Both the position numbers and the translations under genes were made by a program. The notes beneath the pieces were generated by a model. That model ran no database searches and was not told the DNA's origin. It was given only the letters and a program-made list of their open reading frames with translations. A stretch of 63,697 bases of DNA, the filler included, from Octopus bimaculoides (lineage: Eukaryota): NCBI RefSeq assembly GCF_001194135.2. It is 5 parts of 5 records of this genome, joined end to end, with 100 filler letters (N's around TTAATTAATTAA, not from the genome) between each part and the next. Parts side by side here need not be neighbours in the genome. Positions count along the whole stretch, not along the records: positions 20,953 to 30,354 come from NC_069000.1; 4 more parts are not named here. One strand, 5' to 3'. Positions within the stretch are counted from its first letter, which is position 1, and each line of letters opens with the position of its first letter. Shown here piece after piece: positions 1-63,697 of the stretch.

Positions 1-296
<296 letters not shown>

Positions 297-365
297 ACGG
301 CGGCGACACCGCGGAGCAGCAGCCTTCGTGGTGAAACTAATAAAACTAATAAAAGAATAGAGACG

Positions 366-406
<41 letters not shown>

Positions 407-623
407 GTGTGCGAACGTCTGTGTGTATATGTGTGTAGGCATATGTGTAGGTATGTGTGTTTCGGGGTATTTTTGCGTTCGAGCCTATCCCTGTGTGCTT
501 TTTTACAACGGAGATGAGTTATTGCTTTGCTGTTGCCAATTCTAAGAATGTCCTCCAACCTATCTGTCATGTACTAAATAAAAATATCAAGGAACTAAGA
601 AAATAAATAACACAACACATCAC

Positions 624-751
624 CCTATGAAGGAATGTGAGTTGAGGGACATTGAGAAAAGTTCTTTCAATTCTCCGCCGAATAATGCGTTGATAAAAAT
701 GGAACTGAACGTTAATCAATTTAATCCAATGTTCCCAAATGGTCTGGGGCC
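624..751 (-). CDS. Candidate isolated coding exon, product unknown
   Basis: Minus strand tattattttacag|GG CCC CAG ACC ATT TGG...CAT AGG|gtgatg; open frame PQTIWEHWIKLINVQFHFYQRIIRRRIERTFLNVPQLTFLHR. No family recognised. Confidence 0.2.
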
Positions 752-1029
752 CTGTAAAATAATATCACGCGAAATAATTCTTGAAAGGCTTCTTAAGCTT
801 TCCTCCAGTCTAGGAAGAGATCAGTAATCTCCCAGAACTTTTTTGGGTCACGTTAATGTATCTTAAATCGGTGTACGAGAGATATTCATTAAAGATACCC
901 CTGATCCACTTCCAGTTATTGCAAAAAATAACTTCAAGTAGTATAGTCATACATATCTCTACATGTCACATTGTAAATTGCAGCTTTCTACTAGTATTCG
1001 TTTGTCTTTTTCGGCTACTGAAGTGGACT

Positions 1030-2053
1030 ACAGTCTCATAATTGAGGCAGTTGAATGCAGATCACTGATTAGGTTCCTATACTTGAAAGTTTCTACACCT
1101 AAAGAGAGTTTCAATGAGATGGAAGAAGTTTATGGTGACGATGCACTATGATACGACGTAGTCAAGCACTGGCAGTGCCGGTTCTAATGTTGCGGGGCAT
1201 CGGTGGAAACTGATCCTATCCATGGACGACCACATTCTGCCATTGATGATGACACCATCCATAAAGTGGAAGCCGCCACTTTGGAGGATCGCCGCAAAAT
1301 TATTGGCCAACTAGCCCAAGAAGTGAAGTTAAGTATAGGCTCCATGGAAAAATGATTCCCAGCCATCTTCACATGAGGTTACCTGGTTGATCACACCTTA
1401 TCAGAAGCAGGGACGAGTCAACAGTTCCTAGGCTCTTTTGGCAATATGCCAAGAAAGCGAGGCGGGCTTTTTAGGCAGGCTTATCACGCACGATGAAAGA
1501 TGGGTCATCACCATGATTCTGCGACTAAAGTTCAGTTGTAGCAATTGAAGTATGATAACTCACCACCTCCAAAAAATTCCCGTGTCCTACCGTAAGCTGG
1601 CAAGTTACTGTTCACAGTTCTGGAAACCAGCGCGGAATAGTGATGGTGGACTTTCTGGCAAAAGGCACTGGAATTAACGGAGCATATTATGCTTCTCTGC
1701 TGCAACACTTGGGGACGCCATCGCTCTAGTTGACAATGTGCATGTTGCTCAGATGAAAGAACCTTTTTGCGGCTATGAGATCCTTGCTCAACCCCCTTAC
1801 TCTCCCATCTTTCCACCATCTGATTTCCACCTCTTTCCAATCATGAAGTCTTTTTTGAAGGGGAATCATTTTCGGTTCCAGACGCAACGTACCAACTTCT
1901 ACAGAGAAGGTATTCACTGTTGCATAAAGCCATGGGAGATGTGTGTTATCATTGGTGATGGATACGTAGAGAAGCACTAATAATTCTGTCAAGTTTCGTT
2001 AATCCCTGTCTCTGGGAAGTGGGTCAGGGGAAATCTTTAATGTACGCCACTCG
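1030..2053 (+). mobile_element. Decayed mariner (Tc1/mariner) transposase pseudogene with right end
   Basis: Frameshifted motifs: LIRFLYLK..PKE.FNEM.EVYGDD (HTH), GRPHSAIDDDTIHKVEAA.LEDRR, FLGRLITHDERWVHH (first D), EILAQPPYSPIFPPSDFHLF (YSPDLAPSD-like), C-terminal GDGYVEK. Ends ...gtacgccactcg|TA. Confidence 0.9.
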
Positions 2054-3201
2054 TATGTTGTACCGATTTTGGAAGCATACGATACGCTTCTTCAGAGGAA
2101 GCTAACATATGATGAACCGCTTAAAGATAAGAAGCGCATCCTTCTTTCAAAGAGCGAAAGAGCATACACACAGAGGCGTTGGCCGCCTCTGGCCCAATTT
2201 TCGAATGCAACTTCCCCTTAGTCAAACACTAGCCGACGCAAGTAAAGTGTTTTCGTAACGGTCTCGCACTTCGTATCCAACTTTTAAAAAAAACGAGTGA
2301 CTCTACAAATGTTTGAAGATATTTAATCATGTCTTCTTCGATATCTCTTGAGAACGACGAATTACTGTCTTTTCCTGCACTCTTAAAGGAGTACAAAGAT
2401 ATACATACGGAAAAGTGTACACTGATATATATATATATGGAAACAAAAAGTGTACAAGGATATGTACACGAAAATAAATAACGGAAAGTTATGCACGCTA
2501 TTTATGGCTATCTATTTGAAAACAGGGTACTCAAATGCTTGGCTAGAATTTATATCAATGCTTGAATGTATAATATATTTTGCATCTATAAAGCTAAGTT
2601 CCACTCGTTAAGGTTTCATGATGTTCTCTTCACTTATAAATTAGTTCCACTGGTTTTTTCCCAGAAGATATACAGACATGTACGCATTATTTTGTATGGA
2701 TATTGACATCATTCGATCTATAAATAAATGAAAAATAGTTGGAAGACATGTATGAACAGACATTGGAAGGTGGTAGAACATGAAATTCCGAACTTCATGA
2801 TCGAAGATTTGTCTTTAAATGCGGGAACATGTTCACACATTTAAATCGTACAATTTCCAGTTACAAGATTCTTGAAGTCTATAAGTCTGTTGGAAAATAT
2901 TTACACAGTTTGCTTTGGCAATTCTTCAGAGAAAGTAAACAAGTAACCGTCTTGACTTATCTTAGGTTAGAACAGATATTTATTATTTACCATTGAAAGA
3001 GCAGCAATGACTATTGTGGAAATTATAGAAAGAAAACCTAAGTACATCCAAAATCTAAATCAAACGCTAATTCCAGTAAAGCTCGGTATGTTACCCACTA
3101 TGATCTATTTCGAGTAAGTCAGTGATCGTCTGTGGTAACATCGAGGCGCAAAACTGTTAGGAAAATGCAAAACGTATCCACATGTAGTAATATTCTCAAT
3201 G

Positions 3202-3384
3202 TTATTTTCTGCCGTCGTCTATATCCTGAATAGTCGATATATCGAACAGCTTATAAGCTGCCATTTGAGTCAGCTTTAATAAAATACGATTATTTCTTGA
3301 AGAGAATAAATCTCCAATTATCACGTCAAACAGTGCGAATATGCTCTCATTATCGTGTCGAAACGTATGAGTCAGACGCATGAT
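3202..3384 (-). CDS. Candidate terminal coding exon, product unknown
   Basis: Acceptor ttatcttcatacag followed by 60 open codons (IMRLTHTFRHDNESIFALFDVIIGDLFSSRNNRILLKL...DDGRK*). It could also be chance or TE antisense sequence. Confidence 0.15.
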   Translation of the reverse strand: MMRLTHTFRHDNESIFALFDVIIGDLFSSRNNRILLKLTQMAAYKLFDISTIQDIDDGRK

Positions 3385-3863
3385 CTGTATGAAGATAATT
3401 AGGATGTCAAAGTTGATGCTCTAGAACAAACTGAAATGTATAAGCCACCAAAGAAGACTACCGAAGCCCTTTCACTAATGTTACCTCAAATACTATGTCA
3501 ATGAAGCTTATCACCAAATTATAGGAAACAAGTCAGCAAAAGGGCTGCAAAGTAGTGTGTAACAATTTCTCATTTTATTGCAGGAAACATCATGAACAAA
3601 ACGGAGAAAAAGCTAGAACACGATGCACTATAACAGTTTAGTAAATATAATATTGACGAATGTGCTTGATCAGTATTGATTATAGTATCGTGGAAGAATG
3701 AATATCGTTGTGGAAGTGCATTCTATTGAGGGGAACCTATAATCTTGAAAGACCATGAATCTGCTCCAGAAAAGCTTGTTTTAGTCATATTGACAGAGTA
3801 ATGTCTGCTATATCGTTTTGAGATTTGGTTTGCATGTTTCTTTATGTGAGTTCGTGTGTTGAA

Positions 3864-4141
3864 ACATATTGTGCTGTGTCTGGGGAGAGTCATTCTCTTT
3901 TAGTGCCTTATAATTTAACTCATTTACTGGAAAATTTCCACTTTTTTTTTCTTTTTCTAAAAGTTCCGTTCCGTCTTGCAACCTTTTCAATAGATTTGGC
4001 TCTCAAAATTATTGAAGAGGTTGGTAGACACATCGAAAATTTTAGAAAAATATGAAAATGAATAAGTGGAAATTTTACCGGTAAGTGTGTTAAATTATAA
4101 GACACTAAAAGAGAATGACTTCTCCAGACACAACATAATGT
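3864..4141. repeat. Local inverted duplication (about 77-bp arms, about 125-bp spacer)
   Basis: 3864-3941 is the reverse complement of 4066-4141 (gtggaaatttt...ttaaattataag.cactaaaagagaatgact..ccagacaca); visible as twin peptides LNYKALKEND / LNYKTLKEND in the ORF track. Confidence 0.8.
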
Positions 4142-4427
4142 CTGCTACGATTGTAGAGATAGGAACGTGTGTGACATTTCTCGTCAAAATTTCACTCATG
4201 TATACCTGTGACTTTTTCCCTCGTATGTGCTCTTCTACGTCACTATACGACAATCAATACTGTTTATCTTGCATTTTAAAAGTTGAAGTTGTTCGCGTCT
4301 GCTACAGCCTCCTATAGGTGTGAAAAAAGACATGTTCGTCCCCATATTTCGGCTTTCATATGAAGGGTGTCCATGACACCTTTGATATCTTTGAAACGAA
4401 CTTGGAATTCAGTTGTTTCCTTTTGCT

Positions 4428-5445
4428 TCTCCATATATATATAACACTGAGTATGTGTGTCAGACTGTCACTATGTGTGAATCGCTAAAACTAAAAGACA
4501 TCCGAACCGATTTAATTCACATTTTATACATGCATTACTTAGCGTCTGTGGAGTGTCATGCACCATAATAGTTTCAACTTTTTTGCCTAAGGTGGGCCCG
4601 GAGCAATATTTTAGACTGGTTCGATATTACGTGTCAAAATTTAATAATTTCACTTTTATTCTTTCACTTTTAATTCTAATGTCATAGCACTATAATATTG
4701 TTTCAATTATCTTATTTCTATTATATATTAATTTGTATCCTAAAACGAAATTTATCTATATAATTATTGTGGCATTTACCGTTAAATTAGCAGCTCATAC
4801 CTGTGCTTCTGTTTGGTTAATTTGCTTATATTTGGATAATTTACACTGCATACAAAAATGAAGACATACAACTGCTTACAAAAATAAAGATTAACGTATA
4901 ATTTTTCTATGTTCATAATATTTTATTTACAATAGAGAAAAATATGCCACCAAAGAAAAGAAGTAATCTCTCCAGAAACAAGTATATAGCAAGGAGGATT
5001 GTAGAAAACCGAAGGTGAGAGTATCGACAGAGAAGGGAGATGAGACTTTCTCAAGATCAGAAAATGCATGCTGCAGCACTTAATGCTGAATCTTTAAAAC
5101 AAAGTTTAATGAGGTCTAATAAAATAGCTCTCAGAAACAGAACTAGTACAAATCTGTTCTTCATAGCTACTGCACCTGCTTTCAGATATGATCCAGCTCA
5201 TTCCAATAAAATGATAATTCCGGTGGGCTAAACGCAAATTGTGGTTTGTGTAAAGCTTTAAAATTCCAAATGAAACTAATAGCATATGCTGTTCAGGCAG
5301 TAAGGTAAGATAGGCAGCACTACCAGCTCCTCCTCAATCTCTTATAGATCTTCTGGAAGGCACTTCCAGCTAGTCAAAGCATTTTCTGAACAACATCAGA
5401 TAATATAACTCTGCATTTCAAATTTTATTCATCTTACGTCGAGCT
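4428..5445 (+). mobile_element. Helitron 5' fragment (RepHel N-terminus, pseudogenised)
   Basis: ATG at 4944 MPPKKRSNLSR; AFRYDP; C..CKALKF..ET..CCSG.KV..AALPAPPQSLIDLL.G.....KHFLNNIR.YNSAFQ, the typical Helitron Zn-finger-like N-terminal block. The 5' terminus near 4428 is tentative. Confidence 0.8.
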
Positions 5446-5516
5446 GTGCGGATAATACAGGACTGATATGGTGCTTCAACTTAAGTACCTAATTCAAGTG
5501 ACTCTCAATTATTTCT

Positions 5517-5555
<39 letters not shown>

Positions 5556-6843
5556 NNNNNNNNNNNNNNNNNNNNNNNNNNNNNNNNNNNNNNNNNNNNN
5601 NNNNNNNNNNNNNNNNNNNNNNNNNNNNNNNNNNNNNNNNNNNNNNNNNNNNNNNNNNNNNNNNNNNNNNNNNNNNNNNNNNNNNNNNNNNNNNNNNNNN
5701 NNNNNNNNNNNNNNNNNNNNNNNNNNNNNNNNNNNNNNNNNNNNNNNNNNNNNNNNNNNNNNNNNNNNNNNNNNNNNNNNNNNNNNNNNNNNNNNNNNNN
5801 NNNNNNNNNNNNNNNNNNNNNNTATATATATATATATATATATGTATATATCTGTACATATGTATACATATGTATGTAGTTCCTGTTATAAGCATTTTGA
5901 TACGAATTTTTTCCGTGTAGTAGCTTTAGATAATTGATACACAGTGCAGGAAAATGCAATGGACAGCAAGGAATATTAGAGTTTGGCAAAAATAATCTAT
6001 TGACCCACTAAACAGGAATGACAATTACCAAGGTAATCTCATTCATTACATTTCTTCAATGAGTATATTATTTTCACATATATTTGAAGAGTCAGTATTA
6101 CCTAATACCACAGTGAAATTAGCTTAATCGGTTAAACAAAATAATGACGAACTATTTACTGCATCAAGTGTTACGTTTGAATATTTACTGCATTAAATCT
6201 TCGTTTTGAATATTTTGTTTATGATTTAAACATTATATATAACCACGATGACCTTGTTGCAAGTTGAAACCAAATTAATGGCGTTTTTTTGTAGACTTTT
6301 CTTAATATAAGATATAACACGTCACACTTACACAGCTTTTAAATAACAAGAACTAAACGAAGAAAGAAGAAAAAATATGTGCAATAAATGTTCCAATGAT
6401 ACAACATATATGGAGTGAAACAGCCGTTTAAAGTAAACTATTACCATATATATTTCTGTTTCGTCTGAGAATAATTTAACATAGGTATTTTTATATCTCG
6501 TAGTAACATTTAAATTAGTTTCTAGTCACATAGTAAAAGTATTTCTAATTCTAATGAAGCTAAGACTCCATTACATTTTATATTCCTTTCTTTTTATGGA
6601 GAAGCTCAATAGTTTACGTTTGATTGCATCTTTATTGATGTGTATTTCTATGTATGCTTGGCTTTGTCTATAGCATATAGGAATGGAATTGATAAATGTT
6701 TTCGTGTTTCTGGCTTCCTCTCACTATATGTTTCTGAGGTGAATATATATCGAGAAATTCTTCTACGTGTATATACGCAAATACACACACACACACACTC
6801 ACACATACACATACACATGGATGCATATACATGCTCAGAAAGA

Positions 6844-6881
<38 letters not shown>

Positions 6882-7928
6882 CACACACATGTACACATAC
6901 ACATGACTGGTTTCTTCATAGACACTCCATGCGTCTGCGTGTCGTTGTGAGATTTATTTAAGGCAGTGTCAATACTTACAATCTTCTATATGTTTCTATA
7001 CGAACACATCTCCATATATCTCATTTATATGTTTGTGGCATGTATTTGTAAATTATGTGTAAGCATATACATACGTACACACATACATACACACACGCAC
7101 ACACGCTATATGTATATGTGTGTATGTGTGTGTATGCTTTGGCAGTATTTTTCTTGTAATATCTCTTTCTGGCCTCCTGCACATCATACCACTATTCTGC
7201 CCATATTTTATTATCTGCTCTACTACTTGTAAAATGTAGACTTTGCTAGCAATTATCGTACATCTATGACAAAGAATTTCACAGTGCTGCAAATTTCCCT
7301 AGCGCTTGGTCGTATCTTAGGTTTTATTGCTTGAAATTAATATATTGTTAGAAAGCCGAGTTGCAGATAGTCGAATTTTTCGCATGGAAGCTTGATGCAT
7401 GCTTGGGAAATCAATAGTAACAATTACACACTTTTGAACTCTAGCTTCAAGATTCAATTCTTCTTTGGGAAAAGTCTTCTTTGATTCTGCTAGCTCACAA
7501 GCTATTACTTTTCAACGTAAAATATTTTACCCACTTTCAAAGCTACAACTAATAATATGGCTTGTTAGAAGCACTTACTTTTAAATGGTGCGAAATAAAA
7601 ATAACAATATAAATAAGCAAAAGTACTAGCGAGTGTAAAAGTGAAAATCTTGAGTACTGATCTGGAGTGACGTCACAAAACTTCAACACATCCGAATCTT
7701 TTTTTTGCTTGTTTGTTTTATCGTTTTGCCTGACATATATAATAAAAGCAATCTTCAAAAGAATCTACTTTTCCTTAACATAGTCATATTTTTCAAGCTA
7801 ATGCTCAAAGTTTATAATGAATTAACGTTTTGTTTTCGTTAATATATGTACAAACGCATGCAAATACATACACTCCTATACACAAACACACACACACATA
7901 TGGGTGGATGTGTGTGCGTATATATGTT

Positions 7929-7968
<40 letters not shown>

Positions 7969-7970
<2 letters not shown>

Positions 7971-8380
7971 AGCACGGGCTTGGCTCTGGTAAGAAGCTTG
8001 CTTCCAAACCACATGCTTACGGTTTCACTGTCACTGTGTGACACCTTATGCAGTTGTTTTCTAACTTGAATCGGCCTAGGGCCGATTAAAGCCTTCAGAG
8101 TGGATATGTTAAATGGAAACTGAAATAAGCCGGTCGTATATCTCTGTGTGTTCATCTCTGTGTCTGTCTTCGTCTCCAATCGCAGCTTGACAACTGTTTT
8201 TTTTTTTTACGTCCCCGTTACTTAGCGTCTCGGCATAAGAGCTGGTAGAACAAGTACCTAGGCTTAAAAAATGAATGATGGGATTGACTTGTTCGATTAA
8301 AATTCTTAAAGGCGGTGCTTCAATATCCCCGAAGTCCAATAACTGAAACAAGTAAAAGAAAACAAGAAAAGAATGTAAAG
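7969..8380 (+). mobile_element. tRNA-derived cephalopod-type SINE
   Basis: Same family as 56358-56772: A-box-like ggctctggtaag head, gggccga..aaagcctt core, tail actgaaacaagtaaaaga. Confidence 0.75.
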
Positions 8381-10161
8381 GCAAAAATAATATCCAAGTT
8401 AACATGGATGTCTTGTTTGAATACAGAATGCTGCATTATTAGCCATGAGATATCCTTTCATATACCTACCTGGTGATATCCATTCATATAGCTACTACAC
8501 ACACAGAGCGTAACAAACGAGAATGGTCGGTCATGGTGGCACCGGAATTCTCATATATTATTTCATTCGTCTGGAAAACATCAGTTCGATGCATCCGGTC
8601 ACCGCTTGCCTGACAAATGACGCTACAATGATATACCGAGCCTCAGCATCTTTTCAGACAGAATGTGTTTGTTTTTATGACCCAAGCGCCAATGTGAGAG
8701 GATCTCACAAGGCTAATAAAGCAGTATTCGGTGTTCTAATAAGAGAGACATGTCAAAATTGATATGAATAACCTCTTTGTACATTCCGTTATCCTCGTTA
8801 AGAATTAATTTTTAACAAGCTTACTGGTTATTTGCGACATCAGTGCTCTCTCACATAGAAGGGTCTCATTTAAACTAATTTCTTAAAAAAAGCGGCTAGT
8901 ATGAATCTGTTTCTACACTAAATGTCAACTCTGCGCACCAGAGCCAAAGCTGCATACCTACCATGTGAAATCTCAAACATAAAGAGCAGATACAGTGAAA
9001 CAAATGGAAAATTGCCAACATCAAGCGGCGCCTCAAAAATGTAGCATGCAATATTGCGTTAAGTATGCACTATCAATTTATAAACTTAACAAAAACTATT
9101 TCAGTGTCTTTTTTCAAGCTTGCAACTGCGTATCATATTTTCTAAGTATTATAAACAATCCTCCAAATAATCCCACTAACATCGAGGAAAACCGGATGGA
9201 ATCTGTAGTTATCATTGAATTAATTTAATGGGACTAATCTATCACATAAGATGAATTGTTCTGTTTGAGATCGTTAACATTCGTTCACTGAGAAATTGCT
9301 ATTTCTGAACCGGCGTACTTAATTGGAAATTGGTTTTTAATTGTAAAATATGTCACATATCAGATTAGTGCTTCTCGGTTAAAATTAATCTTCATTTAGC
9401 TTCTTAATAAGAGTATTTATTTCCCACACGGTTTTAGTTTCCAGTTTATTCTCATAAAGAAATAATGTTCGTTTGACATGAGCTTGTGGTTCAATAAGTT
9501 GTATCGGCGGTTAAAAATCCCCGCATGAACAAAATATATTTTTATGATGTACAAACAAAACTTTCACTAATGTAAAAATGAGTGTACGTAGCATTTTATC
9601 AGTCCTTGCTTATATTGATTGAAACTAATGTAATGTTGGGAAAGTTTAACCTATGTGTATGTGTAAGTGTGTATGTGTGTATATGGTAAATAGAGAACGC
9701 AGAGTTGAAACGTTATCAGAACTGTAGCAGTTGCACTAATAAATGAAAATGATAAGAAGATAAGAGGAAAATATATAAGGAAATTCACTGCGATAGTAAG
9801 TATACAGTTATATATTTTGGGTGGCACACATACAAGTTTATATGCATTACAAAAATTGAAGCAGGGAAACTGTTTCATCGAACAAGACATCACATTCTGA
9901 TTTTTCATATGCCTATCAATCTAGATTATATTTCAAGTAACAGAATATTTGAATGTTGCCACAAAGCAGAACTGTTTCGGTACACATTAATTTCTGAATT
10001 GATAAAATGATGCATTCGTTCAAATTTACCATTAGAAAAATCTTTTATATGACAGATCATAGATACGTCTATATATTAATGTGATCTTGCATGAGTCAAT
10101 ACATGCATATGCATAAGGTATCGCTTATAATAAAAATAATAATAATAATATTGATAATAAC

Positions 10162-10195
<34 letters not shown>

Positions 10196-10296
10196 NNNNN
10201 NNNNNNNNNNNNNNNNNNNNNNNNNNNNNNNNNNNNNNNNNNNTATATGTATGTATGTATAAATGTGTGCGTACGTTTGCTTATATTCATATATAC

Positions 10297-10327
<31 letters not shown>

Positions 10328-11675
10328 ATCATATACTATAATATATGTGTATACATGTGCATGTATGTATGTACGTATACAAGTGGATGTATGTGTGTAC
10401 GCAATAATTTATGTATATGTACATAGAAGAACACATTTATATAATTCTTTAGGTCTCAATATACATCCATTTTCCTGTACGTTGTGTAGGTTGTTGCATG
10501 GAATCTTACGTTAACATACATGTCAAGTGGTTCAATACATATGAGTGCTTCGTTCGAGTTATATTCTTTTCTACTACTTTTGTATCTAACACATAAAGAA
10601 CGCAGTGACGGGGTGGGCAATGAAATCAAAAGTTGTTTTAATGCTCTCTGGAAACAAATTGATTTAATCACAGGTTTTTGTTTTTTTTAATTTTAGTTTT
10701 CGTTTATTCCAGTCACCATCAAATGTGTTTTAGCAAGCAGTCCTTCACGTCCTGTTTCTTTGTATCGTTTCATTTCTTTTGTTTTTCTTTTTGCTTAGGC
10801 GTTTTACCTTTGTCATGAATGATAGTTTGACTTGAATATAACTGGAAAATATGGCTCTTGAGAACTTTTATGTCCGAGTTTATTTGATCAAGATAGATTA
10901 TATTGTAGTTCAGCTTATTTGCTTTCCACTGTAACTTATCGTTTGACATTGTGAAAGCATATAAATTGACATTCCACTATCATAATCCGATTGCATGAAA
11001 TGGATTTACTTGGCTGACACTATTTCTTTGTTGTAGAATATCGTGTCTCTCTACATCCGTAAAAGATTTGTGATACGCAAGAAGTAATATCTATATTATA
11101 TATATTTTATTTGTGCAGTACGTTCTGAAGTTTCTGATGCTGTTTAACTCCAGTTCAGTCATGAACAAGCAGGTTCGTGATCAAAGGCGCTTTTCTCGTG
11201 CCTATCTCATTTATTTTCCAGATATACTCTATCAAGGACTACACTATCCAGTACGACATTCCTGTAATGCCATGTGACGATGATCGGTTCACTATTCATA
11301 GCAGATCGAGTGACCGAAAGCAGACAACCACACTGGCTTTTAAATCCTGCTGTTGCGTGATATTCTATTGTAATATCTGATAATACATATTGGTACTTTA
11401 TTTATTACAGTGACATGTTAGAGGAAATATGAATCTAAACAGCTTCTCCTTTTGCTAAGGATAATTGCTGAAATAAAAGATGGGAAACGATGTTGTAGGG
11501 ACATCGAACACACCACGTTATATAAAAATAATTTAGTAGCAGTTATTCCGTTCAGCTATGCTACGAGGTTAAAAGATACTAAGGGCGACTTTGTCTTTCA
11601 TCCATTCGAGCTCAATGAAATAAAGTGGAACTCAAATAACCGACTACTCCGCCTCAAAATATTTTATGCTTTGTG

Positions 11676-11686
11676 ACTATAGTAGA

Positions 11687-11758
<72 letters not shown>

Positions 11759-11771
11759 TCTACTGCTGCTG

Positions 11772-11836
<65 letters not shown>

Positions 11837-11837
11837 G
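11676..11837. repeat. Compound (CTA)n/(CTG)n microsatellite
   Basis: Direct reading; it explains the poly-L/T/S ORFs in the track. Confidence 0.95.
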
Positions 11838-12079
11838 AATGTAGTAACAGGATACATAGAAGGAAGGCTATGCTCTGCTTGTTCCGGTTCTTTACATTCT
11901 CTGTTCAGATTCCGACATTGTGACTTAGCTTTGAAGCTATCAAAACTTGTTGCACCTATACTCAATCGTAAAGTAATTTTACTGCTCACGTATTAGTTTT
12001 CAATGCATTTGCCATCCCCACATCCCTGAGGGATAACTATCCTTCTGCCTAAATCACAACCATTACTAATTAAATCTAC

Positions 12080-12491
12080 TGCATTCTTTTATTATTTAAC
12101 TAGATTCGGTCATTTTACTCCAGCCATAATGGAGCATCACCTTGAAGTCATTTTTAGTCGACTAAATCGATCCCAGGATTTACTTCTTAATCCTGGTACC
12201 TAACCAATCGTTTTTTTTTTCGCTGAAGTGCTATGTTACAGGAGGTAAACCTATCAACACCAGTTGTCAATCAGTGATGGGGACAAATACACTCAAACGC
12301 ATACACACATACACACACTCACGCACATGTATTTGTATATACGACGGGCCTCTTTCAGTTTCTGTCTACCAAATCCACTCACAAGTCCTTGGCCAGCCCG
12401 ATACTATAGTAGAGGAGACTTGCTCAAGGTGTAACATAGCAGGACTGAACTCGGAACCATGTGGTTGAGAAACAAGCCACTCCTGTGCCTA
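12080..12491 (-). mobile_element. tRNA-derived SINE (same family as 56358-56772)
   Basis: Reverse complement gives gtaggcacaggagtggcttg...ccacatggttccgagttcagtcc...accttgagcaagtctcctctactatagtatcgggctggccaagg..gtgagtggatttggtagacagaaactgaaaga. Confidence 0.85.
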
Positions 12492-15400
12492 CTTCTTCTG
12501 TTTTTATTTTATTTTATTTAATTGATCAGTTCTCATTTGGCCATAAATTTTAGCCTGTCTTATTTTCAGCCGTGGGCTAACTGTTTCCGAGCAGACACCG
12601 ATCATAGACATTCTTATGTCAATCTCTATGCTTTATGTGGAATATTGAGTTTTAAAATATAAACTTTTACTAAGATGGTGTGGTAATATTTGCAGTCATT
12701 TCTCCGATATTTCGCCTTTCTTTAGCAGCCGCAAACTGTTTGCTTTACTCAAGGTAACGTGAAAATCCCAAGAAAAAATGAGAAAAATAATCCAGCTTAA
12801 TACTGAAGCATCGTTATGTCATTGAATAATCGTTACAACGGGAAATTGATACATCGTCAAGATGTCGCCTTTGTGCAAATACTATAATGCATCTGATTAA
12901 ATTACTACGGAAGACAGTGATATGGTCACAGCTATTTTCCGAATTAAATGAAAGAAGAAAAAGTAAAAATACAAAAATGTGTCTGATTTTGTGATGACAT
13001 AATGAGACCGCCATGTCTCGCTTTCAAAATCATTAGCAGGGTAAGAATAATTAATCTGTTTCCCATTAAAAAACGAAATTGAATCAGACTATATTAGAAG
13101 GCGCATTCTTGAAATACTAAGCATGTACAAAAGCATTTGTTCAGATATATATATATATATATATACTACTGAGAAACAAAACAGGGCTCTCTTTGTATTC
13201 CTGTTACATTAATTATGCCTAAAATGATTTGTTTGATAGTAAAATCTCTAGCGTCACAGAAAGGGTGATTAAACACTGCTTCATAATCTCTAAACCTTGA
13301 GGTATATCAGTTCTGATCAACATTATAAAAGCTGTGGCATTCTCCCTGATGGGACGTCTAAATGTTGTTGTTGATCATCTATTTGAAACTTAAGTGCTAA
13401 GTAGTAACAATGAAACATTTCCTGTTATATTTCAGTCCTAATACAATTCATCAGTCAATAGTAACAGGATAATTATTGTATTGCTCATGGCTATTTTCAC
13501 AATTGCTGTAAAAAAGGTATAATCAGTTCTGCATTAATAGAAAATTGTCGAAGTTGAGACAACATTTATGTCTCAAGAAGCTAATATTCCCTGCAGCTCT
13601 TATAGCTTTGTTACCGATTACACCAGACTGGCAAATTTATTAATGATATATTATCAAGATGGTCGCCTTTGACTGTTGTCTCTTCTCTTTCTAATCTCAA
13701 CATCTCACACGAATATTCTCTTCACTTCCGAAATACTCCTAATGGAACGCTTCATATACCTTTGCGGCTATCTAAATGAAGTGGCAAAAATTGAATAGGA
13801 TGCCACTGGATCTTATCCAAGTTTTACCACTTCATTTCTTAAATATATATAACCTTTTAAATTACTACTGCATAATAGTATAGAACATCTCATAAAGTAA
13901 TTAATTCTTACATATTTTTGACATCCTGGGAAAAGATCGACTTTCGTGTGATTTGACCTCCGAACACATAGGAGTCGACATAAATTTTATCAGTCGTTGA
14001 CACTCTATCGATATTGCCACTCTAATTTCTTCTTAAACAGACAAAAGAAAAACAAAGAAACCCCTTTGTCGAAATACGATCCCTGTATCTATCACTGGCC
14101 AGAAGATTTGTTGCTAAGAATACCACACTGCGTTCATTTCTGCTGTTGTCTCATTTTCTTAATTGAACATTATCATTTCATTCGCTTCCTCTCACTTCTT
14201 TTGTATATCGTAAGCGTATAAAAATGAATAAACACCTGACGACTGCTTCTATAGAAACTGAGGAAAGCAAACCTGCAAACCGAATTTGATTATCGAATCC
14301 GACTTCATCTGCATCTTTAATATTCTCTGGAAAAGTTTGAAAATCACAAATTCTATTTCCTTCCATCACTAACAGGAATACGGCCATTCTGACTTTTGAT
14401 GGATACTCGTGCTTAGGAATAGACGGTGAGAAAATGTACAACTTTAATGGTTTAAATCTACTTATTCTCTCATTTTTGTGTGAAATAAATATTCACGAAC
14501 TTTTAACCTCTACACCATTTCTAGTACTCACAACTAGTTAGTGTAAAGAATTAAGCATCATTCTCTATCAGACCCTGCAACGTCTCCTCCTCTCTTTCCT
14601 GACGTAATATTGAATAAAGTTTTTTTTTCCTTTTTTTTTTAATTTTCTTTTTATTTGTGTATATCTTCTGATTTGTTACAATGAAAGGATTTTCTGATCG
14701 TATTTTTTTTTCCTTCACATTCAGTAATTTTATTTCGTACGAAATAGAAGCCGCATTTAAACAATTTTATTCGTGTGTTCCTTAAAACTTGTAAATCACA
14801 CGTTAGGCCTTTTTTAAGTACATTTATTCGCTCGTAAACTTCGCTTGCAATTTCGCTTTTATGATAGCTAGCTAAAGAATTCAATCGGCATTTTTCAACA
14901 TACGACAGTTCCTGTCATTTTTCATTGGAAGTTTACTCACGAAAACTATTTCATTGTAGGTAAAAAAATAAATAAATCAAAACATGAGAACTTATACAAT
15001 GCACGTAATGTGAAATCGGTTTTCAGAGTGTTGTTTTGAATTTCTCTATTTTTTTATTGCTAGACAGGCGTGTTTCGAATTTAAACCAAGGTAAAATGTT
15101 TCATATATAACGTTCTTTAATGTTTCTTTATCTATGGTATCGTTAATCCACATTAACTTATTTTGATTGTTTACATTTGTTTTTCACCTTGAACGATATC
15201 AATCGTTACTTGGTGTTTAAGTAGATCACGATATTTAAAAGGAGAGAGGCGATAATCAGTGGCTTGTTGTTAGTATATTGTGACTGCCTACTACATGGAA
15301 GAAAATGTAAATGTCGATAGGTCAGTGGATCTAGATATTGGAGAAGTGGCGTGTTGTTTAGTCAAATGGTATATACTGAAAAAGAGTCTCATTAATTTGA

Positions 15401-18148
15401 TGTACCAAACTTACCTGTAGACGTTACAACACGGTTTTTATTTGAACATCGGGATTTAACAAGGAAAATTTAAAGCACCAATCAAACATACTCCAGTACG
15501 CAGCTTAAATTCTGATTGTAGAGTAATTCTATAAGTTATAACAGTAATGCACAAGAAAAACTTGAAATTTTCGACACACCGTAAAGTATTATCCGTTTTC
15601 TGTGTTCCGAGATGTCCCTTTGACAGAGTCGTAAATGTATCGGAAACTAAATGTTACTGTACCAAATGCTTCTTTATTTCAAATCACGCCGAGATTACAT
15701 ATGCTTTTCATTCCTCCTGCCTAAATAAAACAAAGTAATAGTCAACTACTACGGGAGAGGGATTCGACAACCTCACTTCCACAAAATTCCCAAGACTGAA
15801 CAATACAGCACCTGTGTTTTTACGATCTCAGTTTAAATGCCGTCGTGTTACACTTTTGTTTTCCATCCTTTCGTGACGGACAAAATAATTCATTATTATC
15901 CAAGTACTATGGTCGATGTAATCGGTTAATACACTCCACTTATAATCTTCTACTGATTATAATCTACTTATAATCTCTTGATCTTGTAATAATCTACTTA
16001 TGATCTGCTCCAATTATAATCTACTGATCTGGTACTTAATTACAACAGATTTACTGAAATAATGAATCTTTAGATCAACAAAGAAAAGAATACTCCATAT
16101 CTGTACCGATTCATTAAATTCTGAATCCGAAACCCACTTAGTATAGCCTTCTCTCACATGTTTGTAGTATTGATAAATTAAAACTAAAATACTGTAGTCC
16201 GTGTACAAGACTTATGTCAATGTTGGTAAATTATGCCGAAGTCAGAAATCATTCCGATAGCCAGTCTGATGGTGATGATGTTAGTAAAACTGTGTAAATT
16301 GTCTTTTTTCACGCGGTTGGATGCTCAAACCGCAATGATGTTAGCTCTTGCCTTTCAGTTTTCGAGATCGGAATATAATTACTAGTGATATACTGCTGTC
16401 GAATTTAAGCAATTCTGTTTTTTTCTGCAATCGGTCCAAACTTGAGAAGTAGATAAGTTAACATTAATAGAATTTTCTATCACTGTTAATATGTCATCCG
16501 TAGCATTATTTTTTTTATTTAATACATTCAAAGCATACAAATCAATATGCCTTCAGTATGTCCAGATTTACTGCCTTTGCATGTTGCACATTTTTTCGTT
16601 TGCTGTATTCATGAGTTACTTCCTTTCCAGAGAAGAATATTTTGTTGTTCAGTATAATTAAAATCGAGTCATTCTTAGCTATGGCTTTTGGCCAAATAGT
16701 ATATCATGTGCTTATTTTCACCCAATCACATACATTATTTCCAGTTATGCAGTATATTAGATGTGGAGGCTTCATCTTATTTCTGGCATATTCAGTAAGG
16801 CAGTCTTTAATTATAACTCATTTTTAAAATCAGTTTCATTTTAATGTTATCTCTTGAATTTATCCTCGTCATGTTCATAGCGGCCTCTTAGCACAGCATC
16901 GGCTAAACACGTATTTGTCTTCTGGAAATGGGAAAATCCCCTTGCTTATTTGGGTCGTGAATTGAAGAGGTTCAAAGTAATTGTGCTAGCGTTCTTTACC
17001 TGTTTACTGAAAAATAATTTTAGCGTTATGCCGGAGATACGTTACAATAATTTTTTTGTAGGAAACGATCCATACATTCATGTGTTCGAACACATAATAT
17101 TTCTCTCTTTTTTTCGTGTGATATATTTCCAAACGCAGCTGCAGTTTTCTTTGCTTCTGCGTAGGTTTAAACACACCTCTATTGTTTAATTGAATAGAAT
17201 GTGATCCACGATATAACATGACACTCCCCCCACAAACCTTCGGTTCCTCAAAATAACTAATATATTCCATTTTCTCACCTTTACTTTTCCTCTTATCTAT
17301 TATTTCATTTCTGTTATGTCACTATGAGTTCATTAACTCAAAGTTTATTATAAAACAGTTTTCTTTCTAATGTTCATTTCTGTATTCACATGATAGCTTT
17401 ATTTGTACTGCATTTATTTCACTGTTTCCTGATAACATTGATTCAAATTTACAAACCATATATCAAGCTTCTTTTCGTATTAAAATCGTATCCTTAATAT
17501 AACATGGCTTCTCGTTGTTTATCTCTCCATTTACATGGTGATTTCATCCATATCAGGGTACAGTTGAGTGTCATCGTATCGCAATATAATACTCTATTCA
17601 AATTTGTGTTATACACTTTTTTGTAATGAAATTCTATCTAACTTTTAAAATTCTTAATTTTCTTTGGCATATTCGGATTGCGTTTTCTGTTCATTTATGG
17701 CATAACATATTAATGGATTTTTACAAAACTAGCGAGCGAAAAACAGCGTCAAAATGTCGTTTCTAATCAATCCATTCCGTCTACGATCTATTCAATTAAT
17801 TTATTTCCTTTAGTATTTATCATTGTATTGCTCACTAACTGAAATTTAAGAGCAACTCTGTCAACACAACAAAACACTGGCTTCAGAGAACTATATATAT
17901 ATCAGTCTACAATTAACTGACTGTGCCATACGATGACATGATATTCCCCATCACGTTTATATGTGTTTATATAATACTTATAGTAATTTTGTGTTTGAAG
18001 GAGAGGGAGAGAGAGTGTGTGTGTGTATGTGGCTAATCATTACAATGACCGGTTGTTACTTTAGAGAGAAATACTGCAACAGAGAGTCAATCTGTGTGTG
18101 TGAAACATAGATAGATAGCTAGATAGACAGAGAGATAGATAGAAAAAC

Positions 18149-18181
<33 letters not shown>

Positions 18182-18829
18182 TACATATAAATATACATAC
18201 AAATATACAACCAATATTTTACAGTCACAGGGGAAATACTAAATGCCATTGTAGTCGCTCACTGGTACAGGTGTGTATGAAAATTCCCGGAATGCTTCTA
18301 TATATCTAAAAAAAAAACGGTCGTTTTACCATATCAAAACACACAACGACTTAAACGAATATATATTGTCCTCTTCCATGGCGTTCTGTAAGTTTCGTGT
18401 CCGAGAATGTTTTCCATATCTCGAAGTCCGCATTCTGCGAAGGCAGAACAAGCTAATCAGAAATCAAGATGAATGAATGGTAAGGGAATATCACGATCAG
18501 CGGCTATTTATATAATTCTTGATTTTGAGTGGTACATCAAGCGACCTTCGTATAAGCCAACACAAATCAGGACCATATTCAAAAACGTTTCCCAACACTA
18601 TCCTTTCGTAATGTTTCGATTAAGCAAATTTCATTCGCATCGCATAGATTATCTTAGGAACTCTCATTCGATGATTTTAGATTTCGCGTGCGATCCCCCA
18701 TCACCGAAGGCCTGTTCACTACATACTTGAAGGATGCCTTCACATGAACTTTGTATCTTCGGCTTTCTTGGGGGGGGGTACTGTTCATTTGAAATTTGCT
18801 GACCTTGGTTTTCTGTATCTTTCTTCTGC

Positions 18830-19300
18830 GATACGTCATTAGTATATCACTTCACATTCGTTATTTGATGAGGAGTCGAGTGAAAATATCTCAGACGATT
18901 CAGAGTTGGCCTGTTGATTGCACAGGAGGGCATACCTCGTTCCTAGTATTTTTCTATGCCCTTCCTTTGATATTGAAAACTGTGCAGTGCTTGTCTATCT
19001 TCGTTAACGATTTTGATTAATACATCAGCACCGTGACACTTGTAGCCCAATATAAGTGCTGTACTGTCACTGATGTAGAGCCTTCACTACACTCAAAATG
19101 CATGAGTGTGTTATGGGCTTCTATTGCCACAACAAAACATTTGTTACCGATTATCCTGGTAGAACTACATTCACTTCAGGGCTCCACATGTTTCATCCAA
19201 GTAAAATATGACCATCTCCAGTCACATCTTTATTTATATATTCTCTTCCAAGAGGTAATTTATTGACATATGTTGCAGCTATCGACATTCAACTTTTATT
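18830..19300 (-). pseudogene. Possible heavily decayed IS630/Tc1-like DDE transposase remnant
   Basis: Minus-strand EMVIFYLDET motif followed by GNR..ITH-like and GAD...I.NEDR-like pieces across frameshifts. Resemblance only. Confidence 0.3.
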
Positions 19301-19805
19301 TCTGGATAAATGAGCCACTTTAGTTCAGCGAAATCTATATTAATGTCGTTTCAGAATATAATTTCAGAATATAATTTCGCACTTCATAAGTTTTAAACGC
19401 TTTAGCACATAGGAGAGATGCACAACATTACTCTGTCTTTCTGATTATTTACAAAATATTCATCCTACCACATACTACTTTACAAAGCTATAGTTATTAG
19501 CAGGTCATCTACTATTCAGAGTTTACTAGCATGATCATTCATTTTTAAAGGCAACAATACATCGTTTCATCTCTGGTCTAAAGAGCTTCCAATGTCATAC
19601 TGAATATTATTGTTAGTTTGCTTATCCACATATAAAGATTTTCCGTTTTTAAATAATCACACATATTGTGATTATGAATATATATGTTTGAATATATGTT
19701 AGCAAAGATAAATCATTGTAAATACATTTTGATAAATGAACGAGATAGTGCTCTTACCTTTTCATATTCAAACTAACGAATTTGCAGGCAAGTACAAATG
19801 TAAAT

Positions 19806-19868
<63 letters not shown>

Positions 19869-19910
19869 ATTATCCGAATGTTATAGTATTAATCATCCAT
19901 CACATCTGAC

Positions 19911-20044
19911 CAATAGGTATCTGGGAGAAAATACAATTGACTCTTAGGCAACAAAATAACCATAGAAATATGCTCATCAGAGGTAGCCAACATGGAAGGG
20001 AATGTGGTGATTGCTCTCCACTTAGCAGAATCGGGCGGCGTCTA
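19911..20044 (-). CDS. Candidate coding exon (GC-richer island), product unknown
   Basis: ctctttttacag|TAGACG...CCTATTG|gtcaga; one frame gives ...LMSIFLWLFCCLRVNCIFSQIPIG (signal-peptide-like), and a second frame is also open after a NAGNAG acceptor. Confidence 0.2.
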
Positions 20045-20852
20045 CTGTAAAAAGAGTCAATTATGTGGTTACTCTGCTGGTATGGGGTGTTTGATGTGTG
20101 TAGCAGTGTTATATCTATAATTGTTTTCTGAGATTCTTATATATAGTTAATCGTGTCAAAGGGAAATGGGAATTAATAAAATCCAAGTGGCCTAGCGTAT
20201 AAACATTTAGTCCATATAATATACCCACTCTACGAACGGTCATATGAGTGCATCTCTTCGTGACTTATGGTCACTTAGACGACACAAACAATATACATGG
20301 TTCAAATTAGTATATGTTTTGAATAGGATTTGATTGGTAGAGGATAGTCACATGATATATCTTTAAAAAAATGTGTAGGTTCCATACTACGTCAGTGTTA
20401 ATATCTAGTGATAATGTTTTGGGGTCAAACCTTGTGAGTATCAGATCATTGTAAACTGTGAAACCGGTTAAAGCTTTAAATATTTTATAGAAAATATATT
20501 CTAAGTTTTTTCATAGTATTTTCAACTATCTTTCCTATATTTCTACCCTATGAAATAAAATAATTTGCTTTTCTTTCTCTATCACTCTCTTTGTCTCTGT
20601 CTCTGTCTGCCTGTCTGTCGGTCTCTGTCTGTCTCTGTCTCTGTCTCTCTCTATCTCTCTCTCTCTCTCTCTCTCACTCTCTTCCTCTATGTATATATAT
20701 ATTAAGGGCAATTCTACACATAAATGCCTCACGCTATGATGGACTTTTAAAATCAAAACTACCATAATAAATAGAGTGTACCGAATGCGAGGGCACGCGA
20801 CGCTTGAAGCGAGCTCCTTTAAATCAGATTCAGCTATAGTTCATATTATTTC

Positions 20853-20952
20853 NNNNNNNNNNNNNNNNNNNNNNNNNNNNNNNNNNNNNNNNNNNNTTAA
20901 TTAATTAANNNNNNNNNNNNNNNNNNNNNNNNNNNNNNNNNNNNNNNNNNNN
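20853..20952. other. Artificial scaffold-joining spacer (44 N + TTAATTAATTAA + 44 N)
   Basis: The same 12-mer core (stops in all six frames) recurs inside N runs at 30399-30410, 42160-42171 and 55713-55724. Confidence 0.95.
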
Positions 20953-21223
20953 ATATGGGTGTTTAGCTCAACATCCTGAAACAAACCTTATTCAGGGACC
21001 TTTTGAGCGGGATGGGCTACTCAACCTGAAGAAAATTCTAACTGGGCCCCATCTGCGAGGTCATGCGCTGTTTATCTTGATATGAGATCACCATGTCGCG
21101 CACATATGGTTGTGATGCATGTGCCTGGTGTACCCTAATCAGACGGGTAGTCATGATGGGTATACTGGGCTTCGTATATTTTATCCCAGTGTCACTTTGA
21201 TGGCATGCACTGCTCTCTCACTC

Positions 21224-21276
<53 letters not shown>
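20953..21276 (+). mobile_element. Probable 3' end of an (AAT)n-tailed retroelement
   Basis: Non-coding GC-balanced block ending ...gcactgctctctcactc followed directly by a perfect (AAT)n tract; truncated by the gap on the left. Confidence 0.5.
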
Positions 21277-21277
<1 letters not shown>

Positions 21278-21384
21278 CAACTACTACTATTATGATAGTA
21301 CAGGAATCTGAAGTCCAACTACCACCCTTACCACTACCCCAACCCCTGCTACTGATGCTGCTGTTGCTGCAACCACTGCTGCTG

Positions 21385-21454
<70 letters not shown>

Positions 21455-21489
21455 ACCCAAAGACGATAATACCAGTGATATCAGTGAAG

Positions 21490-24400
21490 ATAATAATAAT
21501 AGTAATGAAAGGAAACGGGTGGAGTCTCCTTTTGGGTTCATAATGATACATCTTGTGATGGTGTCACAATAAAAACACTGGTAAATGCGCAACCTGATAA
21601 TCGCTACCTCATATGAGTGACAATGAAAAAAACAAAATATTGTGAATAACGGTGGTAATGAAACTGAAGCCAATAACGGTGACAGTGTTACGCCCTGTAG
21701 GCTCAGAGATTCTGACCCGGCTCCAGCCTGTCCATATCCAGAAAGGGACCACCACACGCGGCGTAGATGGAGCAAACAAATTAATGCTGTGGTCATGGAG
21801 TGTTACTACCTGAGCAACCCGGTAGATGAAAATGGTGCTCAAATTAGGGGTTACCGACAACGTATGTATGATCATTGGAGAGAAAAAGGATTGTTTCAAC
21901 TCACGGAACAGAGACTATGTGATCAAGCTAGAGCAATAAGAAAAAAATGTTGGTTCACAAAACTAGAGCTCGAAGCTATCAAAAGACGGGTCATAGAAAA
22001 TAGCAGCAGAGATAACAATGAAAAGACAGTTCTTACTAATAAGAGTAATCTCATAGCACAGGAAAGGAGCAGTGGTAGTTTACTTGATGTGAGACATATA
22101 GATGATCTAAAAGAAGACGATAAAACTAATAGCGACATGACAAATAAACAAAAGGCAATCTAAGACAGAATAAAGGTAAGACTACAGGAGAACGATAGCG
22201 ACATTATTTGCAATCTTAAAATGGTTGATCGATAAAAATTGAACCAAGAAACCAAAAATGTCAATGAAATTCTGAAATACATCAGAACAAACAACATCAC
22301 AGAAATAAATAATTTGATCAAGACAGCAAGTATTGTTGTAGCAGAAGACATGGGTGTTGATGTCAAGAAAAAGAAACATAATGTGAGTGACAAATTAAAA
22401 GATCCATGGTGGAAAAGAAGAATCCAGGCGGGGTTAGACATACTCTCGAAGGAAATCTCTGTGTGAGACCGAAAAGAAAAAGGGGAGCTTAAAAGCGAAC
22501 AAAAATACAGGGCGCTGAAAAGGAAGTATAATATTGAAAGAAAGGGACTCAAAGTAGTAGTGGAGGAACTGAAACAGCGCCTCATTGCAAAGAAAGCAAA
22601 GATGGTAAGATACGACCAAATAATGAAGGGTTAGCAGCAGAATAGGTTATTCAGAGTAGATTAGAAGAGATTCTATAAATAAATGGAGAGTGTACAGATG
22701 AAAAGTTGATACCAGATAACATTGAAAGTCAAAGGTTTTGGAGTGACATCTAGAGCAAAGACAAGGAGCACAAGAAGGATGCTGAATGGTTGCAAGAACT
22801 GAAACAAACAGTAGTCTGTCCAAAACAGGCAGAACTAGTTATTTCAGTTTGGGAAGTGAAGGAAATCAGCAAAACAATGAGCAACTGGAAGGCCCCGGGA
22901 CCAGATGGAGTTCAAGGCTACTGGATCAAAAGATGTGGTGAATGTCATGCACGAATAGCTGCGCTATTCAACACCTTCTTAAATGCCGACCAAGCAACAC
23001 CAGAGTGGTTGACATTGGGTAGGACAGTGCTGTGCCTGAAAAACATCGAAAAAGGCAATACGGTAGACAATATCCTGCTTGCCACTTACATGGAAGTTAT
23101 TGACTGGAATATTCGCAGAGTCAATGTACGAACATCTGCTACATGAGCAGAAGGGTTGTAAGCGTAAGTGCAAAGGTACCAAGGATCGACTTCTGATAGA
23201 TAAAACTGTGCTCAGAGACTGCAAGAGGAGGAAAAGTAACTTAGCCATGTCATTGACTGACTATCGTAAGGCTTACGATATGATCCCACATTCTTGGATT
23301 ATGGAGTGCATAAACCTGTTTGGGATTGCATCGAATGTTGAGCGATTGATTGGAAAAAATATGGCGAATTGGAGAACGGACCTGACAGCTTACGGAAGAA
23401 GTTTAGGGACAGTAGAAATTAGAAGGGGCATCTTCCAGGGGAACTGCCTGTTCCCACTGATCTTTGTACTGTGCTTGATACCACTAATACTGATTCTGAG
23501 GAAAGCAAAAGCTGGGTATGTATTCAAAAGCCGCCAAAAAAAAAAGTCAACCATTTGTTACTCATGGATGACTTCAAACTTTATGGTAAAGATGAAGCCC
23601 AAGTCAGTTCCCTCGTTGATATGGTGTATACCTTCAGTGCTGATATCAGAATGGAGTTTGAACTGAGAAAGTGTGGTGTGTTAGTATTGAAGAGAGGCAA
23701 AATCAAATGTATGGACGGACTAACGATACCGTCGGGGGAGGTTATGAAGCGGATAGAAGAGACGGGCTATAAGTACTTGGGGAATTTGGAAATGGATAAA
23801 TTAATAGAGAAGGAAATGACAGAAAAATTTAAGGTGGAGTACTTACGCAGACTGAGACTGATCTTAAGTCGAAATTAAACGGACGGAATAAGATCGAAGC
23901 TATCAACACCTGGGAAGTTTCACTCCTTAGATATGGAGCAGGGGTAATGGCATGGACAGTAGACGAACTAAACAGCTTAGATAGAAAGACAAGGAAGTTG
24001 CTAACTAGATATAGGTCACTCCACCCAAAACGTGACACAGACACACTGTATGTACCAAGAAAAAGAGGGGGAGGAGGACTTATTGTATGCGAATATAGCA
24101 TTAGGGCAGAAGAAAACAACATAGTATGGTATGTAAAAAATGCTACAGAACCGCTATTATTAGAAGTAAGAAGGTCAGGCTTGTGTAGGATAAAAGATTG
24201 CAAAGATAAAGCACTATACACGAAATTGAGAACGAATGAAGCTGAAAATAGGTGGGTAAAGAAAAGAATGCATGGTCAATTTCATAGGAATGTTGAAGAT
24301 ATGACAGACAGAGAAAAAAGATGGCTGTGGATGACAAAAAATGATTTAAAACTGGAAACGGAGGTTCTAATCTGTGCTGCCCAAGAGCAAGCACTAAGAA

Positions 24401-25085
24401 CAAACTACATAAAATACAGAATAGATAACATCAGAAAGTGATAAGTGCAGAATCTGTGGACAAAACGGTGAAACCGTATGGCATATTACCAGCAAATGCA
24501 CGCCACTAGTCCAGAAGGAATATAAGAGAAGCCACGACAATATACCCAGGTTTGTCCATTGGACACTTTGCAACAAGTATATACTTGACAGAGCAAAAAA
24601 TTGGTACGACCACAAACCTGAAGGCATCGTCGAAAATAGAATTGCAAAGATCCTATGGGATTTTATGATTCAGTGCGAGCATGAGATAGAGAATAGGAAG
24701 CCGGTCATAGTCTTAATTGAGAAAGAAAACAAACTATGTTGGATTATAGACATAGCATGCTCAGCTGACAAGGTATGCGATAAGGAAGAAAGAAAAGTCG
24801 AGAGATATGACAAGTTAGCTTGGGAAGTTAAGCAGTTGTGGTCGATGAAAAAGATAGCAGGAGTACCAATAATTGTCGGAGTCCTGGGAACAGTGAGCAA
24901 AAATCTCGAGAAGTACTTGGAACAAATAGGATGGGAGAGCACTTGCAGAAATCAGCACTGCTTGGAACCGCTCGAATACTCCAGAAGCTGCTCGAAAAAT
25001 AAGAGGTGTTACTTTAGTTCACTGGTAGTGAACAGCTCCAGCTGACACTGTAGTACACTTCGAGCGTTAGAAGCTATGGAAAGGC
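21490..25085 (+). mobile_element. Near full-length R4/Dong-clade non-LTR retrotransposon (RT + CCHC + RLE), multiple stops and frameshifts
   Basis: N-terminal RRRWSKQINAVVMECYYLS...GYRQRMYDHW...EQRLCDQARAI; [47 protein letters not shown]; CRICGQNGETVWHITSKC; RLE KILWDFMIQ.EHEIENRKPVIVLIEK...IIDIAC. Flanked by trinucleotide microsatellites. Confidence 0.92.
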
Positions 25086-25112
25086 AATACTACTACTACT
25101 ACAACAACAACA

Positions 25113-25156
<44 letters not shown>

Positions 25157-25232
25157 CACTACTACTACTGCTGCTGCTGCTGCTACTACTACNNNNNNNN
25201 NNAATAATAATAATAATAATAACAACAACAAC

Positions 25233-25294
<62 letters not shown>

Positions 25295-25305
25295 TGATGA
25301 TGATA
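25086..25305. repeat. Compound (CTA)/(CAA)/(CTG)/(AAT)n tail
   Basis: Direct reading; immediately 3' of the R4/Dong element. Confidence 0.9.
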
Positions 25306-25757
25306 TGAGAAAATAGAGAGGAAATTAAGAAAATATTATTCTTTCTTGTTTTCATAAAACTAAATTTGTATTTTCTAAATATGAATAAAATATTATATAG
25401 CTATTTTTATTCCCATTACAAGCATGCATGTTTAAATCATATAACTTACTCACCCATTTCCCTTACTACTTCATGGTAAACCCTTCTTAAAGGTTCCCAT
25501 TTATATTTATTTATTACCATCTATATATAATCGAAATATTAATATTTCTAAATCTCTGTAATGGAGACTACGGCAGCAGTACTGGATATTAATAGTTCAC
25601 TTCAAGCTAACATGGCAGTCCAAGAAAATAGGACGAATGCTACCATTGATTAGCTCCAAGAGGCCATTGCCTCTTGCTAGCTATGTGACACACAAACCTG
25701 TGTCCATTATAACCTTTGAACAGGGGAGGTCAGCAGCTTCTCCTTGCTGGTTTGACA

Positions 25758-25801
25758 TCCACAGACTAGTTTCGTGGGTATTTGCCACTTATCAATGTGG
25801 A
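25758..25801 (-). ncRNA. Type I hammerhead ribozyme (U3-A8 core variant)
   Basis: Minus strand TCCACA-TTGATAA-GTGG-CAAATAC-CCAC-GAAAC-TA-GTC^-TGTGGA: stem I, core, stem II, GAAA, short palindromic stem III (ACTAGT), GUC cleavage triplet. Stem I extends via TGCTGG/CCAGCA. Confidence 0.8.
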
Positions 25802-26040
25802 GTAGCCGAACCCAGCAATTTGTTTATTATAGGCATAAAGCCTGAAAAAAGATAGGACACCACAAGGGCAGACAACACAAAACGTAGGGTACATAGAGCG
25901 TATCGTATGAAATACGAATATAAATAAAAGAATGAAAAATGCAATGGCTTACCCCCTCCCCAAAGCAAGCAGTTCCATTTTACTGTTCTAGTTAATCATA
26001 ATTTCATCAGTCTTTTTATACACTCCTACATAACCCGCAC

Positions 26041-27061
26041 TTATTCCAACAAATCGACGAACAATACCACGTTCAGCAATGAATCATACTGGAAATACAA
26101 TTCTGTTAGTTTCATTTCCGCACCAAACAGTTCCCGCAGATTTAATGCTCTTTCTCTCTCATCGCTGTGAAATAAATCTTCATCCGATTTTACTCTTGTT
26201 AAATTTTTTACTTTTGCGATCTTTTTTTCAATCTCTACATTCTTCTTATAAATTACCATCGTTCTTATATTCTGTCCTGTCGGTTTCTTTCTATTCCACA
26301 TGTGCGTTATTTTTTGATTTACCCTCTCCTTCCACTTCTTATATCTTTCTTTTTCACTCCTACTTGTCGGCTCCGGTTCCGGGGTTCGAATTGCACTCTC
26401 TTCCACTTTCTCTTGTGTTTTCGCTGCCTTTCTTTCTTTCTTTTTTTTTTGGACTTTTTGGCGGTGAATTCGCTCTTGTCCTTCTCTTGTTTGCCACTGT
26501 TTCTTCTTATCTTCCTCCACCACTGCTATTTCCATCTCTGCCTGGTTTTTCTCTAATTCATCTTGTTTATGGGGACACTTTGCCTGCATGTGTCCCCTAG
26601 AGGTCTTCCCTCCAGCAAGATCCTCATCGGAGAATACTAACTCCTTTACTATTTTATGCAAGTCTCGTAGGGTTATATAAACCACGACTTCTAATGGGTA
26701 ACCCCACCAATTAATCTCATTAGACTTCTCCACCTTAATTACTTCTGCTTCCTTTTCACAGTTATAGAGGATAGCTGCCACTAGCCATGCCTCGTCTATT
26801 TCCGGGGGCACTCTCCTTATCCTGACTCTTGCGGCTCGTTTTCCGTAGTAAGTTGGCAAGAGTGCCCACTTGGTCGTTCTCAAAGGCACCGTGGAGTGTC
26901 TTTTTGCTTCTTCTTCATTCACGAAACGCACCTCCACTGTGCCGTATTTCTTCCCTCTGGCGTAGAAAGTGATCACTTCTTTAACTTCCGCATACATTCC
27001 TCTATGGCTTCAATTTCTGCTACAACCGCACGTTTGGTTTCAACGTTCAATGTACGATACA
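26041..27061 (-). CDS. Gag/ORF1p-like nucleic-acid-binding protein (Tx1/L1-ORF1-like); N-terminus lies in the gap, probable frameshift near 26990
   Basis: 318-aa ORF: RRM-like GTVEVRFVNEEEAK and RVRIRRVPPEIDEAWL segments, half zinc knuckle GHMQAKCP (CxxC missing), K/E-rich coil. The upstream frame VYRTLNVETKRAVVAEIEAIEEC continues into the N gap. Confidence 0.6.
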
Positions 27062-28117
27062 CNNNNNNNNNNNNNNNNNNNNNNNNNNNNNNNNNNNNNN
27101 NNNNNNNNNNNNNNNNNNNNNNNNNNNNNNNNNNNNNNNNNNNNNNNNNNNNNNNNNNNNNNNNNNNNNNNNNNNNNNNNNNNNNNNNNNNNNNNNNNNN
27201 NNNNNNNNNNNNNNNNNNNNNNNNNNNNNNNNNNNNNNNNNNNNNNNNNNNNNNNNNNNNNNNNNNNNNNNNNNNNNNNNNNNNNNNNNNNNNNNNNNNN
27301 NNNNNNNNNNNNNNNNNNNNNNNNNNNNNNNNNNNNNNNNNNNNNNNNNNNNNNNNNNNNNNNNNNNNNNNNNNNNNNNNNNNNNNNNNNNNNNNNNNNN
27401 NNNNNNNNNNNNNNNNNNNNNNNNNNNNNNNNNNNNNNNNNNNNNNNNNNNNNNNNNNNNNNNNNNNNNNNNNNNNNNNNNNNNNNNNNNNNNNNNNNNN
27501 NNNNNNNNNNNNNNNNNNNNNNNNNNNNNNNNNNNNNNNNNNNNNNNNNNNNNNNNNNNNNNCTGCCAGCTTCCATATCTTCACCCAAAAATGGGGAAGA
27601 AAGAAGCAAATTCAATAATAATTAACAATTTTCAAATTCCAACAATAACAATTTCAAAAATCCAATTTCAACACTCACCGCTCGCAGTCAACAACGCTAT
27701 CTCAAACCAAATCAACGTAGCCGAACCCAGCAAGCGTCGCTGCTGACCGTCTGTTCGAAAGTTTATTTACTTATATTCAGTAGAATACATCCACTCGTTT
27801 TCAAAAATCGAAATATTAATATTTCTAAATCTCTCTAAAGGAGACAACGGCAGCGGTACTGGATATTAATAGTTAACGCCAAGCTAACATGGCAGTCCAG
27901 GAAAATAGGACGAGTGCTGGGTTCGGCTACTCCACATTGATTATACTATGTATACTGTATATGTTGCACCTATCTCATAATACGTTAACTTTATTGTTCC
28001 ATTATTATATTTATTAATTACAATGTGGATTTGTCTATTCATAACTAAATACTTACAACTAATCTTTTCATTGTTTTCAAACAAAATTTGGTCCTATCTC
28101 CACCTATNNNNNNNNNN

Positions 28118-30250
28118 ACATAAAGACGAAGACAGAAAACGAACTTTTTTTCGAACAACGAAAAAAACAAACAGAGAAACGTGACATGCAATATAAAGAA
28201 TATTTCCCTTCTTCAGTTGTCCCTGTTCCATCTACTCCGCGTTTCGAAGGCAAGGACAATACGCGACTTCGCTGGAACAGTCCTTCCCGCAAAGCAAATT
28301 AATTAAATTCGGAATTTTTTGCGGAGGGTGAAAGTGTAAATAAGAACAGGACAGTGAGAACAAGTCAGTAAAAGACAGTAAAAACAAGACAGAACAGTGA
28401 AAACAAACGGTAACGGCTGTTAGGTGAAGACGATAGAAAAATTATTATTTTGAACGCGAAGTTAGATGTGAATGAGAGACAAAAAATTCACGTCTTCACT
28501 ATAGGAATGCAGGAAGTAGAAGGAAAGAATCCCTTTCGTCAGCGACGAGAGGGTCAAGGAAGAGGAGTGAGAGAGAGGGAACGGTGAAAGGAAGAGAAGA
28601 ATAGGGAAAGGTTGGGAGATCAAATTAAACATTATCCCCTCCATTCTTCCAGCATTGTATTAATTAAATATTTTATTTTTTTCTTTCTCTTTTTGGTAGA
28701 ATGTTTTAATATTTTGGTTATAAATCTACTTACCTTATTATTTAATATAGTATTTTTTACTTCATACCTAGCACACCTCTCTAAGAATATATAATATGCG
28801 AATTTTCTATCTAGCCCAATCTATTTATTTGCTTTGCTCAATTGATTATTAATTATCTCCCCTTGACTGTTTATTTTCCGTTGTATAATTTTACTTATCT
28901 CCTAGTAAGCAAACTAACAACTTTTATAACTCTTGTATAGCGCCTTCTCTCTCTTTAAACGCATATGTATAATAATTTTAAAGTTTTTTTTTATCTATTT
29001 ACACGAATATTTGCATTCATCGGTTCGTATTTTGTGTATGTCCCTAATTTAGCTTGTTCCTAGTTTTTCGTAAGCTCTTCTACTCAAAATCAAATTTATT
29101 GTACTATATGAACCAAACCTGTAGCTATTTCCTAACTCACTGTAACTAACAATTATTTAGTTCTACCTGTTTCCGCTTTCGTATGTCTCTAAATTTGATT
29201 ATTCCTAGATTTTCTTTAGCCATTCACCTCTATATGAATACCTACTTCCGGTTTTGAGAGCTTTATATTTAACTATTTAAATATTTTAATTAAAAGTTTT
29301 AATTTAACTTGTTTAATTGACCCATATTTAAGTCATTATCACTTTTATTAGTTTATTTTTATTCCCTTTAAGTCTTATCTTTCTATTTATCTATTTATGT
29401 TAAATACCATATCTCCATACCTTAACAACTTAACATATTTACATCCGGTATCTCACTATACGAACGCTGCATATTTGAAATCTTTAAATTAAATTTTGTC
29501 CAATAGTTCTTTATCTTTATTAGTCTAGCTCAGTAACAAATTTTTAAGGGGTGAAAGGTAATAATTTATAATCCTTTATTCATTTATTTATTTCTCTCTC
29601 TATTTTCACTCCTTACACTATCTATTTTGATTTATTTACTTTACTTTATACATATTTTTATTTATAATTTTTATGTACCCTGACGTTAAGTTAATATTCT
29701 TATTGGTCTTTTATCTATTTCGATATTTATAATAAGTAATAGATTGCCTGAATGTCTTCCACCTTAATTAAATATTAGTAACTACACACGCTTGAATTAA
29801 ACTCTATATACTAATTTTGTATTGACTTAATAAGAATAGACAAGAATAGCACAATATGACATTTTTACCAATTATATTTACTAGAGCTTTCTTATACTTA
29901 ACACTCCAGATGAATATGTTGTTTTACAACTACATTATACACAACCTTACTCCCCTTCTAAGGTCTCTACCATTGTTATAATCTGTTCTTCATGTATAAA
30001 TTTTAGTAGTTAACGCTTTTCAGCAGGAATTGAACACCTATTTTGTATATCTTTGTCTATCTTTGAAGAGATTCGACTTTCAAATAATATTTAATTTAAT
30101 TAATTACTTTTCTGAGAGTCTGAATTGAAACAGCTGTAAGGGATGTTTTTTAATTAATGTATAATATTTTATTAATTACCTCTCTATTTTCTCAACTTAT
30201 TATTATAATAAATAAATATATATAAACCACAGTTTTGCAGTTGAGTATTA
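28118..30250 (-). mobile_element. Probable highly decayed Penelope-like element remnant
   Basis: Degenerate hammerhead-like motifs on minus near 28180-28300 (ccttc-gaaacgc; ctgaagaaggg) and on plus near 30110-30140 (ctga-ga...gaaacagctgtaagg), with an AT-rich broken ORF-like interior. No diagnostic protein motif. Confidence 0.35.
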
Positions 30251-30576
30251 AATATAATGTTCAATATTCTTTGCATAGATAACTAAACAGTACTTTCATA
30301 GGATTTTGCTATCCCTGAATGAGGTTTGTAACCTTTAATTGTGGTTACATATATNNNNNNNNNNNNNNNNNNNNNNNNNNNNNNNNNNNNNNNNNNNNTT
30401 AATTAATTAANNNNNNNNNNNNNNNNNNNNNNNNNNNNNNNNNNNNNNNNNNNNTTTCTTCCTCTGTTTAGACGAACTTTCCTACCTTTTCGGACAAAAC
30501 CTTTTGTAACCTTCGTCCTGTCTTTGTCCTTATATGTTTTTAATTGATATTAGCCCTTGTGGCCAATAAAACGAAT

Positions 30577-30578
30577 TA

Positions 30579-30659
<81 letters not shown>
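30577..30659. repeat. (TTA)n tract, the (AAT)n tail of the minus-strand R4 fragment
   Basis: Direct reading. Confidence 0.95.
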
Positions 30660-30662
<3 letters not shown>

Positions 30663-31522
30663 TAGTCTTATTTTTTTCACGTGCCTTCACTGCACTACCG
30701 AGTACAGCACTGTGTGTGTTGGGTTTGTGCTGTGGTTTGTTGTGCTGCCCTTATTTTCACTGTATTTAAAGTGTTTTACGTAAGATGTGTGCGGTACCTA
30801 GTAGTGCTATTTTCTGTATGGCATATATACTTGTAAGTCCTGGGGTTTTTGTTATGTATTTGTTTGTATGTTTTTTATCATGACTAATGCACATACCATA
30901 GTAGGAATTGTTTCTGTTTTTAGGCTCCTCATTCGAATTACCTCTATTTCCAGATCTGTGTATTTTGAAAATTTCTCCGTTTCTTTTAGAGAAACGTTGT
31001 CATCTGTTGGTATTGATACATCGATTAGAAAGCATTTTTTTCTTGGTGATTTCTGACAACTATATCTGGCGAATTGACCTTAATTTCTCTGTGTGTATTG
31101 GCGTATGTCAGAATATGTTTGCTTTCCCATTTTCTGTGACCTTTTCTGGGATGTGCGTATGCCATTTTTTTCTGTTGTTATTCCATAATTCTGGCATAGC
31201 TTCCAGTGTATATAGGTCCCAACTCTGTCGTGTCTGTGAATATATTCCTTCTTAGCTAGGACTGGGCAGCCAGAGACAATATGACTAATTGTTTCTTCTC
31301 CATCACGACATATTCTGCAGTTACTTGTATTTCTTTTCATTACGTGTTTCTGGTGATTTCTGGTGGGAAGGATTTGGTCTTGTGTTGCATTTAAAAATCC
31401 TTCAGTCTCTTCTTTGAGTCCTATGCTCCTCCGCTATTGTTGCGATTTTGCTCTGTCCATTTCTTTTCTGTTTAGCTTAACTTTAATGCTTGCCATGTAG
31501 GGGCTTTTCTTGCCACAGTTTT
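30660..31522 (-). mobile_element. R4/Dong-type LINE 3' fragment B (CCHC + RLE + 3' UTR)
   Basis: KLWQEKPLHGKH...GLKEETEGFLNATQDQILPTRN...CRICRDGEETISHIVSGCPVLAKKEYIHRHDRVG...FLIDVSIPTDDN...IQKIALLGTAHILRKTL. Confidence 0.88.
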
Positions 31523-32055
31523 ATCATAATGACGGTATATGCTCCTGTACAAGTATTGGCCAACTCGATCATGCCTGGTTTTATAATCTGTAGGGGCAAG
31601 GTCTGAGCAGCCGACGACAACGTGGTCAATACTCTCAAGTTTGTCATTGCAGGGTCTACACTTTGTGTCTATCTCATTGTGTGTGACATTAGCTAGATAG
31701 TTCAGAGTGAAGAGACTCTGTTTTTGTGCCGCTAGGATTAACCCTTCTGTTTTAGATTTTAAACCTACACTCTGCAGCCCCTGATGGGATCTTCTATCTA
31801 TATTAGCTTCCCCAGCTCAGTTGCGGTATTGCCCATGCGATGGTCTTTCTTTCCACAGTCTTGATATTTCCTTCAAGCTTTCTTGTTTGGCTTTTGTTTT
31901 ACACTTTTTTGCTGCCTTAGTGGGTGACGTGTCTTCCTTATCATCATCATAATCAGGGTGGTTAAAATCACGTTTGTATTTATATGCCTCATTTGAGATT
32001 GAGTGCAGTTTCTTACTCTGCCCGTGTACACAATATCTGTTCATCACTTCAAAAA
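31523..32055 (-). mobile_element. R4/Dong-type LINE internal fragment A (post-RT + CCHC), different subfamily
   Basis: RLWKERPSHGQY...GLKSKTEGLILAAQ...CRPCNDKLESIDHVVVGCSDLAPTDYKTRHDRVGQYL; it stops before the RLE domain. Confidence 0.85.
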
Positions 32056-32059
32056 GTCA

Positions 32060-32112
<53 letters not shown>

Positions 32113-32345
32113 NNNNNNNNNNAATATCTAAGCAACCAGGGGATAGTTAAATCCGAAAGCACTCCTGGAGATTACTTGTGTGGGTACCATCTTTGTTAGA
32201 AGGTATCCAGAGGCAGGTAATTTATTGTTTAAACCGCTGTTTATAATTATAATTAAGTGGAGAATGGAGAAACAAACACAAGAAGAAGCAAGTCAATTGG
32301 GCTAGTTAGCCATTGATTTAATTATGTGGAGATTATATAATGAGT

Positions 32346-32397
32346 CATTTACGATCGTTTTGATGTGCCAAATGGTTTGGCAAATCTCTTCAGAATG
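32346..32397 (-). ncRNA. Hammerhead ribozyme motif with GAAA>AAAA lesion
   Basis: CATT-CTGAAGA-GAT.TGCCA..TGGCA.ATC-AAAA-CGATCGTA^-AATG; palindromic stem III ACGATCGT. Confidence 0.6.
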
Positions 32398-33722
32398 TTG
32401 AGAAATATGTTAAAGTTCATGGTATGAGAGATGCAGGAGTAACAGCTAGTGGATATAGTAATGCATATAGTGGTATAAAAATAGAGTAAGGTAAAGTTAG
32501 TCTTACATTTTAGTTGAAGTTGTGTGAATAGTCTTTTTGCGAAGGAGAGGTAGGATGGGTGCTGTTCAAGCTCGTAGTTCCAATTTTGGTCAAACGCATT
32601 ACGCACGTGTTTGTTTTTTAAAATTCAAGCATGTGTCTTTTACTTTTAGCACCGGCGGTGTTAGTAAAGGGGAGTTTTGGTGAAAAGGGAGCTAACTCTG
32701 ACCTTATTAATATTTAATTATAATTAATTATACTTAGAAAAGGAAAATTCTTTTTTACATATTTAATTATACTTAGAAGGTGGAATGTTTACATATTTAA
32801 TTATACTTAGAAAATGAATATTTTGTAGTGTGTAAACAAATTAGTCATTTTCATATCGTTTCTTTACAATATGCTTTGTAGCCGTTAGGATTTTGAGGCG
32901 TTCAGTTAGACAGAAGTCACAACGTCTGTTAGTTGGGTTACAAGAATTTGCTGCTTTTAGTATGTGCCATTTTAGTTTATATTCTATCGTATTGTCTTTT
33001 AATTCCCAGATGTAGCTACTAAGTCCTGTTGAATTTGCCTTTTTCCTATTTTTAAAGCTAGATTGGTGCTCATTGAATCTGAGGCGTATTTGGTTTTTCG
33101 TGGCGCCAATGTAGGATCTAATATGGCCGTTTGTGTGTACGTCGCATTGGTAAACTACATTTTCGGTCTTACATCTATTGGAGAAATTACATTTATTCCT
33201 ATCTCTACAGCTACATGAATTATAAGGTGTGTCTATGTCTGTGTGTTGTTGTGTGACCCTGTTGTTTTTTTTGGTGTGTGTCTCTCCGAACAAGGGGTGT
33301 TGGATTAGGGTTGGGGTTTGTTCTATTAATTGGACGGTTGTTAGCTTGGTTGTTCGTGGTCTTTCTAGCTGGATAGAATGCGTCTAATTTTTTATTATTA
33401 ATAGATGCTATGATGGTAGCTAAGTTGCATGTCAGGCGGTGGCCTATTCTTATTTTGTTCTTAAATATTGCTGCGTATTTATTATTTACATTTAGATGTT
33501 TAATTATTATGTTCATTAATGAACGGACTATGTTAGATTTGAGGTTCATGGTGTAGGGAATAATTGGCCAGATCGTATCCCTATTGTTCTTATTGTTATT
33601 ACGGCTATGTCTGGTATAGAACCTGCCATCATAGCTGGGAAGGCTAGTGAATTTGTCTTTATGGCTATCTAATTTATTTCTATAGTTAGGTTTATTTTTA
33701 ATATGTGTGTTATCGGTGCTAA

Positions 33723-33774
33723 CATTCTGAGAAGATCTGCCAAACCATTTGGCACATCGAAACGATCGTAAATG
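33723..33774 (+). ncRNA. Hammerhead ribozyme motif with CTGAAGA>CTGAGAA lesion
   Basis: CATT-CTGAGAA-GATCTGCCA..TGGCACATC-GAAA-CGATCGTA^-AATG; inverted copy of 32346-32397. Confidence 0.6.
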
Positions 33775-34555
33775 ACTCATTATATAATCTCCACATAATT
33801 AAATCAATGGCTAANNNNNNNNNNNNNNNNNNNNNNNNNNNNNNNNNNNNNNNNNNNNNNNNNNNNNNNNNNNNNNNNNNNNNNNNNNNNNNNNNNNNNN
33901 NNNNNNNNNNNNNNNNNNNNNNNNNNNNNNNNNNNNNNNNNNNNNNNNNNNNNNNNNNNNNNNNNNNNNNNNNNNNNNNNNNNNNNNNNNNNNNNNNNNN
34001 NNNNNNNNNNNNNNNNNNNNNNNNNNNNNNNNNNNNNNNNNNNNNNNNNNNNNNNNNNNNNNNNNNNNNNNNNNNNNNNNNNNNNNNNNNNNNNNNNNNN
34101 NNNNNNNNNNNNNNNNNNNNNNNNNNNNNNNNNNNNNNNNNNNNNNNNNNNNNNNNNNNNNNNNNNNNNNNNNNNNNNNNNNNNNNNNNNNNNNNNNNNN
34201 NNNNNNNNNNNNNNNNNNNNNNNNNNNNNNNNNNNNNNNNNNNNNNNNNNNNNNNNNNNNNNNNNNNNNNNNNNNNNNNNNNNNNNNNNNNNNNNNNNNN
34301 NNNNNNNNNNNNNNNNNNNNNNNNNNNNNNNNNNNNNNNNNNNNNNNNNNNNNNNNNNNNNNNNNNNNNNNNNNNNNNNNNNNNNNNNNNNNNNNNNNNN
34401 NNNNNNNNNNNNNNNNNNNNNNNNNNNNNNNNNNNNNNNNNNNNNNNNNNNNNNNNNNNNNNNNNNNNNNNNNNNNNNNNNNNNNNNNNNNNNNNNNNNN
34501 NNNNNNNNNNNNNNNNNNNNNNNNNNNNNNNNATATATATATATATACATACATA

Positions 34556-34833
34556 CTAGCAGAAATACCCGGCGTTGCCTGGGTTAGAGAAAATAATGAA
34601 ATTTAAAAATGCCGTCTAGATTATGCAGGTCTCAACTGCTAGTTGCTAAGATACTAACTTTGTACGTAACTCTGCAACCCATGCCAACATGGAAAATAAG
34701 CGTTAAGTGAAATGTGAAAAGAAAGTTTTCAACTCATATATAAAGCAAATATACGTTTGTCTAACTTATTTCGTAGTCAAAATAACAGGTACAGATTATA
34801 AAAAATGAAAGGAAATGCATAGAGTACACACAC

Positions 34834-34872
<39 letters not shown>

Positions 34873-36500
34873 ACACAGCCAACATATTACTTTATTGTTT
34901 CACTAATATACACACAGATATACATTCACGCATGTCAGTCGAAAAGTGATTGTGTAATAGTAATATTTTAGCCCTCAATGGTTTTACACTTCTGTATATG
35001 ACATGGACCTACTATGCATCTAAGTTCTTCATGTACTGTGTTTTCTGTCTTGCCATGTTTATCATTGAGAATGTAGAGGTTCTTTTCATCTCCAACTTTA
35101 GAACATTTAACATATACCTGACCATGTGAGAAGCAAGGTTGAAGGAGGTTAAGTCCCACAACGTTTAGAGATTGAGCTTGTGCTTTATTGATAGACATTG
35201 CAACGCTAAGTTTGAGAGGAAACAGCAGTCTCTTGAACTGAAAGGGGAGATCATTTGAGATGAGAGTTATCCTTGGAATGAAGACATTCTCACTTATCTT
35301 GTTGCCATGATGAAGAGGTTTCTCAGCTGCATAGGAGACTTGCACATTTGTGCCTCTGTCAAAGTGGTATCCCAGTGTTCATCATCTTCCAGAAGACATC
35401 TGAGATGGCAAGCCTGGCGATATGTTTGACATTCTGTGTTATCAACGTAAGGCGGTAAATGAGGTGGGTCCCTTGACATGGTGTAATGGAAGCCTTAGAT
35501 AGTAGCACTCTGAGTAGTTGGGATGGACAACATAGACTTTGCCAAGTGTGTCTTATTTCTTGATTCCTGGATGATGTGTGGGTTCTCCAAGTGTACGTCT
35601 TTTCCATTAGTTTTGGTACCAGGTATAGAATTGTGGAACGTCATCGTATAGCAGCCTTGCTGTTGGCGCATTAAACCTCCCTCCATGTTGATCAGATGGT
35701 TTCTTGTCTGATCTGATTAACTACCTTGTAATCCATGGAGTCAGGAAGAATTGTTTCAAGTACAGTCTTGAACCTTCTGATCACGTTGTTGTATGCAGTA
35801 TCTTTTGCAGAGACAATACAATGTTCATCCTGATGCCGGAAATGTTCTTGTTCTTCTTGTTGAGAATCACCTATAAAAATAATATTTGAAGGAATTTTGG
35901 TGATTCATTTGACAGAGGTAGTAGAGAGTCAATCCGATGATAAATCTGGCCTTAGACCTTGAGATTTTGTATGAATCCTGGCTCAGTTGTATCTCTTATG
36001 GCTCCAAATGATGTCATCTGTAGTGCAGCATTGTACTGTCTAATTTTGTTTTGGAAGTGCTTGGAATTTTGGTCAGTTGATGACAACAGTTTCTTCAATG
36101 GCTCTGGAGGTTGGGGGATTGCAGGGAGTTTAACCTTTCCCACCACTGCAGCACAGTGCAGGTGTTTCTCCAGACTACTTCTTTGCTTTACAATGTATGC
36201 ACTCATTTGTCATTGCACCAATATAAATTCTAGTGTCATCTGCATAATGAAGTGCTGAATCATAACTGAAAGCTGCTTCATAGAAGTTGCTTCTCTGAGC
36301 TGTTGCAATTGCTCTTCGTTCTGCAGTGGAGATCCCATTCCTTGTCAGTCATGCATACCTCTGTTCATCACTTTAAGATGCTCTGACCTTTGTAGTGCAC
36401 TGTCTGTTCGTTTCTTGGCATGCCTCCCTTTCTGCAGCTATCTCTCTTTACCTGCACAGAGATATTCTTTTGGCTGACCTTGGTATTGTAGACAAATTGG
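34556..36500 (-). mobile_element. Internally deleted Helitron (RepHel pieces + intact 3' terminus)
   Basis: GKVKLPAIPQPPEPLKKLL...KHFQNKIRQYNAALQMTSFG; TYRQACHLRCLLEDDEHWDTTL; PIF1 C-terminus VFIPRI..DLPFQFKR..FP...AMSINKAQ...FSHGQVYV. 3' end: hairpin cccaggcaacgccggg then tatttctgCTAG|T at 34556. Confidence 0.92.
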
Positions 36501-36539
36501 CATAACTACATATGTCTGACCCCACCCCCACCCCAATAG

Positions 36540-37226
36540 GGATGATCATAACTTTAAAAAAAAAATGGATATTTTTAAATAAAACTTTCTACAAATATGT
36601 TATATCATGTAGATTCCGAATATACAAAATTTTTTTGGGGGTAAGTATTTTAGGAGGGGCTGGGGAACTTCTGAAAATTTACCGGAGTCCACTTCAATTC
36701 GTCTTAACTTTCAAGAAAATGGATATTTCTTAATGAAATTCTCTACAAATATACCTCGGACTATGTAGATTCCGAGAACATAGGGATTTATGGGAAAAAC
36801 AATTGGGTATTATTTTTAAGAACGGTTCACCACTCGGGGGTGTTTCGGAACAAGTCGTTCATATTTGTTTCATTTTCTCTGTTTTGTGCGTTTGTGCATC
36901 TGTAGATTTCTACTGAAGCTATAAACAAGCAATGAAGGTAAATGAAGCCAGATAACTCGTTATGCTAAAAATAACATCTGAAGGGCTGGCACACAGAAAT
37001 ATGTTATTAAGACGACTTATCTGTTGCATACGATTAAAAAAAAAAAAACGTCTATTTTCTTGAAAGGTAAGACGAAATGAAATGAACTCCGGTGAAATTT
37101 CAGAAATTCTCCCTCCTAAAACACTTACTCCCAACAAATTTTGTATATTCGGAATCGACATGATATAACATATTAGTAGAAAATTTTATTAAAAAATATC
37201 CATTTTTCTGAAAGTTATGATCATCC
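36540..37226. repeat. Long inverted repeat (about 175-180-bp arms) upstream of the Helitron ORF
   Basis: 36540-36720 matches the reverse complement of 37054-37226 closely; a partial direct copy follows at about 36716-36775. Confidence 0.85.
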
Positions 37227-38059
37227 AAATTGGGCAGAAATCTGTAGTTATGCCGACAAATGTGACATTGTCCTTCTAGGCATGGTTATATATGTATACA
37301 AAAAAAAACACGAGTGCAGAAGATAGTAAACAATGAAAATAACTTGGTAACGGAAATTATGTCTCTTAATACGACGGGCAGAAAGTAAATAAGAAATTTT
37401 AACAGAAAATAATGTATTGTACGTGTTGAAGCGAAATTTGTCACTCTCACTCAGTGAACCAAAGAGCCAGTATCGACGGAACCAGACAGAAACTGTCAAC
37501 AACAGAAAAACACAAAACTGTAAGGATTGAAATGAAATTTATGAAAGTACTTCTGTCAGTAAATTATGAAATTATTTACATCAGTAATTATGAATATCTT
37601 TCTGTCAGTAATTTGTCGTTGTTTTTTTGTAAATAGCGATTGAAAACTAAGACTTATAGTGACAACAATAACATGGAAGTTAAGCAATGGCGTATGAAGA
37701 TTGAAAGTGAAAAGAATAGCGTCTGAAAAATGAAAGTGAAAGCAAAAGATATAGATAGAGAGATATGTTACAGAGAGATAGAGATAGATAGAGAGAGATG
37801 GATAGAGAGATATACATAAAGAGATATGTTACGTCACTGACGCTAGAAAACCGGAAGTAAATGTTTCAAAATCTTTCATAGACGTGAATGTAATATAAAA
37901 AACAATATTAAAAAAAAATTTTAATAACGTTTAATAAAAAAATCAAATGAACAGCCTGTTATTTGACCGAGGTCAAATTATTCATGCATCAAAAATATGA
38001 AAGCAATTGGTGGAGGCATTTTTGCGTCAAAAGTGAATACGCATATATATCTATTTTAC

Positions 38060-38090
<31 letters not shown>

Positions 38091-39400
38091 TATAAATANN
38101 NNNNNNNNNNNNNNNNNNNNNNNNNNNNNNNNNNNNNNNNNNNNNNNNNNNNNNNNNNNNNNNNNNNNNNNNNNNNNNNNNNNNNNNNNNNNNNNNNNNN
38201 NNNNNNNNNNNNNNNNNNNNNNNNNNNNNNNNNNNNNNNNNNNNNNNNNNNNNNNNNNNNNNNNNNNNNNNNNNNNNNNNNNNNNNNNNNNNNNNNNNNN
38301 NNNNNNNNNNNNNNNNNNNNNNNNNNNNNNNNNNNNNNNNNNNNNNNNNNNNNNNNNNNNNNNNNNNNNNNNNNNNNNNNNNNNNNNNNNNNNNNNNNNN
38401 NNNNNNNNNNNNNNNNNNNNNNNNNNNNNNNNNNNNNNNNNNNNNNNNNNNNNNNNNNNNNNNNNNNNNNNNNNNNNNNNNNNNNNNNNNNNNNNNNNNN
38501 NNNNNNNNNNNNNNNNNNNNNNNNNNNNNNNNNNNNNNNNNNNNNNNNNNNNNNNNNNNNNNNNNNNNNNNNNNNNNNNNNNNNNNNNNNNNNNNNNNNN
38601 NNNNNNNNNNNNNNNNNNNNNNNNNNNNNNNNNNNNNNNNNNNNNNNNNNNNNNNNNNNNNNNNNNNNNNNNNNNNNNNNNNNNNNNNNNNNNNNNNNNN
38701 NNNNNNNNNNNNNNNNNNNNNNNNNNNNNNNNNNNNNNNNNNNNNNNNNNNNNNNNNNNNNNNNNNNNNNNNNNNNNNNNNNNNNNNNNNNNNNNNNNNN
38801 NNNNNNNNNNNNNNNNNNNNNNNNNNNNNNNNNNNATATAATTCATTTGAATTCCAACTCTGTTTTTTGTGTTTTATCTATATTCTTATAAAATTAATGT
38901 AGGGTATAGGATATGGAATATATAGTATATATAGTAAAATGAAATGAAGTATTGAATGTCTTATTGAATAAATGAAATATTGAATATTAAGTATTAAAGG
39001 ACTAGTATACTTTCCTGCTTTCTAGCAATCTTCAAGATCGCATGTGACAGGAATGTTTCAACTGTAGTTGACTGGCTGTCTTTTGTCTTTTATATACATT
39101 CTTGTGGACAGCAGTAGTAGTTGTTTGGCTATTTTTAGAGATGATGCCAAACCATTTTTCAATGTCTATTTTTAGAAATGATGACAGCATTACTTTTGAG
39201 AGATTTTTTGTGTTTTAGTTATAGGGATAAGATTTTTAAACCGCAAATAAGATTAATTTAATCATTGTTTGTTAAGCTTGGGTTTATAAGAATATAAATA
39301 AAACATAAGAAACAGACAGAGTTGGAATTCTTTTGAATAATATATTCCTCTACACACTATCATACATACCCCTTATATATATATATATATATATATATAG

Positions 39401-39626
39401 CTTTACATAGACCCACACATGTTTCAGCTGCACCGATTCGTAACCGTTGTAACTTAACGAACAACTCTACATTATACAATGCAGAGTAGATAAACGAAAA
39501 ACCTTAAGCAGTCAAATCGGAGGATATGAAGTAAAGACCCTGGAGAAACTGCACCGGTATTATAGTAGGGTTGCAATTGCAACGGTTACTTATGGGTGCA
39601 GTTGAAACGCGTGGTTCTATGTAAAG
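39401..39626. mobile_element. MITE-like foldback element in (TA)n
   Basis: Arms 39401-39477 and 39557-39626 are imperfect reverse complements (ctttacataga...gtaaccgttg / caacggttac...tctatgtaaag) with TA repeats on both sides. Confidence 0.6.
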
Positions 39627-40504
39627 TTGTATATATATAAAAAAGAATTAAAAATAATCCTATGCACCTTCGTAATAATCCTTATTATTATTTATTATAC
39701 ACTCCAGGAAACCTATATGGTTATGGTAATATATTCAGAATTATCTAACAGAATGTATCTCTAAATTCTTATCTTATAAGAATATTATTGGATTTATATA
39801 TTAACTGTTGAATAACCTATTTTGAATTCATAACTCAGATCAAACCGTAAACGTTTGGAGTATTCCCTTACTATTTACAAATATACGCCCACATTCACAT
39901 ACATGTATATGTATGTATGGGTCTGTTTTTTCGTTATATTTATATATTAATATGTGTAAGTATATGCATATATGTACACATAGTCATACAGTACACATGT
40001 ACATATTCTGTTATTTTCATACCTAAATTTTTTGACATTCTCAATATATTGAATATATTATCATTGCTTTATCAGTGGAATACAAAAAATAGCTATTCTT
40101 CTTTTGTTACACGCATTTTCCACACAAACTTCTCAACCTTTAGGCCATGCTGCATCTGCCATTTACACGCACCCACAGAAACACACATATACTGACGCAT
40201 ACACGTGCGTCAGTATATGTGTGCGAAGAAACTTTCGTACATTCTCATATATCAATGTGGAAGATATACACAAACCACACATAAAAAGAAACTCCATATT
40301 CATATACAATCGTTTGAACATACACACTCCTGTACTTGTAACTCAGTAAATCTCTAGCATAGCCGTGCTATCGTTGTGGAAATTATTATGAGATCCAGAC
40401 AATTTGTGCAAGAATGGAAGTTACGTTCGTCGGATCAATGCAGAAGCACGAAACCTTCCCCTATACTTTCAATATTCGAACATTGCTGTTTTGTTATATT
40501 ATGT

Positions 40505-40930
40505 TCAGCTGTTATTAAAACAGAATGATTGCAAGTGGCTGTGTGGTAAGAACTTTGCCTTCTAACCACCTGGTTTGTGTTCAGTCGCATTTCTTGGCAC
40601 TTTGAGTAAGTGTCTTTTACTATAGTCTCGGGCCGATCAAAGCCTTGTGAGTGGATTTGGTAGACGGAAATTGAAAGAAACCTGACGCATGTGTGTATGA
40701 GTGTGAGTGTGTGCATGTGTATGTTTGACCCCGTCATCGCTTCATAACCGATGCTAGTATGTTTATGTTCGCGTAACTAGGCGGTTCGGCCAAAGAGACT
40801 GATAGAATAAGTATTAGTCTTGCAAAGAATAAATCCTGGGGTCGATTTCTTTCCCTAAAAGCCTTTAAGGCGGTGCTCAAGTATGGCCACAGTCTAATAA
40901 CTGAAACAAGTAAAAGAATAAAAAGAATAT
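40505..40930 (+). mobile_element. tRNA-derived SINE (same family as 56358-56772)
   Basis: gtggctgtgtggtaagaac...ctactatagtctcgggccgatcaaagccttgtgagtggatttggtagacggaaa...actgaaacaagtaaaagaat; an extra head fragment lies at about 41068-41170. Confidence 0.85.
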
Positions 40931-41169
40931 ATGGTAGTATTTTAACTTTTTTTAAAGGAATTAATGTTACACCGTGAAATTTGAAAGCATTAAAATTACA
41001 ATCATTGTATGTAAACAATTTTACCTTGTATTACCCATATTACAACTGCCATATGAAAAAGTAACAATAGGCGTGGCAGTATGGTAAGAAGATTGCTTTC
41101 CAACCATATCGTTCTGGGTTCAGTCTCTCTGCGTGGCACCTTGGGCAAGTGTCTTCTACTATAGTCTCG

Positions 41170-41224
<55 letters not shown>

Positions 41225-41225
<1 letters not shown>

Positions 41226-42115
41226 GTGGTCTGATCAATATGTATCAGGACTATCGCTATAGTACCGAAGCTAAAGTATGCAGAGTAAAACCGCCTGGCA
41301 CAGATTAACTTTAAAATCTGCTGTGCATGCACACTAAGTATTAACGTTCTAGCTCACTTTCGCTGTTTACAGCAGTGCTTGGAAAGAACGTGTGTAGCGT
41401 GTGACCGTACCACTGACCATGACAGAGAATGTTGAGTAGAGAATCTGCATCAAATTTTGCCAAAAGCTTGGCTATACCTACTCAGAGGCCTACGCAAAGT
41501 TTCCAAAGAGTTTCCATCGTTCTCGATACAATCTAGAAGATCTCGTACAACTGAAACCCGAGCGTCTTTTGGCTCAGCTGAAAGCAGTTTTGGCACAAAC
41601 TTGGCAGACACGCATCTCGTACCCAAATCTTCAGTGATAATGGACTGAACTGAACCGTAACTAATCTGCACATACTCTGATAACTCACGGATGGTGATTC
41701 GACGATTTCCCCCTACAACTGCACGCACATCACCGATGTTTGTCGCTGTTCTGCTCGTTGCGGGTCTCTCAGGATGTTCGTCAATATCGAAATTTTTTCG
41801 GCCGTCTTGCAAACATCTGAACCACTCGTACACATGTATGCGGTTCATACATTCCTGTCCATAACTTTGTGCAACTTTGTGTAGGCCTCAGAGCAGGTAT
41901 CGCCCTGATAATTTTCTCTGTGAAGGTCAATGCAACGATCACACGCTACTCGCCTTCCTTCCAAGCACTGATGTAAACATCAGAAGTGGGGTAGAACGTT
42001 AAAGCTTTGTGCACCTACACAACAGTGCTGGAGGTCAATGTGTCTCAAGCGGATTCACTCTGCTATCTTTACCTTCGTTACTATTGCAACAGTATGGATA
42101 CTTATTGATCAGACG
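41225..42115 (-). mobile_element. Mariner-derived foldback element (two 5' ends facing inward)
   Basis: TA|cgtggtctgatcaata left end mirrors ...tattgatcagacg right end; arms of about 250-280 bp include the transposase start; minus ORF VYEWF..F.DGR....D.....RPATSRT...RRITIREL...VSAKFVPKLL (HTH, WVP-like motif) ends before the DDD domain. Confidence 0.85.
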
Positions 42116-42215
42116 NNNNNNNNNNNNNNNNNNNNNNNNNNNNNNNNNNNNNNNNNNNNTTAATTAATTAANNNNNNNNNNNNNNNNNNNNNNNNNNNNN
42201 NNNNNNNNNNNNNNN

Positions 42216-42388
42216 CACATAAGAGAGACTGCCACATAAGAGAGACTGCCACATAAGAGAGACTGCCACATAAGAGAGACTGCCACATAAGAGAGACTGC
42301 CACATAAGAGAGACTGTCACATAAGAGAGACTGCCACATAAGAGAGACTGCCACATAAGAGAGACTGCCACATAAGAGAGACTGCCAC
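42216..42388. repeat. 17-bp minisatellite (cacataagagagactgc, about 10 copies)
   Basis: Direct tandem copies, one carrying a C>T variant; no spacers. Confidence 0.95.
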
Positions 42389-42395
42389 TTGTTAC

Positions 42396-42489
42396 CTGAA
42401 GAGGAAGCTGAATTGCTGCATCTTAGTCTGGAAAATGCTGTTCTCTATATTATTTTCTGATGAAGAACGATTGTGGTGGCCAGTATAGC
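42396..42489 (-). CDS. Candidate exon D of unidentified spliced gene
   Basis: tttttttattctgcaag|GC TAT...TTC AG|gtaaca; 94 nt; (G)YTGHHNRSSSENNIENSIFQTKMQQFSFLF; entry phase matches exon C. Confidence 0.5.
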
Positions 42490-42801
42490 CTTGCAGAATA
42501 AAAAAAAAAGGAAACTATCAAGAAAGTTGACTATATTGAGACAGAAGGGTCAAAAGAATATTGATGAAACTTAAAAATTAAAACAGCCACTAAATTAAAA
42601 CACAATGGACAGATATGATTGTGTGGGACCAAGAGAGAAAAATATATTCTGTCGTAGAAATCAGCTAAACCCTGGACACTAATGTGGTCAGAAAAATAGA
42701 GGTGAAAGAAAGCATCTATGGCCTACTGATAAAGAGTTGACAAATATCCTTTCAGCTTTATAGCAATTATTATTGGAGGAACTGGAAACAAACTAACTGA
42801 C

Positions 42802-42883
42802 CTGGAACCAAGTAGGACTGAACGCTGGTTCTTGTGGAAAGAACACAACTCCTTAATTCATCTGCTACAAATGATCGTGATAT
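42802..42883 (-). CDS. Candidate exon C of unidentified spliced gene
   Basis: gttttattgcttcag|ATA...CCA G|gtcagt; 82 nt; ISRSFVADELRSCVLSTRTSVQSYLVP; only this frame is open. Confidence 0.55.
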
Positions 42884-43122
42884 CTGAAGCAATAAAACCT
42901 GCATAATCTTAAGATTTAAAGGATGACAAACAAAGCACAATTGCTTTCCATTAGATCCTTGCAACCAAACAGGTGACTGGCCAAAATTAATTCTAAGTTA
43001 AAATGAGAAAAAGGAAACATACATAATACAGTACAAACATAAGATTTATTTAGGCTGATCCAGGGTCCTAAATCTGTTAATCTGGAGCTTCCCAAAAGTG
43101 GACGGCAGCAAAGACAACTCAC

Positions 43123-43208
43123 CAAGAATATATAGATTAGGTTCAAGTCGATCTCACCAAATGACATTTTGATTGGTGTCAGTGGAAGAGAACACAAGAA
43201 GACAAGTG
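43123..43208 (-). CDS. Candidate exon B of unidentified spliced gene
   Basis: Long pyrimidine tract ...cccctcatttgtcag|CA CTT...TTC TTG|gtgagt; 86 nt; LVFLCSLPLTPIKMSFGEIDLNLIYIFL; only this frame is open. Confidence 0.55.
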
Positions 43209-44868
43209 CTGACAAATGAGGGGAGATAGAGAGGGGATGGAAGGGGGGAAGATTGGGAGGGAGAGGGGAGNNNNNNNNNNNNNNNNNNNNNNNNNNNNNN
43301 NNNNNNNNNNNNNNNNNNNNNNNNNNNNNNNNNNNNNNNNNNNNNNNNNNNNNNNNNNNNNNNNNNNNNNNNNNNNNNNNNNNNNNNNNNNNNNNNNNNN
43401 NNNNNNNNNNNNNNNNNNNNNNNNNNNNNNNNNNNNNNNNNNNNNNNNNNNNNNNNNNNNNNNNNNNNNNNNNNNNNNNNNNNNNNNNNNNNNNNNNNNN
43501 NNNNNNNNNNNNNNNNNNNNNNNNNNNNNNNNNNNNNNNNNNNNNNNNNNNNNNNNNNNNNNNNNNNNNNNNNNNNNNNNNNNNNNNNNNNNNNNNNNNN
43601 NNNNNNNNNNNNNNNNNGGGGAGAGAAGGGGAGAGAGGGGGAGAGAGGGGGGAGAGAGAGGTTTGAGTGGGAGAGGGTAGAGCGAGAATGTGTGTGTGTG
43701 TGTGTGTGTGGAATGTTTCAGCTCCATTATAGTAAGCTAATATTGAAAAGCTTCTAGTTGTGACCATTTATGACCAGTGTTGACCAGTTTTATCTCATAA
43801 TTCTTGTATCCATGACAAAAACAGAAACGGTAAAAAATCAATGAAAGAAATGATTAGTATGAAAGTTTGAAATGAGAGAAAATTAATTAAGCGTTAAAGG
43901 TTGGTGATTCTAGGTCAGAGTAATTAGAGTTAATGACGTAAGTCTAAAGCAAGCATTGTCTGTTAGATAAGTATCTTTAGCTGGAAGTGTCATTGTGAAT
44001 ATGATATAGAGAGAAGGGAAAGAGAGAGAGAGAGAGTGTGTGCAACAAAGAGGGGTTAAAGGGATGAGAAGAAGTGGAAGGTGGTGTATCAGAAGAAAGG
44101 ATGAGAAAGAGAGAGACAGTGTGCGAGTGTGTGTGTGTGTGTGAGTGTGTGTGTGTGAAGAAAGAGTCTATGTGCAAGAGATTGCTCAAATGTGGGGCAG
44201 TATAAGAGATAGAAACACAAACAGACACTCTGTGAGTATGGGGTGTTTTATATATTGTCTGAACAGAGAATGGAAGAAATGCAATAAAATGTTCAGCTTT
44301 CTGTCATTTGATACCTGGAAGATGAGAAAAGGAACAAGAAGGATAAAGTAAGTATGTAAAGTATCCAGGTGGGCAAAGGCTGGAGTGAAGAGAAAGTTCC
44401 AGTAAGAAAAAGTGTGTGGTTGAATTTCAATTAAAAGTCATGTCAGTTCTGAGAAAGAAGATGAGTTACTGTTCCCTTTGTAAGAAATCATAGGAGAATT
44501 GGTGTTGGAAGCCAAGTCAAAGACTGTGAGGTGTTGAATGGAATACTCAGAAGCATCACAAGACAGGCAGGCAACCTGTTGCCAAGTAAAATAGTGTCCT
44601 ACAAACCTGTCTGACAGTTGGCAGCTGGTTTACATGATTGAGAATTGCAAAATTCTACCAAATAACACTCATAAGGTTTTGGTCAGTTTGAAGTTATAGT
44701 GAGACTGCACAGTGAGACTGAACCTGAAACCACATGGTTGCAAAGCAAACTTCTTTACCATACACCCGTGCCAGCACTTATGTGATACAATGACTGTTCT
44801 TACTAAAATATAGAGCATCACACCTACAATAATATATATTAAATGCAAGACAGAGACCCAGTCCTTAC

Positions 44869-44952
44869 AGAATACTTGTATCACCACTCCAGGGATTCTT
44901 TGAATCAACCACAGATCAGAAACCTTCAGTAAGTCACTGATAGCGATCATAC
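44869..44952 (-). CDS. Candidate exon A of unidentified spliced gene
   Basis: ttgctctctcatacag|GT ATG...TTC T|gtaagg; 84 nt; MIAISDLLKVSDLWLIQRIPGVVIQVF; exit phase matches exon B. The AG|GTATGA junction could alternatively be a donor. Confidence 0.45.
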
Positions 44953-45084
44953 CTGTATGAGAGAGCAATGGGCAGGAATGTTATGTTATTGATGTTGCTA
45001 ATATTGGGTTGGTGAGAAAATAAGGGATATAGCCATGGCTCTAACAGATATTCTGAGATTGGGAAGATCAACTACTGTTGCTAT

Positions 45085-45122
<38 letters not shown>

Positions 45123-46291
45123 CTGCTGTTGCTGCTGCTGTTGCTAATGATGAGGATGATGATGATGACAGTCATTGTAATAATGAGCATCAAGAATGAG
45201 AGTGGAAGCGGTAGAAGCCAACTAATTAGAAATTATTGCAAACATCTTTTTGATTGGTTCAGCCATAAAAGTCAAGGATTTCCAACCATGACTAAATAAA
45301 AAATTAACCAACAGGATTTTGTGATGGTGGTCAGAGCAGAACTAAAGCCTCAGAAGAAGAACTCAAAGAAACCAGTTTGGATCTTAGTCATCTCATGTGC
45401 AAACGCACACAAAAGAATGGATGCTGCTGAGGCGAAGAGAAAATGACTCGAAATGGAAAAAACCTTTTCTGTGAATATTTGCATTGAAGTAAGAAAAATA
45501 AATTTTAAACCATTCCGCTTCGGGATCAAACAATCCAGCATCTTTCTTGAATGTGGTTGTCAAAAAATTTCAGATTAACTTATGACTAAATTCTTTCAAA
45601 TTTTGCCTCAACAGCAGCAATTTTAGAGTGTGTGTGGAGGGGGGTGGGGTGAATTGTATTGGCCCAAGTGTTTGACTGGTACGAATTTCATTGACTCACC
45701 ACCACCACCACCATAAAAAGCAAAAAGAATAAAAGAGAAAGTTGGCCCCAGCAGGATTTGGATTCAAAACATAAGGAGCCAGATGAAGTGCCACTTAGCA
45801 TTTTGTCCAACAATCAATACTTCTCTGGTTTCACATTGTCCATATATGGAAGTAATTACAGATTTATTTCAAGAAAAGAGAATGGAAAATATACTCATGC
45901 TGGTGCCTCGTAAAGTGTGCTCATGCCAGTGCTATGTAGAGGGCACATGTGCCAGTGTTGGTACTGTGTAAATGCACCCATTCTGGTGGTGTGTAAAAAA
46001 GCACTCAGAACATTTTGTAAAATGGTTGGCATTAGGAAGGACATCCAGTCATAGACACCATGACAAAATGATGTTGATGATGTTGGTTATGATGATGATG
46101 ACGATGGCTATGATGTTGATGATGTTGATGATAATATCATTTCTTTCATGTTTCTATTGTTTCCTTTCCCTGGTTACAAAAAAACCAAGATTTTTTTCCC
46201 ATTTCAGATTCTGTCTTAAAAATATTCTTCACCACTTTTTAATGAAGATGTTGGAGTTACAAAAATTCACATCTTCTCAGCTGCAATGACA

Positions 46292-46490
46292 TTGGCTTTA
46301 AATTTTGGCACAAGGCCAGCAACATTGAGAAAGAGGGAAAGGTCAAATTCATTGACCTCAGTGATTCACTGGTATTTATTTTTTTCTCCCCCAAAACGAT
46401 GAAAAGCAAAATTGACTTCAGTGGAATTTGAACTCAGAACATAAAAAGCAGATGAAATGCTGTGAAGAATTTGGCCTGGCATGACACCAG
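46292..46490 (+). mobile_element. Second SINE-like dispersed repeat family
   Basis: ttggcacaaggccagcaa...gac.ccagtg..ctggta.ttat...gaaag..gaaa.gcaaa.t...ggaatttgaactcagaa; further copies at about 45655-45810, 53322-53500 and 54745-54865. Confidence 0.7.
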
Positions 46491-46792
46491 TTCTGCCAGT
46501 TTGGCATCTTAAGCTGTGTTAACATTCTCAAAGGTAAACGTGAAAATCGGAATTGTAAATGGCAGCAATGTCTGCTGCAAATGACAAACTCATATCTTGT
46601 GGTGTCCACAAGTGTTTCAAAGAAGATTCTAGTAATCGACACAAAACAGAATTGGATGAAGGAGGAGAAGCTTTGTGTGGTTTAAAGCAAGGATGCCATG
46701 AAGAGATGCACTTAGCAATCATATGAAGATGTTAAAATGTCAGAATTGGTTTAATATCACACATGTCTCCTTATTGTTACTGCAAAGTATAA

Positions 46793-47157
46793 ATGCAATC
46801 ACCATCATTATTATTATCGTCATCGCCATTGTCATCACCACCAATACAATGGTCATCATCCTTTCTCCACTCTACCACCCTCACCTTCCTCAATCATAAT
46901 AATCATCATCAGCATTCTTATATTTCTCATTGTCATCATATTCATCATCATCATAAACAGTATCATTTTGCTCCTCCTCCTCCTCCTCCTCATCATCATC
47001 ATCATCATCACCACCATCATGATTATCACTGCCACTATCCTCCTCCTCCTCCTCCTCCTCCTCTTCCTCTTCCTCCTCCTCCTCCTCCTCCTCATCATCA
47101 TTATCTTCCTCAACACTGTTGTCATCATCATCATGATCATCATCATCATCATCACAA
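46793..47157. repeat. Compound (CAT)n/(CCT)n low-complexity tract
   Basis: Direct reading; it explains the poly-H/P/E/D ORFs. Confidence 0.9.
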
Positions 47158-47164
47158 ATACACC

Positions 47165-47395
47165 ATTTTGAGCGTGGCCGTTGCCAGAACCGCCTGACTG
47201 GCCCTCGTGCCGGTGGCATGTAAAAAGCACCCACTACACTCTCGGAGTGGTTGGCATTAGGAAGGGCATCCAGCTGCAGAAACTCTGCCAAATCAGATTA
47301 GAGCCTGGTGTAGCCATCTGGTCCACCAGTCCTCAGTCAAATCATCCAACCCATGCCAGCATGGAATGCGGACGTTAAATGAGGATGATGATTAT
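47165..47395 (+). mobile_element. RTE-tail-type short repeat with (GAT)n tail
   Basis: gtgccggtggcatgtaaaaagcaccc...gtggttggcattaggaagggcatccagc...catccaacccatgccagcatggaa.gcggacgttaaatga; degenerate copies at about 45895-46060 and 49455-49635. Confidence 0.65.
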
Positions 47396-47477
47396 TATTA
47401 TTTTACACACGTATATATCTTTCTGAAGAATTTTCTAATATTGATTTCCTGATATCAATAATAATATATTATATAAA

Positions 47478-47509
<32 letters not shown>

Positions 47510-47702
47510 TTACAATATAAGATGTGTACTTATATATATATATTTATATACACGGGAATACTACAGGAGTACTTGCATCGCTAAAAATAGCAGTCAAAAA
47601 TACTTCTGTGTCACAGAATACTCACAAAGCTAATACAGGCCTGGTAGGAAAAAATTCTAGTGAACATTAACATCATCTTACCTCTGCTGGTCAACCTTAG
47701 TG

Positions 47703-47751
<49 letters not shown>

Positions 47752-47902
47752 AAATATATATATATATATATATTATATTGTATGTATATATTTTATTAAT
47801 TTGCCTGTATGGTTTATATTCGCTTGCCACTGGTGATGGTATTTTAATAGTACCATCGCTCTTATATTTGCTTTGCATTGGCAAATAGACTTTACTATAT
47901 AT

Positions 47903-48426
47903 AAACATTATTAATTCTAAATCTCACAAAGAGAGATATTCAGTAACAGTTCTTTAAAGTAAAGACTATTTGCCAACATAATGTGGCAGTCCTGGATGGG
48001 ACGAATGTTACTGTTGTTTAGCCCCAGGAAACATAGTTTCCAGCTGGCTATATAAGACACAATATCTGTGTCCTTATATTTTTCGAAAAGGAGTCCAGCA
48101 TCCCCATCCAGCACAAAGCAACATCTATGGACGGGTTTTGGAGTTATTGCTCTTTTTCAACACAGAGTAGCTGCTTGACTCGGTGGCTGAATTCCTATTT
48201 GAAAATATATGGTCTTCAAAGTGACACACAATCACTGATCTAATATATAGAAACATTATTATTTCTAAATCTCTCAAAGAGAGATATTCAGTACCAGTTC
48301 TTGAAAGTAAAGACTATTTGCCGATATAATGTGGCTGTCCTGGAAGGGGCGATCATACTGCTGTTTAGCCCCAGGAAACATCGTTTCCAGCTGGCTATAA
48401 GATACAATATTTGTGTCCTTATATTT
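47903..48426 (-). mobile_element. Retrozyme-like tandem unit: repeat - hammerhead-like motif - repeat (period 348 bp)
   Basis: Direct repeats at 47903-48082 and 48251-48426, homologous to the 25529/27806 repeats; hammerhead-like motif at 48124-48166 between them. Confidence 0.6.
48124..48166 (-). ncRNA. Hammerhead-like motif (U3-A8 core, GAAA damaged)
   Basis: TCTGTG-TTGAAAA-A-GAG-CAATAA-CTC-CAAAAC-CC-GTC^-CATAGA; stem I extends via GCAGC/GTTGC. Confidence 0.55.
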
Positions 48427-48454
48427 AAATATTTATATATTACCTCTCTTAGTA

Positions 48455-48890
48455 ATAAAAGTCTCTCTCTCCAAGTATGTACAGCAACACTACCTGGTAG
48501 TGAAACATGGGCCCTGAATGCAGAGGACATGTGAAGACTAGAGACGAATAATGTTAGTATATTCCACTGGCTGTGAGGTGTCAGAGTGCATGTACTGAGT
48601 GAGAAATTAGACATAAGAGGAATCAGATACTGTGTGCAAAAGAAAAGTCTGCACTGCTTTGGGTACATGATGTGTGTGGATGAGGACAGTTGCATAAAGA
48701 AATGGCAGTCATTTAAAGTGGATGAAACTTGTGGCAGAAGGAAAACTCAAGAAAACACGGGACAAAGTAGTGAAGGTTGATCTCCAGATGCTGAACCTTA
48801 CAGAGGAGATGGTAAAGAACTGAGATTGAGTTAATTGGTGATTTACTGAGCCCAAGAAAACCCATTTAACACAAAAGAAATGATATGCTA
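48455..48890 (+). mobile_element. RTE-clade LINE 3' fragment (post-RT region)
   Basis: LPGSETWALNAEDM.RLE...KLDIRGIRYCVQKKSLHCFGYMM..DEDSCIKK.....ETCGR, matching the RTE LYGSETW / RLRWFGHV / GRGRP pattern. Confidence 0.8.
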
Positions 48891-49663
48891 AAACCGTTTT
48901 GGTCATGCTTTATATGTGTGGGGCTCTGTCCTCCACTCTCTCTCTCTCTCTTTTCCATCAAGCATTTCTCCACATCACAGCTCATGCCCTTCCCTGGAAT
49001 CACTTCCATTTTTCATTATCATTTCCACTGCTTTTTCTGCCTTCAGCCATTTCTCTCTTTCCTCTGCTATATTCCATTCTTAACACGTCTCTTACCTGCC
49101 CTCTCACATCTTCCTTTACACCCCACTTATCATAGCCTCCTCAGCTACTCGTCTGTCTCTCAGCATCCTTCATTACATGCACCCCCTCCTTACCCCTTCT
49201 CTGTATCTGGAAATGCATTCCACCACCACTTCTCTCTTCTTTCCAGCTTTCCAGCTACGCAGCCTTGCACCTCTATTACAACCCATCTGGCTTTGGTCTT
49301 CCCTCATACTCTAACCTGGCAAAGAACCATACCCCCGCTCTCCAATACTACCCCACTCCATTTAGTCAAGGGGATTTCCCTTTTTTGTTTTCTTCCTTCT
49401 TCCCGTTCCTTTCTTTTCTTGCCTTGCAAGTTTCTTGGCAACCTCACTAATGCTGGTGCCGGGAAAAGGAACACTCAGTCCACTTTGTAAAGTGATTGGC
49501 ATTAAGGAAAGCATCCATCAAAAGAAACCATGGCAAAAGCTGACGTTGGAGTTCAACATGATCTTATAGCTTGTCAGATCCCATCAAACCATCCAACCTA
49601 TCTCAGCAGGGAAAGCTGACATTAAATTACAATGATAATGATATATATGATATATATATATAA

Positions 49664-49704
<41 letters not shown>

Positions 49705-49707
<3 letters not shown>

Positions 49708-49862
49708 GATGGCCTTCTTTTAGTTCCATCTACCTAATCCACTCACTAGGCTGTGTTTGTCCCAAATTTATCGCTGATGACACCCAAGAAGGCCAGATAG
49801 TGGGATTGAACTCAAACCCATGTGATTTGGAAATAAACTTCATAACCACACAGCAATGCCTG
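49705..49862 (-). mobile_element. tRNA-derived SINE head fragment
   Basis: Reverse complement gcattgctgtgtggttatgaag...cacatgggtttgagttcaatccc...ctagtgagtggattaggtagatggaactaaaagaaggcc. Confidence 0.65.
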
Positions 49863-52800
49863 ATCCTGTGTAATAAACATTTGGGATGAAAATTAAGATT
49901 GATATTTGACATTTTGGAATTACCAAATATAAATTCAAATATTGTTTTTACTTCCAGAATTTTTATGCTGAGGATAATAACAGAGAAGACCTTAACATAT
50001 AAAACGTGATGGATGAAGTATAATTGCTGAATTTATGTCTTTAAACATCAATGCTATTTCATTCATATTTTTAGGGAAACACTTGGAATAAAAATACAAA
50101 TTCTGTTTCACTCCATTCTCTTATTTGTGTTTATGAGTCTTAAACTTAACAGCATCAAAGTTGACATAGCAGTTTATGAGGTAATTAGATATGAGGTAAT
50201 TAAACAGGAAAGCTGGTGAAATATTAAAGGAAACAGTAATTATTCAATTGTTAAAATTTTCTTGATTTTGGCTAATTATTTCATGAAATAATTTATGTAA
50301 TTTTGTTTACTTGCAAAATTGAAATTGTTTATCACATACAAACATAGATATTGTTTATGTTATGAAAACAGATAATGTATAGAATATAGAAACAAAAATA
50401 TTGTCTACAATGTAGGAACATATTGTTTACAATAGAGAAACAATTATTATTTACAGTGTAAAAATATAGATACAGCAACATAGATGACCTTGTGCCAAAT
50501 CTTGAAATCAATAGTGTAACATAGATACTGCTTACACTGAAGAAACTGAAGCTAGTTGCCATACAGAAACTGAAATATTTTATCTTTCATTAAAGGCATT
50601 TTTTTCTCATACGCTGTCCTCCACTGCTTTTCTTGATCAATCAGACCTGTTATGAAAGTGTTGTGGCGAGTATCACGACACCCTCTGCAAGAATAACTTG
50701 ACTGAATGACTATAAATAGTAGCAGTCTGAGTGAGAGAGTGAAGAGGGAGTAGGCGTTCATCGCAGGAAGTTGTAAGGTGTCTTTTTGGCAGTTTGCTGG
50801 AATACCGTTTGTTGGTTTGTGTCTAGTTCGTGGAGAGTTTGTTGGATTGTTACGCTGCTGTTACCCTGCTTCGTTATATGTTTCATTGTTACTACATGGT
50901 CATAGTGGAAAAAAAGTGGCGTCACTAATTGTGGCAATACTACAATAATTGGTGACAGCATATCGAATTGTGACGAGATGATGCTAGGAAGAGTTTGTTG
51001 CAATTTGGAGCATTCTTGACACAAAACGTCTTCATATATCAAAAAAGATACTTGGGAAGTGGGTGGAGAGGCATATGGCACAATTCTAATATTTAATGGC
51101 TGTTTCGATGAAATTAGGGAATTCATAGTCATTTGCTATGAGGGAAATCTTCAAGAGAATTCACTTGTTTGCTTTCCTACATTTACAATTTCTAAACTAT
51201 TATGAAGAGTATGCACATGTGTAATTTCTTACCCAATTCCACTAACGATGTGTCACTGTATATACACATGTGTATATATAATTTCTTTTTCCTTCCACAC
51301 CTGTAAAAGACTATTACATACATGTGTGTACAGTGTTTCCTCTATAATTCCTCTCAATGAAGCACTACATGGACAAAATCATTCATGTCAACACTATTCT
51401 TGTTTTTTACTCTTCTTTTTCACCTCCTCTTCCTTCTCCTTCTTCCTTGTCTCCTCCTCCACTTTCTCCTGTCTCCACTTCCTCTTCTTTCCCTTCTCCT
51501 CCTCAACTCCTACCATTATCCTCTACTTCTTCTTTTTCACCACCTCCTCCATCTCCTCCCTCTCTTTCCACAAGTACACTCACACTACCACTAACAGCTG
51601 CCAAACAAATCTGTTTTGCCAAAGCCATCAAATAGAGACCGATTCACCCAAAATTTCAATTATCTTTGCCACAATGGCATTGATGAAAAAACATTGTCAG
51701 ACGGTACCAGACGCTTCTGCCAATGATGTGTGTGTGTGTGTGTTGGTGTGTGTGTGTGTTTGTGTGCATGAGAGCATGTGAGAGAGAGAGGGAGAGAAAG
51801 AGAGAAAGAAATTATTGGATCACCTAAATTTGTCATGGAACAAACTTCATGCATCCATTAATAATACTTACTCTTTGTAATTTGTTTGACCAAAACCTTC
51901 AATCAGATTAGCCAGCAAGATCTAAGAAATATTTTAAATTTGAACCAGATAAATATTGATTCTCACACAATATTTCTAAGATTATTGAAGAATTTATTCA
52001 TCTTTTATCTAGAGAGTATTAGATATAAGAAAAGAAAAAGCACCATTCTCTCTAAATTGATATTACATGTGGAGTTTTGCCAGCAGCTGATTTAGTTTCC
52101 AGCTGCATATGATTATCTTTAAAATAATTCAAAGAATTTTATGCTTTCATTCAATTAGATTCAATTGTACGAAAAATTTTAACCAATGTTGATTAAAATT
52201 TCGTATTTCATTTGATTGAGAAACGGAAAGTACAAAATTTGCTTCTTTTTTGTAATTATCATTGCAAAGAAAATACATGAATTTTCAGAAACCTCTTGAG
52301 TGATATCCAGGCTAACACAGCTTGGTGCTGTTAATATTCTATTTGAATTTGGTTTTGTAGAATGTTTTAAAGAAGTAAATATTTGAAGAAATGCCAACAT
52401 TTTATATGCAAGTTGGAAAGTTCCAGAATAATTTTCCTAATTTTAGAAGCTGTTAAGTTATTCTAGCATAATTGCTTAATTATCTTCTGTATCCCATTTG
52501 GACCTACTTCATTCTAGTAGTCATTCACTTAGAGAATTATAAAACAAATACCATTTGATATAATTCTCATTTTGGTAATTCTCATTAATGATACAGAAAT
52601 GCATTCTTCGTTATCAATATTTTGTTTTTTTCGGTTGTGAACATTTATGAAACTTACAAGATATCTGTTTAGTCAATGTCTTTATCAAAATGGACATCAA
52701 ATATAAATGGTAATTCTTTGACTTATATTTCATGATTTAATTGTATCTTATTGTATCAATTCATTCTTTTGACACAACTAAATATTGATTATTTGCAAAA

Positions 52801-54342
52801 CCGATTAATATTTGAATACTAAAAGATGATAAAATATGAAGCTTGAATAAAGCATTTATCTTAAAACTGAATATGTCTTTTATGTTTTTGCCTAAACTTT
52901 GAAATTTACACCAATTCATTCCAATAAATAAGAAACTAATTGGTCTAGACTCATGAATAGCAATTAGAAGAATATAATAAATAGGTATTCATTTTTCATT
53001 CAATATATTTTTGGTTCTGCAGATTCTCAGTAAATGATTCAACTGAAATGGTCTTCTTACAATAGAAATGGTGTCAATCTACCATTTTCTAAGGCATCAA
53101 CTCTACTTGGTCTTTGTTGTACGTTTATAAATTTGCTCTGATTGCAATAACCTTTCCACATTTGAAAAATGACATCAAAACCTGTCTGGTTCCAACAAAA
53201 AAACTGATTTGTAATTATTCTTCAACTTATTACAGGGATTTGTGAATAAAGACGTTTCAGCTTTGAGAGTATTCTAAGGGGTCAATTATTGCTTTAGTAA
53301 CAATTCCTTATTAGTTTCAAATGTTGCACAAGGCCAGCAATTTTAGGGGAAGGGTGAGTTGATTGCATCAACCCAAGTGCTCAGCAAGTACTTACTTTAT
53401 TGGCCCCGAAAGGATGAAAGGCAAAGTCTCAATGGAATTTGAACTCAGAATGTAAAACCAGAAGAAATATCACTAAGCATTTTGCCTGGAATGCTAACGG
53501 TTCTGCTTCCTTAGGCATTAGTGTGGGAGCACTAGGAATGTGGTCTGGTGTCAAGGGGGCGGCAGCCCGAAAATGTTTGGGAACCACTGTTGTTGTCTTT
53601 TCCTCACTACATAATTAGATATTTACTATTTGCAACATTAAATAAGTTAACACCAACCTAAGTATTGTGTTGGCCTAAACAGCTGTCTTGTAAAAGAATC
53701 AATGTAGACATTACATGTTTAAAAGCCAATCCCTGCAACAGTTTTTCTTTATTAAACATCTCATTCAAAACACACGAAAGATACAATGAATCGTTATGTT
53801 TCTGGTTTCGTTGATAATGAGTCTATTCAACAATGAAGAGGTTCATAAATTTCTGAATAAATTCTTTGTTGTTGCTCACCTTGTCAAAGGAGTTGAATAG
53901 TCTCGATTTTCAATGACTCTTTCTCTCCAAACATTTGATGCTTTTCACTTTTGAAATTTCGGATTCCAATCACTGAAATCTCTTTTATTACAATTAATTG
54001 AATGTCATTGAAGATATAGAGAAAATTATACAAGATTGCCAATAATTGACTTCGATAGGAAATAGATAACTTCTGAAGTGATCAATCATCTGTTAACTAG
54101 AAAGAAAATTTCCTTGAGAACCTAATAATGATTTTTTGTTTTTTTGTTGTTTTTTTTTGTCAATTTAGTTTTGATTACAATTTTCTCTCTCATTCTGACC
54201 ATCATTAGATGGGAATCTTATCATATTGTTTATATATAAAAATGTTTGGGCAGAAAAAAATGACTGAAACATGTATGAAACAGGATGAAATTACAGAGAA
54301 ATGTTTATAATATTTATGACTTCCATCATGGAGCAAGCACGT

Positions 54343-54407
<65 letters not shown>

Positions 54408-54889
54408 TATATGCATATTTATATATAAACAGGCATAAAAAACATGCATACAAGCATACATACACAGATGCATTCACCTTCTTGCATGTTGAGTGACCTC
54501 ATGGAGAAGAGAAAAGAGAGTGGAGACAGAAGATTGGGATGGAGGGAGGAAAGGGATTGTATGGGGAGGGTGGGTGACTATAGTGAATGGTAAACAAGGG
54601 TGGAGGAGTGAATGATGGTAAACAGAAATAGGAGGGAAGGTAGAGGAGAGGGAGTGAGACTTGTAGAACTGAAAGTGTGAAGAGTTGAATAGTAATGGCA
54701 GTGATAATAAAACAACTAGAACTAAAAGTAATAATAATAATGGTTTGAAATGTTTGGCACAAGGCCAGCAATTCAGGCACAAGTTGATTACATCGACCCC
54801 AGTGTACAACTGGTACTTATTTCATTGATACTGAAAGGATGAAAGGCAAAGTCAGCCTTGACGAAATTAATAATAATAATAATAATAAT

Positions 54890-54927
<38 letters not shown>

Positions 54928-54939
54928 TAACGATAATAA

Positions 54940-55668
54940 TAACGATAATAATAATAAGAGAGGTAAGCCCTGTTCATTGTGCAACAACATGAGTGATGTG
55001 AATACCATCAGAAATCATAATAGAAATGTTATGATTTATACAAAAGGTGGAACCTGTACAGATTCTCATTTAGAGTACGCTGCAGGATGCACGAAGCACA
55101 ACTTGATTTATGTTGGTTGTACAACAGAACAACTAAACAAAAGGTTTAATGGGCACAGATTCGACGTCAGGCACAAGAACAGTAGTTCAACAGAACTTGC
55201 TGAACATTTCGTTTCAAGCGGCTGCAATTTTGAAGAAGACTTGAAAGTAAACGTTCTCAAAAAATATTCTGAATGTACCCCACTTTCACTTCTCAGAATG
55301 TATGAGGAGAAATATGTTTGCGGGTTATTGACATCACGCCCTGGAGGAATGAATAAGATGACAGGAGAATATCATCAAATTTATGCAAAACTGTTTGATT
55401 GAATATTCTTCTTTCTCTCTTTTTCTTTCCTTTTTTTCTGTCGTCTTCCTCTTTCTATTTTTTCCTTTCTTTCTGCTTGTTATAAAATATAATAACTGAT
55501 GAAGTCATTCCATCAACGTATGGACGCTGGTTACTCTCGTTCATAGTTTACGTTTAGATTTCTGAAATTTTGAATTTTTAATCACCTTTTGTTTTGAACT
55601 TGAGAAAGACAGACGTTCTGTCGAAATATTGTTCAACGAATAAAACATCTATACAATCGAATCGCACT
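54940..55668 (+). mobile_element. 5'-truncated Penelope-like (Neptune-type) element: GIY-YIG + pseudo-LTR
   Basis: CSLC...CTDSHLEYAAGCTKHNLIYVGCTTEQLNKRFNGHR...ELAEHF...EEKY...GGMN; begins in an (AAT)n tract; 3' region carries hammerhead motifs and an AATAAA. Confidence 0.9.
55594..55636 (+). ncRNA. Minimal type I hammerhead ribozyme (U3-A8 variant)
   Basis: TTGAAC-TTGAGAA-A-GACAG-ACGTT-CTGTC-GAAA-TATT^-GTTCAA; palindromic AATATT stem III. A degenerate motif lacking GAAA lies at about 55493-55533. Confidence 0.65.
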
Positions 55669-55791
55669 NNNNNNNNNNNNNNNNNNNNNNNNNNNNNNNN
55701 NNNNNNNNNNNNTTAATTAATTAANNNNNNNNNNNNNNNNNNNNNNNNNNNNNNNNNNNNNNNNNNNNTATATATATATATATATAGGAAA

Positions 55792-55858
<67 letters not shown>

Positions 55859-56357
55859 AAGAGAGAGTTATGAATTTGTATAAAGGGATCACATACATAC
55901 CCACATAAAGGCTCACACATATACATATAAAGAATTTGTATAAGCATCAAAGAGTAAATCTACAGAAATCGCGACTTCAAGTAATAAAAGATTGTTAAGC
56001 TGAAATACGCTAGTCAAATACACAAAATTAGAGTTGCTGAGAACTGCATAATCGGCTTAAACGTATCATATTTTGCAGCAACATATCTGTCGGTGAAGCC
56101 ATACATTTCAAATATACTTCATAACTCTATGGACTGAAACAGCTGTTTCATTACGATAAACACCCTCATATGTATAAATGCGTAACTGTGATACTAAATA
56201 AAGTAAAATTATATGTATTTAAACACTATGTTAAGTAAAATGGGGACGGATATTTGTACTATGTTAAACGGATATCAGTGTAAATACATTGAAAGAGGAG
56301 CGACCGGAAGAACAACTATACTAAATATATGAATAAGTAAATATACATACAAATATA

Positions 56358-56528
56358 GGCGTAGGAGTGGCTGTGTGGTAAGTAGCTTGCTTACCAGCCA
56401 CATGGTTCCAGGTTCAGTCCCACTGCGTGGCACCTTGGGCAAGTGTCTTCTACTATAGCCTCGGGCCGACCAAAGCCTTGTGAGTGGATTTGGTAGACGG
56501 AAACTGAAAGAAGCCCGTCGTATGTATG

Positions 56529-56567
<39 letters not shown>

Positions 56568-56772
56568 ATGTTTGTGTGTCTGTGATTGTCCCCCCAACAT
56601 CGCTTGACAACCGATGCTGGTGTGTTTATGTCCCAGTAACTTAGCGGTAGAATAAGTACTAGACTTACAAAGAATATGTCCTGGGGTTGATTAGCTCGAC
56701 TAAAGGTGGTGCTCCAGCATGGCCGCAGTCAAATGACTGAAACAAGTAAAAGAGTAAAAGAGAGTAAAAGAG
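56358..56772 (+). mobile_element. tRNA-derived cephalopod-type SINE, best-preserved copy
   Basis: A-box-like tggctgtgtgg, B-box-like ggttcagtccc, gcaccttgggcaag core, internal (TA)(TG)n, tail gactgaaacaagtaaaagagtaaaagag. Confidence 0.9.
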
Positions 56773-58214
56773 TACAAATATACACTACTGACTGCATATT
56801 TTGGTGAAGTACATCTACCACCATTATGATGAATATTCGAAGCCCAGAAACAGCTGTTGGACATGTAACGCCTTACCGCTTCCCATTTAGTTTTCTCTAT
56901 CGTTTGTAGTATGTGCCTTGCTTCTGACTAGAGCTGTCTTGCTTCTGACTAGAATTTGAATCCTGCCCTATTTTTATTGTGAGTTCATGGCTCAAATTAG
57001 TACATGTTTTGAGTAGTATTTGATTGGGAGAGGATAGTCAGATGACTGGTCTTAGAAATGTTTGTAGGTTCCCCGCTGCGTCCGTGTGTTAGTATCAAGT
57101 GACAATGTTTGGCGTCGTAAGTTAAGGCTGACACGATTGACTGAACATGTGCAAGCAATCAATGCTCTGAGTGTTTTCTGTCAGGTGTTTGTATAGAATG
57201 GATATATCATTATGTTTATAACCTTTTATACGTTTCCTTCGAAGTCCGTGCGTTAGTGTCACGTGACAATATATTTTGCGCTTAAAAAGAAGGTTATCAT
57301 TTGATTGATTACAAAGCGACGTAGAGCATGGCTGCTGTCACATGACTGAAACAAGTAAAAGATGAAACTTATTATTTCAATTATATTAATATTATTGTTC
57401 GGACCATCCATATCAGTTATTTTGTGAAAGACGGGAAAACAAATTAAAAGCAAAATCAGTTAGAAGAAAATCATTCGGCAGCGTTGTGAGTGAATTACTG
57501 TTACTGCCTTATTTGGCTGCGCTATTTGCATATATTTACTCCGATCTCATGCTTATAGACAATTCGTCGCCACTGTTGCAGAAAAAAAAACAGTGATTGG
57601 AAAATTGCTGGTGTTGCAAAGCTGCATGGCAGAATAAAATCTGTCATGTGCAACAAATGCGAGGTTAGGTTCAATAGCTATATGCGTAATGTAAATATGC
57701 TAATTACCAACGGTAACCGACTGGAGATAATATCTCGTATGGATCTACTTCGTTTGAAAGCATAAATATATCAGAAGCAAGAGGAATTCGTCGAGCATTA
57801 GCGGCGAGAACGCTAGATGCATATGTTTGCCTTCTTGGGCTCTGTCAGTAGACTATGTTCGCTGCCAACCTCATATTCAGACAAAATTCGTTGCTACTAT
57901 ATTATAGGAGAAACACGTTCCTTAATTCGCATTTTTTCAATATATTTACAGTTAGTATGATTAGCAGATGACTATTTTATTCTAATATTTTTTCTATTAC
58001 ACGTGAGTGAATATTATTGAACCGGGAGGTTAATTGTAACACCAGGTATGTTTTTATTTAATCGTGCCTTTCCCATATTAGTAGCAAGAGATTTGTCTCA
58101 GGATCTGTTGCTGTGAGTACATGCTACTGAGATGGTACAACGGACCAGAAATGCGTATCGAGCGAGGAGTCTGCATGAACTCTCTCTTTCTCATTCACTC
58201 ACTCTGTCTGTCTG

Positions 58215-58279
<65 letters not shown>

Positions 58280-59249
58280 TGTAAATGCAAAAATAAAAAC
58301 AAAAACACAAAGGATTCTGCGGTACACGTGTTTCAAGCTTTATAGTTGTTACATCAGTGTATAATTGACAATATAGAGCTATCTTCAGCCGCAAATGTAT
58401 GTATTCTCTCCCAAGAATTATATCACATAGGCGTTAAAGGAGGAAGAAAGATGAGATATAAGAGGTGAGGTTCCGTTTGGTATTTTGCATTGTACCATAC
58501 CTCGTATAATTCTTATTTTGATATATTTACACATAATTTTCTCGGTACTCCGGAATCTGTCCGTACCTTGCCACAATTCAGGGTGTAGTGTTAAGTTGGT
58601 GGTTAAAAACAATACAATAAAAAACATAACAAAAATGAAATAATAATATAAAATAAAATAGGAATATAAAATACTAAGAAAAAAAAATAATACAGATATT
58701 CATACAAAAATAAAACTGAAATAAAATAAAACATAAAAGGAGTCAAATCGGTGGGGTGGGTAATCTAAGAAACAATAAGAGAAAATCTGGATAGTCAAGT
58801 AAGATACATCTAAGCTATTTAGACGGGTTGGCGAAGGGTGGTGAGGAAAAATCTAAATGTAGAAGAAGAAGATAAAGCGATAAATAAATATAGATACATA
58901 GATCTTAAAGGTCGTAAGGGATAGATATATATATGAGCTGTGTCTGCCTATATCAGTGGTGGGTCGTAAATAAGTAGTGTCAGGCCAGAATGAACTTGAA
59001 ACATGATATTCTTGTGGTGAGTGGTCAACCTAAGTGTACTAACTTATCTACATACACTTATCTAGATGAAGAAGGGTGAAGGAAGTGGAAAGGGTAATTA
59101 TAACATAGAAGACCTTAAGAATGAATAATTAAACATGTTAACAAGAAATGGGAAATAAAGTATATGGACGTTAAAATTCAAAATACAGAGTATTGGGGGC
59201 ATTTCGACCGTAGTAATATAGTATAATAGTGATAGGAAATAATAGCACC

Positions 59250-59450
59250 CACATTAATAATGTAACAAATAAGAAATAAAATAAGAACTAAACAATAATA
59301 AAAATAAGAGATAAGGAATAAAAAATAAAATATAAAATATAAAATAAAAATTAAAATATAAAAAAAATCAAAAATCAAAGGGAAAATATAAAATATATAA
59401 CAATTGAGAAAAATAAATGTATATATATATAAATATATATAAAAAATAAA

Positions 59451-59494
<44 letters not shown>

Positions 59495-59660
59495 TAAAAA
59501 AACAATATATAAAAAATATATAAAAAAATAAAAATAAATAAAATAAATAAAAAATAAATACAATAAAAAAAATAAAGAATAAAATAAAAAAATAAAAATA
59601 AAAAATAAAAAATAAAATAATATAATATAAAAATAGTGAAATAAAGTAAAAAGGTAAAAA
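59250..59660. repeat. A/T-only low-complexity tract ((AAAAT)n/(TA)n-like)
   Basis: Direct reading. Confidence 0.85.
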
Positions 59661-59689
59661 TTAAGAAAAGAGCCTTGATTAGTGTTATA

Positions 59690-60870
59690 TTGTGTTATAA
59701 TTTTGTATTGCAGTGTCCTTGGATGGTTTCGAGTCGGTGACTGAAAGGTAGAACTAGATCCATAGGTTTGGGATTATGGATCCAGTTTATTAAAAATGTG
59801 TGTAAATTAAGTGGTCATAATCTAGCTATTCGAGGGTAAACCAAATTATTAATGTATATAGTTAGGTTAGGGGTAAGTACGGGCTTTGTTAATTAGGTGT
59901 CTGAGTTGTGGTAGGTAGGATCTAACGTGGGAGTAGTTAATTAGAGGAGGTGTAGAAGTGCATATAACTAAAAGAGAGGATTTAGGGGTTATAATATCTA
60001 AAGGTTTTCATCATTTTATGGATACAGGAGGGTTTGAAATCTGACCTCTTATTAACTAGTTTATTCTTATCAGCGAATTTAATAATTTTCAAAAGTTCAA
60101 GGGAGCATAACTGGCAACCAGTTCTATTATATTTATACGTTGGGGCCGATCCAACAATTGACCATCTAAGGTTAAAATTAATCTTGTCGTCCTTAAGCTC
60201 CCAAATTCTGCGAGATAATGAGGTGTTGTTAGCCTTATGTCTGAGTCTAAACGAAGATCCGTGGTTATAAAACCTAGATTTCCAGGATGAAGAGCATCCA
60301 AGGTATGTGAGGGTGTTAGTTTCCGTGATAATTTCGCAAGAGTATATTACGTTTTTAGCTAATATACGTTTCCGCGTAAAGGACATGTTGAAGGTGTTAC
60401 ACAATTGCAACCGATTTTATACTTGTTAGGTCGTCTTATGTCTACATTTGTGGGGTAACTGCTTATAGTATTATTATCTATGTCAGTATCCGGGTGGTTA
60501 GGTTTTACTTTTACATTGTTGTTATAATTATTGCTGCTACCTCTATTTGGGTTGTTCAAAGTTACCTCACCTCGATTCCTTCTGCTGTTAACATTAGTAT
60601 TATACATATTATTTCTATTAGTAATATTATTAGAATCGTGGCTGGTGTAATTATTATATTGATTATTATTAGGATTATTATTAGAGGTTGAGTTGGGTAT
60701 TCTATTATTAGTGGTAGTGTCATTGTTTAATGCGGAAAGATTATAAGATGTGCTGCTATTTTGTGTTGGGTCTAGGTTTAGTGATTCATCTATTGTCGTG
60801 CTATTTGTTATTTCGGTATGGTAACGTGGGCTAATATTGTCGCCGTCATTACAATTATTATTATTATTAC
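59690..60870 (-). mobile_element. 5'-truncated Penelope-like element: Asn/Thr-rich linker + GIY-YIG
   Basis: GCNCVTPSTCPLRG then a frameshift to LAKNVIYSC...TYLGCSSSWKSRFYNHGSSF...TSLSRRIWELK...RWSIV...CQLCSLE; upstream N-rich ORF part. Confidence 0.85.
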
Positions 60871-60873
60871 TAT

Positions 60874-60941
<68 letters not shown>

Positions 60942-61313
60942 AATGATATGATATTTATTTTAGGAGGATGAATGAATGCATATACGTATCTTTGTATAAG
61001 TATATACATATATATTAACATATGTATTTGCTCGTATATTTGCGTGTTTACATCCCTATACTATTAATTTCTATTGCTCTACTTCTCCCTGTTATTTCTG
61101 TCTTGATCAAATGGTTTTCTGATTAACAGCAAACAACATATCACAACTTTTGTGTAAACACAAATTTTGTTTTAATTTATATTTACATCATTTCATTTTA
61201 TGATGTATCACAATTATAACTTTTGCATTGGGAGGTGTTTTACTTAATGAAACAACCGTCGATTGCAATTAAAGTTTGACCTACGTGAGTTTTTCCATGC
61301 ATGTAATATGTGT

Positions 61314-61348
<35 letters not shown>

Positions 61349-61426
61349 NNNNNNNNNNNNNNNNNNNNNNNNNNNNNNNNNNNNNNNNNNNNNNNNNNNN
61401 NNNNNNNNNNNNNNNNNNNNNNNNNN

Positions 61427-61473
<47 letters not shown>

Positions 61474-62273
61474 AGTGGGGAGAGAGATGCATAAATATAT
61501 TTGTATGTATATATACTTCTATATATTGAACACATAAAAATACATAATTTCATCGGACTATTAAGGGAGAAAGGTATCTATTTGATTGCTTTACGTTTCA
61601 TAAATCAGTTTAACATTGACTTTAACACCAACCAGTCACCCGATTTTATTTTTTGCCCGGCTACTAATTATTCTGTATTTATTTAAAAGAACGTCAAATC
61701 GATTCCTAAAGAGCAAATCTAAATTAAAGGATAATAAATCTATCAAACAATTTCTGGCAAAGCGCCATCTATAATGGTTTATGCCGAAATTTTGAAATCA
61801 TTAAAATCATTGGAAATTTATATATTGCATTGTGTTTGAAATTAATCATTTGCAATTCAAGTGAAGCTCATCGTCTGCTTCTCCCAGTTCTCCTCTAGTT
61901 GTCTTTATTTCTGTCTTTCTTTCTGTTAGTTATTCATTGAAATATCATTTATTTTTCCGGCACTCTTTCGTTTTTGTCTTTTTCTATGTTGTAATTTGCT
62001 CTTGGGTATATATTCGTTTATATGTTTGTTTGCTGCATGTATGAGGGAGTGAGTGAGTGCGTGTGTGTGTGTGTCTATGTGTGTATTAGTGTGTGTGTAT
62101 GTGTGTACTTGTGTATATGCCTCTTTGTTTATACCTGCACATACACGTTTATAGAGGGAAATGCATTTTAATCGTAATGTTCCGCTCCCTTTCTCATTAT
62201 GCAGCCTGTATTTGTCATTTTATTTTCCTCTATAAGATATAAATTTCTCTGTCTCTCTGTCTATTTATCTATG

Positions 62274-62274
<1 letters not shown>

Positions 62275-62341
<67 letters not shown>
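62275..62341. repeat. (TATC)n microsatellite
   Basis: Direct reading. Confidence 0.95.
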
Positions 62342-63697
62342 AAAACCCCAAAAGCAAGTACACACACAATGCTCACTGCCATCAAGACAAAAAAACTCAG
62401 ATTTGATGGAATACATCAACACAAAAACAAACATAACAAACGAAGACATAAAAACCAGCAACCACCCGTACACAACACCGCCAGAACACATCAAAATACT
62501 ACACATAACACCAATCCTGCACCATACACTAAAATCTATTTTTCCCAAGGCAGTTGGCAAATGCCAAAAATACCTGGCGAAAAAACTATACAGTGATCTC
62601 CTCGAAGAAAACCCGAAGGAGGAGACACAAAAACTCTCAAACAGTAAGTGACTCTCTTTAAAAGTTTAACACTCAAATCAAAATTATGCTCAAGATTGGT
62701 TGTGTAAATCCACGTGGCTAGGTGTCCCCTTGGAAACAAGGGTACCTCCTAAACGACATAAAGTCACACAAACTACAAATCATAGCCATAAGCGAGACCA
62801 GACTCCATGATCCGCGGGCCCTAACGTCCATGTTTGGCAGACAGTTTAACATTTATTTTTCTCCCTGTCTGCCGAGAATGGGCGGTAGTGGCACGGCGGT
62901 ACTCTTTCGCAAGAGTCTGGATCTCGAAGTAAAGACAGTATTCATAGACCCGGAGGGTAGATTGGTTGTTCTGGATGTCGATGGCAGCGATGGGTGTGCT
63001 TTTCGACTCATATCAGTATACGCACCACCTTTAACATGTAGGCTGGATTTCTTTCGACGTCTAGGACTATTCCTAGGAACGTCTCGTCCTTTACTTTTAG
63101 GGGGATTGGAATGCTACCTTGGACACGCATCTAGACTATGTGGGCAGAGATAGGAATAGACGGGAATGCAAATGCCTCAGAGACCTGCTCAGACGCGTTC
63201 AACTGTCTGACAGGTACCGACTCGACTACCCGAATGCGCCAATGTGGACATCGACAAACCGCATCGGGTCGTCGAGATCGTATCTAGATAGAGTACTGTG
63301 TAGGAGAGTAGATATAGATTGCATAGGGTGTCCACAATTCCACATAGTCAGCTACACGGATCACAAACTTGTGACGTGTACGTTAGACTTAGATAAGACA
63401 CATAGGCAGGGCCCCGGTTACTGGAAACTAAACGCGTCTTTCCCCTCGAGACAGGTTTTCAGAGACCGGATTAGCACGTTAGTAAAGAAGACTTTGACGG
63501 GAGCCATCATCAATTACAAATGGTGGTTTGCCCTCAAGAGAGCAATAAAAGCAGAAGCGGTTAGATGTAGCAAAGCACTAGCCATAGACAGAAACAGAGT
63601 AGAGGGTGAGCTAGTTAAGAAGCTAGAAGAGGCAATTAGAAGTGCTATCGCATCCGACGTTTTGGCGGCGAGGTTGGCCATAGACCAACACTTCAAC
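62342..63697 (+). mobile_element. Tx1/L1-type LINE fragment: possible ORF1 tail + ORF2 AP endonuclease, runs off the window
   Basis: KIGCVNPRG, IIAISETR, GGSGTAVLF, EGRLVVLDV, LISVYAP, RSYLDRVL, SYTDHKLV, GPGYWKLN; frameshift near 63105. Confidence 0.9.

What the first reader, a model, noticed from the sequence alone, without database searches (positions are those of the whole stretch)
25529..27941. Gag/ORF1-only element with a hammerhead ribozyme and permuted terminal repeats (a candidate coding retrozyme)
Seen, reading the minus strand: X-A (27941-27806), then an X' copy (27732-27717), a leader, one 318+ aa ORF, AATAAA, X' + hammerhead (25817-25758), about 110 bp, then degenerate X-A (25650-25529). 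X/X' form a perfect 27-bp inverted repeat, and X' is also the 5' arm of the ribozyme's extended stem I. No RT, endonuclease, integrase, recombinase or transposase is visible. Established: hammerheads in pseudo-LTRs, tandem redundancy and inverted 5' pLTRs characterise Penelope-like elements and animal retrozymes, whereas RRM + zinc-knuckle ORF1 proteins characterise L1/Tx1 LINEs. Inference: a non-autonomous hybrid that self-cleaves or circularises its RNA, encodes only an RNA-binding protein, and borrows RT in trans. I do not know of such a family, but I cannot search. About 500 nt of the 5' ORF is hidden in an N gap.
Basis: partly seen in the sequence, partly recalled or inferred. Interest (0 to 1): 0.8.

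Follow-up and report, generated by a model that had tools for sequence, protein, structure and literature searches.

The report
LINE fragment inside a hammerhead repeat
What looked like a new protein-coding, self-cleaving mobile element is most likely two ordinary octopus repeats nested in each other: an old LINE copy that kept only its first gene, inserted into a small hammerhead-ribozyme repeat.

Summary
The hammerhead is a good motif match, with helices of 6, 4 and 2 bp and a palindromic helix III. Its core carries the U3-A8 pair, a natural variant documented in Penelope-like elements. About 0.0004 such matches are expected by chance in this piece, but Rfam finds no hammerhead.

The ORF belongs to the ORF1 family of L1/Tx1-type LINEs. 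In O. vulgaris and O. sinensis, homologous ORF1s are followed directly by an endonuclease/reverse-transcriptase ORF2. The window copy has the LINE 5'UTR, a broken ORF1 and the LINE 3' end, but no ORF2. ORF1 has a frameshift near 26988-26979, has lost its zinc-knuckle cysteines, and contains the N gap.

This LINE block lies exactly between two direct copies of the same 23-28 nt, which is the pattern of a target-site duplication. Removing the block restores a unit of about 376 nt with 43.5% GC. In that unit, the sequence 5' of the insert pairs with the sequence 3' of the ribozyme cleavage site. It looks like 1.4 units of a metazoan retrozyme-type repeat.

Best reading: an ORF2-less (HAL1-like) LINE copy nested in a hammerhead repeat. 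It is not shown to be a hybrid "coding retrozyme". Genome-wide copy counts could not be made.

The parts
27915..27941 (-). X: perfect 27-nt complement of the hammerhead's 5' arm plus the first 5 core bases. It marks the start of hammerhead-repeat unit 1, which is 5'-truncated.
   Evidence: I3
27806..27918 (-). A, copy 1 (113 nt), part of hammerhead-repeat unit 1. Contains a 16-nt palindrome at 27810-27825.
   Evidence: D5 and I25; 92% identical to 25529-25641
27734..27805 (-). Segment of 72 nt whose 3' half is the 5' strand of an extended helix I. It pairs with 25744-25690, on the far side of the ORF block.
   Evidence: duplex -36.2 kcal/mol against -20.3 +/- 4.0 for 500 shuffles (minimum -35.6). 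The sequence directly 5' of the intact X' gives only -20.2. One search gives the matching blastn hit.
27711..27733 (-). 5' copy of the duplicated target, TTGCTGGGTTCGGCTAC-GTTGAT. Compared with the 3' copy, TCCACA is replaced by a single G (5 nt shorter).
   Evidence: I8, 51
27577..27710 (-). LINE 5'UTR (leader)
   Evidence: local alignment of 27712-27640 to the L004 LINE 5'UTR (9767-9833) scores 42, against shuffles of 26.7 +/- 3.8 (maximum 41). Weak similarity to L001 and L002 leaders.
27563..27576 (-). Likely ORF1 start, ATG GAA GCT GGC AG (MEAG), running into the N gap
   Evidence: Relatives start ME.. (P0015, P0035) or MSGMEET (P0010). This is an inference.
27063..27562 (.). Assembly gap inside ORF1. 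The length is nominal. Relatives have 55-165 residues between the start codon and the YRT motif.
26973..27062 (-). ORF1 coiled-coil segment in a second frame (VYRTLNVETKRAVVAEIEAIEECMRKLKK*). The frameshift to the main ORF lies near 26988-26979.
26041..26997 (-). Main ORF1 frame, 318 aa: alpha/beta domain, degenerate zinc knuckle, K/E-rich helices and a conserved C-terminal motif
25819..26040 (-). LINE 3'UTR, with the family's terminal motif GCCCTTGTGG at 25869-25860 and AATAAA at 25828-25823. No ORF2 lies between the ORF1 stop and this 3' end.
   Evidence: against the L003 LINE 3'UTR, score 43 versus 23.5 +/- 3.8, z 5.2; the motif occurs only at LINE 3' ends in 62 kb; no ORF2 remnant.
25791..25818 (-). 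3' copy of the duplicated target (X', 28 nt). It is also the 5' strand of helix I and core bases U3-U7 of the hammerhead.
25758..25801 (-). Type I hammerhead motif with a U3-A8 core. The predicted cleavage site is between 25764 and 25763.
   Evidence: The U3-A8 variant and the helix sizes match PMC4209133. Rfam is negative.
25651..25763 (-). 3' arm of the extended helix I (25763-25690) and a structured spacer
25529..25650 (-). Degenerate X plus A, copy 2: the start of the next hammerhead-repeat unit. The repeat ends at 25529.
   Evidence: D5; alignment

Best explanation
Two known kinds of repeat are nested here.

(1) The host is about 1.4 tandem units of a small repeat that carries a hammerhead. 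Each unit is about 376 nt with 43.5% GC, in the order: 3' arm, spacer, X, A, 72 nt, X', core. Its RNA would fold either into a type I hammerhead with a long helix I, or into a rod in which X masks X' and part of the core. That is the design of metazoan non-LTR retrozymes.

(2) A LINE-derived block was inserted into the ribozyme between core bases U7 and A8, presumably by target-primed reverse transcription. The block is 27710-25819: 5'UTR, ORF1 and 3'UTR of an L1/Tx1-type LINE, with no ORF2. The insertion duplicated 28 nt of the target (X'). Because the duplication restores the 5' half of the ribozyme, the hammerhead 3' of the insert is still complete.

The LINE copy is non-autonomous, like mammalian HAL1, and would have needed ORF2 protein supplied in trans. 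It is now decayed: it has a frameshift and has lost its zinc-knuckle cysteines.

Shown: the repeats, the motif, the ORF1 homology to ORF1+ORF2 LINEs, the LINE ends, the duplication and the split pairing.

Inferred: the order of events, the insertion mechanism, and ribozyme activity.
For: ORF1 family and its link to ORF2:
- 414 relatives at E<=0.001 among 1.84 billion cluster representatives.
- The named relatives that I looked up are all from Octopus species.
- L004 (O. vulgaris) has an ORF1 of 503 aa overlapping an ORF2 of 1132 aa that hits Exo_endo_phos, RVT_1 and zf-RVT.
- L003 (O. sinensis) has an ORF1 of 615 aa followed by broken APE, RT and zf-RVT pieces.
- The window ORF matches both ORF1s at E 1e-21 to 1e-25.

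The block has LINE ends:
- 3'UTR homology to L003 up to AATAAACAA, z 5.2.
- The motif GCCC(C)TTGTGG occurs only at the four LINE 3' ends in 62 kb, where 0.18 hits are expected by chance.
- 5'UTR homology to L004 starts 3 nt after the duplicated segment, z about 4.
- There is no ORF2 remnant.

Duplication: 27733-27711 and 25818-25791 directly flank the block.

Split structure: the 72-nt segment 5' of the block pairs with the sequence 3' of the cleavage site at -36.2 kcal/mol, beyond all 500 shuffles. The LINE 3'UTR end does not pair (-20.2).

Empty-site join: a unit of about 370-376 nt, GC 43.5%, circular fold z = -8. This matches the size, GC content and self-pairing described for metazoan retrozymes (PMC7229834).

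Hammerhead: one hit where 0.0004 are expected. The 6/4/1-2 bp helices with a palindromic loop, and the natural U3-A8 variant, are described in PMC4209133.
Against: - No other genomic copy of the hammerhead repeat or of this LINE subfamily could be retrieved. It is therefore not shown that the repeat exists without the insert, or that the composite is single-copy.
- Rfam models do not recognise the hammerhead, and activity is untested.
- The 5' copy of the duplication differs from the 3' copy: TCCACA is replaced by G.
- A 500-N scaffold gap lies inside the block, so the link between the two halves rests on the assembly.
- The 5'UTR homology is modest.
- No outer target-site duplication of the hammerhead repeat could be seen in the AT-rich flanks.
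- The LINE end has no A-tail, only AATAAACAAA(T). The same is true of the related L003 and L004 elements.
Confidence: 0.72

Rival explanations
1. The whole 2.3-kb stretch is one mobile, non-autonomous unit, a 'coding retrozyme'. It arose once by such an insertion and then spread as a unit, using the hammerhead to process its RNA and a foreign RT to copy it.
For: The [X-A] repeats flank the ORF block in direct orientation, as expected for a copy of slightly more than unit length. The hammerhead is intact 54 nt beyond the LINE 3' end. Long-range pairing could close the coding block into a stem.
Against: There is only one hammerhead, so no unit-length RNA can be excised here. The block has complete LINE ends of its own and is bracketed by a duplication that looks like a target-site duplication. 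The host unit is complete and of retrozyme size without the block. No second copy is known.
Confidence: 0.08
2. Scaffolding artefact. The contig left of the 500-N gap (hammerhead repeat plus LINE 5' end) and the contig right of it (ORF1 body, 3' end, hammerhead) come from different copies of these repeats and were joined wrongly.
For: The gap lies inside a repeated element. There are two further 10-N gaps in the piece. The two copies of the duplication are not identical.
Against: Strand, order and content on both sides fit one ORF1. The two flanks fit together into one coherent ribozyme unit, including pairing across the join.
Confidence: 0.07
3. Chimeric retrocopy made in one event. Reverse transcription started on a hammerhead-repeat RNA, switched to a LINE ORF1 RNA, then switched back to a hammerhead-repeat RNA at the X' microhomology.
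For: The three blocks are collinear on one strand, and X' sits at both switch points. L1-type enzymes are known to make template-switch chimeras (from memory, not tested).
Against: It needs two switches at the same 28 nt. It also needs the two repeat parts to join into exactly one continuous unit. No outer target-site duplication was found.
Confidence: 0.05
4. A derivative of a Penelope-like element. The hammerhead repeats are pseudo-LTRs, with an inverted 5' fragment, and the internal RT/GIY-YIG ORF was replaced by a captured LINE ORF1.
For: Hammerheads (including the U3-A8 variant), pseudo-LTRs and inverted 5' copies are features of Penelope-like elements (PMC4209133, PMC8557442). A Penelope-like element with a zinc-knuckle ORF1 is on record (Chlamys-2_cBra).
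Against: There is no Penelope-like RT or GIY-YIG anywhere in the piece. X is not an insertion-specific inverted fragment, because a degenerate X again precedes A in the second unit. The two 'LTRs' are permuted, not collinear. The helix sizes are those of canonical type I ribozymes, which PMC7229834 assigns to retrozymes, not the minimal form typical of Penelope-like elements.
Confidence: 0.05
5. A non-autonomous DNA transposon bounded by the perfect 27-bp inverted repeats (27941-27915 and 25817-25791). In this reading the hammerhead is a chance look-alike spanning its end.
For: 27/27 complementarity (I3). TAA is found on both outer sides if the repeat is read as 26 bp.
Against: There is no transposase. 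A 3-bp match in AT-rich DNA is weak evidence. The model does not explain the second X-A unit, the direct X' copy, the pairing across the block or the 0.0004 chance expectation for the ribozyme motif.
Confidence: 0.03

Closest known systems
Metazoan non-LTR retrozymes: tandem repeats of about 170-400 nt carrying type I hammerheads (Cervera & de la Pena 2020, PMC7229834)
   Same: Unit size of about 376 nt, low GC (43.5%), a type I hammerhead with 6-bp helix I, 4-bp helix II and a short palindromic helix III, tandem arrangement, and a strongly self-paired predicted RNA.
   Different: Only 1.4 units and one ribozyme are seen. The core is U3-A8. Genomic copy number, circular RNA and self-cleavage are all untested. 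The unit is interrupted by a LINE fragment.
Hammerheads of Penelope-like elements (Cervera & De la Pena 2014, PMC4209133)
   Same: The natural U3-A8 covariation in the core. A helix III too short for a monomer, which suggests action as a dimer. Association with retroelement repeats.
   Different: There is no Penelope-like RT/GIY-YIG here. Helices I and II have the canonical sizes, not the minimal-ribozyme layout.
HAL1 ('half-L1') of mammals, a non-autonomous L1 derivative that encodes only ORF1p (PMC5753468, citing Smit 1999 and Bao & Jurka 2010)
   Same: A LINE 5' end, ORF1 and a LINE 3' end, without ORF2. It would depend on ORF2 protein supplied in trans.
   Different: This is a cephalopod Tx1/L1-type LINE with a type I-like ORF1. 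Only one decayed copy is known, so a propagating ORF2-less family is not shown.
L1/Tx1-group LINEs with type I ORF1 (RRM plus CCHC; Khazina & Weichenrieder classes as summarised in PMC5203782)
   Same: The ORF1 family has a coiled coil, an alpha/beta domain and a CCHC knuckle. Full-length relatives carry APE, RT and zf-RVT (L003, L004). The L003 copy sits in an (ATT)n array, which recalls the target preference of Tx1-group elements (the comparison is from memory).
   Different: No RT phylogeny was made, so the clade is not assigned. The alpha/beta domain matches no Pfam RRM model and no solved RRM at a significant level.

Membership tests
Hammerhead ribozyme, type I | Conserved core CUGANGA ... 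GAAA ... UH, with three helices around it | tested here: met
   UUGAUAA / GAAA / UC with helices of 6, 4 and 2 bp. C3-G8 is replaced by the covarying U3-A8, a variant found in thousands of natural motifs (PMC4209133). Chance expectation is 0.0004 per piece.
Hammerhead ribozyme, type I | Recognised by the curated covariance models (Rfam hammerhead families) | tested here: not met
   No hammerhead hit at E<=1 on the piece or at E<=10 on 121 nt.
Hammerhead ribozyme, type I | Self-cleavage at the predicted site | not testable with these tools
   Needs in vitro transcription of 25830-25690, as a monomer and as a dimer.
Metazoan non-LTR retrozyme | Tandem repeats of 150-450 bp, each with a type I hammerhead, and GC below 50% | tested here: inconclusive
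   After removing the insert, 1.4 units of about 376 nt remain, with GC 43.5%. Only one hammerhead is present, because the first unit is 5'-truncated.
Metazoan non-LTR retrozyme | Many genomic copies, expressed as linear and circular RNA of unit length | not testable with these tools
   No octopus genome or transcriptome could be searched by DNA. Pattern scans of the available collections found nothing.
Penelope-like element | An ORF with a telomerase-like RT, usually with a GIY-YIG endonuclease | tested here: not met
   The only ORF inside the repeats is a LINE ORF1. The only RT in the piece is LINE-type and on the other strand.
Penelope-like element | Collinear direct pseudo-LTRs that carry the hammerhead | tested here: not met
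   The two end modules are circular permutations of each other (X-A-72-X' against X'-core-spacer-X-A), and only the 3' one has a ribozyme.
L1/Tx1-type LINE (ORF1 of) | ORF1 homologous to the ORF1 of elements that also encode an APE + RT ORF2 | tested here: met
   tblastn E 1e-21 to 1e-25 against L003 and L004. Their ORF2s hit Exo_endo_phos, RVT_1 and zf-RVT.
L1/Tx1-type LINE (ORF1 of) | Type I ORF1 layout: RRM plus CCHC zinc knuckle | tested here: inconclusive
   Five of the 48 family members scanned hit zf-CCHC. The window copy keeps only RGHMQAKCP. The alpha/beta domain is ferredoxin-like in the model, but its best structural match has E 0.037 and is not an RRM.
L1/Tx1-type LINE (autonomous copy) | ORF2 present downstream of ORF1 | tested here: not met
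   Only 222 nt lie between the ORF1 stop and the LINE 3' end, and there is no APE or RT similarity on this strand.
HAL1-like ORF1-only LINE derivative | LINE 5' end, ORF1 and LINE 3' end, without ORF2 | tested here: met
HAL1-like ORF1-only LINE derivative | A family of copies sharing the same ORF2 deletion, which would be proof that the deleted form transposes | not testable with these tools
   Only this copy is available. L002 also shows no ORF2 within 550 nt of its ORF1, but its tail has no significant LINE 3'UTR homology.
   One hammerhead only. The 5' X' copy is followed by the LINE leader, not by a core.

The most novel reading that the evidence does not exclude
After the LINE fragment landed in the ribozyme, the composite became a mobile unit of its own. 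It would be a 2.3-kb protein-coding relative of retrozymes, whose RNA is trimmed by the hammerhead 54 nt beyond the LINE 3' end and copied by a LINE or Penelope-like RT in trans. A milder variant is that this LINE subfamily targets the hammerhead repeat specifically, in the way Tx1-group LINEs target particular repeats.
Probability: 0.08. Interest if true: 0.75.

Novelty: new member of a known kind. Interest (0 to 1): 0.3.

Why it matters
As it stands, this is a worked example of how nested repeats can imitate a new hybrid element. A target-site duplication that happens to restore half of a ribozyme produces 'permuted terminal repeats' around a gene.

Two smaller points are worth keeping. First, octopus genomes appear to hold retrozyme-type hammerhead repeats with the U3-A8 core. 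The two retrozyme/octopus papers my search listed were not opened, so whether this is already described for cephalopods is unchecked. Second, an octopus L1/Tx1-type LINE has given rise to at least one ORF2-less, HAL1-like copy.

If genome-wide searches showed the composite to be multicopy, it would be the first protein-coding retrozyme-like element. The evidence here points the other way.

Tried and rejected
Searches that found nothing:
- Exact-protein look-ups for the window ORF and for two incidental ORFs over the ribozyme and the leader, and for P0001, P0015 and P0035.
- A protein search with the incidental 72-aa ORF across the hammerhead, intended to fish out other DNA copies.
- The third protein search, with a 48-sequence profile. 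It was swamped by low-complexity candidates and returned only 7 hits.
- Pattern scans of the metagenome and viral collections for the A block and X'.
- ARAGORN found no tRNA-like SINE head.

Comparisons that were uninformative:
- L001 and L002 (Logan contigs with distant ORF1 relatives) show no significant DNA similarity to the window's end modules. The L002 tail has no significant LINE 3'UTR homology.
- Rfam finds no family in the four related loci.
- The Pfam and PDB sequence searches give only zinc-knuckle hits for the family.
- The fold search of the ORF model gives only weak ferredoxin-like matches.

Readings rejected:
- The TIR-transposon reading and the reading of X as an inverted 5' pseudo-LTR. 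A degenerate X is an internal part of the second repeat unit, and the X/X' pairing is explained by the RNA rod.
- A possible hammerhead at the LINE-LINE junctions of L004 (CUGAUAA...GAAAC). I inspected it by eye and rejected it because there is no helix II.
Full report
**What is in the sequence.**
- The 113-nt block A occurs twice, at 27918-27806 and 25641-25529, 92% identical (D5).
- The 27 nt at 27941-27915 (X) are a perfect complement of 25817-25791 (X') (I3).
- A third, direct, partial X' lies at 27733-27717, followed by GTTGAT (I8, 51).
- AATAAA is at 25828-25823.
- The piece has three N runs: 25193-25202, 27063-27562 and 28108-28117.

**The hammerhead.** Rfam finds no hammerhead, neither on the whole piece at E<=1 nor on 121 nt around the motif at E<=10. 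Read by hand, 25801-25758 nevertheless fits a type I hammerhead.
- Helix I is UCCACA/UGUGGA. The core is UUGAUAA.
- Helix II is GUGG/CCAC with a 7-nt loop, followed by GAAA.
- Helix III is A-U and C-G closed by UA, followed by the C after which cleavage would occur (25764|25763).
- The MFE and centroid folds show the long helix I, and the centroid also shows helix II.
- The only departures from the consensus are U3 and A8 in place of C3 and G8, two positions that pair with each other.
- Cervera & De la Pena (PMC4209133) describe exactly this U3-A8 covariation in about 1,300 motifs of Schistosoma.
- The same paper gives the usual metazoan layout as helix I 6 bp, helix II 4 bp and helix III 1-2 bp with a small palindromic loop. 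That is what is seen here, and ACUAGU is palindromic.
- A descriptor of my own that allows either core finds this one site in the piece.
- With helix I >=6 and helix II >=4, it finds 7 sites in 363 Mb of composition-matched random sequence, none palindromic. That is about 0.0004 expected per piece.

I therefore accept the motif as a real hammerhead-type element. Its activity is untested.

**The ORF and the gap.**
- The 318-aa ORF (26997-26041) is closed by stop codons just 5' of its ATG.
- The stretch from the gap edge to 26976 is open in another frame (VYRTLNVETKRAVVAEIEAIEECMRKLKK*).
- The closest relative, O. bimaculoides protein P0010, matches both pieces as one protein. Residues 67-93 match 27059-26979, and residues 91-155 match 26988-26794 at 74% identity. 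The copy therefore has a frameshift near 26988-26979.
- On the far side of the gap, an ATG at 27576 (MEAG...) follows a leader. Relatives begin ME.. or MSGMEET and have 55-165 residues before the YRT motif.
- The gap thus lies inside ORF1. The frame across it cannot be judged, because its length is only nominal. It cannot hide an RT.
- The zinc knuckle is degenerate: RGHMQAKCP is left, and the two N-terminal cysteines are gone.
- Pfam has no model for the main domain.
- An AlphaFold model (mean pLDDT 72, above 85 over residues 21-120) shows a beta-alpha-beta sandwich followed by long helices.
- Its best PDB matches are ACT-, dodecin- and S6-like folds at E>=0.037, with no RRM among the 50 matches shown. 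'RRM' is therefore plausible but not shown.

**What the ORF belongs to.**
- A profile of the domain finds 414 proteins at E<=0.001 among 1.84 billion cluster representatives. Most are short fragments.
- The named relatives that I looked up are all from Octopus species.
- Two of them could be placed on chromosomes.
- L004 (O. vulgaris OX597840.1) carries three head-to-tail copies, 99% identical, with a period of 5,284 bp. Each copy has an ORF1 of 503 aa (coiled coil, the same domain, an intact CCHC and the same C-terminal motif). It overlaps an ORF2 of 1,132 aa that hits Exo_endo_phos, RVT_1 and zf-RVT.
- L003 (O. sinensis CM016872.1) has an ORF1 of 615 aa followed by broken APE, RT and zf-RVT pieces. 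It sits in an (ATT)n array.

The protein is therefore the ORF1 of an APE-type LINE of the L1/Tx1 kind. The type I ORF1 layout is as summarised in PMC5203782.

**The window copy has LINE ends but no ORF2.**
- Only 222 nt separate the ORF1 stop from X', and nothing on this strand resembles APE or RT.
- The last 120 nt or so of that stretch align with the end of the L003 3'UTR, right up to AATAAACAA. The score is 43, against 23.5 +/- 3.8 for shuffles (z 5.2). The L003-L004 control gives z 4.6.
- The motif GCCC(C)TTGTGG occurs four times in the 62 kb held, always on the LINE sense strand within 50 nt of the terminal AATAAA. The window site is 25869-25860. By chance 0.18 hits are expected.
- At the other end, 27712-27640 aligns with the L004 5'UTR (score 42 against 26.7 +/- 3.8; maximum 41). 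The alignment starts 3 nt after the partial X'.

The block 27710-25819 is thus a LINE with both ends and ORF1, lacking about 3.4 kb of ORF2. This is the layout of mammalian HAL1 (PMC5753468).

**How the two elements relate.**
- The LINE block is bracketed by direct copies of the same sequence. The 5' copy is TTGCTGGGTTCGGCTAC-GTTGAT (27733-27711). The 3' copy is TTGCTGGGTTCGGCTACTCCACATTGAT (25818-25791).
- The 72 nt just 5' of the first copy pair with the 55 nt 3' of the ribozyme cleavage site. The duplex is -36.2 kcal/mol, against -20.3 +/- 4.0 for 500 shuffles (minimum -35.6).
- The LINE 3'UTR end that now sits next to the ribozyme gives only -20.2 (blastn trace).
- The ribozyme's extended helix I is therefore split by the LINE block.
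- Joining the two flanks gives a continuous repeat in the order X, A, 72 nt, X', core, 3' arm, spacer, X, A. That is 1.4 units of about 376 nt, with GC 43.5%.
- Folded as a circle, the unit has an energy 8 sd below shuffles, mainly through the X/X' stem. My first join dropped 6 nt, which does not change the result.
- Size, GC content, tandem order, ribozyme type and self-pairing are those given for metazoan non-LTR retrozymes (PMC7229834).
- A degenerate X again precedes A in the second unit. X is therefore an internal part of the repeat, not an inverted fragment made at insertion.

**Most likely history and mechanism.** A retrozyme-type hammerhead repeat was present first. An ORF2-less LINE RNA was then inserted into it, between U7 and A8 of the ribozyme core. 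The insertion was presumably made by target-primed reverse transcription with ORF2 protein from an autonomous relative, and it duplicated 28 nt. The duplication rebuilt the 5' half of the ribozyme on the 3' side, so one complete hammerhead remains. Both elements then decayed: the A copies differ by 8%, one duplicate is 5 nt shorter (TCCACA replaced by G), ORF1 has a frameshift, and the knuckle is lost. The order of events, the enzyme and the ribozyme's activity are inferences.

**Rivals.** Nothing here supports that, and the locus has one ribozyme, not two. A scaffold mis-join, a one-step template-switch chimera, a Penelope-like derivative and a TIR transposon were each considered. They are less likely for the reasons listed under the rival explanations.

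**Limits.** No tool gave DNA-level access to an octopus genome. The decisive count could therefore not be made: uninterrupted hammerhead units, LINE copies of this subfamily, and copies sharing the junctions.

**Verdict.** The arrangement is best explained by ordinary nesting of two known kinds of retroelement. Interest is modest. It rests on a cephalopod retrozyme-type repeat with a U3-A8 hammerhead, and on a HAL1-like LINE copy.

Noticed in passing
window 21642-25045 (+): A decayed LINE-type reverse transcriptase (RVT_1 hits) broken into at least six reading frames. Its C-terminal motif looks like a restriction-like endonuclease, though Pfam is silent on it. It lies on the strand opposite to the finding and is unrelated to the finding's ORF1.
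   Followed up: partly
window 21223-21455 and 25087-25295: (AAT)n and (TAC)n microsatellite arrays bracket the plus-strand LINE in mirrored order. The Rfam Afu_254 hit at 21270-21416 (E 0.025) is an artefact of this array.
   Followed up: partly
L004 4445-19184 (O. vulgaris OX597840.1): Three head-to-tail copies of a full-length LINE, 99.1-99.7% identical, with a period of 5,284 bp. They are joined as ...AAAACACTGATAA|GGACGTTAC..., with no target-site duplication or A-tail between them. A run of 27-30 A lies inside the 5'UTR about 30 nt before the ORF1 start. How such arrays form is unexplained.
   Followed up: partly
L003 9724-9777 and 15347-15370 (O. sinensis CM016872.1): The related LINE (intact ORF1, broken ORF2) has (ATT)n on both sides. 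This suggests insertion into, or preference for, this microsatellite, as known for some Tx1-group LINEs.
   Followed up: no
window 25869-25860; L003 15322; L004 9684 and 14962: A conserved motif GCCC(C)TTGTGG lies shortly before the terminal AATAAA of all four LINE 3' ends and nowhere else in 62 kb. It could be the 3' recognition element of this LINE group.
   Followed up: partly
window 25533-25548 and 27810-27825: A perfect 16-nt palindrome, GAAATATTAATATTTC, sits near the 3' end of both A copies of the hammerhead repeat.
   Followed up: no
P0046 and P0090 (O. bimaculoides P0046; source of P0090 not looked up): Gene models fuse an ORF1 fragment of this LINE family to WD40-repeat or LDL-receptor class A domains. 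These are probably annotation chimeras caused by unmasked repeats.
   Followed up: no
L002 300-700 (-): Upstream of the decayed ORF1 copy lies a fragment whose translation looks like the C-terminal part of a mariner-type transposase. This was judged by eye only.
   Followed up: no
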